From positions 352,842,001 to 352,906,000 of the forward strand of contig OZ024743.1 of NCBI GenBank assembly GCA_964016885.1: a DNA stretch of 64,000 nucleotides, given 5' to 3'. The notes beneath the pieces were generated by a model that had not been told where the DNA came from, did not search any database, and saw only the letters and a list, made by a program, of their open reading frames with translations. A program made the translations under genes and the position numbers. Below, in pieces: positions 1 to 64,000 of the stretch (the first letter of the stretch is position 1; the number at the start of each line of letters is the position of its first letter). Source of the stretch: Eledone cirrhosa. Lineage: Eukaryota.

Positions 1-1270
1 AAGACCGGCTGCCCATGGGAACTTCTATACACAGATGATCTAACGCTCATAGCCGAATCAATGGCTGAGCTAGAGAAGAAATTCCAAACATGGAAGCATG
101 GCCTAGAATCAAAAGGCCTTAAAGTTAACTGGTCCCATCTGGGAAATGGCCATGCTCAGTGTGTAGGAAAGGAGTAGGCAGAAACTCCATTTTATGTCCC
201 AAATCCAAAGTATGGGTGCATAAAAGATGTAGTGGGATCACAGGTAAGCTAACTAAGAATATAGATTTTATATGTGGCCGGTGCTCAGGTGCAATAAGTA
301 GCAGCAAATGCCCACAGAATACTAGCTCATTCCATTGCCCAGATGGTTCTATAGAAATAGTGGACACCTTCCGTTACCTGGGTGACAAAATCAGCAGTGG
401 TGGATGGTGCTCCGAAAGTACTGGAGCTAGAGTCCGAACGGGATGGAAAAAGTTCAGAGAGCTTATACCACTATTGGGCGCTAAAGGTTTCTCTCTAAAA
501 ATAAAAGGCAGGCTGTACGATGCCTGCATACGAACAGCAATGTTGCATGGCAGTGAGACCTGGGCATTGTGTGCAGAGGATATACGCAGACTAGAGAGAA
601 ACAAAGCTTGCATGCTCCGCTGGATGTGTAATAGTAATATACGCGATCGGCAAAGCATAAATGAACTAAGTGAGAAATTAGGAATAAGAGGGATCAGATG
701 CTGTTTATTCAAGAGAAGACTACGTTGGTATGGTCACTTGATGTGCATGAAAGACGACAGCTGTATAAAAAAAAGCAGACGATCAAAATAGATGGTAGCT
801 ACGGAGTAGGCAGACCCAGAAAAACCTGGGACGACTTGATAAAATCCGACCTCACACACTTACACCTCTCCAAGACAATGTCACTGGACCGAGATCTTTG
901 GCGCTACATAGTAATACAGAAGACCCGCCTTGCTTAAGTACAAAGCGAAACCTATAGTCAGTAGGCACCTGTTAACCAAAATAATAACCCTTTCAATGTA
1001 AAGCTATGTGGTACCACAACATCCAGTCCTAAATAAATGAGTAGTGTAGGTGTTACGACAAAAAACACAGTCCACGCTGTAATGTGGCCGTGTAGGTAAC
1101 ACAGTAAAAATCTCTCAGTCCACACTGTAAACGTGGTTGGTGTTAGGAAGGGCATCCAGCCGTAGAAAACCCGCCAGACAGTCCTGAGCAAGACAACCAA
1201 TCTTGCCTCAAGTGGGACAATTCTCGTCCAGACCCATGCTAGTGTGGAAAATGGATGTTAAACGAAGATG
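1..1270 (+). mobile_element. RTE-clade LINE, 3' part (RT C-terminus, Cys-rich insert, 3' UTR), degraded
   Basis: Frame 1 reads KTGCPWELLYTDDLTLIAES (RT catalytic YxDD). Then CSVCRKGVGRNSILC..WVHKRCSG, FRYLG, LHGSETW, RRLRWYGH and GRPRKTW, broken by frameshifts. Tail GGTTGGTGTTAGGAAGGGCATCCAGCCGTAGAAA...GATGAT. Confidence 0.9.
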
Positions 1271-1415
1271 ATATATATATACACATACATATATATTATG
1301 TATATATATATATATATACATACACATACATATATATTATGTATATATATATATATATACATACATACACATACATATATATTATGTATATATATATATA
1401 CATACATATATATAT

Positions 1416-1456
<41 letters not shown>

Positions 1457-1723
1457 TATATAAATATATACACACACAAATATATAAATATATACACACA
1501 CAAATATATATATATATACACACACACATATATATACACACATATATATATATACACACACATATATATATACACACACATATATATATATATACACACA
1601 CATATATATATACACACACACATATATATATATATACACACACATATATATATATATACACACACATATATATATATATACACACACATATATATATATA
1701 TACACATATATATATATATACAC

Positions 1724-1756
<33 letters not shown>

Positions 1757-1835
1757 TATATATATATATACACACATATATATATATATATATATACACA
1801 TATATATATATACACATATATATATATATACACAC
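1271..1835. repeat. compound (TA)n/(CA)n microsatellite
   Basis: Seen directly; source of the spurious YI/HT ORFs. Confidence 0.98.
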
Positions 1836-1837
1836 AC

Positions 1838-2110
1838 CGAGTGATGTGTTGTTTCCTTGAGCAAGACACTTTATTTCACATTGTTCCAGTTTACTCAGCT
1901 GTAGAAATGAGATGATAGGGACTGGGATCCCTATCATTCCACTGTAAAGTGGATGTGTAGGTGCCACGGGAAAAAAAAAGCACCCAGCACTCACTGTAAA
2001 TGAGGTTGGTGTTAGGAAGGGCATCTAGCTGTAGAAATCAAGCCAGAATCAGTTCAGTCCCACCCTTGCAAGCAGGGAAAAAGTGGACGTAAAATGAAAT
2101 GATGAATGAT
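1838..2110 (+). mobile_element. SINE, 5'-truncated, with RTE-derived tail
   Basis: Near-identical to 3110-3378; tail shares GGTTGGTGTTAGGAAGGGCATC with the LINE end at about 1135-1165. Confidence 0.8.
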
Positions 2111-2111
2111 G

Positions 2112-2145
2112 ATATATATATATATACACACACATATATATATAT

Positions 2146-2198
<53 letters not shown>

Positions 2199-2241
2199 TA
2201 TATATATATACATATACACACACACACACATATATATATAT

Positions 2242-2298
<57 letters not shown>

Positions 2299-2563
2299 TA
2301 TATATATATACATATACACACACACACACATATATATATATACACACATACACATATATATATATATATACACACACACACATATATATATACACACACA
2401 CACATATATATATACACACACACACACACATATATATATATACACACACATATATATACACACACACACACATATATATATATATACACACACACACATA
2501 TATATACACACACACACACATATATATATATATACACACACACACATATATATACACACACAC

Positions 2564-2614
<51 letters not shown>

Positions 2615-2959
2615 CACGCACACATATATATATACACATATATATATATATACACACATATATATATATATATATATATACATGCACACATATATATATA
2701 CACATATATACATGCACACATATATATATACACACACACATATATATATATACACACACATATATATATATACACACACACATATATATATATATATACA
2801 TGCACACATATATATACACACACATATATATACACACACATATATATATATATATATACACACACATATATACATACACACACATATATATACATACACA
2901 CACATATATACATACACACATATATATATACATGCACACACATATATATACACATACAC

Positions 2960-3024
<65 letters not shown>

Positions 3025-3029
3025 TATAT

Positions 3030-3062
<33 letters not shown>
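2112..3062. repeat. compound (TA)n/(CA)n microsatellite
   Basis: Seen directly. Confidence 0.98.
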
Positions 3063-3063
<1 letters not shown>

Positions 3064-3378
3064 GGAAGCACATGGCTTAGTGGTTAGAGCATTGGCCTTA
3101 CAATTCTCAGACCGGGTTATGTGTTGTTTCCTTGAGCAAGACACTTTATTTCACATTGCTCCAGTTTACTCAGCTGTAGAAATGAGATGATAGGGACTGG
3201 GGTCCCTATCATTCCACTGTAAAGTGGTCGTGGAGGTGCTACGGCAAAAAAGCACCCAGCACTCACTGTAAATGAGGTTGGTGTTAGGAAGGGCATCTAG
3301 CTGTAGAAATCAAGCCAGAATCAGTTCCCGTCCCACCCTTGTAAGCAGGGAAAAGTGGACGTAAAATGAAATGATGAT
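3063..3378 (+). mobile_element. tRNA-derived SINE with RTE-derived tail
   Basis: A-box-like TGGCTTAGTGG head, body CCTTGAGCAAGACACTTTATTTCAC, internal 11-bp hairpin ATGATAGGGAC/GTCCCTATCAT, RTE-like tail ending in GATGAT. Confidence 0.8.
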
Positions 3379-3549
3379 ATATACATATATATATATATAC
3401 ATGTATAAATATCATTGTAGTTTGCTTGAATCATTGTTAGTGTATAAAGCAGTATGTTATTTGAAAGCTATGATATAAGATACTTTGGATCACTGCCTTC
3501 CAAAAGATAGCCAACTGAACTTTCTACATCATCAACGCTCCTATCAACA

Positions 3550-3800
3550 GTTTTCCCAGATATGGTAAAATGAACGGACCTGCTTTTACTCAAATACATT
3601 TCTTTGTTTCCACCTCTGATCATTCTCATTATTTTTCTTTCTAAACTTTTAACTTCTCATTCTATTTTCTGATGAAGGACGAGCGTTCGAAACGTTAAAA
3701 CTGTCCTACTACACTAAATGTGAAACTAATATATATATCTTCATTGTACTTCATCGTGTTTTTCATTTTTTGTTGTTATTTTTTTCATTTACTTTTCGTA
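3550..3800 (+). mobile_element. Penelope-like (pLTR) remnant, copy 1
   Basis: Homologous to 10090-10395 (-) and 42515-42700 (-): shared ATGAA(C/T)GGACCTG upstream with the 10 kb copy and A(A/C)CTAATATAT downstream of a hammerhead core in all three. Confidence 0.65.
3665..3700 (+). ncRNA. minimal type I hammerhead ribozyme
   Basis: UUUU CUGAUGA A GGAC-GAGC-GUUC GAAA CG UU^ AAAA: full core, 4-bp stem II, palindromic ACGU stem III, 4-bp stem I. Confidence 0.75.
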
Positions 3801-3859
3801 CTCACACACACATATCGATTGGTATCTGCTATACTACGGCTACAACTTCGATTTATATC

Positions 3860-4034
3860 CGGTAGATTGGCAGTATCGGATGCCATGCTTTGCAGCATAG
3901 AGTTACTGCTTTTATGATGTGTGCAAATCCCGCCGGGGTTAAATTTGCTTTCCATCCTTATAGGGTCGATAAAATAAAGTACTAGAAATGCACTGGGATA
4001 ATTGCTGGCCTTGTGCCAAAAAGTAGAAACAATT
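3860..4034 (+). mobile_element. tRNA-derived SINE with Nin/Deu-like core (dominant family)
   Basis: Family consensus has A-box TGGCAGTATCGG, B-box GTTCAAATCC and core GCCTTTCATCCTTACGGGGTCGATAAAATAAAGTACCAG. Other copies or fragments at about 4535-4635, 19698-19880, 25995-26067, 27030-27217, 29105-29285, 35780-35946, 41295-41400, 44950-45125, 49595-49770, 51555-51630, 52248-52463, 53345-53535, 55965-56330 and 56731-56915. Confidence 0.88.
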
Positions 4035-4065
4035 ATTATACACACACACACACATATATATGTAA

Positions 4066-4096
<31 letters not shown>

Positions 4097-5019
4097 TGTA
4101 TTATGTGTGTGTGTGTGTGTATATATATATACACACACGCGCGTGTGTGTGTATGTGGTCATCCGCAAAGTTTCCATCTACCAAATCAGATTAGCCACAG
4201 TGCCACGTAGTTGAATCGAACTCTCAATCATAACCCCCTTTATTTTTTGCCAGGGCCTCTAAGATTAATCGAAAGGAGGTCAGTGTTATCCTAAACTGGA
4301 AATCTTGTCCACATGTGTACAACCAAACTGCTCGTCATTCTATGATTACAACGCTGTTTATTTTAAAGTATTTATATTTATCTTAAAACTTTCCTTCGTA
4401 ATTTTTTCTCGGAACCTTCGTTAAGTTATGCTCCAAACATGAGCTTAATAATGAGAAAGTTAGTAACTAAATGTCTCCAAATTCTTGATTTTCAAATATA
4501 TTTGAAAATTATAGGCAGTATTTCATTAGAAGTATGATTTCTAATCTAGGCACAAGGCCAGCAATTTGTGTGGAGGGGGGTGACAGTGGATTATATCACT
4601 AGTATTTAACTGGTACTTAATTGTTCGACCTCGATGATTTATAACTAGCTGATCCTACTCTTCCTGTCAGTGATGGGATTGCTTAAACACTAAGAGAGTC
4701 GTTTACCACTGTCCCGTGTGTTTAATGAATTTACACACGCAGTACCGACTCAAATCTAGATATTTATTCTGTAGTATAATTATAACATCGAACACTGCTA
4801 ACGTATCAGTAATTTATGTGGCGAGCGCGCGCGTGGTAATATTATAAACTGGATGGCCAGCAAGGAATCGCATTCGATTTCTGTAAATGAGGAACAATAA
4901 AATATAGAATAACACACACATTAGCTCTAACATCAAACAAGGTTTGAAGTGTCTAGCGTGTTTATTTATGATTTATGTTTAATATATTTACAAAACTAAA
5001 TAAAGACAGTGAAATTATA

Positions 5020-5810
5020 ATAAGGAGGGAAGAAGGAAAAAGGCGTATAAGAATTACGTTTGTGGCAGGAAGGAGAATTAGCAGTGGGACTGAAAGAGGA
5101 TGAGGAGAGGAAAGAAATAAGGGATGCGGTATGAGATGATATAAATTACGTTAGAGAGAGCATGTGTGTAATAATTGATATTAGAAGAAAGGGTTTTAAA
5201 GATGGAAAAGGGTTAAAAGAAGGATAGGAAGTTTAAATATGAAACAAGAGGATGTAATATATAAAGCACTAGTCAATAAGAAGGAAATGAAACAAAGTTG
5301 TTACAGAGAAGATTTAGAAAGAGAACAATAGACATTGGGAATGGGAATTACGTGATAAAATAATTAAAAGGGGTGAAAATATGAAAAGGAGGAATAGGTA
5401 TAAGAAAAGTAATAGTAAAGAGTTTGTGTATGAGAGAGAAGGGCAGCATTGAGATTAGAAAAGGAGAAAATCGAAGGAGAAAGTATAAGTGGGAGTAGAA
5501 CTGGCGAAAGATGAAACTTGAATGAAAGAGGAGTAGGAGGTTGAGAAAGAAAAGTAGAATATGAATTAAGACGAATTTGAAAAGGAAAGAATGTACATAT
5601 AAAAACAAGGGAGGAAGGAAGAGAATGAACGAGAGAGTTTTTTATATTCAGAGAAAAGAGAGGGTGAGTGTTTAGGAGATTGGACAAGTAATAGAGAGAA
5701 AAGTCGAAGAAGGGTAGAAGTGAGAGAAACAGAGTAAGAAAGCTTTAAAAGTTACAAGGAAGAGAAGAGATTAGTAATAGAGTGAGGACAAAAAAGATCC
5801 AGAGGAAGAG
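5020..5810. repeat. purine-rich (GA) low-complexity tract
   Basis: About 800 bp strongly A/G-skewed on the + strand, with no periodic unit. Confidence 0.8.
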
Positions 5811-7014
5811 TGCGAGCAGCAGCCGACTCGTCAATTTTTACCCTCGTGACCAAGTCTTTCCAACTACTGAATGAATTTGGTCGTAGCGACATGTATACAC
5901 ACTAAGTGTGTATGTATGAGCTTATACGTTTGTTTCTATTTGTACGAGTGTTTAATATGTAGTCAGACAAACCCAGACTGACTGCTGGCTGGCTGGCAGC
6001 TTGCTTGCTAGGTCGTTGGATGCATATATTACATATACGCGCACACACTATATATACATATATGTATAGCAGACATATACATGCGTGTACGAAATACAAG
6101 ACGCGTGGAGTTGGTAAATCAACATGAAACATGTTAGTAAGGCAACATTGTGTGTGCGTGTGATACTGATGACTATGATAATGAAGTTGGTGATGATGTC
6201 CCCTCCCAAATCCTGTCTTGTTTCAACCTGAAACATGGCTATATATTTATAAACTGGGACCCAAATAACCGTGACATTAACTACTGCTATATCAGCAAAC
6301 AGATCCTGACAAGATTTTTAACAAGATATCATGAATATATGGAGGGGAGGGGGAGTTGTATATTTTATTTATGTATATACTAATTTACTTTTTTTTTTTT
6401 TTTTTTACACGATGAGGATAATCTATGTAAGGGAGAGAGCTACTATATCCTTTATCATCCCAGGAAGGGATAAATGATATATTAAGATTGGAACACAGGT
6501 CGGTGAACAAAACACTTTCGAATATTATTTAAAATATGTTTATTCCTCTGCTTTGGCACAAGGACGACGAATAAGGAAACGTTACAAAAAGTGTGTGCGG
6601 ATGAGGGGGACATATTAGAAAAAGATGTCGATATATACACGTAGGTTATAGAGTTAATATCACTATACAGTGTTATATCTGTGTACAGAATATATAATAT
6701 GATTATATCGTAGCTATTAGTATTTTCTTCGTCATCTGTAAAAGATGTTCTTCAGAATCCGCGACTGATACATCTCAAGACGTCCATACGTGGCGAATGG
6801 GTTAACACGCCAGTGACACGTACAAATATATAGACACAACCTAGAGGATGTATGTGTGTATATATATATAATATAATAATACATGTCTGTGAAAAGAAGT
6901 ATATAATGTTCATATATATCAATCTAGTAAGGAGGATGTGTATTTTGATATATTCCATACACAATAATATAAACTACATTTGATACAAATTATCGACAAG
7001 GGGAATTGTGTGGG

Positions 7015-7055
<41 letters not shown>

Positions 7056-7564
7056 TTTCTACTTACATGGAGTGAAAGTGAATCTGTGACATAATTCAAA
7101 CTATTTTTTCGGCATAAAACATGAATATAAGTCTTGCGACATTAATTTCATTTAAATGATATATGGTGGACGGTGCCGGTTTGTTTAACAATTCATTATA
7201 TATGTGTGTGTGTGCTTTGGTGTTTAAAAACAGCTAAATATAGGAAGGAATATACCACAAATGTATATTCAGACAGATGTGTGTGGTGGTATATATATAG
7301 TGAGAGCGGAGGGTTACAAAAGGATATAAAAGGTTTAATGTCTGCCTGGATCTCTACAAGAATTTTATCTCGGTTCTAGTGAACAAAACATCAACAACTA
7401 TACAATGACCATCAACACTACCATCACAAACTAATTCATTAAAAAAAAAGGAATGTTGAATCAATGAAAAGAAACAAAAACAACAACTATAGGGGTTAGT
7501 CAAGGTTCCCAGTTAACCATCGTGAATGGTGAACCCAGATTACTATGTATATATATTCGAATAT

Positions 7565-7605
<41 letters not shown>

Positions 7606-9194
7606 ATATATACATAAATACAAAACGTACACATACAGAGCAAAAAGGCTAAGATAAGTGTGTAGTATATGTATGTATCCATACTTACGTAAGTATGTAC
7701 ATACATATAGATAAGTATGTGTTTGTGAGTGCGACTAGCCCCCACACATGCAGAAACACACACACATACACACAGCCATATTGAATTCCACATACCTTCT
7801 CGTTAAGTTTCAGGTGTGTTTTTTGTTTCCTCTCTCCCTCCTTCTCTTACTCTCTTGTTATTTGGCCTAAATCCAATTAATAATTAAAATAGTATAATTA
7901 AATAATATCTCCGTGGTCGAATCTTCATTAAGTATGAATCAAATCTTGTTTCTTCTATGCTCTTGTCGTTTTGTAACATTGCTTCTATTGCTTAGATGAT
8001 TGTTCATTTTTATGCAACAAATAAAATACATTTTTTTCGGGGATGGTTATTATGATTATTATTTTAACATGTTATAAAAAATTATTACTTCATAAGAATA
8101 TATATATATATATTTAATATAAAAGAAATAGGATTGAAAATTTCATTCAATTACTGTTTTGTACTTGTTTTAAAAAAAAACAAACTATGTATATGTGAAT
8201 ATAAATATGTATTTATATATATATATATGTATTTATATATATATATATATATATATATAATTATCAGATTTACTTGATATGGATTATCAGTAACTTTGTT
8301 GTTTTTGTTCGATCTTGTTTCTTGTTTAATACATTTGTATAGATGTTTTCCTTTCCTTTATAGCAGTTGACCATTAAACAATGAAATAAGAAAATAATCA
8401 GTTACAGGTTTAATGTATGCTGTGTATGTTTTACAGAGATGTTATGTTATCTTTATACATATATATATAAATTTCAGTTCGTTTTGTTTAACACACAAAT
8501 ATATGTATGTATATATAGAAATATGTATTTATCTATATATATAAATACCAGTGTGTCTATATATACATATATAAACATATACTATATGTATTATTAAATC
8601 ATTGTATGTATACGAGAGCTTTATAATTTCAACCCCTTAACATATATTTTTATGTTATATATATAAAGACACAATCTACTATACAAGCAACGTTCTTATA
8701 CACTAATGAATATATTAAGTCTGCTACTGCTTTACATGTCTAACGTTCAACCAATCGAATTTTGGCGTTAGGCGGCGCTGTTAACTCCTGCTGCTGCCGC
8801 TCCTCTCACTCTACTCATGCTACTCCCTGAGTTAATTACTACTCTTATTTTCACTCTCTCTATTTTTTACTCTGTATTAATGTCATTCTAATTCTTTCGT
8901 TATACATCTACGTATCTCCTCTCTTTAACATTTACAATATTAGAAGTTGTCCGTAACTTCGAAGTTTACTAATTTCGGACAGGAGTGAGAAATCCCTGGA
9001 TTTTTTATGTGTACACATACACATACACACACACATATATATATATATATACACATACAAAATCCATATCTATATATATGTATGTGTTTCTGCATAGAAC
9101 AATAAAAAAACAGAAGTCGGGCGTAGGGAGATAGTGCCTCTCCCTTGGACAACATCTTCCACAAACAAACTCGCCCGGGGAGCTTTCTCAGTAT

Positions 9195-9285
9195 ATGTAT
9201 GGCTGTGCGACACCTTGAGCAAGTGTCTTCTACTATAGTCCCAGGTTGACGAAGCACTATGAGTGGAATTTGATAGACGAAAATT
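9195..9285 (+). mobile_element. fragment of a second tRNA-SINE family
   Basis: CACCTTGAGCAAGTGTCTTCTACTATAG...GAGTGGAATTTGATAGACG. Related copies at about 19885-20470, 24380-24620, 24853-24920, 33770-34075, 41790-41915 (-), 53015-53320 and 59280-59580 (-). Confidence 0.7.
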
Positions 9286-9948
9286 ATATATATATAGTTT
9301 TCGTCTACCAAATTACACACACACAAATATATATATATAGGAATTGGTGTTTGTAATGGAAGAGGATGATAAACTCGACAAATACAATAATTTGGGTTAG
9401 ATATATAACTTTACTTAAAAAAGAATATAATTACTTCGAATCAAAAATATAAAGTTTGATGGTTGGTAGCACTCACAAATGAATACAGTGTTAAGAAGAA
9501 AAAAAAAAAGGATTCTGTATTGTGCTGGAGAATCTTTGTTTAATATGCCGCGTTCGATTACAAAGTGACAAGTTGTAGTTATACAGTATTGCCAGCAGAA
9601 ATAGTAGTAAACTTGGTGTGGCAAGTGAGCTGTGTTGGCTAAATGAAGAGGTAGATGATTCTCTGTTTTTGAAGTGCCGATGGAAGAATTGCTGTTGGGC
9701 CCTTGTCGACAGGGCCGAGTTTTTTTTTTTGGGGGGGGGGGGGGGCTAAGTTCTACATCTCACCACTTGCCCGAGCAACTCAAAGTGATGCTTCTCCTCC
9801 GAGGAACTATAATCTAATGACCTAAAGAAAAACTTATCTCACTTCACCTCAAGCTGGCCAGCCTCTCCAGACTACTGACGCCAACCGAGATAAAGAGAAA
9901 TAGCAGCCAGTTGTCATTCGGGAGTCAGTATGAGCGAAGAGGTTTCGC

Positions 9949-10006
<58 letters not shown>

Positions 10007-10089
10007 ATGAGGACAAACTTTTTCATATGTAACCCATTTGCAGCGCCGCAGCTCCATTATTATCATATATATATATATATATATATGTA

Positions 10090-10395
10090 TGTAAAAGGTA
10101 AACAGAAATAACAACACAATCGGTACGGTATATGGAAGGAATATATTAGGTTAACGCTTAATATAGCAGGAAGAGGGTCTTAACGTTTCGGACGCTAGTC
10201 CTTCGTCAGAAGAAAGAATAAGAAATTAAATAGATTGAATGGACGGGCGGGGTGGAATTGGAAAAATGCTTTTAGAGAAAAATAACAGGTCCATTCATGT
10301 TGCCATCTCTTGATATATATATATAATTGGTGTTGGATGTTTAAAGCGTCCGTATGCGGTAGGCCGTATAAGCACTCAATGCCCTCGTAGAGCAA
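10090..10395 (-). mobile_element. Penelope-like (pLTR) remnant, copy 2
   Basis: Homology to 3550-3800; contains a hammerhead and abuts (TA)n. Confidence 0.65.
10178..10213 (-). ncRNA. minimal type I hammerhead ribozyme (best copy)
   Basis: Minus strand reads UCUU CUGACGA A GGAC-UAGC-GUCC GAAA CG UU^ AAGA, with perfect stems I and II. Confidence 0.82.
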
Positions 10396-10401
10396 AGTAT
10401 G

Positions 10402-10642
10402 ATATCACAGAAAAAAGAGAATCAGTGTTGCGACGAAAGGAATTTATTGGACATATTACAAATGTTTCTCGGGCGATCAGCTCGAGGCACGATCGATATG
10501 GTGATCATACCTGACTCTGAAATCAACACGGTCGTCAGGTATGTCTCGATACAACGAAGCAGATTTTCCGCCCGAGAAACATTTGTAATATATCCAATAA
10601 ATTCCTTTCGTCGCAACACTGATTCTCTTTTTTCTGTGATAT
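10402..10642. mobile_element. hairpin MITE-like element with about 75-bp terminal inverted repeats
   Basis: ATATCACAGAAAAAAGAGAATCAG...CTCGGGCG versus CGCCCGAG...CTGTGATAT (1 mismatch seen); inner inverted pair CATACCTGAC/GTCAGGTATG. Confidence 0.8.
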
Positions 10643-10653
10643 ATATATATATA

Positions 10654-10685
<32 letters not shown>

Positions 10686-10689
<4 letters not shown>

Positions 10690-11056
10690 AATATAGATGA
10701 GATTCTACAGGACTAGAACTGTTTCATTCAATAGAAATCATATCTGGTCAATCCGGTGGAGAGAAACAATACATTGATGATTTAAGGAAAGATGTAAGAA
10801 AAGGTAGAAATTAGTAAGGATGAACGGGAAAAATGGGGATTATAAAGAGAATACAGGAATATATATATAAAGGTAAAAAAGAATATTAGATGAAAAAAAT
10901 TTATTGAAATATTCACTGTTGTATAAAAAAGAAATATAATAATAGAATGGGAATGAAAATATGAACACATATGATATATACAAAAGCATATAAATAACTG
11001 ATGATTTCTAATGAATGAAACAGTTCTAGTCCTGTAGAATCTCATCTATATTAAAA
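10686..11056. repeat. 56-bp inverted repeat pair (10686-10741 / 11001-11056), probably a Penelope-like end
   Basis: TTTTAATATAGATGAGATTCTACAGGACTAGAACTGTTTCATTCA... with 1 mismatch; a third copy of the arm lies at about 43842-43881. Confidence 0.75.
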
Positions 11057-11124
11057 CTTTTATACTCTGCTATGTATTGAGTACCTTACTTACTGTGGTT
11101 ACCTCCGATTCAACCCGGAATAAC

Positions 11125-11181
<57 letters not shown>

Positions 11182-11190
11182 AATATATAA

Positions 11191-11269
<79 letters not shown>

Positions 11270-12219
11270 TAATGAATTGACCATACGGAATAGACCAGCT
11301 CTATACAGTGGTGAACCTCAAACCTGAATATATATATATATATATGCGTGTGTTTACAAAAAGAAAATCGATAAAATAAGTACCAGACTGGTGTCGATAT
11401 GATCGTCTGAATTAAAGCATCGGGTGCTGTACCGTTGTTTACTCTTCCTTTGACTGACACCTCATCGCTCATGGAAGAGTTTGATTTCCACCTCAAGATT
11501 TCAAGATGGCTTTATTCAGAACTCCATTAAATCTTGTCTTGGCTGATAATCCCTAATAGATCTTACAATGCTAACTGGGTCTTGATAAGATTTGAACTCT
11601 GTCAGACCACCTGATTTATAATATGAAAAGAAGAGAAGATGTAATGTTTGAGTAATGCCCATCATTTAAGGCTTGAACTCAATAAGTTATAAATCGTTTG
11701 AACTGTTCCAAAGTATGTTATGACTTCCGGTATGCACTCGGTTTGCGTCGTTTGTACATAAAGTGAGACTATGGCTGCCAGACGGTAAAAAGATTGCCAT
11801 TGAACACTATTCTAGTATTTTCACTAAGATGTCATTATACTTTCCTTGGCATCGTTGTCATATGCCTTTCTGAGGGTGTGAGTATGCATGTGTTGTTGTG
11901 TATCAGAGAATGTTTTGACAAAGCATGAAGACGTCAGTGGGACTGATTTAATAGACTGAAGGCCCTCTCATTGGAGTTGCAGTTCTCAGGTGCCAGCTGA
12001 TGTCATCACGCGCAACAGAGCTGCTTCTGTTAATGGTTTTGTTGTTGCGTTTGCTATTGTTGTTGTTGCTGATGTTTACTGGTTAAGTGCAAGAAGGAAA
12101 CTGATGTTGCATTGTTGATTTAAGTAGACCTTGAAAAAAAAAAGATGAATAATGGATACGAACCTGTTCCTAGCGCCAAAGGTTTATATATACATGTGTG
12201 TGGGAGGGGGTGGGTGGGG

Positions 12220-12441
12220 TGTATATGTATGTATGTATATGTATATGCATGTATATATATATATATTTATATATGTATGTATATATATAAATGCATATAT
12301 ATGTATATGTATATATATATATATGTATATATATATGTATATGTATATATATGTATATATGTGTATATATATATGTGTATATATATGTATATATATATGT
12401 ATATATATATGTGTATATATATATATGTATATATATATGTG

Positions 12442-12512
<71 letters not shown>

Positions 12513-12882
12513 GTATATATATATGTATATATATATGTATATATAAATATATATGTATATATATATGTATATATATATGTATATATAAATATGTATATAT
12601 ATATGTATATACAAATATGTATATATATATATATATGTATATACAAATATGTATATATATATATATGTATATATAAATATGTATATATATATATATATAT
12701 GTATATATAAATATGTATATATATATGTATATATATGTATATATAATGTATATATATATATATATATGTATATATAAATATGTATATATGTATATATATA
12801 TGTATATATATGTATATATAAATATGTATATATGTATATATATGTATATATAAATATGTATGTATATATATATATAAATATG

Positions 12883-12939
<57 letters not shown>

Positions 12940-12942
12940 AAC

Positions 12943-12975
<33 letters not shown>
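12220..12975. repeat. (TA)n/(TATG)n microsatellite
   Basis: Seen directly. Confidence 0.98.
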
Positions 12976-12979
<4 letters not shown>

Positions 12980-13695
12980 GAATAATCGAGTATCGAAAAA
13001 TCGGCGCACGAGTTCACGATAAACAAAATTCGAAATGAGCGGCAGAGGGCTCAATAATTCAGATAAATCAGAGCTATAACTATCGTTAAGATACCGTCAC
13101 ACATAGAACAAGTCTATAATCAACCATACGACCGAAAAATTGCGATCTGGAAGATTCGGGACACTCAGATAAAATATCAATAAATCAATAAATCAAATGA
13201 ATGTAAAAAGCATACCCGGACCCGCTAGAAAGATGGTAAATCTAGCTTCTTGGGTTTCTGTAAATCCTTAAACTGCCCTCTATCAGCTCACATAAAAATA
13301 TATAAGACTTCTAGGAGCCAGGGACCGGAATTTACTTCCTCAACGAGCTTTTGTCCGAACGAATGAAAAGGCATAACCCAGGCTGAAAAAACGCACATGG
13401 AATTCAGCAAGGGAGATAACCTCTATATCCGCAAAAAATATTCGGGAAAATGTGGAAATACACATATCGAATAAGAGTACTCAATAGACATGTTAAAATA
13501 AACAGGAGCTATTCCTCATTTAATAGAATCGACAAAAAATGAACAATAAAATTAACTGGTCAATAGCTAGGTCTAGAGCTAAATATAGTAGAATAATATA
13601 TATTGGTTCTCCATTATATTGGCCCCAGCGTCTGACTTATATTTTATTCTATCGACCTCGAAAGGATGAAAGGTAAAGTTTACCCCCTTTGAGAC

Positions 13696-13975
13696 TGTGG
13701 GTATGGTGTGGCGTGCGGTGGCCGGAGGCGGGGGAGTGCTCGACCGGAAGGGGTTTTTGAGTGCTCGACCGGAAGGGGTTTTTGGCCGGAAGGATGCTCG
13801 ACCGGAAGGGCCAGCAGAGGGCCTCTCTCTCGTGGTGACCAGCACACGGTGTGGACGCGAGTTTTGGGCAGCTCCCGGTGTTAAGCAGTCGGACGCACGT
13901 GGAAGAGGAGTACCTGCAGTGGTATTTAGCGGCGCCTGTGAAAAGCGGTAAGTGAGATAGATTTTTATAACTACA
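13696..13975 (+). repeat. 5' LTR (280 bp) with internal TGCTCGACCGGAAGGG repeats
   Basis: 13745-13975 matches 16048-16276 with only a few differences; ends ACTACA. Confidence 0.92.
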
Positions 13976-14049
13976 AGCTATTTCGGCGACTGAAAAAAAA
14001 AAAAAAAAAAAAAAAAAAAGAAAACACTTGCCGCAAAACAAATCAGAAG

Positions 14050-14811
14050 ATGGCGACAAGACTACGGATGAACGAAGCTATCAGGGCATTCACCGGGGAA
14101 GGTGGTGTTGTCGCTTGGCTGCGGAATGTTCGGCTGGTCGCAAGCTTGCAGAAGATAGAAGACGTGGCCGGCCTCATGGCATTGTACCTCGAGGGCGACG
14201 CGCTGGTACTCTTCCTTGAGTTGGACGAGCACAACCAAAGACATGTGCAGAAGATTGAGAGGCGTCTGATGGATGCATTCGCCGAGGGACCGTTGGCGGC
14301 TTTTGCTAAGCTGGCGAGAATCAGGTGGAATGGTGAGCGCATCGACATTTTCGCAGCGGAAATAAGGCGGTTGGCTATGTTGGCCGGTTACCAGTCGGAA
14401 TGCGAACGCACGGTGCGGTTGGCGTTCGTCAATGGATTTCCGGACGACATAGCGGTGAAACTGCAGCAAGTCCCGGGGTATAAAGAGATGGAAATGCGTT
14501 CACTGGTGGAACAAGCCCGGATCATAGCGGAAGATGCCAAAAATAGTGTTGCGGCGATAGCGACTACGGAGGCTCAGGACACCTGGCAGCGAAATGGTGA
14601 AAGGGAGGCAACCTCGGCACGCGGCCGTCCGCGTGAGTTTAGGGGGCGCTGTTTTAGGTGCCAGGGCCCGCATATGGCTAGAGACTGTAGAGAGTCGAAG
14701 CCGGAGATAATTTGCTACCGGTGTAAGCGACCAGGCCACATCGCTACTAACTGCGACCAGGGAAACGATCCAAGGGGAACTACTGCGCCGGTAGTTGCCC
14801 CTTACGAGTAG
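14050..14811 (+). CDS. gag: Gag polyprotein with two CCHC zinc knuckles (253 aa, intact)
   Basis: CFRCQGPHMARDC and CYRCKRPGHIATNC near the C-terminus; ORF follows the 5' LTR. Confidence 0.92.
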   Translation: MATRLRMNEAIRAFTGEGGVVAWLRNVRLVASLQKIEDVAGLMALYLEGDALVLFLELDEHNQRHVQKIERRLMDAFAEGPLAAFAKLARIRWNGERIDIFAAEIRRLAMLAGYQSECERTVRLAFVNGFPDDIAVKLQQVPGYKEMEMRSLVEQARIIAEDAKNSVAAIATTEAQDTWQRNGEREATSARGRPREFRGRCFRCQGPHMARDCRESKPEIICYRCKRPGHIATNCDQGNDPRGTTAPVVAPYE

Positions 14812-14817
14812 CGGCGC
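14760..14817 (+). promoter_or_regulatory. -1 programmed ribosomal frameshift signal (slippery heptamer plus pseudoknot)
   Basis: G GGA AAC is in the gag frame and the -1 frame is the protease frame. Stem AAGGGGAACTACT/GGTAGTTGCCCCTT; loop GCGCC pairs with GGCGC at 14813-14817. Confidence 0.8.
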
Positions 14818-16047
14818 TGCCCGTGGTGGAAGTCTTCGTGAGGGGGAAGCCACAGCGAGCCCTCGTGGATATGGGCTGTACGACGACACTGGTGACCGCG
14901 GGGGTGGCGCAAAGGTGGTGAGGGAAGAGCAGCGTAAGGGCAGTCGACGGCAGGAAAATTGAATGCCGAGGTCGCAGCGAGATGGAAATAGCGGTACGGG
15001 GAAGGACGATAGGGCTTTCCGCCATCGTGGTAGACAGTGTGGTGGGTGGGATCGGCGTGGTTATGGGCATGGACGCGATTGGCCGTCTAGGGGGCGTCAC
15101 GGTGAACAATGTCGGTGTGTCGTTTGGCGCCGCTGCATCGGTATGCGCTGTGAGTGCACGTCATGAGAACCAGAAGGCCCACGAGGAGGAATACCCCGCT
15201 TACACTGTACAGGACAAAGACTTCAAGGCCGTGTTTGATGGGCAGCGATGGGTTGTTGAGTGGTACTGGAAGGGAGAACCACCAACACTGAAGACCAAAG
15301 TGGGCTGCTATCAACACACATTGAAGGGAAACGCGAGGAGCGAGAAGTAGAGAGATGGATCGAAGAGGGCATACTGCTTCCCTGGAAGGAGGAGGTGAAG
15401 TGCGGAGTATTGCCGTTGATGGCGGTGGTGCAACCCACGAAGAGCAAGGTGAGGCCGGTGCTGGACTATCGGGAGCTGAACGAGCACGTGTCATGCCACA
15501 CGGGTGGCGAGGTCACGGATGTCTGTGGGGAAACCCTGCGTGAGTGGAGACGCATGACGAGGGGTTCAGCGATCGTGGATCTAAAGTCGGCTTACTTGCA
15601 GTTGCATATAGATGAGAAGCTCTGGCGGTATCAGCTGGTCAGTTATAAGGGCCGGACATATTGCCTGACCAGGCTCGGTTTCGGGCTGAGCTCCGCACCG
15701 AAGATCATGGCGGCGGTCCTCAAGACCGCTCTGGGGAGGGCCGACAAGATAAAGAGGGCTACTAACTCCTATATTGACGACATCCTAGTGGACGAGTCGG
15801 TGGTGTCGACGGCGGAGGTATGGACTGACTGCGAAGCCATCAGAAGCATTGGAGGGAGGAGCCGCGCTGGGACTTAGGCTATGGCGAGATAAGACGGGCG
15901 TTTTGGTGTTCCAGAGGGGAAACGAAGTTCCGGAACTGGGCCCAAGTATGAATAGGCGGGAGCTTTTCTCGGTGTGTGGAAAGCTGGTGGGTCACTACCC
16001 GATCGCTGGGTGGCTCCGGACGGCATGCAGCTATGTCAAGAGACGAG
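14760..16047 (+). pseudogene. pol: pol (protease, RT), disrupted; most of RNase H and all of integrase missing
   Basis: ALVDMGCTTTLV protease motif (DTG altered) followed by an in-frame TGA; RT motifs VRPVLDYRELN, VDLKSAYLQ, RLGFGLSSAP and SYIDDILV; several frameshifts. Confidence 0.9.
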
Positions 16048-16276
16048 CGGAAGGGGTTTTTGAGTGCTCGACCGGAAGGGGTTTTTGGCCGGAAGGATGC
16101 TCGACCGGAAGGGCCAGCAGAGGGCCTCTCTCTCGTGGTGACCAGCACACGGTGTGGACGCGAGTTTTGGGCAGCTCCCGGTGTTAAGCAGTCGGACGCA
16201 CGTGGAAGAGGAGTACCTGCAGTGGAATTTAGCGGCGCCTGTGAAAAGCGGAAAGTGAGATAGTTTTCTAACTACA
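16048..16276 (+). repeat. 3' LTR lacking its first about 49 bp
   Basis: Direct repeat of 13745-13975. Confidence 0.92.
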
Positions 16277-16376
16277 GAGACTTGAACTGAGAAAGTAATA
16301 GCCTAAGACATACTGATAACCTTTTGTTCGCCACTCTAATGACTTTGCCAATCCACCGGCCCACTTGACTAATAAT

Positions 16377-16560
16377 TGTTTCTACTTTAGGCACAAGGCC
16401 AGCAAATACCCAGTGCATTACTGGTACTTTATTTTATCGACCCCGTAAGGAGGAAAGGCAAAGTCAACCTCGGCGGGATTTGAACTCAGATCGTAAAGGG
16501 ACGTAACTATGCTGGAAAGCATGGCGTCCGACCCTCTACCGATACTGCCAATCTACCGCC
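16377..16560 (-). mobile_element. full-length Nin-type tRNA SINE with TSD
   Basis: A and B boxes on the minus strand; flanked by CTTGACTAATAAT (16364-16376 and 16561-16573). Confidence 0.9.
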
Positions 16561-16660
16561 CTTGACTAATAATAAAAACAGAAATGAAACTCAACTGAAA
16601 CATACATCTTTTATTGGCAGCATGAACCTACCAAACTACATACATAAATATACATACTTT

Positions 16661-17302
16661 CATACATGGTGGCTGCCAACTCGTTTTCGAGTACGGCCAC
16701 TACTTTATATCCATGTAGGAGAACCCCCACCGATGCGCTGAACGAGTGTGACTTCTTAGTCCAGCCAGCGACTTGAAAACTCTGGTACAAACACTACACT
16801 TGTGACAATTATTGACACATAGTGCTGGGCCCATGGTACCATATGACGACAAGTGCAGAGAGATCTCCAGATATAAAGCAATGCCTGTGCCGTGAAACTT
16901 TTATAGTGAGCAAAGGCACTGCACAAAGCCAGTCCCACTCTCTTAACCAAGATGATATTTACCAAAGAGAAGAACAAGTCAACATCATTGGATACCATCA
17001 GAGTTGCAGGTGTTATATCAGAGTGTTCCATCTCCTAGAAGTCTGCCTTGACAAAGGCTAAGGGGTCATCTCTCCCGGTGATTTTGGATGGCCATTGACT
17101 CTTAAGAGCTCCTTGGCCCTTTGACAGGTTTTGTTTTTATTCCTGCAGGATGTCCAAAGTCACCCTCCTCACCAAGAAACCTTGGTGGGGTTGCCAGTTT
17201 AGTCGCCAACGACCCGACCATGAGTCAGGTTGTACTGGGATACATGTTACCACTAGCACCAACTGGTGACCTGACATGTTACCAGTAGCACCAACTGGTG
17301 AC
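16661..17302 (-). mobile_element. non-autonomous bipartite RTE-derived element
   Basis: 3' part encodes CSVCTRVFKSLAGLRSHTRSAHR (C2H2 finger typical of RTE ORF ends) and ends in (TATG)n; no Pol III boxes seen; close copies at 28039-28555 and 57370-57690. Confidence 0.75.
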
Positions 17303-17320
17303 TTTCATACATACGTACAT

Positions 17321-18069
17321 GCATACATGATGGCTGGAACTCGATTTCGAGTAATGCCATCGCTTCGTACTTTAGCATGAGCATTACGGACGAGGCTTTT
17401 TAGTCTTGCTAGGGACTGACCTATGGCCAACAATACCATACATCGCCAAAAATGTCACATATCGAGCGATGCCTGTGCTTGAAGCGTTTTTAACCCTTTA
17501 GCATTCATATTATTCTATATTTACTATTGTATTTCCACAGAAAACGCTTTACCTCACATACATATCTCACATAATATCGAATCTATGAGATTTTGATATT
17601 ATTTATTTTGAGAACAATACCTTAAATTCAATTTGAGGGGCCAGTTATGGATGGTTTGAACAAAAAGAGGTGAGAGAATTCTGGCCTGATACGGCCAATT
17701 TAAATGCTAAAAGGTTAATTGAGAAAGGGCTTTGCACGAAGCCAATCCCACTCACTGAACATCGAATGCATTTAAAGAAAAGTAGAACTGGTCTACATCA
17801 TTGGATGCAAACAAAGTCACATGTTAGATAGATGTCTTAATGAAGACTAGGAGTCTCTCGCTAAAAAAAAAAAGACAAAAAAACCTTATTGGATGGTCGT
17901 TGACTCTCCTGAGTTTCTTCGCCCTTTGTTTTTCATCCCGCAGCGTGTCCAAAATCCTCTCCTCACCGAGCGAGCTTGGTAGGGTTGCCTGTTTAGTCAC
18001 CAACGACATGACCATGCACAGGTTGTACTGGGTTACATGTTACCAGTAGCGTTGATGAGCAGCCTGACA
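17321..18069 (-). mobile_element. older bipartite RTE-derived element, interrupted by a MITE
   Basis: Homologous to 16661-17302 at the 5' end and the extreme 3' end. Confidence 0.65.
17494..17714. mobile_element. piggyBac-type MITE
   Basis: TTAA on both sides; TIR CCCTTTAGCATT / AATGCTAAAAGG; the paralogous element near 18240 shows a single TTAA (empty site). Confidence 0.85.
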
Positions 18070-18080
18070 TATGCATGCAT

Positions 18081-18112
<32 letters not shown>

Positions 18113-18120
<8 letters not shown>

Positions 18121-18763
18121 TGCAAACTCTGCTAAGAGTACTGCAATTGCTTGGAGGATTATAGAGTTTGATGCACTTTTAGGCTACGGTCAGTCACACG
18201 TAACATATCCTGAACAAGCAATGCCTGTGCTTTGAATGTTTTTTAAGTGGGGAAAGGCCTTGCACTCGACCAATCCCACTCTCTGAGCATCGAAAACATT
18301 ACCCGAAAAGGACAACTGGTCAATCAGCGGTTGCTTCTGAAGCTGCCGGTTTTTTTTTTAGACTTTCCCTTTCCCAGGTAAAAAAAAAAAAAAAAAAAGT
18401 ACTATTTGGATGGGTGTTGACTCTGCTGTGCTCCTCCGCCCTTTGCCGGGTCTTGTATTTCATCCTGCAGGGTGTCCAAATATCACCCTCCTCACCAAGC
18501 AGGCTTGGTGGGGTTGCCGGTTTAGTCGCCGACGACCCGACCATCGGACAGGTTGTACTGGGTTACATGTTACCAGTAGCACCGAGAGCGACTTGACACA
18601 TACATATATACATGGTGGCTGCCAACTCGTTTTCGAGTACGGTCACTACTTTATATCCATGTAGGAGAACCCTTACCGATGCGCTGAACAAGTGTGACTT
18701 TTTAGTCCAGCCAGCGACTTGAAAACTCTGGTACAAACACTACACTTGTGACAATTATTGACA
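18113..18763 (-). mobile_element. two more bipartite RTE-derived copies (18113-18598; 3' fragment 18611-18763)
   Basis: Homology to 16661-17302. Confidence 0.7.
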
Positions 18764-18789
18764 TACAAGCATACATAGATACATACATG

Positions 18790-18876
<87 letters not shown>

Positions 18877-20052
18877 CTTATGATAAAATGGAAGTTATTT
18901 TAAGTTTCTTACTTGTAACGAAAACATTTTACTATACAGAAACGGACAGATTTTCAAATTGCAGGAAATTATAAGCTACATTTTAAGGCACTGACATAAT
19001 TTATTGCACTATAGGATTGTCCGGAATCCCGAGAGGAAGGCCGATTTCAGCTAGGAAACCTGGATTACGCAGAAATACTCAATATAAGAAACCTTAGTTG
19101 TAACAGTAGAAAAGGTATATAAAGAGTGAGAGAGCAAAAGAAAGAGGAGTCAAGATGTCTGTAGACCATTACATATCAATGCTACAACTATTAGAACTAA
19201 CTAGAGTCAATCCTCTTACAAATCTCGTCCTACTGTCTTGGGAAATGAAAGAACACAATAGACATATTTCTAAAAGATAGGAAGTTCATGGTTCGAATGC
19301 CTTTGCTTTTAGATCAAGGTCAGCTCTATTATGGCTGACCTTGATATAAACAACTACCACTACTTTCATTGAATTATTTTAGCTGTGTGCAAAGCAGCAT
19401 TATGAAGGCGCGGGATTATATATATTGCTTTACACCGAACTTGTACATTCCGTTCACCAGTTATTACAGCAATATCAGAACCTTCCGTCAGTATCGCTTG
19501 CTCTAGCCGTACCAAACACCATTAATGCCACAAAAAAATGTCTAGGTTCTTTTGACTCACACTGTAGCACGCTTTTTCTCTCCACAATCCATGCAACCAC
19601 CACAGGAATTTTACTTGCCACTCTACTCATAATGTAAGAATAAAAATAAAAATAATCCGAATGCAATCACTGTACACTATATTTTCATGCAATCCATTGG
19701 TTTCTGATTTAGGCACAAGGCTAACAATTTTGGGGGAGGGGAAAGTCAATTAAATCGACTCCAGTGCACTTACTGGTACTTTATTTTATCGACCCCGTGA
19801 GGATGAAAGGCAAAGCTAACTTCGGCAGGATTTGAATCAGATCGTAAAGGGATGTAACCTTATGCCATATCGCATGTTGTAATCGAAGGCATTGCCGAGT
19901 AATTTAGAAGGTCACTTCACAATTATGAGGTACCAGGTTCACTCCTACTGTGGGGCATCTTAGGCAAGTGTCTATTACCACATACTCGGGTTGACCCAAA
20001 CTTTATGAGTGAAATTGGGTACACGAACACTTTATCGGATGGACTGTACCTG

Positions 20053-20325
20053 TGTTGTGCGAGAGTACAACGCTCCCCTGGCTAGAATAGGCTGGACCAC
20101 AACATATAAATAGTAGCGGCCTGAGTAAGTGGGGGAAGTTGGTACTAGCTCCACAGTTTGTGTTGATAATCAAAGCTGGAGTTCAAGTTCACAGTTCGAG
20201 TTAGCATGTTGGATTATTGGTTATTAAAAGATTATTGTTCCATTAAGTGTGGTTATTGCCGTTTGTTTCGATTATATTGTTATTGCACTGTTGCAGTGTA
20301 TTGGTTTATCTATAAGGGCATAACA
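20053..20325 (+). mobile_element. solo LTR (273 bp) inside a SINE
   Basis: TGTTGTGC...GCATAACA inverted termini, ACCTG TSD (20048-20052 and 20326-20330), TATAAATA box and ATTAAA signal. Confidence 0.85.
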
Positions 20326-20984
20326 ACCTGCAATTCGAAGGACGAGCCTACACGGTCATGCCGATTCTCTTTGGAAATTATGTTAATGGTACACATGTCT
20401 GTAGAATACTCAACCCTTCACGTGCTAATTCAATGTGTAAGCCGTTCCAGTGATCTAACAATTGGAACACCCATTCTTGTAATCGACTGAAATTCGTTTA
20501 CACTTTATTTCCACCCTTACACCGAATTCATTCTCCCATACACACTAACGACTACAGACTACAGAAATTACAATTCAAATTATAATTTATCATAAACGTT
20601 ATAATTATAACCCCTACACCTTTACACCTCTTTAGCTTCTCCTTGAACGAACCTGTCTGTTCCCACATCAACTCCCTAACCGCCAACTACACAGTAAGGT
20701 ACAACCCCCACTTCCCGATGAACTAAGGAGACAGGCAAATCCTCTTCACTGAAAATATCTAGGTGAATTTTAGGTTACAGAAAGGTCAGCGAAACAGTTT
20801 CAATCAGACGGAGCCCTATTTTTGTTTTGTGCTTGTTGTTGCATCTCCCCAGCATGTTACCTTTGAAAAGAGATATAACAAAGGGAGTCATATTATTATA
20901 GCACTATTTAATAATCCTATTCCTTTAAGTTTGTCACTACATTGAATATTTCATTACACAGCAAAATAATTTAAAAAGAAAAAA

Positions 20985-21170
20985 AAGCTCGAGTCACTCG
21001 AACCGCTAGAAATAGCAGCTGAATCTTCCTCAAATAATACCTTAAAAAAAGGAAGACATACTGGATAGCGTAGATATACTATGATTAGAAAAATAGACAC
21101 GATGGCCATATCTGGAATGCCATTGATCATACGTCCGCTCAAATTAGGTGGCCCTGGGGCTAAACAACAA
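20985..21170 (+). mobile_element. short interspersed repeat ending GGGGCTAAACAACAAC
   Basis: CTAGAAATAGCAGC...GGAATGCC.TTGATCATA...GGGGCTAAACAACAA. Diverged copies at about 19170-19355, 33310-33515, 34820-35295 (two), 36300-36500, 49310-49510 and 58700-59225 (split by a MITE). Confidence 0.7.
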
Positions 21171-21224
21171 TTTCAAAATAGTTAGCCCTGATTTTATTTA
21201 TTATATATTTAGACATTTTCTCAA

Positions 21225-23780
21225 ACCCCCGGGTTTAAGAAAGTATCTGATTGGTGACTGGCGCGAAAAAGACCACCAAAAATGCAATATGGTGAGAGGT
21301 ATGAAAAAGAACCATACCGATGCGTTCAGGCCTTAGGTAGACGGCCCGAAAAATATATTTCAATCTCCATTTCAACTCGAAAAAAACTGGCGATGGGCCT
21401 GCGACCTGTCCTAGGAGGCGTGGGATGGATGCACAAAGATTGCATATCCCGAGACTCCAAAGAAGTTCAGCAAATCTTGACAATTGGAACCTGGAATATC
21501 ACAAACCTTACAGGTAAGGACCAGGAAGTAGTGAAAAGGCTAGATACTACCTGTTAGATATAGTCGGGGTTTCCTCAACAAAGTTCCATGACTCTGATAC
21601 TGTAGATTTGAGTAGAGGATGGAAACTCCACTATTCAGTTGTGACGCCAGAAATGATTGCACAGGCAGAGGTGGGGATACTCACAAGACTCTGACTGTCA
21701 GAATGTGTTATGGACTGGATCCCATTAAGAGGGAGGATTTGCCTCTCGAAGCTTAGGTAGATAGATAGGTCTCTGTGTGTGGTGTAAGTTTATTCAACAA
21801 ATTAGTAGTCCGAATATAGATTCCTCCTTCATGAAGTCACTGCAGCGTTAGATATAGTTAAGACTGAGTCATATATCCTGATGGAAGACTTCAACGCACA
21901 TGTTGGCACTGACCATCTGATATGGAAAGTTATTTGCAGCTTGAGACTACATAAAGCCAAAGAAGCCCTCAACACTAGCAGGCCCAGTGCGACCTACAGA
22001 ATAAAATGAGAAGCGTTGGTGAATAAGGAAATCAGGAATAGATATGCAAATATTATCGCATCCAAATTCAGCGAACTCCCTGAGGAAACTGAGGACGTTG
22101 AAACAAAATGGTGATTGTTTAGCTCAGAGTTTCTGCTCCAGCTGTTAAATGCTGCGGGCGAAAGAGGCTTGGTGTGGCGCCGGATAGCAAGAAGAACCCT
22201 TGGTTCGATCAAGAGGTCAAAGATGCCATCCAAGCAAAGAAGGAGGTCTTCAAAGCTTGGCTTGGAAATAAGTCCTCCTTCTTGCACTTGCGGTACAAGT
22301 AGGTAGGAACATTCGCAGCAGAGACAGCAAAGGAGTCCAAAGTTAAACATTGGGGTTAAGCCGGAATCCGACTTCAGATCAGCAAATAAAGTGTTCTGGC
22401 AGACCATCCGCCGACTTCATAATAAGAAGTCCTCCACCACACTTGCTATCAGGAACGCATCTAAGGGGTTCTCTCTTTAGAGAAGTGCATCCTCGTAAGG
22501 TGGAGAGAATAATTTGCTGATCTCCTAAGGCCGGTCACAGAAGCATCTCCTGATATGCAAGGTGTATCTGGGAGCGGTCTCTAATTTCTCAGAGGCTGAG
22601 ATCACAAGAACAGTTAAAGCGCTCAAATGTGGCAAGGTCGCTGGGGAAGACGAAATCCCGCCTGAGATGTTAAAAGCCTTAAATAGAGAAGGTATTCTCT
22701 GGTTGACTCGTGTGTGTCGGCTGGCCTGGATCTTTGGAAAGTCATCTAAGCAATGGCAATCGGGAGTGCTAATCCCAATATTCAAAAAGGGAGACAAGAG
22801 GGATTGTTCCAATTACAGAGAGATCTCCTTGCTCAGCCTCCCTGGTAAAGTCTATGCTCAGTGTCTGGCAAAGAGATGTAGGGAGATTGTCAGGTCCAAG
22901 ATGAACAGTGCGGTTTTCGCCCCAGATTCAAGAGTCGACCAAATATTCATACTGCGGCAGGTCTTCGGGAAATCGTGGGAGTATTGCCAAGATGTATATT
23001 CTTGTTGTGTCAACCTCGAAAAGGCATATGACCACGTTCCTCGGGGCCTAATGCTGAAGGCTCTGCAGGAGTATGGGATCGATGATCAGCTTCTTGTAGC
23101 CCTGATGTCTCTTTATGAATGCCCGAGTATTTGTCCTCGAATAAATGGTGCTAAATCGAAACAATTCAACGTGCTTACTATTACCTCTCCTCTTCCTTAT
23201 TTTCATAAACATGATTGACATGCACAGCTTGGCTGGAAATGGTATCACGACTGGCAGGAGTAAAATCAATCGGTTGGAATTTGCAGACGACATGGTGTTA
23301 CTTAGATCGACAGAAGGTGATCTCCGATTTGCACTCAATAGGTTTGATGCCGAGTGCTGCATGGCTGGAATGAAAATCAATGCTGCGAAAACTGAGACAC
23401 TCGTGCTATCAAGGAAGCCTGCGCAGTGCACACTACATGTGAATGGAGTTCAACTGAAGCAGGTAGAGAAGTTCAAGTATCTTGGGGCCGCGTTCAAGAG
23501 TGATAGAAGGCAGGAGGCTGAATTAAGTGCAAGAATAGCAGGAGCTGGTGCAGTAATGCATTAGCTTCAGTATTCAGTAATCAGAAGAAGGGAGGTAGAT
23601 GTAAAAGCTAAACTCGTTATCCTCAATTCGGTATTCGTGCCAACCCTTACCTATGGTCATGAATCTTGGGCAATGTCCAAAAGAATACGATCGCGAATAC
23701 AAGCGGCCGAAATGCGGTTCGTCCGAAGGGTCTTTGGAGTAACATTACTCGATAGAGTGTGTAGCTCAGAGATCAGAGAT
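21225..23780 (+). mobile_element. RTE-clade LINE (second family), near full length, many stops and deletions
   Basis: APE start LTIGTWNITNL; RT motifs GKVAGEDEIPPEML, CSNYREISLLSLPGKVYA, NLEKAYDHV, EFADD, FKYLG and PTLTYGHESW. Confidence 0.92.
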
Positions 23781-24673
23781 CATAGCTCCGGTACTAGCCG
23801 AATCAAATGTGAAAAAATCCACCAGGAAATGTACAAGCTTGTACATTAGCTGACATAAGAAACTAGAATTGCTTAGAGAATAAATCATTCAGAGAAGTTA
23901 ACCACATGTAAAAACAGTAAAGTTAGTTTTAACACAGATTTCTCCTCAGTGGTTGATACTGATAAATACACATACATTCATGCATCGACATGTACATACA
24001 CATGCATTTACACACACGCATGCATTCACGGAGATATATACACTCTATGCACACGCATACAACACAGATTTTAATTTATAGCTGCAATTTGATAAGCTGG
24101 CTAATCAGGAATGTTATATTTATATATATAGTTGTTAAAGCCTGTCTAGGTCGTCATGTTCTGTCTGATCATCTCAGCCTACCACCATTAACTGTCACAG
24201 ACAAATCGGGTCAATAGTGAATCATCCATCCAATAAATAAAGATGTTGGTTCGTATCACCTTACCTGTGAAACGAGGACGAGACGCTATCTCAGACATTT
24301 GCAAATCAGCATGCGACACTATGATTGTTGTGAAGACACGTTACTCATTGGATAGGGTTTTCAGATTATTATCGAATGGTCAGGACTCCAATTCCTTGTG
24401 ATGTGTTTTGTCCTTGAGCAAGATACTTTATTTCACGACGCTCCATTCTGCTCAATTGATAAAAATGAGTTGCGACGACACTAGTGCCAAGATATTGCCC
24501 TACACTGTCACGCTGAATATCCCTGAGAGCTATGTTAAGGGTAAGTGTATATGGAATGCTCAGCCACTCGCACATTAATTCCCGAGCAAGCTGTGCCGAT
24601 GTTTGAACAACTGATTGAGGTCCAAAACACACACGCGCGCTCTCTCTCACACACACACACACACACACGCGCG

Positions 24674-24762
<89 letters not shown>

Positions 24763-25002
24763 TAACAGTGATTAATTCTATTCTTTTAGCTTGGTGTGTC
24801 GAAATTATATTTTATATTTTTTAAAATAACCATGTCAACAAATTGTTAACAGATATGGCTGAGTGGCTAAGAAGTTTGTCTCGCAATTATAAGATCCCAG
24901 GTTCGATATCACTTTAGCAGGTAGGAAATCTGTAATCAACGACGCTATAGCTCACAAATTGCGATATAGGATAAATAAACAAAACAATATTTTTGTCTAT
25001 AA

Positions 25003-25597
25003 TCTATATACTACTAAAATTCTATTATTGCTTGCTTGCTTGTCTGTAATGTAATACAGCCAAAATGGTGCATAATTTGAAAATACTTTGAAAGAAAGTT
25101 GACCCTGAAATGGGGATACAAATGGAATAAAACAAGTTTCACGCAAATTGGTGGACGGGTTCCCGAGATATGGGGTTTTTCCGGGTATCTTCATAAACAG
25201 AGAGAGAGAGAGTGAGTGTAGAGAGTAGATTTGAAGAGAGACATAGAGAGAGGGACAGGAGACAGAGAAGGAGAATGGAAGAGAGAAAGAGAGCGCGAGC
25301 TGGTGTTGTGTATAAATATATGTGAGTGTGTATGTATATATGTGTGTGTGTGTGTGTCTATGACCAGTGTATATAGATCACAGACACCCACATATATATA
25401 TATACACACACACATACATATACACACACACACATTTATATATATACATACACACACATATATATATGGGCCTTCCTGTTTCATTTCACATTATATACAT
25501 GTCTGTGTATATTTTAATTATTTAAAAATTATTTTTAAGTGAACATGATTTTTTAAAAATATTTTGAACGTGACCCAACGGGTCACGGGTGGTCTAG
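25003..25597 (+). mobile_element. non-autonomous Helitron
   Basis: A|TCTATATACTACTAAAA start with a subterminal microsatellite; 3' hairpin CGTGACCC-AAC-GGGTCACG followed by CTAG|T. Confidence 0.85.
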
Positions 25598-27495
25598 TTT
25601 ATACCTAAATTTGTGAGTGACACAGTGTGTCAGCTGTTCATTTTTCTATCACGTTGTTGTTAACCACCCCTCTCTCCCTCTCTTTCTTTGATTACATTTC
25701 TTACTTATAGCCTGCTCACACTGCATTTTCATACCTCTTACCGTTTCCCCTTTACGGTGTCTGGACGCATACATGCACACCTAACATATGAACACCCGAT
25801 TTAGTATATACCTTTTTTTCCATTAAAACAAAACAAGACAACGAGGAACACCCTGTGTGATCGCAAAACAATCTTTTGGCTTCACCTCATTAAATATACT
25901 AACCTGTACTTAGCTACACGTTTTTCAGACAGAAAGCATCCCTGGGCTGAGAAATTTTCCATTTTCATTATTTAAGATTGCCTCATTAATAAATAATTGT
26001 TTCTATTTTAGACACAAGGCCAGCAATTACCCAGTACATTACTGGTACTTTATTTTATCGACCCCGTCCACGTAATAATGTCCACACAAAATCTTTTTCT
26101 TCTCCGTCATTTCTAACTTCTGGTAAGTACGTGTTATACAATGCTTCATTCAAGAGATGCAATAAGATCGAAAAGTTATGACCGCAATTACCAAAGATCA
26201 GACTCACTCTTCACAGAATATCCTTATTTAATTTGTTCTCACAGAGTTCTCTCAGTGGCCAAGAATTGTCATGAATGCTAATGATTTTCGTGATACTTCT
26301 CGTTGCGAATGTAATTTCAATCCTTCCAAAATTCTTTGGGGTTCATTACATCAAGTATATATTTTTTTTAATGGTGGGGTTAATGAAGAGTTCCTAGTCT
26401 TATCATGACGCCATTTCTTTTCGGTAAAAGGAGCTGGGGTTTCAACTCACAGGTGCTCTATCAATTTCATGTCTGATACTTTTGTAAGGCTTGATAATGT
26501 CAACTTATGGACTAGACTTGATCTTTACTCTTCAAACTCTGCTGCTGGTGATCGAACTTTGTGGAGAAAAATATCTCATGTTGATGCGCAGTCTGCAACT
26601 GGCGGAGTTTAGCGAAAAAAAAAAGAAAGACTTTTGTAAAGCCTAGAAAACAGCATCAAGTGGGCGTGAATAAAAAAAGATGCGAGTGTTAAACGTTGCT
26701 CAGTCAGCTCATAAATTGTTATGGTTGTAGATCAGTGTTATTGCTGTGATTACGCAGGAAAAAACTGGGAGATTTTACAACCTTATTTTAATGAATTTAT
26801 CGCCTCATTACTTACTCTCGGGACCCAAATAATATGGGGTGGGGGTAGAATAAGCAGGTGGAGGGACGTCGGTAATTGTATAGTGAACATTCGTAAATAT
26901 GGGATTGCTTGTAATATCCTTTTTTTGTCATATATAATCTAAACAATAATAAACTAAGGACCGCGGGACTGCGCACGGTTTATTTCTTTTAATCCGGTTA
27001 GTAAAATAAGTTGGATTACTTTGAATAAATAATTGTTTCTACTTTTGGCACAAAGCCAGCAATTAACCAGTGCATTACTGGTACTTTATTATATCGACCC
27101 CGTAAGCATGAAAGGCAAAGTTAACCTCGGCGGGATTTGACTTCAGATTGGAAAGGGCCGTAACTCTATGCATCAAAGCATGGCGTCCGACCCTCTACCG
27201 ATACTTCCAATCCACCATAAATAATGAATGTATATTACATAATTTATGTACTAAATTTCGTAACTAAATTTCGTAAACATTAATAATTTAAAATTGACTT
27301 CTTTTCAAAGTTTCATTCACATTTCTACACTTCCGGTATATCGTCGCCACCACCACCACTTCAACTACCATATATCTATAGAAAGAGAGAGTGTGTAATG
27401 AGAGCGATAGAGAGATTATGATTTTCTACACGCTGATGCGTATGAGTATGCACATACATACATCAATATGTATGAGTATATAACTATTATAAGTA

Positions 27496-28670
27496 TTTAT
27501 AATATTATAAAGCTGAGTGTCGTGTGTATGTATGTATGTATCCTACACACCTCTCTATAGTTTGTTAGCTTTACTCTCTCCGTCACTCTTCCCTCTCTCT
27601 ATAATAGATCATTACCCTCTCTATAATTTAACTGCTTTACTCTCTCTGTCGCTCTTCACTCCCAAATATTATAAAGTTGAGCGTCGTCTCTCTCTCTCCC
27701 TCTTCCACCCTCTCTATAATTTAACTGCTTTACCCTCTGTCTCTCTTTACTCTCTATATGACAACACTCTTTTACTTTCCGTTTTAATTGTATTTCTCTC
27801 TGTTTAACGGCCCATCTCTTTTTTCCCCTCCCTCTGTTTTTCTGTCGTCGCTCGCATAACACACACACACACAAACGCACAAATACACATACTTTCTGTC
27901 GTCGCTCGCATAAGTAACACACACACACATACACACACACATAATATAACATCAAAACAAAACACACAGACACACACATGCGCATACACACATACACAAA
28001 CACACACATATCTATACTTTATATGTATGTATGTATGTAAGGTTTCTTGGTGAGGAGGGTGACTTTGGACACCCTGCAGGACTAAAAACAAAACCTGTCA
28101 AAGGGCAAAGGACCTCTGAAGAGTCAATGGCCATCCAAAATCACCGGGAGAGATGACCCCTTAGCCTTTGTCAAGGCAGAATTCTAGGAGAAGGAAAACT
28201 CTGATATAACACCTGCAACCCTGATGGTATCCAATGATGTTGACTTGTTCTTCTTTTTGGTAAATATCATCTTGGTTAAGAGAGTGGGACTTGTGCAGTG
28301 CCTTTGCTCACTATAAAAGTTTCACGGCACAGGCATTGCTTTATATCTGGAGATCTCTCTGCACTTGTCGTCACATGGTACCATGGGCCCAGCACTATGT
28401 GTCAATAATTGTCACAAGTGTAGTGTTTGTACCAGAGTTTTCAAGTCGCTGGCTGGACTAAAAAGTCACACTCGTTCAGCGCATCGGTAGGGATTCTCCT
28501 ACATGGATATAAAGTAGTGGCCGTACTCGAAAACGAGTTGGCAGCCATCATGTATGTATGTATGTAAGATCATTCCCCCTCTCTATAATTTAACTGCTTT
28601 ACTCTCTCTGTCGCTCTTCACTCTCTATATGACAACACTGTTTTAGTTTCCGTATCTCCCTTCAATATAT

Positions 28671-28717
<47 letters not shown>

Positions 28718-28832
28718 GAGGGAGAGAGAGAGTTGGAAGGACAATGTGACACGGAAGGGTGTGTGGTATCTTTGCAGTGGAGTGGTGGGGGAAGGTATAT
28801 CTAGCCGAGACCCAGCCGGACGGGCCAGCTAG
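27496..28832 (+). mobile_element. non-autonomous Helitron carrying a nested RTE-derived element
   Basis: GC-rich 3' end then CTAG|T; absent from the paralogous site near 31365 (GAGTA|TATAACT), with no TSD. Confidence 0.85.
28039..28555 (+). mobile_element. bipartite RTE-derived element, 5'-truncated
   Basis: Reverse-complement match to 16661-17185; flanked by (TATG)n. Confidence 0.85.
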
Positions 28833-29039
28833 TATAACTATAATCGCGCAAACACAAACTTATAAAAATAGACGCTCACGGACATTCATATAAATACACA
28901 TACATTCACACATACTTTCACACAAACATACATACATTCACACATATACATTTACACGAACACATACATACAGTCATGATAGCAGCGTTCGGTGAATTGG
29001 AAATGGGAGGGTAAAACAAGTATAACGTTTTATTTATTC

Positions 29040-29909
29040 ATTAACTCTTTTTTTTAAAAACTCATTTAATATAATGGTTACAGAACGAAAACACTAACAA
29101 ATATAATTGTTTCTACTTTTGGCACAAGGCCAGAAAATATCCCAGTGTATTACTGGTACTTAATTTTATCGACCCCGTAAGGATGAAAGGCAAAGTTAAC
29201 CTCGACGGGATTTGAACTCAGACCGTAAAGGGACGTAACTATGTTGGAAAGCATGGCGTCCGACCCTCTACCGATACTGCCAATTCAATATAATATATAC
29301 AAAGGAAAGAAAGGGAAAAAAAGAAAGAGAAAAAATACACAAGCACGTATTACCCACATCTAAGACCACATAGAACAAAATACAGGCGAACGAGTGGTAA
29401 AAAGAACCGCTACCAGAGCAAAAGATAGCAATATAGCGAGGAGCACTGGGAAACCGCACTAATACTTTTTGAGGCAGGCTAGCACGCTCGTAGCGCTACC
29501 TGGGGTGATGGCGACGCTGAGGTGCTGGAACAACCAAGTGCCCTCACATGCATCACCAGTTACCTCTGTTTGGCGAGCCGCCAGTGAAGATAAGAAGCTC
29601 GCTGTGAGTAGCCCAACTCCCCCAAACGTTCGAACGCCACAGGCTGGATAATATAGTTAGCTGACAGAACACAGTATTTTAGGATTTTGTTCCGTTCAGC
29701 TGCGGATACTGTAGCTCTCGCCATTACTTCTGCATCCAGAATATGGGATGAAGCAAAAGAGTCACTAAATATGACGTCCCAGGTAAGGCACCTTCCTCTT
29801 GACCAGGAGCACAGAGTAAGACCGTCAAGTCTTTTCCCATCAATTCAGGACAACCCAGATCGTTCCAAAATTGAGGGGATGTTTGCCCGGGCCAAAGCTC
29901 TTAAGTGGT
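29040..29909 (-). mobile_element. CRE-clade non-LTR retrotransposon, 3' fragment (restriction-like endonuclease plus 3' UTR)
   Basis: Manual minus-strand translation: RALARANIPSILERSGLS*IDGKRLDGLTLCSWSRGRCLTWDV...AAERNKILKY...PVAFE, frameshift, then TGDACEGTWLFQHLSVAI...KKY*. This matches the CRE RLE pattern (DGKRPDG, WD, AE..K..KY, TGD, QRLS). Confidence 0.85.
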
Positions 29910-30084
29910 AATAGGACAGTGTGTGTATGTGTGCGCGCGTGAGTTTGTCGGCGTTCTTAAATTAGAGACACGTGTGTGTGTGTCACTGTTTTTAAGTTAG
30001 ACATATATACACACACATACATTCACACAAACACATATACACATTGCGTGATGGACCAGTGGACAGAAGTCCCTCAAATTTATA

Positions 30085-30731
30085 TACATGTGAATGGAGT
30101 TCCACTGAAGCAGTTAGAGAAGTTCAAGTATCTTGGAGCCGTGTTCATGAGTGGTGGAATGTAGGAAGCTGAATTAAGTGCAAGTATTGCAAAAGCTGAT
30201 GCAGTAATGCGCCAGCATCAGCATTCAGCAATCAGATGAAGAGGGGTAGGTGTAAAAGCCAAACTCGCTGTCTTCCTGGTATTCCTGCCAACTCTTACCG
30301 AGGATCATGAATCTTGAGTAATGGCCAAAAGAATACAATTGCAAATAAAAGTGGCAGAAATGGGATTCCTCCGAAGAGTCTTTGGAGTAACGTTACTCGA
30401 TAAAGTGCATAACTCAGAGACCAGAGAGTCACTCCTGGTAGAGCCGCTAATTCTCCGAATTGAGTGATCACAACCCCGGTATTATGAACATGTGGCTAGA
30501 ATGTCTCAGTAAAGAATCGCTGGACACATCTTACGGGCAAAACCAACCGACAAGAGGCCCAGAAGTAGACCCTGCGCAAGATAGTTGGAAAACATCCATG
30601 AGCTTGGCTGGTCACGCTTTGGGATCCAGCTGGATCAGTTACAGATGTTTGCTACTGACAGACTCGATGGAAGGAGTGTTTGAGAAGGACTCTGACCCCA
30701 CGACCCTCTCAGAAATAAGTGGGTGAAGAAG
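30085..30731 (+). mobile_element. RTE LINE 3' fragment (same family as 21225-23780)
   Basis: HVNGVPLKQLEKFKYLGAVF; runs to a GAAGAAGA tail. Confidence 0.88.
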
Positions 30732-31034
30732 ATATTGTCAATTTACTTTTCAATTTACCTATATCTATATGCATATATATTTGCGTATAATACCAATATG
30801 CACACTACATATGGTAGCAGAAAACCGCCGGAAATAAAATTATTATTAGCTTCTCCAGCTGATGTATCGATATGAATCACTTACAATAAAATTTCCCGGA
30901 GAGAGATTAGCAAAATTTAATAAGCGTGTAGGGGGAATAAAAGCGGGGGGAAGGGTGTCTGAAAAATTAATAAGCAGAAGGGGGCGATTATTCAAGACCT
31001 GAGAGTAGCTGAGAAATCTAAACTATAAAAAAGC

Positions 31035-31905
31035 AAGGGCTGCGGGACTGCGTACGGTTTATTTCTTTTAACCCAGTTAGTAAAATAAGTTGGATTACTT
31101 TGAATAAATAATGAATGAATATTACATAATTTATGTGCTAAATTTCGTAAACAAATAATTTCGTAAAAATAAATAATTTAAAATTGACTTCTTTTCAAAG
31201 TTGCACTTCCGGTATATCGTCGCCATCAGCACCATTTCAACTACCATATATATAGAAAGAGAGATTGTGTGATGAGAGAGAGCTAGAGATTTTCTACACG
31301 CTGACGCGTATGAGTGCGCACATACATACATCTATATGTATGAGTATATAACTATTATGAGTATATAACTATCATCGCGCAAACACAAACTTATAAAAAT
31401 ACACACTCACGGACATAATTCACACAAATACACACATACTTTCACACAAACATACATACATTCACACATACATTTACACAAATACAGTCATGATAGTGTT
31501 CGGTTTAATTGGAAATGAGAGGGTAAAACAAGTATAACGTTTTATTTATTTATTAACTCTTTATTTATTTATTAACTCTTTTTTTAAAAACTCATTTAAT
31601 ATAATGGTTACAGAACGAAAACTCTAACAAATATAATATATACAAAGGAAAGGGAAAGGAAAAAAAGAAAGAGAAAAAATACACACGCAGGTAATACACA
31701 CATCTTCGACCACAGAACAATATACTGGCGAAAGAGTGGTAAAAAGAGCCGCTACCAGAGCAAAAGATAGCAATATAGCGAGGAGCATTGGGAAACCTCT
31801 CTAATAATTTTTGAGGCAAGCCAACACCTTCGCTGCGTTACCTGGGGCGATGGCGAGGCTGAGGTGGTCCAATATGCACACTACATATGCTAGCAGAAAA
31901 TCGCC
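31035..31905 (+). repeat. diverged direct duplicate of 26955-30829 lacking its insertions
   Basis: Colinear similarity from GCGGGACTGCG.ACGGTTTATTTC through the CRE end, plus shared CCAATATGCACACTACATATG.TAGCAGAAAA.CGCC. Confidence 0.88.
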
Positions 31906-34900
31906 CCCGGGCGGTTTTTCTGCTAGTACATATAATTAACTAGGTAACTTCATATTGTTGATATTACAAATGATGTAACGATGTTTTAATGTTATATTTT
32001 CTATTAAATACATTTTCTTATCAGCACATATCCTGTTCTTTGGTCGCCTCTCAAAATGTCATTGACGAATTCAAATCCTTTTATGTTATTTCTCATTTTG
32101 AAATCGCTACTCTCACTTCGAAATCACTATACTCTCTTTCAACTCGTAAAGACTCTTTTGAAATCTTAAATATAACTTTGATCTGACAAAACGACTAAAA
32201 CTTGAGACGAGTGAATGAAATCCCATCCTCATGGTTGAGAGTCGTGGGGGCTAACACACAACCACCATTCTTCTAAACATTCGTTGTGTCTTCGTGCTCT
32301 CTTCGGGATGAATGAGGTCAGTGGGCCCCGGGTTCTCTTCACGTGCATTCACAAGCAATGAGGGTTTATGCTCAGAGTTGTTCTTTTCCTAGTCTGGGTG
32401 CCTATCTAGACCGCCGAGCTGAAACCACCCACCCAGTTTACTGCACGAAGATTTAGTGTACGGCATACTGTGGGACCACTGCGAGTGAAGTACCCCTTAG
32501 CTTCTATTAACGCATACATCTCGATGTACAGGAATAATATTTCTTTAAATCGTTTTCTCTACTTTCCTTTTTCAACGAAAAAGTAGATAAAACTATGTTC
32601 AGTAAACCTCCTTAAATTCGTAAGCCCGTGACCACTGGTTTTCTTAGCCTCCTTCTAGTCTGGTTTGATGGTCGGATACCTTGTTATCCGTGACAGTTGT
32701 GGTTATCCATAATTTATGTTAACTAATGATTTTTTATAATTCAAAAACACAAGGCTACCCTATCTTTGCTAGTGGTTTATAGACTAATGGGACCGAGATA
32801 TTTATATTAGATACTAACGTTATCAAACTTCAGTATGAATAACAAAAAATAAACAGAATCTTAAGAGAATTTGAAATCAGAAGGTAGAGGATCAATAATA
32901 AACATTACATTGTGTTTATATCGATACACCCTCAATTTATATCCACTCACTTCTTCCTCTGCAAATAATAATGATTTCTACCATCTTCCAGAACCTAACA
33001 GCTGCTTTTTTTGTCAACCCGGTAGAATGAAAGTGAAAGTCGACCACCAAATCCCATTGAGTCATCGCCTCTCCACCAAATCCAATTGGCTTATGGCTAC
33101 CCCACCAAATCTCGTTGACTCATCGTCACTCCAATAAATCCCGATGATTCATTTCTATTCCACCAATTCTCGTTGATGTATCGCCATTTAAGTAATTCTT
33201 GTTGACACAGATAATTTTTGGCCACGAATTGGGACTTGACAAAAACGATAACTACTTCACAAGTGTCATCACTACTTAGGCGAACCAACGATGGAGCTTC
33301 TACGTGATCACTCAACTTGCTATATATAAGAGCAGTTAAACCTACCAGTCACACCTTACTAACTTGAAAACATTCGTGTCACATTAGATAATATGACCCT
33401 ATATACACTGTGTCTGACTCTCTCCCTCGTCCATTTCCGAAAAGATGGGATTGTCACAGCTGTAATACCTTTTGGTCATAGATCTGCTGAATCAGAGTTC
33501 ACGTGGATCAAAACAAGAAATATTTATATGATATCTTAGGAGTGACGTGTGTTATTACGAGAGGGAATGGCATGAATTAACTTCACTAACTCTAAGTACT
33601 CAGAACAGTAACACTCGTTCATCCTTTTCATGAAAAGTACTTCACTATTTTGAAGGTTATTGATTGGTTGTTTATCCGGTCATTGATACCAACACCGCTA
33701 CACTGTCGTTTACACGCAATACTAGTTTCTTTTCTGTCTCTGTTGTAGTATGAAAGTCAACAAATGGAGGCTGGTGTAGCCGAGGGATTAAAAACTTTGC
33801 TTCGCAATTATGTGATCATGGGATCGATCCCGCTGCTTGGTACTCTGATCCAATTTTTTTTTACCATAGATTCAGGTCGATGTAGGTCTTATGAGTAAAC
33901 TTGAGTAGACGGAAACGGTCGGAAGGATTCTACCTGTAATTCAATGGTCCATCTTTAACATATTTTGATAGGCTGATTCCACAGGAGAATTACGTTACAG
34001 AATACATGCCTATGGGGTAAGCAGTTATTTCCACGTTAATTCAACGAATGGGTAATTAAGTTGATCGGGGATCCATCATCATCATCATCATCAGCAGCAA
34101 CACCCCTAAGGTTAAATATTCTAGAATTATAAAGTCAAATGAAGTTGCCTTCATTGCCTTCCTTCAAATAAATTGTCATTAACTCTAATGACTTGTTTTT
34201 TCATTACGAGTTTAATAACAACTACTTAAACATTATTTTTGACTTACACTAAGTATGTTAGTTTGCACTTAACTATATATTTTTCATGCAGAAGGGATCC
34301 TTGGGAAATGTTCTATAGATAAGATGAGGGGTTAAATATTACCTATATCCTTTTACATTGTTGTTATCGGTCTTCGAAGGATCTTAGTTATAAGCGATAT
34401 AATGGAAATACCTTAATCGAAGAGTTGGTTGCTTCTCATCGGTAGTAGATGCTTCTGACTTCCAGGATATAAATAAATAGCTCTTTAATGCTCAATCCTC
34501 TATAAATATTATATTATTTGTCGCAAAAGGAATGTAGGAGTCATTTTACATATAAATCGTCGCGCGTTTGTATCCTCTCCTGGTCAGCTCAGTCTGTCCG
34601 GTCTCTCGAGTGCTCTCTGAGGTTTTTTACCAGAGAACGAGAAGGAGATTGACTATGTATTTATACGCAACTTCCCATTGGTCAGTTTGACCTTATTGCG
34701 TATGAAAATGTTGCTATTGCGAGGTGCGACGTAGTTCCACTACAGTTCCAATGTCAAAGATTGTGGAAAACGTTCACAGTCAACAGGCATCTTCCATTGT
34801 GAAAAACATGCATTAGCCAACAGCTTATGAGGGCGCTTCCACGTGGACACTTCATAGACCTGCGAGAAAGAGCAACCTAATCTTCTTCAACCCCACCACG

Positions 34901-35627
34901 CCATCTTAAACAGAAAGGGTACACATTTCATGATGTAGCCCTAAATATAATATAGCTGAAAATAGACGGAAAATAGACAAGATGGTGGTTGCTAGAGCAC
35001 CATTGGTCATAGGTAAGCTCAATCAGGGCAGACCGGTGTTAAATAACGTGCATCATTTATGAGCCAATGAAAGAGCCTTAACAGAGTCCCTCACTCTCCT
35101 AGAAACACCAGCTCAATCTATTTCAAATTACACTCTAAAAAGGAAGAACGTATTAGATATACTACATACTGAAAATACTGGTGCGTTGGTCATATCTGGG
35201 ACACCTTCGATTATGGGTGGATAAATTAGATAGATCAAATATCATAAATATGATAGATCAGGGTTGATTTGGGGTTAAACAGCAAAAGCAACAACATGTG
35301 TTTCACAGTATTACTTATTGGGGGAACATAGATGACACTGGGGACAAAGTACGAGACAACTAATCAAGAGACATTTAAATCTCAAATGGACTCAGCTACC
35401 TAGTTGAAAATAGGTTTCATCAGGGCCGATGAAAAGGTGACACAGAATGTACATCGCACTCGAGCTCGAAAATTTATTGGAATTTCAGAAGATATTTGCA
35501 AACTAGCATTCACATTGAAGGCTAGCAATTACATTGTTCTCCGCTGATAAAAATTTCCTTCAGAGGCTGTGTGTACTGTTGAGTAAGAACAACTACTAAT
35601 GCTCCATGTAGTGGCAACACTGTTAAC

Positions 35628-36164
35628 CAGAGGTTCTAAAACTTTTGGGGGCCACCGCCCCCTCACGGTCACGTAATACCCTCAGCACCCCCAACCTTAT
35701 TTCCAGATACCTGCCTACACGCAAATTGTAAATCATATATAATAAATAAAATCGTTAATTTATATATAATAAATAATATAATTGTTTCTACTTTTGGCAC
35801 AAGGCCAGCAATTATCCCAGTGCATTACTGGTACTTTATTTTATCGACGCCGTAAGGATGAAAGGAAAAGTTAACCTCGGCGGGATTTGAACTCAGAATA
35901 GTAAGGGCCGTAACTCTATGCGTCAAAGCATGGCGTCCGACCCTCTAAATAATATAATTGTTTCTAAATAATATACTATGTATAAATAAATATTATATTT
36001 TTTCATTTTACTATATTTATATATGTGTATCATTTGATATTTAATATACTATTAGATCATCTCTACCACCCACCATCCATCGCCCCCTTAGGCCCCAGCG
36101 CCCCCTGGACCTTCTGAATGACCCCCCCCCCGGGAAGCGGTAGCACCCACTTTGATAACCTCTG
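35628..36164. mobile_element. hAT (Charlie-like) MITE with nested SINE
   Basis: TIR CAGAGGTTCTAAAA / TTTGATAACCTCTG; 8-bp TSD CTGTTAAC / CTGTAAAC. Confidence 0.8.
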
Positions 36165-36462
36165 CTGTAAACATTGATAAATGTTTTGATAGCTGACAGT
36201 GCTGCGTTTTATCCTATAGAAAGCTTGAATAAGAATGGTTTTCTGTCAGGTTCACTTACCCAAAGTACACAATTCAACGAAAGAACTTTTGTCTTGTCGC
36301 CATACTTGCTACAAATAACACAGCCAAATTTCCTTCAAATTTAACAAAGACAGGTATATTTGATGATGTAGTCCTAAATAGGTTACGCTTAAAAAGAAAA
36401 AATACCAGTCGGTCCTAACTTGAAAGTTTTCGATCATCGCTCGATCAGGATTGAACTGGGGT

Positions 36463-36498
<36 letters not shown>

Positions 36499-36669
36499 TC
36501 AAGGATAAGAGAGAAAATGGGACATTGTAATGTCCATTATTTCCCGACAGAGAATCGAAAGCAGATCGTAATTTGTATTCCTCTACTACCATTGATGCTA
36601 CAATGATCTAATTGCCGGCTGAAGTAGTTTCACTTCCTTTACACAACCCATATCCTCGGGGTGGGGGTG

Positions 36670-37420
36670 GGGGAAGTGGTGTCATGACTGGAGGGTGTAT
36701 AATCAATCCGCTGGAACTTGCAGACGACATTGTGTTACTAATCTCCGATTTGCACTCGATAGGTTTGATGCCGAGTGCTGCATGGCTGGAATGAAAATCA
36801 GTGCTGCGAAAACTGAGACACTTGTCCTATCAAGGAAGCCTGCGCAATGCACACTATATGTAAATGGAGTTCCACTGAAGCAGGTAGAGAAGTTCAAGAG
36901 TCCAGGGGCCGTGTTCACGAGTGATGGAAGGCAGGAGGCTGAATTAAGTGCAAGAATTGCAGGAGTTGGTGCAGTAATGCGCCAGCTTCAGCATTCAGTA
37001 ATCAGAAGAAGGAAGGTAGGCGTAAAACCCAAACTCGTTATCTTTAATTCGGTATTCATACCAACCCTTTTCTATGGTCATGAATCTTGGGCAATGACCA
37101 AAAGAATATGATTGTGAATACAAGCGGTCGAAATGGGGTTCTTCCGAAGGGTCTTTGGAGTAACGTTACTCGATAGAGTGTGTAGCTCGAAGATCAGAGT
37201 GTCACTCCAGGTAGACCTACTACTTCTCCGAATTGAGAGACCATAGCTTCGATACTATGGGAATGTGGTTAGATTGTCTCAGGAAAAAATCGCTGGACAG
37301 ATTTCACGGGCAAAACCAACCGGCAGGAGACCCAGGTGTAGACCCTGAGCAAGATGGTTGGATAAGATCCAATTAGCTTGGCTGGTCTCGCTTGGAGATC
37401 CAGCTGGATCAGTTGGAGAT
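36670..37420 (+). mobile_element. RTE LINE 3' fragment
   Basis: ELADD, LRFALDRFDAECCMAGMKISAAKTE and PTLFYGHESW; cut at 37421 by the next element. Confidence 0.9.
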
Positions 37421-38587
37421 GGAATTTCGCACAAGTCTAACGGGGGGAAGAAGAAGAATTTTTTTCTCTCTCTGTCTTGCGTCTGCGACTTCACAAAACT
37501 TATGTTTACCGAATTCGTAGACCAGACCCCTTCTTCTTCTTCTTCTTCTTCTTCTTCTTCTTCTTCTTCTTCTTCCCCCCGTTAGACTTGTGCGAAATTC
37601 CTTCCTTCCTCACATTTCAACCAGGTTTGATGATCTTTTGTCTCTTGTTCACGATTTCACCGAGTTTATATTCATAGAGATCTGGGACTTGTCTATTTCT
37701 TCTCACTTTCCGTTGCTTAAACCATTTTGTTTGTTACCCTAACGTTCCCTTTATTTACGTGTCCCAACGATTTTTTTTAGCCGTTGTTCGCACCAACCTG
37801 AGGTATATGGCCCTTAAAGCGATGAAATGCCGGAGACGGTTGGAGGGTCACTGATGAAGGACTTACTTTTTCATATGCACCCCCATTTGCAACGCGCAGC
37901 CATCATTATTATCATATTTACACCTAATTTTTCTTCTGCTGCTACCCGTCTGTTTCGTTCTTTGTACCTTTTACCCTTTCTAGCAGTCTCTCTCTCTGTT
38001 AGCCTCCTCCTCAACTTTCACTCACTCATTCTCTGTCACTACCTCTCCTCCTCCTCTTTCCTCCTCTTCCTTCAAGTTTGACCTGTGTGTAATTCTTTTC
38101 TCGCGCGTTCTTGGTCAAGCCGGTATGAAAATTTTTTTTCTCTCTCTCTCTTGCGTCTGCGACTTCACAAAACTTATGTTTACCGAATTCATAGACCAGA
38201 CCCCTTCTTCTTCTTCTTCTTCTTCTTCTTCTTCTTCTTCTTCTTCTTCTTCCCCCCGTTAGACTTGTGCGAAATTCCTTCCTTCCTCACATTTCAACCA
38301 GGTTTGATGGTCTTTTGTCTCTTGTTCACGATTTCACCGAGTTTATATTCATAGAGATCTGGGACTTGTCTATTTCTTCTCACTTTCCGTTGCTTAAACC
38401 ATTTTGTTTGTTACCCTAACGTTCCCTTTATTTACGTGTCCCAACGACTTTTTTTAGCCGTTGTTCGCACCAACCTGAGGTATATGGCCCTTAAAGCGAT
38501 GAAATGCCTGAGACGGTTGGAGGGTCACTGATGAAGGACTTACTTTTTCATATGCACCCCCATTTGCAACGCGCAGCCATCATTATT

Positions 38588-38593
<6 letters not shown>
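37421..38593 (+). mobile_element. non-coding partial-tandem element (about 670-bp unit x1.7) with an inverted 5' piece; Penelope-like architecture
   Basis: 37457-37914 is repeated near-identically at 38130-38593; 37421-37458 is the reverse complement of about 37564-37601; ends at (TA)n. Confidence 0.75.
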
Positions 38594-38634
<41 letters not shown>

Positions 38635-39279
38635 GAAAAAGCGATATATCTTAAACGCAATGGCCATAGAGTCGAGTCATTGACATAGTGTCAATTCCTT
38701 TCACTAATTTCCTTCCGGATGTTGTGAACGTCTCATTCATCTTCCTGGTTGTTGTTTTCACTCTTTAAAAGAAACCATTCTTTGTTTCAGATAATTTAGA
38801 AAATCAAGAGGAAAAAGAAAAGAATATATGTATAAATAAAGAACATAATACACATTGTTCTTTGAGTTGTAGTATGACCTCTTACCATCATCTTGACTCT
38901 AGTAACATCTTTTGTTTTAACTGTTGTTTTGTGTTGATAACACTCCAGTATTTGACTAATTCTGGCTCCACTTGATGCTTGTGTCTTAGTGTCGGTTCCT
39001 ATATATTTGTGTAACGATTTCAGATTACTCCTACTTCACCTTGTATGAAATCGTGTTCAGATTATCGGAAAGTAGAACAGAATCAATTTTAAATTACCCG
39101 CGTGGCTTGCTTGAAACTAAGCTAGCCTTAGGGGTAATTTAAAATCTATTTCATACTAACCCCCCGGCGACGGAAGTAATTTTATTTTAGTCCCTGTAAT
39201 TTTATCTCCCTAAAGCACCCCCAAATGTCATTCCGCTTTTGTGGGCAATAAAAGGGTTATTATTAATTTGATTGCCAGA

Positions 39280-39760
39280 TTGTGGCTGATTGGTAGAGTT
39301 GTTAGAGTGACGGACAAAATGCATTACGTTCTGAGTTCAAATCCCACTGAGATTAGTTTTGCCATTCCTTCTTACGGGGTCGATGAAATAAAGTATCAGT
39401 AACGTACTGGGGTCGATTTAATCGACTTTCCTCTCCCTCTAAAATTTTGGTCTTATGTCTAAATCATAAACCACTAAGGGTGGTAGATTAGCAGGATCGG
39501 TAGAGCGCCAGACAACATGCTTTGTGACATATAGTTACGTCCCTTTACGTTCCGAGTTTAAATCCAGGCGAGTTTAGCCTTGCCTTTCCTCCTTACAGGG
39601 TTCATAAAATAAAGCACCAGTAGCACACGGGTTGATTTAATCTACCCCCCCCCCCCCCCCTAAAAAATTGTTGACCTTGTGCCTAAATCAGAAGACTGTC
39701 AGATTGCGGCGGATTGGTAGCATAGTTAGAATGACGGACAAAATGCTTTGCCGCATTTTA
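39280..39760 (+). mobile_element. head-to-tail cluster of three Nin-type SINEs (third partial)
   Basis: Repeated A-box heads, GAGTT(C/T)AAATCC B boxes and core; GCCAGATTGTGG / GTCAGATTGCGG recurs at the heads. Confidence 0.75.
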
Positions 39761-42420
39761 TTCAGATTTTTTTTATCGAGACGAGAGTGCTGAAGCTCTC
39801 GTCTGGATAAAGATCTGAATATCATTCCATGGTATCTGTTATATTTTTTTAATTTCACATTTTTTACAAGCAGTTAGTAAATTTTTAATGTACGTATTTA
39901 TATAAATCCTTAACATTCCTGTTCTTGGATGGGTAGACAAAATCTATAGCCAGATTTAACACCGTCACTTAATTCACGGGTCCCTTTAGCGGGGTCACTC
40001 TGTTAAAAACATCTGGGCCGATCCGAAGATAACTTCCAAATTTTCTCTCACCAGTCATGCAGCCCCTGAAAAAGTTTCTCGGCCTAAGCCATTAAAAAAG
40101 GATCCCACAGATTGGAGTCTCTCCATGCCTAAATCCAGCCCTGTTTATTAACCACCATATCTCTTTATATTGAATTAAATAGAGTAACTAAAGTGATCAT
40201 CCCCATTACTAATTAACATTTACAGCAGATTACGTACGGCCAAACCCAAAATAGTGATTTGCCTTCTATTTATCTGACTCTGGTGACGTAAATATGATTT
40301 CTTTCATAGAATATCCAATAGTTTATTAGGTTCCAACCTAATAGCATTCAACATTGAAATGGCTATTGTTAGACAGACAAGTCCAGAATTGATTCAGAAA
40401 CTTAACAACTACAATACGATTGCGAGATCTGTCAAGAGTAGATACCAGAGTGATCTGAAGATCGCTACACAAAAGTTGAACATCACACCCAGGAGGTATC
40501 GAATTACTTTAACAGTAACATCACTCTAGTGAAATATTTCAGTCAGGCGTTATCACAGTGGCCTAGAAACTCCCACACTGAAGTGAGACAACACACCCAG
40601 AAGCTATTGTATTAACTTAACACTTGTTACACTTCAGTGAAACACTCCCTGCAGCGGGAAAACAAAGCCCGTCACTGTCAACAATATCACCACTGAAGGG
40701 CATCGCATCAATCAGATGACCTAATGGTCCAGAGAAGTTGCGCAATACGTCGAATAACTGTAAAATTACCTTAACAGTAACACTCCTGTCAGGTCAGGAG
40801 TTGTCACAATGACCTAGTTGTCACAATGACCTAGTTGTCACAATGACCTAGAAACGTCCACGCTGAAGTTAGAGTATAAGAGTTGTTTAAGGTAAATAAA
40901 TAAAAGGTGTGGTTACTTGAATATATTGTCTATTTGACTTAACAAATCCTACACCAGGGACTTCAAACTCAATGACTCAAAGGGGACATTACGTCCTGGG
41001 GAAGAGGCACAAGCCAAAAGTGAGATGAGGGATGGAGCATGATTTCCACCAGTTATAATTTTAATCTGCAATACAACTGATAGGCTGCTATTGTTTTCAT
41101 CAAAATGAATACATATATGATAGTAAGTGAGATATGTGAATTAGTACAAAATGTAGGGTAACAAATTTTCCTTATTTCCGTTTTTACTTTTGGTAAATTC
41201 CCTTTTTCCATTTTCACTTTTAATAAATTCTGGTTTTTTTTTATTATTTTGTTGTCCTTCATAGGTAAATTGCAATAAAAGGTACTATAGATATTAATTG
41301 TTTCTACTTTACGCACAAGGCCAGCAATTTTTTTTTGGTGGGGTGGGGTGGGCGTCGATTAAATCGCCCCCACCGCATGACTGGTACTTTATTTTATGTA
41401 CTATAAATATTAATAAAACAGAGTCATGAGAAGAAAACAAAATATTGTCTTGTTTATTTATGTATTTATTCATTCTGTATCGCAATTTGTGAACAGGGGC
41501 ATTTAAACCTGGCAGAATCCATCCTTCTGCATGCCTGAGTAAAATCAACTTCTTTCAGAGAGAGATAGATGTAGTAGACTCGATCTCGAAAAAAAGGCTG
41601 AAAGACAAAGTTTACTTCAGCGATATTTGAAATCAAAGTGCAGAAAGCCGGTACAGATAAGGCAAGGCATTTTATCCGACACTCTAACGAGTTAGTCTGT
41701 CTACTTCTTTTACTGTTAGTCGGAGCCAGCTGAGACTGGTAGGGCCTTAGTCGAGTGTTAACAATAAATCATCATGTCTATTTTTTATATATACGGGGTT
41801 CCGTTATCGACTCTTCTATACGGCGCTTCGGGCAAATGTTTTCTATCATAGATTCGTGGCTGAACAATACATTGTGAGTGAAATTTGGCAGTTGGAAATC
41901 GTGAGAATGTCCCGCCGCCATATATATATATATATATATAAATTTAAAATATAAATTCTGCACAGGACAAGGACAATGTAAATAAACGGAAAGACGGATA
42001 GTCCCATTCCCTCAGGCAACTTCTGGAAATCACTATGATTTCGGTGCATTAAGGTCAATACCATTTCATTCCAGTGCACATTAGGGTATAACAAAACACG
42101 TAGAGACAAATTAAATCTTTAGGCAAATTACACAAATATAGAGTGCGCAATGGATTAGCCAAAGGAGAAAAAATATAGAAAGGAGAGAAATAGTAAAACA
42201 GAAGAGAATAATAAGTGTAATCCAACGTGCAGACAAATAAGCGTAGAAAAAGTAAGAAGGGAGAATACAGAAAAACAGACCTGGCGGTGTGATGTCTATT
42301 ATATGACAGTTTAAAAAAAAAGCCCGCATCGGAATATAACAAAACATGTAGAGACAAATTAGTCTCTACCTGTTTAGGCAAATTATATATATATCAAGTG
42401 CACAAGAGCTTAAACAAAGG

Positions 42421-42495
<75 letters not shown>

Positions 42496-42600
42496 GCGCG
42501 CGTGCGCGTGTGTGTAAAAGGGAAACAGTAATAACAAAGCAAACGACACAGTACATTGAAGAAATATATTAGTTTAACACTTGGAATAACAGGAAAAGAG

Positions 42601-42636
42601 TCTTAACGTTTCGGACAATAGGCCTTCATCAGAAGA
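42601..42636 (-). ncRNA. minimal type I hammerhead ribozyme, copy 3 (in Penelope-like remnant about 42515-42700)
   Basis: UCUU CUGAUGA A GGCC-UAUU-GUCC GAAA CG UU^ AAGA; one stem II mismatch. Confidence 0.72.
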
Positions 42637-42762
42637 TGGAGTTAGAAATAGAAGATGAATAGAAAGATAAAGAGTAAAAAGAGGGATAAAAATGAAAAAA
42701 AGGGGGAAAAACACGTGTATTCAGTCAGCCATTTTGGACACATACATACATACATACATACA

Positions 42763-42810
<48 letters not shown>

Positions 42811-43095
42811 AATAAATATATATATATATATATTGATATATATATTATTATCCTTATCGAGCCCTCTTCGGATTTTAGTCTTCACATTTATTATTATTAC
42901 TATATATATATATATATCAAATTAAAAATATGGGGAAATAATAGACAAAAATATACCTATTTTTTCTACAAAATCCCGACTGCAGTTTCGTCGAATCCGT
43001 TTGCAGCGATTTCTGCTATAAAAATGCCTCATCGCTGTGAGGTTGATAGGGTTTATCAAGAGACCCCTAAAAAAAGGACTGTTTCTTGCGATATC

Positions 43096-43149
43096 TGTTA
43101 GAACACGAAAAGTGTGAAACACAGAATGTTCACTTTTCGTGTTCTAACA
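43096..43149. repeat. perfect 19-bp inverted repeat with 16-nt spacer
   Basis: TGTTAGAACACGAAAAGTG ... CACTTTTCGTGTTCTAACA. Confidence 0.95.
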
Positions 43150-44507
43150 TATATGCCTAGCTTCTTTAAAAATTTTTCGGGGATAGCCGTGGTGGTGGTG
43201 ATCGTATGTCATTGGCTAATTTTCAACCAATCAGAGTACCTCTCTCTATATCTCTTCCACTGTTACTTACGCCTGTTTCTCTCTATCTGTTCCGTCTCTA
43301 TATATATATCTCTTACTCTTTCGCTTTGCACTCCTCCCCTTCAATACCATCTCTCCCCCTCTCTATATATTTGTTACTCTATCGCTGCACACTCCTCTCC
43401 TTCAATATATCAATTACACACGCTTTACACTCCTTTATCCCCAGCGCCCCTATATATACACCCCCCTCTACCGCATCTATATTTTAATGTACCGTTGCAC
43501 CGTGAATATATGTGTCTATATATATATACATATATATTGTATATACACATTCATGTATGTGTATACACACTCATGTATGTATATACACTGGTTTTATGTG
43601 TGTATTGTAAATTTGTACTGTTAAAACACGAAACTAACATTCGATTGACACTTTGATTACCTGTACAGGCAATAGTTATTAGAATGCTGTTGAAGTGTGT
43701 ATATATTTTTGGGGGACATCCTGTATATACACACATTATATATAATACAATAAACAGATAAATACACACATATATATATGAGCTTATTTAATTATAAATA
43801 TTGTGAATTTTTAACTCAGTTCAATTATATATATAAATGGCTTCTACAGGACTAGAACTGTTTCATTCGAAAGAAATCATCATAATATTGAGAGGGGGGA
43901 CTAGATAAAATATTTCAAATCAAATGTGTATAAGTTATAAGTTAAAATGTATAAATAGAGACGATAGTGGAGGTATATCTGTTTAGTGGAACAGTAGACG
44001 ATAGAATTAAATACAGACGATAATCTCCCTTTAATGAAACAGCAGACGATAGAATTAAGGCAATTTAAATTTTAAGCATTTGCATTTTTGCCTTTCATCG
44101 TTACGGGGTCGATAAAATAAAGTACCAGTAATACACTGTCACTAGACGACTTTCAAATTGAATTGTTGGTTCCATTTCTTTAGTATTTTCAATTGTAGTT
44201 ATCTACTTAAAAAGCGTTACACGGTTAGAGACATAATTCGTAAGTTATATCTTCCCTATTAAACCATTGCATTATTTCGCCTACAATAGAACAAAAATGA
44301 AATGTTCTTTAAAGAAACAGGAATATAACTTTATAAAAAAAAAAGTTGCATCCGCTTCTTTTATCATTGATAATTTTTTCGTTTTAATATTAATTGTTTT
44401 TTGTAGTTGTTTATATTAAAAATCTTACTGTAATATTTACTTAAACGAAGGCAAACATCTAAACTTATAGATTAATCTTGAGCGAAGGACTAGATAAATC
44501 TCTCTCC

Positions 44508-44565
<58 letters not shown>

Positions 44566-45679
44566 GAAGAATGATAAAATTTCAAGCAAAGAGTTTAATT
44601 AGGTATATTTTGTAATATTATTAACTAATTATTATAATTAACGCGCATATTTTGCTATCCTCAAACACGTTTACACATGGCATGAAATATAACTAATCCG
44701 AGATGGCTAGGTTTCATCTTCTAACTGGATAAACGAAATCCATTATGTCTTGACAACAACATGAGGTAACATTATGTTATTCACAGACACACTTTGTACA
44801 CTGTTCCATATCAGAATGTATTTCCTTCGTCACATTCACAAACAGTATTGAAAATATGTTCTTCGGCAAATAAAAATGTTTTGTTCATAATATTTCAACT
44901 AGCGATTGCTCTACTTCACGCACGACCACCATAAATTAATGACCAGCTCAACACAAGTATTGGTAGAGCGTCAGACACCATGCTTTGCAGTATTGTTATG
45001 GTCCTTTGCATTCTAAGTTCAAATCCTGCCGAGGTTAACTTCGACTTTCATACTTACTAATTCGATAAAATAAAGTACCAGTAATGGACTGCCGTAATGG
45101 ATTTGTGCCGAAAAATAGAAACACTATTAATGTGCAATAAGAGCAAAATATAACGACATTGCTCAATTATTTTATCTAATGTTGTAATAACACAAGGAAA
45201 TGTTGTTTGTGTATTTTTTTTTATATTTGCTCATAGGCTTTTACAATTTCGCTCAGCCAACAACTATTAAAAAGTGAGTTGCTTAAGATAACAATTTAAT
45301 CACAAATTGTTGCTATCTTTTAATACACTCCAACAAGTCATCAAATTATGTACAATAAAAACAAATCTTATTAATTTGCTCAGGGAATATAAAGAAAATG
45401 TATATACACTGATAATTGCAAATGTATGTAAATATTTTGTTTTTGTATTGTATATTTTATGTTTTCTATTATGTATAATATATTGATTTAATATTGATTG
45501 TTTTTTGTAGTTGTTTATATTAAAAGTCTGAAAATATTTTTATACATCTTACACTAATATTTATAAGATAATTTATAATAACAATTACATAATCTAATTA
45601 CATTACAACGATAATTTATTATTAATATATATCCTGTTTAACTAGAGTTATTACAAGCGTTGCCTTAAAAAAATATTAA

Positions 45680-46636
45680 ACTAGACATGAAAAATGCGCA
45701 AGCTCAAAAGTGCCACAGAATGTTATAATAAACCTTCAAAAGTGTGGGACTAGAGTTGTTGCTAAAAAATATTGTAATCATTATATATCGTACATTCTGT
45801 GGCATCCTTTATAAAAATAGCTTAAACCAACGAAGCCTTTATTTTTACGCTATTTCACTTAGTTAATTCTTAGAGTGTAACATATAAAAATAAATACATC
45901 TATGTTTAATGTAATAACAGCTATAAATAATTACGTAATATTATTATCATATACTCATAGTAACAAAATAATTGTGTTGAAACTTAATATGATGCTTATA
46001 TGAACGATCAAATCTATAATGATAATTTCTTAAATATACTAATAGTAAAATAATTTAGTTATCTATTGTTACATTTTCATAGAACTATAATATTAACAAT
46101 CGTATTGCATTATCAAATTTTTATCACTACAAACTTTCATATTGGAATTACCTTAAGCCACTTATTATTACTTCGCTTTCGTACTTTTACAGCTGTAGAT
46201 ATTGCGCTGTATCTTATATCTAATATCAATATCTCGTGGTAATTTGCATGAAGTGTAAAATAGGTTTATTAATAACTTTAATATGAAATGTATTATACAG
46301 GGCTGCGGAGTCGGTCAAAAATTGACTGGCTCCAACTCAGGATCCGATACTCCATTATTTCCTAAATTTCAACTCCGCAGCTCTGTTATTATATTAATTA
46401 ATTTATTTTATAGTTGTAAATCATATTTTTATATGTTACACTCTAAGAATTAACTAAGTGAAATAGCGTAAAAATAAAGGCTTCGTTGGTTTAAGCTATT
46501 TTTATAAAGGATGCCACAGAATGTACGATATATAATGATTACAATATTTTTTAGCAACAACTCTAGTCCCACACTTTTGAAGGTTTATTATAACATTCTG
46601 TGGCACTTTTGAGCTTGCGCATTTTTCATGTCTAGT
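45680..46636. repeat. 213-bp inverted repeat pair (45680-45892 / 46424-46636), foldback-like
   Basis: Arms appear identical by eye; termini ACTAG...CTAGT; AT-rich spacer. Confidence 0.92.
46298..46385. mobile_element. 88-bp hAT-type MITE
   Basis: TIR CAGGGCTGCGGAGT / ACTCCGCAGCTCTG; 8-bp TSD GTATTATA / TTATTATA. Confidence 0.8.
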
Positions 46637-46684
46637 ATATATATATATATGCATGCATACATATATATATATATATATATGTAT

Positions 46685-47663
<979 letters not shown>

Positions 47664-47671
47664 ATATATAG

Positions 47672-47781
<110 letters not shown>

Positions 47782-48092
47782 TGTGTGTATGTGCATGTTT
47801 TTTAGTCTGAGTTCTCTATTAATCTATCTGCTTATTTATCATGACTCACTGTCCGTCAGTAAGTTCAGATATCAGTCAGTTTTCTGTCTGCAGCCTATTT
47901 TTCATCTGTCTAGCCCGTCTGTTGGCTTGTTTATCTATATTGCTGTCGAGTCTCTACGTCCGTTTAAGAACGAAAATATCCTAACATAAATTAACTTATC
48001 AGTGATTTTTTTTCCTTCTTAAAATCTATATATTCTCTCAGTCATTTTCAGATCTACACGAGGATGTGATTCAGATGCGTTAACTCACTCAA

Positions 48093-48114
48093 TCTATATA
48101 TCTAAAACAGAGAA

Positions 48115-48147
<33 letters not shown>

Positions 48148-49026
48148 GACTCCCTAAAACTCGAGAACCACCCAACCAATTTTTTTCAAACTTTACACAT
48201 GTAATACTTATGGTCCTGTGAGTGTTTTGAGCAAACAATACTTCAAATGTTCAATGCCCTAGGGACCGCATTAGGCGATTTAGCGCTCTCTCTATAATTC
48301 TTAGTCTGTCTCTTTTTAGATAGATACATAGCTACAACGTCGCGCCCTTATAATATCTGTCTGTATATTTGGCTGTCTGCATTACGACGTTATGACACTA
48401 TCTGTGTGTGTGTGTATATATATGTAGTGTGTGTGTATATATATATATATAGTGTGTAACGTTTTTCAAAATATTTACTTCTGTGTTCACAGATTGATTT
48501 TTTTAGTTTCAGAAGATGCCGTTAAGAGTGAAAGCAGCGATTCTTCGCTTAAACTTTAATCTGTTATTTTAATATATATATATATAATTATATATTCGCG
48601 TACAGATATTTTTGCATACACAATAACAAAATATAAACAAACGTATTTATTTCACGAGGCTCGATAAGGATAAATATATATCAAATATATAAGATCCCTA
48701 GAGAAAATATTTTTCTCATTGCTGACGAGGCAGAAGGGGATATAAACAATTGGCTGAAGAAGGACGAGATTGTGTTAGTAGTATGACCAACGGCTGCTAT
48801 CACACCAACAGCAGCAAAAACAACAACAAAAAAGAGAGGGAACGCAATTACATGCTTTTGAAAAATCTTAATGGAAAATTATTTGCCTATTCACCCAAGG
48901 CGACTGCACTTTTTATTAGGACTTTTGCATCAATTGGTGAACATACGACGAAACGGTTTCAGAAAGGAGGGATAAACATGTCAATCTATGTTTACAATCC
49001 CGAGCAACACCGGGCCATTCTGCTAG
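48093..49026 (+). mobile_element. non-autonomous Helitron
   Basis: A|TCTATATATCTAAAA followed by (GTCT)n; 3' CCCG-AGCAACAC-CGGG hairpin then CTAG|T. Confidence 0.85.
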
Positions 49027-51190
49027 TGTCAACTAAACTTGTTGAGACACATACAAATGATTAAAGATCTTTGCGTTCAGGGCCGTATTATTCATAAGGC
49101 TGGCTAAGCTGAAGCCTAGGGGCCCACCATTCTTTTCGTTTGTGCAGAGACACTATTAGCTGCGATCTAAGGCCCCAATGGTTAAAGGGCCACGGCCCTA
49201 TCAGCGTCACAGCAAACTTGAACTTCCCGCGTTTTTGTGGAGTTGATGAAACACTTCTTTCCTACATGGTCTTTGTAAACTGGAGCTCTGACCTTTAATA
49301 ATGCATGCTGAGTGAGCATTTGGGTTGTCACATTGACCTGCTAGAAATAGCAGCCAAATTCAGCATATTGTTAAAAAAAAAAACGATTGTATCCAAGACT
49401 AAGTTAAATACTGTAATATTAGATACACGATACCTGAAAAAAAAATGATGGTCATCGCTAGAACAATTTTGATCAGAGGTCTCTTTATTTAAGGTCAATG
49501 TGGGTTAAACAGCATGACGAACACCACCACAACCACCAGGTTGGATGGGGTGGTTATTATAGCTGTTGTTGTTTAGCCCCAAGTTTAACCTGCCAAGGTG
49601 GTGAATTGGCAGATTCGTTAGAGTGTCTTATAGAATGTCTTCCTGTATTTGTTCCATTTCTCTGAACTATGAGTTCAAATCCCGCTGAGAACAACTATTC
49701 CTTTCATCCATTAGGGGCCTTTAAACAAGGCACCAGTCAAATAGTACCAGGACGATTTTTCACCCCATCCTCTCTCAGAATCAGTTATATTGAAGGAGCC
49801 AATAAAGACGTGCTCATATAGTAGCCTCACATATCCTTTCACCACCATCACTGTGTGGACAGAGTGGTGGTGAAAGATATGCAAACTCATTATAAATTCT
49901 TTGTGTAATTCTAAATTTTTATAACTTACTCGATGAGAACTGATAGAAGACACAATGTTTCAGCAAGTTGGTAAATCTTGTCACATTACTCTCAGAATAA
50001 GGAGTTTTACTGAATGAAAAAAATACTAACAGACGGATTGGTCAACAAATTTCAGTCCATTGAAGAAACAGCCGTATTGTAGGAGTAAAGATAAAGGAGC
50101 ACTGGCGGGAATGCAAAGACAAGAAAAACTTGTTAGTGCTCCATTAACACGCCAAACTAAAGCATGGTGGCTCACTAGAAACATTCAAGTGAAGATCTTA
50201 TCCACACACCGGGCCGACACAATGCTTAGATAGATTAAAGAAGCCACCCAAATTTCAGAAACTAAACCCATCCTCAATACAAAGCAGGAGTTAAATAATA
50301 ACAACCCCACGACATAGTGATTGATGACAAAGGTATTACGACAGACAGACTGTGAGTACAGAGATGTGAATGAGTGTATACACATGCACATAAGTATATA
50401 GGTAAGGACATAGGAAAGTTATGGGTAGGTTACCAAGATACACAGAAATACACCATATACACAGATAGGTATGAACACACATAGAGATTTGTGGGAGTAG
50501 CAACATATAATCTACACATGCACGCACTCACACATGGCAGAAGTAATAAGAAGAATAGCAGCAATAGTCATGCTAACAGAAAATAGAATGAACATTAACC
50601 ATAACAATGAAGCCAATAATATACACAGAAAGAAAATGTAGCAGATAACACGTATGCGCACACACACAGATACCACACTACAAAGAGGACTGCAGTTAGA
50701 GACAAAGTCGAGACAAAGAAGGGACACAGAGGGCAAAATGCCATTGATAAGGTCATAGAATGTGTGATGAAAGAGCTTTGACTATCAAGTAAATAGCCGT
50801 TTGGTGTTTAACCGGCCGGTGAATGGATTAGTAACCTGATAAATAAGTGAAATTCAACTGGTGCTTGTGCTTTTATTGAAGCTCAAGAAAGTATGTGCAT
50901 CCACACACACACACACGTGTATGTGTGTATACACATACACACTCATGGTTCACATCTCCGTACTCACCGTCTGTGAGGCTCATTAGACCAGAGTTTACCA
51001 CCGTTATGTGACTCCCTCTGAACGGGCCGCCAATATGTCCCAGGGGATTAAACTGCTGGTACCCCAGAATAGCGATAGTCTAATGACTAGCATCAGTAAA
51101 AGAATAAATTAATAAAAGAATATGTATATAAGTATATACACATATATACGCAGACAATCATACACGCGCACGCAAACATACATACGTACA

Positions 51191-51456
51191 CAGTGTACCC
51201 TCGGCATTCGTGGTCCCGGCATTCGCAGTCCTGGTTATTCGCGGGATTTTCCTTACAACCTAACTAGTAATTGTTCGTGGAAACCACCGCATCTTCGCGG
51301 AATCGTAAATATCTTCCGCGATTTTTTAATGACTTTTTCGTTAAATTATTAATAACGCTAAATTAGTAATAACAATAAACCGTATTTGCGGGCCTATATT
51401 TTACGTTATGGTTTCACGTTTATAAGCATTTTTATGGACCACGTCCGATATTCGCG
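51191..51456. mobile_element. pogo/Tigger-type MITE, truncated
   Basis: CAGTGTACCCTCGGCATTCG end; inverted homology to 58855-59157. Confidence 0.7.
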
Positions 51457-51468
51457 AGAGAGAGAGAG

Positions 51469-51502
<34 letters not shown>

Positions 51503-51701
51503 GGGGCGGGGGGCGAGAGAAAAGAAAGTGAGAAAGTTATATAGAGAAAAATGGGCTGGTACTTTATGTACCGACCTCGAAAGATAAAAGATAAAGTTGA
51601 CTGCGGCGTGATTTGAACTCATGGCACCGGAACAAATAACCCGCCTCTCTCTCTATATATATATATACATACACACACAGACGTACAGACACACACACAC
51701 A

Positions 51702-51844
<143 letters not shown>

Positions 51845-52646
51845 ATGCACACACAAAACACAATGGGCTTCCGGATCGCAAGTATGTTAGCCAACAGTAG
51901 TTTTATAACTAGTAGTGCAGGTCAGTGATGAGGAGGCTTGGTGGAATGTTAACTTTATGAATCATTACAATAGAAGTAAACAATAAATAACAAGGAATTT
52001 CTGTTTCGTCTAAAGTGTCTTAATTTATTTTCGCTCACTTCAGCACACCTAACATCGCATCTTCCGCTTTCTGCTATCCGAGCCCGCAACCGTTCTTAGC
52101 TTTCCGAAGTCGTTATTCCTCCTATGTTTCAAAAGGGATAAAAATCTTCGTGAGTGTTCCTTCTAAACTGGCATATTTACGTGTTTTGGGCTTGGATATC
52201 TTACACTTGACATTTCATCATTTAATCTCTTTCTTTCTCCAGATAATGATTTCTAGTATAGGTACAAGGCCAGTAATTTGGGGGAGGGGAAAGTCGATTA
52301 AATCGACTCCCAGTTCATTACTGGTACTTTATTTTATCGACCCCGCAAGGATGAAAGGCAAAGCTAACCTCGGCGGGATTTGAACTCAGAACGTAAAGGG
52401 CTGTAACTCTATGTTGTAAAGCATAGTGTCCGACGCTCTACCGATTCTTCCAATCCACCGCCCTCTTTCTACAGATAATAAATAACTTTATTTTAAAAGC
52501 ATAAAAAAGAAAGGAAAAGAAAAACCTTCCGTACAGCTACCTAATATGTTGTTATATACTGTGTGTGAGAAAAGAAAAAGTAGGATGTTGACAACTTAAA
52601 TGATTTTCCTCGCTGGTCTACTAAACCAGGTCTGACCAATTCATGG

Positions 52647-52841
52647 CAGACCTGTCAACTCTCCCCGTCCGTCGGGGAAATCTCCCACCCACTTCGGGGT
52701 GGGTGAGAGATGTTTTCTCTTATGAAAATGGGTATAGCTTTCATTATGTAAAATCTCCCCCTTTTGCCCCATTTCTCCCCGTTTGGCAGCATTTTTTTTC
52801 ATGGTACTCTCCGTTTGGGTTTTTAGAGGTTGGCAGGTCTG
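52647..52841. mobile_element. MITE with CAGACCTG(T/C)CAAC TIRs
   Basis: 13-bp TIR with 1 mismatch; TCATGG on both flanks; two internal GC hairpins. Confidence 0.75.
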
Positions 52842-54206
52842 TCATGGTCAACATGATGGCCACTATGACTGCCCTTCCTCAAGTCTAATATTAAACATAG
52901 CACATCCACATACGAGAAACATGCCGCACACTCATGAACACATGGTAAAATACACAGATTTGGGCATAACATTTGAAAGTGATTTGTTATCAAGGAAAAA
53001 CAGCTCATTGGACACAACATGACCGAATAGTTAAGAAGTTCACTTGGTAATCATTAGGTCTCGAATTTGATCTCACTACCATTTACCATAACTTTAGGTT
53101 GGCCCAAAAGTTCTCAGTGAAGTTGGGGAGATGGAAGCTGTTCGAGAGCCCGTTACATGTAGCGGTAATATAAATAGACCAACCTTCATACACTGTGTCC
53201 CATGAAAATTACACGTGTCTGTGAAATTCTCAGTCACTTGCGCGTTAATTTCACGAGCAGGTAGTTTCGTTTCTCGAACAACTGGAACACTCGTCGTCGA
53301 AACCGACGGAACTCCATTGCATTCATAGATCGTGTCTTCTTAATATTTCTTTCTACTTTTGACACAAGGCCAGCAGTTATCCCAGTACAATCCTGGTGCT
53401 TTATTTTAGCGACCCCGTAAGGAGGAAAGGCAAAGTTAACCTCGACGGGATTTGAACTCAGATCGTAAACGGCCGTAACTCTTTGCTGTAAAACATGGCG
53501 TCCGACCCTCTACCGATACTGCCAATCCACCGCCATTGCAGCCAACTTTGACAGTAGTGGCTGATGTCGAAGATTCCTTTTTTAAAATTATCATTTCGTC
53601 CAGTTTTATATGGCCAGTAAGAATGCTGGCTTTGCTGATTAAATGCACACTGACAATCTTCCCTAGATTTTGAAAAAATAAAACACCCTATATTAAATGT
53701 AATATTCTTGAATCCTACACAGAATGAATTCATATGCCATTTACATATGTCACTGCTATGACCTTTGTGTCCATTATCACATGTGCAATTTTCAAAAATA
53801 CCTTCATTCAACAGATTTGCAAACATTTGAATTATTCGGCATATTTTACTGATAAATGACTTAATTTTTAAATATTGTTTGACCGTTTAACTCTCAGCCA
53901 CTATACGCGCGCACGCCCCCCCCCCCCCCCACACACACGATAGACATTTATTTTAGATTTACAAAATTCAGACTTTCTACTGGTGTTGTCAGATTTGGCC
54001 GGGAAAAGTTATCTGCAGTACTATTTATGTATACTTACTTTATTGAAACAGTGGTTTACTATAGACAAATGTAACAATATATTGTTATTCAAACATAGGA
54101 AATCAATGAACACATTTATTGAGGAATGTAACTTAATTGAAGATATGAAAATTATATTTGAGATTTAAATATATAATTAGCTAATTTGTATATTTAATAT
54201 CTTTAT

Positions 54207-55846
54207 TTTGGACGCCTTTAGTGTCTCTGTTGTGATTCCTCGTGCCTGCTTGTACCACAAATGCAAGAAGGAGGACTTATTTCCAAGCCATACGCCTCCT
54301 TCTTTGCTCGGATGATATCTTTGACCTCTTGATTGAATCAAGGAGTCCTCCTGTCATCCAGCACCACACCAAGCCTCTTTTGACCGTAGCATTTAACAGC
54401 TAAAGCAAAAACTGCTGAGCTGTACAACCTCCTCTCTGTCTCAACATCCTCAGTTTGTTCAGGGAGTTCTCTGAATTTAGTTGCAATAGTATCTGCATTT
54501 CTTATCTACCAATGCTTTCTTCTTTATCCTGAGGGTCACCCTGGACCTGTCAGTTTTGTGGGTTTCTTTGGCTTTAGGTAGTCTCAATTTGCAGATAACT
54601 AGATGTTAATCAGTTGACAGCTCAGCTCCTCTCTTAACACGAACATTCAGCCCAGAATCAAAGAGGTCAGAGACAATAACAAAATTAATTATTGATATCT
54701 GTCCTTGACTCCCCTTATACCATGTATATTTATCGATGTCTCTGTGCTGGAAGAAAGTGTTAATAAAAGAGAGTCCATTGCTAGAACAGCAGTCTAATAT
54801 GGCCTTTCCATTCATATTTAGATCGGGGTCGCCATTCCTTCCAATCACTCCTTTCCATGCCAGGTGCTCAATGCCGGGTGGCCTGCATCTCTGGAAAGGC
54901 ATCTAAGCAATGGCAATCGGGAGTGATAATCCCAATTTTCAAAAAGAGACAAGAGAGATTGTTCCAATTACAGAGGGTTCTCCTTGTTAAGGCTCCCCGG
55001 TAAAAATCTATGCTAAGTGTCTGGCTAAGAGATGCAGAGAGATTGACAAGTCCAAGCTAGCTGATGAACAGTGTGGTTTTTACCCCTGACTAAATATTCA
55101 TACTGCAGCAGGTATTCGAGAAATCATTGGAGTATTGCCAAGAGGTATATTCTTGTTTTGTCGACCTTGAAAAGATATATGACCTCATTCCTCGGGACCT
55201 TCTGCAGGAGTATAGGATCGATGGTCAGCTTCTTGTTGGCCTGATGTCTCTATATGAATGCCCGAGTATTTGTGTACGGATAAATGGTGCTAAATCGAAA
55301 CCATTCAATATGGGTTCGGACTCCGCCAATGATGCGTACTGTCACTTCTTCTGTTCATTATTTACATAAACAGGATTGACATGTGCAGTCGGGCTGGAAG
55401 TGGAACCATGACTGGCAGGAGTAAAATTGTCAGCTGGAATTTGCAGACGACATGATATTATTTAACTTGACAGAGGGGTGGATGGCAGTATCGGTAGAGG
55501 GTCGGACGCCATGCTTTCCAGCATAGTTACGTCCCTTTACGATCTGAGTTCAAATCCCGCCGAGGTTGACTTTGCCTTTAATCCTTACGGGGTCGATAAA
55601 ATAAAGTACCAGTAATGCACTGGGTAATTGCTGGCCTTGTGCCTAAAGTAGAAACAATTATTTAACTTGACAGAAAGTGATCTCCGATTTGCACTCAATA
55701 GGTTTGATGCCGAGTGCTGCATGGCTGGAATGAAAATCAGTGCTGCGAAAACCGAGACACTCGTGCTCTCAAGGAAGCCTGCGCAGTGCACACTATATGT
55801 AAATGGAGTTCCTCTGAAGCAGGTAGAGAAGTTCAAGTATCTTGAG
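54207..55846 (+). mobile_element. RTE LINE with inverted 5' segment (54207-54875 on -, 54872-55846 on +)
   Basis: Minus part encodes APE sequence (WKGVIGRNG..NTFFQHR..YTW..GAELSTD); plus part encodes RT (FVDLEKIYD, FADD, FKYL). Confidence 0.88.
55475..55656 (+). mobile_element. young Nin-type SINE inserted next to the RT FADD motif
   Basis: Perfect 18-bp flanking repeat ATTATTTAACTTGACAGA (55457-55474 and 55657-55674). Confidence 0.92.
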
Positions 55847-57369
55847 GTTTAAACACCAACATTTTAATTAATTAACTATGAAATCTACTGAGGAGTGAAT
55901 CTGGTCTATAGCGTAAGGGATAAGAGTTTAAGTCTTTTTTTCCATAACCTTGATTAAACATATAATTGTTTCTAACATAAGTACAAGGCCTACAATTTTG
56001 GTGTGGAAAGGGAAGGCGATTATAATAATCCCAGGATGAAAGGCAATGTTGGCCTCGACAGGATTTGAACTCAGAACATAGAGGACCGTAACAAAATTTT
56101 GCAATGTATTTCATTCGACGCACTGACGATTCTGCCAATATAGTGATAATTGTTTCTACGTTTGGCACAAGGCCAGCAATTACCCAGTGCATTACTGGTA
56201 CTTTATTTTATCGACCCCGTAAGGATGAAAGGCAAAGTTAACCTCGGCGGAATTTGAACTCAGAATGACAAGGGCCGTAACTCTATACGTCAAATATGGC
56301 GTCCGACCCTCTACCAATACTGCCAATCCACATGAATATGAGACAATAGTATAACACTTTCAGAAAAGATATCTTGAAAAATGGACAATGATGGGGCGTA
56401 AAGCATAAAATAACTCAAATTCCTTTATTGTCATTTGCACTAGTATTGTTCGTTCATTAAAATTCAGTTTTTGCTAGAGTTCAAAAGTTAATACAGAAAA
56501 TAGTCAGAGATAAGCGATAAAAAAAGCAACGGAGTAACGTAAGTAATATAGTTTTAAGCATACGCAATTAGCTCGAGGGCATTCCTATTATTTACTCATT
56601 TTTGGATACGTACACCTATGAGGGTTAGTATGTTTAAGGTTTATAAAATCATTAATACAAAACCGGGCTTACCGTTACCCGTGTTTCTTTGAAAGTAGAG
56701 TGAAACGATTTAAAGAAGCATTATTTCGGTGTTGGCAGTATCGGTAGAGGGTCAGACGCGATGTTTTGACGCATAGAGTTACGGCCCTTGCCATTCTGAG
56801 TTCAAATTCTGCCGAGGTTAACTTTGCCTTTCATCCTTATGGGGGTCGATAAAATAAAGTACCAGTAATGCACTGGGTAATTGCTGGCCTTGTGCCAAAA
56901 GTAGAAACAATTATTTCAATACAGGAAATAACGTTATCTTTGTAAACAAAGTAAAATGATTTGAAGGAGCGTTATTGCAATACCGGATATACCTTTATCC
57001 AGGATTTAAAGAAACATTATCTCTAAACCGAGAGAATACTTTGATGTTTGGCAGCGGCCTTCTTAGAAACGGACGGGTATATTGGTTCTCACCAGACTCA
57101 CACTTCTGATTCCGGGATGTTTTTCAGCCACAATCCGATAACTGCTACTGCTGGCAGGCTAAATTTCGTGAATGACTGAACGCTTGGCGATGAGATGGGC
57201 ACCACCAAGTTTTTCTAAGGCCCACTGAAATGTCACAATGTACAACTATATATATTGTATATGCCTATGTATCTATTAAACATAAATATATATATACGCA
57301 TAAACATATATATATACAGACATGCACATATTTATGGGTGCATGTATTATGTATGTATGTAAGCATGTA

Positions 57370-57690
57370 TGTTGACTTGTTCTTTTTGGTAAATATCATC
57401 TTGGTTAAGAGAGTGGGACTGGCTTTGTGCAGTGCCTTTGCTCACCACTATAAAAGCTTCACGGCAGAGGCATTGCTTTATATCTGGAGATCTCTCTGCA
57501 CTTGTCGTCACATGGTGCCATGGGCCCAGCACTATGTGTCAATAATTGTCACAAGTGTAGTGTTTGTACCAGAGTTTTCAAGTCGCTGGCTGGATTAAAA
57601 AGTCACACTCGTTCAGCGCATCGGTAGGGGTTCTCCTACATGGATATAAAGTAGTGGCCGTACTCGAAAACGAGTTGGCAGCCACCATGT
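57370..57690 (+). mobile_element. bipartite RTE-derived element, 3' half
   Basis: Matches 28238-28555; (TATG)n flanks. Confidence 0.85.
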
Positions 57691-57890
57691 ACGTATGCAT
57701 GTATGTATGCATGTATGTATGTATGAATGTATGTGTGTGTGTGTATGTATGCATGTATGTGTATATTATGTATGATGAACATATGTGTATATGTGTATGC
57801 TTGAGTACAATATTTTATGATTGTACATACATAAATACGTGTGTGTGTATGTGTGTGTATGTATCTGGAAATATATAAATATATACTATT

Positions 57891-57991
<101 letters not shown>

Positions 57992-58132
57992 GAAAGAGAG
58001 ATGAAATGGGGTTTACTAGGTTAACTGATTAGATCAATAAATCTAGTATTCAAGTTAGTAATTTATACTTAAAGAAAGTAGAGTCTAGATATTCAAACTG
58101 TAAGTGTAGAATAGTACATACACACACACGCG

Positions 58133-58219
<87 letters not shown>

Positions 58220-58793
58220 ACTCATCTATATATATATATGTGTGTGTGCATGTGTGTAAATATGAGTGTGAGTGGTTGCATACAAACACTCGTACATACT
58301 ATACAACGTCAAGCCGCAAATGGCCTTGGTTGCAATATAATGTGAGATGCTAAGCAAGGACCAGCCCGACAAGAGATTTACTACACATACACACGCACAC
58401 ACACACACACACGCACACTTTTACACGCTTATATTCACACTCACACACAATGCATACGTGATCGTGCACACGTATATATATATATAGTAATATACTTGAT
58501 AATACAGCAGGCACGAGTTACATTACAAGTCCACATATTCATGAGCACACTTGTCCCCCCCCCCCCCACACACACAAGCAAGAATGATTACACATTGTCA
58601 CAAACTCATTATTCCCAAGCATAACTCATATTATTGCAATCAAATGAATCCACATCCATGTACTACCAACAGTTTCATGCCTTGAGCCGACGTGGGAGTT
58701 ACTGGGTGGTTACTTGATCTGCTAAAAACAACAGCTAAATCTCCCTCAAATTATACATCTTAAAAAAGAAAAGATACTTTTGATAATAAAATA

Positions 58794-59157
58794 CAGTTGT
58801 CCCCCGGTATTTGCGGGGATTACGTTCCTAGAGCACCCACGAAGAGTGAAAAACCGCGAATATTGGGCGTGATCCATAAAAATGCCTATAAACGCCAAAA
58901 TATAACGTAAAATATAATTTTAAAAGAAGAGAGAACGTCTTATGCGAAGAGCATGGCCAATAGGCCGGCAAATACTGTATATTGTTATTAATGATTTAGC
59001 GTTAGAAAAATATATATTGCCACGAAAAAGCCATAAAAATATCGCAAATGATATTTACGATTCCGCGAGTATGCGGTGGTTTCCACGAACAATTATTAGT
59101 TAGGTCCTAAGGAAAATTCAGCGAATAACTGGGACCGTGAATGTCGGGGTTACACTA
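58794..59157. mobile_element. pogo/Tigger-type MITE
   Basis: TA|CAGTTGTCCCCCGGTATTTGCGG ... CCGTGAATGTCGGGGTTACACTA|TA; splits a GGGGCTAAACAAC-family repeat. Confidence 0.75.
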
Positions 59158-59899
59158 TATTGTATTGGCATGTCTTTTATCATAGATCAGCTCGATTAGG
59201 ACTGACCTGTGGCAAAATAACAACACATACCACTAGACACATCAACAGCAACCTTCACAGAGCAGAGTAAATAAAATAAATTAATCCTCCACCGGTTTCG
59301 ACGATGAATATCCAGCTGCTTAATCAACTAAATTGCTTACTCATTGAATTATAATGTAGGAGATACGTATTTCATAAGCACTTGTATTCTTAATGCAACC
59401 CTTAGACAAAATTAAGGTGTCACCATGCGTGACAAAGTTGGCTTCTTTAATTACAGCTAAAGTCCATCCAACAGGCTCTCAAAGTTTTGCCTACCCAATT
59501 TCTCACATAGCTTTGGACGCCTCGAGTCTATAGCAGAAAATATTTGCCTATGATACCAAGCAGTAGGATCAACCACCCACTCGCCTATGCCTGCACCCAT
59601 TGCACACGTACACATACACCCCTCACTCTCTCATACACACATCTGCACAGAATAATATGCGCCCACGCTCATGCATTTTTAATGAATTAATCAAGATTGG
59701 CGAGTTTCTTGTAAATAATATTCAGATTGAACGTCTGTAGGTTGGTGCCCGTACTTAGTGTAACGTTTAGAGAATTCGAGCGTTAGAAATGTATTTTGTC
59801 TTAATTTTCGTTGCCTTCCTCAAGAGCAGGAGTTAGGAAGCTGCGGATTTTAGTCTATTTTGAGTGGCTTTCGACCGCTTTTATATTATATCATAATAT

Positions 59900-60168
59900 A
59901 TTACATTATATTTTTTATCTGGCTATCAGCCGTGTCTATAGTAAAAGTTGAACCGCCACCGGGAGAGAGCACTTTTAATGTCCGTGAAGCAACAGTATAA
60001 TCCGGGGTCTTGTGCGGGTTTTCCCCCTGCAACTACTCTAAGGTGCAGTCCCTCACTATTGGGGAATTTGTTATTGTTTTCTATTGTTCTGTGTATTACA
60101 AATTATTGTTAAACTTGATTTGGTTTTTCTATTGTCCCAATGTCTTGGGCCCCTGTGACCAATAAAAC

Positions 60169-60227
<59 letters not shown>
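59900..60227 (+). mobile_element. probable LINE 3' UTR remnant with (CAT)n tail
   Basis: T-rich tract, then AATAAA immediately before (ATC)n; family unassigned. Confidence 0.4.
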
Positions 60228-60228
60228 T

Positions 60229-63200
60229 ATTATTATTATTATTAATTATTATTATTGTTCTTTGAGTCTCAGTCTTGATGTTAGTTAACTGGAAAGTTTG
60301 TTGAAATGAATATCAAGCCACTACCTGCAGCCTCAGATATTCAGGACGTACCGGAGGGTTCTTGCTGTTCCCAGCAAGCATGCCTTTTGAAGCGTTCCAA
60401 AAAGCGTGGCGGGGCCAATTTTCTTTAACCATCCCTGGAAACTTTTTGAGATAGTACCTAGTGCGCCTATGACAATCGGGACCACTTTGACTTCATGGGA
60501 ATGCCAAATCCTTTTTACCTCCCACTTTAAATCCTGGTATCGGTTAATTTTCTCCTTCTCCTTCTCTTGCACTCTCGTGTCGAATGGGCAGGCCACACCC
60601 ACAATCAGGCATGATCTTTTTTCTTGTCCAAAACCACCAGGCCAGGTCTATTGTGTTCCAGTTTCTTGTCCGTCTGTATCCTAAAATCCCACAGCACCTT
60701 CACCTGATCGTTTTCTATCACCGACTCTGGCTTATGCTCATACCACTTCTCAGAATGTGGTAAATTGTTTACTTTGCATAGGTGCCAGTGGATCACCCTG
60801 CCCATCACATCATGTCTCCAGCCTTTATAGTGAGTCTGGGCTAGGTGTTTACACTCGGATACAATGTGAGCCACAGTCTCCTCTCTCTCTCTCTCCACAG
60901 ATCCTGCACAGTGGGCTAGCCTCCTCCTTGTAAATATGGTGTTTCAACCACTTCGTTTTGAGGGCCTGCTCTTGCGCAGCCATTAGCATTCCTTCTGTAG
61001 CCTTTTTAAGGTCTCCTCTTTTCAACCAGTTCTATGTCTGTGGATCTCTGAATTCAATTTTCTCAAAGAAGGTACTATGAAGGGATTTTTCCTGAAGGCT
61101 GCTCTTTCTCCTTGTCGTTATTTCCTCCTTGGACATCCCCTGGTCTATTGTCCTCTCCTTCAGTACAATTCTGAGCATTGGCTCCTTACTATCAGTCACG
61201 TATTTGTGTAGGTTGTTTTTCTCCATCTGAACACAGTCCTCTATGCTGATAAGACCTTTTCCACCTTCAGATCTCCTTAAGTAGAGTCTATCGACATCAT
61301 TCCTCTTGTGGAACATGTTGTAGATAGTCAATAGCTTCCTAGTCTTCCTATCCATTTCTTTTTGTTCAGCAACATTCCATCTCAGAATTCCCGCACTGTA
61401 CCTAATAATAGACACAGCGCGGGAATTTACTGCACTTATGGCATTCCTACTGTTCAGATGTGACTTTAATACGCTCCTTACTCTCCGAATGTATTCAGAT
61501 CTTATCAATTCCTTCATTTGTTTGTTCTTGATGTCATCAGCCTCCAGAACACCCAAATACTTGTATCCTTCTTAAGTGTCAATTTCCTTTATCATCTCAC
61601 CTGTTGGTACCTGGATTCCGTTGCTTCTGCTCAATTTACCCCTCTTCATCACAAGGACTCCACACTTACTAATACCAAATTGCATATATATATCATTGCT
61701 GAAAATACGGACAGTGTCAACAAGCACATCAAACTCCTTCTCACTCTTCCCGAAGAGCTTAAGATCGTCCATGAAGAGGAGGTGATTGATGGTAAGCTCT
61801 CCCTTTCCCAACCTGTATCCTGCTCTCACTTTTCGCAGTATAATGGTCAGGGGCATCAGAGCAAGGACAAACAACAGAGGGGACAAACTATCTCCCTGGA
61901 AGATACCTCTCTTGATCTTCACGCCTCCCAAGGATTCTCCAGCTGATGTTAACTTTGTTTTCCAGGACTTCATACTTTTGCCCAACAACTGTCTGATGTT
62001 ATCTGCCACCTTGAAGATCTCTAGGCTTTTGGTGATCCAAGAATGAGGCACCATGTCAAATGCCTTTTTGTAGTCTATCCATCCCATGGCAAGACCAATG
62101 TGTCTCCTCTTGCAATTCCTCATTACCATCTTATCAATAAGTAACTGGTCCTTTGTACCACGGGACTTCTTTCGGCATCCTTTCTGTTCGTCCGGTAACA
62201 AGTTGTTTGTGTGGAGGTGATGGTAGATTTCCTCAGACATAATGCTTGTCAACAGTTTCCACATTACGGACAGACATGTGATAGGTCTATAGTTGGTAAC
62301 ATCATTACCCTTGATTCGGTCTTTCATTATCAGAACTGTGGTACCTTTTGTCAACCACTCTGGTACCTCACCCGACATCAAGCAGTCATTGAACATGGAT
62401 GTCAGTTTCGGGTGGAGGGATGTTATATTTTTAATCCAATACCCCTGCACACCATCTGGGCCTGGTGATTTCCAGTTGGTTAGTTTTTTGGCCTGCCCCT
62501 TAAGAGTTTCAACTGTAATACTCAAATCAGTTTGTTGGTGTGCCTGTTCACTAATCTCCTTTTGTACTGTCTCAATCCACACTGCCTGATCATCATGTTC
62601 AACATCCTGCTCCCATATTCCTCTCCAGAATGTCTTAGTTTGTTCCGCCTCAGGGATCAAGTCGTTACCTCTTTCTTTCCCTTCAAGTTGTCCAAACAAC
62701 ATCTTCTGGTTGTTGTCAAACATGCGGTTCTGTCTATACTGACTAACTCTGCTCTCGTATCGCCTAATTTTTGCACTCTTTGTTACAATGTGTTGCTTCA
62801 GTTCCTCTATGATAATATTTAGCTTTTTCCTCCTAGTTTTGTACTTTATTTCCAGTCTATTTTTAGTGTCTATGTTTTTAAGTGTCCCATTCAGTAGGGA
62901 CTCAAGCTTTCCAATGTCATTTCTCATTTCCCTGATTTGACCACTCAGTCGTTTCTTCCACCAAGGCTCTGATCTTTCTTGTTTGTTGTTTCCTCTCGCT
63001 TTAATACCAAGTAATTTCCTCACCGTATTTGCTGTTGCTTTGAGGATATTGTTGCACTGGTGAAGGCTCCCCGCCTCAAGGTATGGGATGACTTTGTTTA
63101 CCTTAGCTGTTGTTTCTTTTAACTTTTTCCTGTTTACAAATCTTAGGTTCATAGGTTTCCCACTATCATTGTTCAATTAATCTACAACTAAGTTTAGGAT

Positions 63201-64000
63201 ATCAACCAAATCTTGTCCTAGCCCGTCAGTATTCATCTCCTCAGTGGCCGTATCTTTGTTCCAGGTATTATTTATTTCAGCATTCAGATCATTGTCTGCT
63301 TCGGATGGTTCCTCTGTTCTCTCAACCTCTTCACCTTCATTTCCCACTGGCTCGTTTGCCTGGCATACTCCACTCTCCATTTCCAAGCTAATCTCTCTGC
63401 TCAGTTCCTCCAGTTCCAGCTCGCTTATCCACCCATTAGTTCTTATTACCCGAGCCTGCCCGGCCAATTTTTGTTCATCTAATTTAAATAGACCAATCTC
63501 GTTCCAGATGTTATGCATCCGTTTCCTATAGCCTTTCTCCTTGGGGTTACTCTTCAGGTAATATTGCATAACAGTTCTATTCAATTCTTTCGTCCAGTTG
63601 GTTCTGGTCCCTTTCCTTCTTCTTCTTCTTCTTCTTCTTCTTCTTCTTCTTCTTCTTCTTCTTCTTCTTCTTCTTCTTCTTCTTCTTCTTCTTCTTCTTC
63701 TTCTTCTTCTTCTTCTTCTTCTTCTTCTTCTTCTTCTTCTTCTTCTTCTTCTTCCGACACCAGCAGTATTTGGTTGACAGCCAGGTCCCTGCTGCTGAGC
63801 CAGGGAGCACCTGTTGGGTGAGAGTCTGTCACATGACATTCTAGTCTCCACTTCACCGTTATTCGAACTGTTTAGGTTCGACATTTAAACACTCTTATCG
63901 AGGATTGGCGAATGTATGGTTACATAACCACCGCTAATTTCATCACCTCCGGTGATTTCGTCACTCCCGGTGATTTTTGTGTGGCATTATCACGCTGTAG
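60229..64000 (-). mobile_element. R4/Dong-type RLE non-LTR retrotransposon, near full length, inactivated
   Basis: Originally one ORF (63884 to 60333): KSPGPDG, YRPITCL, IDYKKAFDMVPH, GIFQGDSLSPLLF, HLLFMDD, CRIC..ETVAHIVSEC and a mutated RPD-type RLE motif (RPG). Three in-frame stops, frameshifts and a (TAA)n tail. Confidence 0.92.
63616..63755. repeat. (CTT)n tract inside the RLE element ORF
   Basis: About 140 bp of pure repeat, read as poly-Arg in the ORF frame. Confidence 0.97.

Follow-up and report, generated by a model that had tools for sequence, protein, structure and literature searches.

Hammerhead ribozymes with a non-circular strand order have been described as type-SGC hammerheads (HRIMA-1 and SGC variants; Eckert et al. 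2023, PMC10085705). In these RNAs the cleavage-site block (S) is followed by the GAAA block (G) and the CUGAUGA block (C), all core stems are pseudoknotted, and cleavage in vitro occurs at the predicted site. As far as PMC10085705 was covered here, type-SGC RNAs come from metatranscriptomes and none from the genome of a known organism, non-circularly permuted hammerheads being represented only by environmental sequence and one weak bacterial candidate. A term search of its supplement gave no matches for 'octopus', 'mollusc' or 'metazoa'. Some hammerheads of types I–III have stems I and II docked by a Watson-Crick pseudoknot helix (Perreault et al. 2011, PMC3088659), with circular strand order and a normal stem II retained. 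Metazoan non-LTR retrozymes are non-coding tandem monomers of ~300 nt with one type I hammerhead per unit, and dependence on Penelope-like elements (PLEs) has been proposed for them (PMC7229834; bioRxiv 10.64898/2026.07.22.740005). Naiads are ORF-bearing elements that target (TA)n; they are found in cephalopods, there as long-inactivated remnants, and are without canonical hammerheads, eight being marked 'HHR_half_core' (Craig et al. 2021, PMC8557442). In the literature, with the supplements of PMC10085705 and PMC8557442 covered in part, we found no description of the wiring reported below or of permuted hammerheads in animal retroelements.

The RNA considered here belongs to elements in the 3.0-Gb genome of Eledone cirrhosa. 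The window, i.e. the whole stretch of DNA analysed, comprises 64,000 nt of contig OZ024743.1. We consider it probable that the elements form a Naiad-derived, Penelope-mobilised retrozyme family whose conserved block is a hammerhead with S-G-C order and a split stem II, the strands following each other as X-S-G-C (Table 1).

An earlier note had recognised a common block of ~150 nt in the elements 37421-38593 (+) and 47090-47663 (-). Alignment within the window confirms it: 37753-37907 (+) and 47251-47097 (-) have 156 nt in common with 76–77% identity (E about 1e-25), and two further stretches align with the block, one a second copy (38432-38597) and the other a 3' fragment (10005-10071). The third fragment, formerly placed at 10003-10065, is there as well, at 10004-10066, and turns out to be the 3' end of a third subfamily (C). 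Two other statements have to be revised. The units, said to be dissimilar over most of their length, are diverged homologues in which parts of the spacer align too, and the motif, thought to rest on two independent full copies, has thousands of pattern matches and 33 diverged copies that could be aligned. Subfamilies A, B and C gave 2653, 2509 and 915 first-look candidates in the genome, and the best 40 show 97–100% identity. The subfamily A monomer, taken between predicted cut sites, is 37808-38484 (677 nt). The inverted piece at the left end of the 37421-38594 element is 38–41 nt long and abuts a truncated LINE fragment (ORF 36623-37111), which we take to be of RTE type. The window copy of subfamily B has one copy-specific mismatch in helix IIb. 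The subfamily C fragment begins inside CUGAUGA and so has no intact ribozyme; at least 40 copies of this subfamily are identical across 62 nt.

Table 1. Elements in the window and predicted parts of the ribozyme block (positions of the window)
Feature	Position	Strand	Remarks
Short inverted 5' piece of subfamily A element	37421..37458	-	Reverse complement of 37564-37601, 38/38 identical
Subfamily A element	37453..38594	+	5'-truncated partial tandem, ORF-less, 69% pyrimidine
Strand y (GUCC)	37761..37764	+	Pairs with GGAC 37859-37862 (helix IIa); 107/132 cells paired
Upstream hairpin of predicted four-way junction	37765..37786	+	85.3% paired; both sides changed in 6/7 pairs
Strand x (UCGC)	37788..37791	+	Pairs with GCGA 37819-37822 (helix IIb); 93.2% paired; both-side changes in 3/4 pairs
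CCAACC	37793..37798	+	Pairs with GGUUGG 37838-37843, predicted stem I/II docking helix; 90.9% paired
Block S	37802..37814	+	Stem III 3' strand 37802-37806, H17 = A37807, stem I 5' strand 37808-37814
Block G	37819..37831	+	x' 37819-37822, N 37823, GAAA 37824-37827, stem III 5' strand 37827-37831
GGUUGG, then block C	37838..37862	+	Stem I 3' strand 37844-37850, CUGAUGA 37851-37857, N 37858, y' 37859-37862
Second predicted ribozyme copy of subfamily A tandem	38438..38539	+	H17 = A38484
(TA)n target at long 3' end site of subfamily A element	38591..38625	.	
Subfamily B element	47090..47663	-	About 1.1 units of ~520-nt monomer, within (TA)n
Subfamily B predicted ribozyme	47243-47142	-	H17 = 47197
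3' end of subfamily C	10004..10066	+	5'-truncated, within (TA)n

Several other repeats are found in the same window. A regular expression located four minimal type-I-like hammerhead motifs of other repeat families at 3661-3703 (+), 10990-11031 (+), 10175-10217 (-) and 42598-42640 (-); a fifth match at 22072-22114 looks like chance. Retroelement fragments and a remnant lie at 13942-15877 (+), 36623-37420, 22529-23218 and 50070-50290, presumably a Gypsy-like gag-pol fragment, RTE-type LINE fragments and a PLE GIY-YIG remnant. At 61032-63884 (-) there is a non-LTR element, R4/HERO-like as we assume, whose 5' reading frame includes a (CTT)46 run and at whose 3' end no permuted motif was seen.

Comparison of the subfamilies gives the arrangement of the core. 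The strand 5' of the cut-site A pairs with the strand 3' of GAAA as stem III, and the strand 3' of the cut-site A pairs with the strand 5' of CUGAUGA as stem I. The resulting order of blocks (S-G-C) is no circular permutation of the hammerhead. Cleavage would be expected at 37807/37808, i.e. after A37807. In our model the place of stem II is taken by a predicted four-way junction, to which the upstream strand contributes two helices and a hairpin. The CCAACC/GGUUGG helix presumably docks stems I and II. The earlier reading had missed the junction helices as well as stems I and III. A G–C pair is typical at the base of stem II, but in simple numbering it is not kept here: the letters just 5' of GAAA and just 3' of CUGAnGA make a standard pair in 24 of the 33 copies. 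Two numberings fit. Either the letters flanking GAAA and CUGAUGA are a one-pair stem II, or the conserved G (31 of 33 copies) would be G10.1, paired to an upstream C, with the core split in the model.

Type-SGC hammerheads resemble this block not only in strand order and pseudoknotted stems, but also in the short linker between the stem I 5' strand and the G block and in an extra helix beside stem I (PMC10085705, as far as covered). There are also clear differences. In type-SGC RNAs stem II joins blocks G and C directly, whereas here the upstream strand intervenes, and the partner of the extra helix lies 3' of stem II in the former and upstream of block S, where it covaries, in the latter. Moreover, the present motif comes from an animal genome and not from metatranscriptomes. 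The predicted docking helix is reminiscent of that in the pseudoknot-docked hammerheads of types I–III, which differ in both their strand order and their stem II. Compared with metazoan non-LTR retrozymes, the elements share the non-coding tandem organisation with one hammerhead per unit and the proposed PLE dependence, but their hammerhead is non-circularly permuted and their monomers are longer (518–792 nt).

The S-G-C pattern has 17,588 matches in the genome against 25 in the reversed control, a count that takes in tandem units and some overlapping matches at TA runs. Two further patterns for divergent families gave 687 against 0 and 372 against 2. With the full descriptor 158 matches were obtained, against none in the reversed control, in 1.24 Mb of loci from the same genome, a set enriched by choice. 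An alignment of 33 representatives has a mean column identity of 68%. Truncated or chimeric copies (L111, L115, L127 and L077) were dropped from the counts; L131, L106, L117, L051 and L122 stand outside this alignment and inside an overlapping set of 24 copies, which is 92.5% paired.

Taken together over the 33 copies, the four core helices (stems I and III, helix IIb and the CCAAC/GGUUGG helix) reach 94.2% pairing. Both sides vary in 17 of their 21 pairs, and 140 cells are compensatory. In slid controls the same helices are 30–47% paired. Their covariation is 0.555 as compared to 0.226 after shuffling, and none of 500 shuffles was as high; shuffle controls are not probabilities here because the copies are kin. 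Stems I and III, at 96.4% paired each, covary. The CCAAC/GGUUGG pairing, one of those in the earlier note, holds and covaries as well, with both-side changes in five of six pairs. For helix IIa (GUCC/GGAC, AUCC/GGAU, UUCCC/GGGAA) the shuffle mean is 91 paired cells, and the observed number was reached in none of 2000 shuffles. In all, six helices covary. A continuous stem II between the CUGAnGA and GAAA strands is absent (45.5% paired over four pairs). CUGAnGA and GAAA are present in 33 of 33 copies, an invariance that is partly circular because the patterns and the descriptor demanded both motifs, except for subfamilies A, B and C. At the junction of stems III and I, U16.1 of A15.1–U16.1 is found in 32 of 33 copies, and the same number have A or U as H17, the exception being one copy with a 1-nt gap. 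Single-strand folding (z -0.21 and -1.28) is uninformative for an RNA with multiple pseudoknots.

Judged by its sequence, the block is a hammerhead with a non-circular strand order and not a new ribozyme class, because GAAA and CUGAUGA make up the hammerhead core in S-G-C order. Apart from a continuous stem II, every hammerhead feature looked for in the sequence is present. The canonical topology is absent, as the earlier note had seen: no canonical type I, II or III fold was obtained, no GAAA occurs within 80 nt 3' of CUGAUGA in the three window copies, and the type I layout does not apply to these elements. Judged by eye against their consensus, the layouts of pistol, twister, hairpin, HDV-like and type I/II hammerhead ribozymes were dropped; canonical hammerhead order was the one layout among them checked by computation. 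The published type-SGC descriptor (CGAAA, CUGAUGAG and at least two more stem II pairs) is passed by 0 of 172 instances and 0 of 33 representatives, because stem II is split and uses an upstream strand. We file the motif as a new hammerhead variant and not as a type-SGC member. The failure of the descriptor would explain why the RefSeq search of PMC10085705, in the part covered, reported none in known organisms. Our pattern has at least 119 matches in metagenomes, and among the matches listed 0 of 119 pass the full descriptor.

A structured or self-cleaving RNA class unrelated to hammerheads, folded in the way that the earlier note proposed, might be suspected from the failure of both the canonical and the type-SGC descriptors and from the Rfam search, where nothing reached the gathering score and an E-value search returned miRNA, snoRNA and sRNA far below their cut-offs. 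One of the helices proposed for such a fold, CCAAC/GGUUGG, does hold. Two of the others do not: in the 33 copies the hairpin CGGAGAC/GUCACUG reaches 46.8% pairing, and the downstream pairing GGUAUAUG/CAUAUG lacks conservation, any 5-bp Watson-Crick complement in the tail being present in just 13 of 33 copies. As to AUGAAGGA..UCAU, the UCAU tail is missing in the divergent families. The hammerhead mapping accounts for every core element and predicts stems that covary, which leaves the unrelated class hardly credible. The earlier suggestion of a conserved and pseudoknotted RNA stands. That of an undescribed one stands with respect to the wiring, as far as the literature was searched, and falls with respect to a new self-cleaving class.

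It is likely that the block self-cleaves after A37807, as the analogy to hammerheads predicts. A right fold that no longer cuts, or cuts only with protein, and serves as a recognition signal for the reverse transcriptase (RT) would agree with the split stem II and the variable basal pair (24 of 33), and with priming sites at fixed distances from the motif. PLE hammerheads are, moreover, often poor cleavers in vitro (PMC4209133, in the part covered). Binding alone would not obviously need NUH and stems I and III to stay in register with the core across families that average 68% column identity, however, and we regard this alternative as improbable.

The carrier is retrozyme-like and non-coding, in agreement with the earlier note. 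Twenty-four distinct head-to-tail monomers of 518–792 nt have one ribozyme motif each, and the longest Met-ORF is 84–88 aa in the two units tested. The elements are 5'-truncated and partially tandem, and often inverted at the 5' side. Their 3' ends had been described as meeting (TA)n at nearly one position; there are in fact two fixed sites, counted from CUGAUGA, one at about +14 to +16 and the other at about +52 to +66, and in one subfamily the 3' end site is at +44. Two-armed insertions combine a long with a short end in 10 of 10 cases (9 independent); the queries used for subfamilies A and C were biased towards insertions with one or more long ends. PLEs have a one-sided tail of 30–40 bp (PMC8557442, as far as covered). 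The paired long and short ends match this tail and are of Penelope type. Naiads share with our elements the (TA)n targeting, partial tandems, inverted 5' copies and one-sided tail, and differ in having ORFs (PMC8557442, covered in part).

A non-LTR (LINE-type) enzyme moving the same ribozyme-bearing element has in its favour the presumed R4/HERO-like element in the window; that element shows no such motif, and partial tandems, inverted 5' arms and paired long/short ends are the pattern described for PLEs. We consider the LINE-type enzyme very improbable, and a Penelope-type enzyme remains the preferred one.

The 5' ends of copies cluster near the predicted cut. The cluster is broad (-12 to +13), and some of its ends lie 5' of the cut. 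Of 99 unselected arms in young families, 8 (7 loci) start at +5 to +13, as compared to 0–4 per 10-nt flanking bin; a bin of 7 at -50 is partly an artefact of subfamily mismatch. In older families script bins over 91 segments hold 6, 11, 12, 7, 1 and 54 ends, and counting by eye gave ~22 ends at -12 to +10, none at -13 to -25 and 4 at -26 to -45, after indel variants, internal deletions and one non-family match had been dropped. The cluster is in line with cutting at the predicted site, and is suggestive only because AT-rich microhomology or RT stalling could also cluster ends. In L320/L321 and L402 two arms stand back to back, and they join at the predicted cut site or no more than 5 nt from it. 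Separately, L100 has a long near-perfect palindrome at 1250-1680 with CUGAGGA and GAAA on both strands.

A candidate autonomous partner carrying the block is found by eye in the Naiads of other genomes, and not in this genome among 79 PLE loci and 28 Naiad remnants. In the part of the PMC8557442 supplement covered, where no such fold is described, several of the consensus sequences have, on inspection by eye, the same fold at their 3' ends. In Naiad_Ovul and in the preceding record, which is probably Naiad_Obim, its distance from the 3' end is ~70 nt. Both have y/y', x/x', the docking helix, stems I and III and GUA, together with a hairpin whose 8-nt loop is the same as in several families here and the same 23-nt spacing between GAAA and CUGAUGA. 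Four more Naiad passages (three near-identical records and one other) fit by eye; several other CUGAnGA passages in the Naiad listing have no obvious fit, the inspection covering part of the Naiads.

In E. cirrhosa, two Naiad patterns, including the exact Naiad motif pattern, gave no matches in the genome and a third gave 8 decayed copies. The Naiad remnants of this genome resemble Naiad_Ovul. Naiad-like sequence is decayed: there are 69 matches from 106 candidates, the longest open frame is 233 aa, and no match exceeds 83% identity except the query itself. None of 28 fetched Naiad remnants has a motif of its own, and in a downstream block common to six of them the motif was not seen. PLEs with a C-terminal endonuclease (EN) are young here and (TA)n-targeted, one family being 98–99% identical, and have intact ORFs of 844–1096 aa. 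The GIY-YIG loci proved to be PLEs of this kind, and loci of such PLEs with the motif in their own end were 0 of 30, 0 of 29 and 0 of 20. In two of the C-terminal-EN families no CUGAnGA..GAAA was seen near the 3' ends (L340 3300-3600, L348 3600-3830, L346 3450-3680, L358 2800-3050), and these have a conserved block just 5' of (TA)n that is possibly another structured RNA.

Contacts between the two kinds of element do occur. In L105 (1085-3970) an element arm and a truncated PLE ORF are fused through their 5' sides, and the joint has no TA run; that truncated copy has its own minimal type I hammerhead. The fusion is absent from 29 of 29 further copies of the same PLE family. Together with a compound one, this clean case makes two 5'-5' PLE fusions, in loci picked for the motif. 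A third hammerhead fragment is present at the joint in L091/L092, which are 97% identical duplicates. Apparent PLE fusions in L103 and L122 were rejected, TA runs lying between the parts, and in L346, L348 and L355 the motifs close to PLE ORFs belong to insertions distinct from the PLEs (L346 and L348 viewed). In L150 (2665-2899) an inverted piece from this element family interrupts the 3' region of a PLE copy.

Because the Naiads are decayed while some subfamilies are young, another Penelope-type enzyme may now move the elements. Such a switch of helper is plausible but weakly supported. As to the present-day partner alone, an active Naiad family may have been missed, the Naiad searches being a loose first look with two short patterns and one 119-aa query, and Naiads of other species do have the motif at their 3' ends. 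On the other hand, scoring covered all 106 candidates; none of the 69 matches has an open frame longer than 233 aa or, bar the query, an identity above 83%, and the cephalopod Naiads of PMC8557442, as far as covered, are long inactivated. An active Naiad helper seems to us unlikely, though less so than the rivals discussed above, and we prefer a helper of another Penelope-type family.

The following sequence of events is proposed. A tandem or read-through transcript would be cut once per unit to give a monomer of 520–790 nt, which would be ligated to a circle. A Penelope-type RT/GIY-YIG enzyme acting in trans would nick (TA)n and prime at two fixed points 3' of the ribozyme, and copying beyond one unit length would give partial tandems and back-to-back arms. 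The ribozyme would have been derived from the 3' end of a Naiad, and the young subfamilies probably depend for their mobility on another Penelope-type family that targets (TA)n.

These elements place the motif in an animal genome in thousands of copies, with deep natural covariation. Its wiring goes beyond the six three-block permutations considered in PMC10085705, as far as covered, and standard descriptors miss such motifs. A hammerhead of this kind at Naiad 3' ends would explain why Naiads seemed to be hammerhead-less, and would undercut the suggestion, made in the covered part of PMC8557442, that hammerheads are dispensable for, or mere parasites of, Penelope-like elements. A wider proposal is tentative, and we lean slightly against it: the Naiad clade may, across phyla, have the four-block split-stem-II hammerhead as its active ribozyme, and non-coding derivatives of it may in this genome have outlived their Naiad parent and changed to another Penelope-type enzyme. 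If this is so, an RNA parasite would have switched its helper and yet kept a complex ribozyme under selection.
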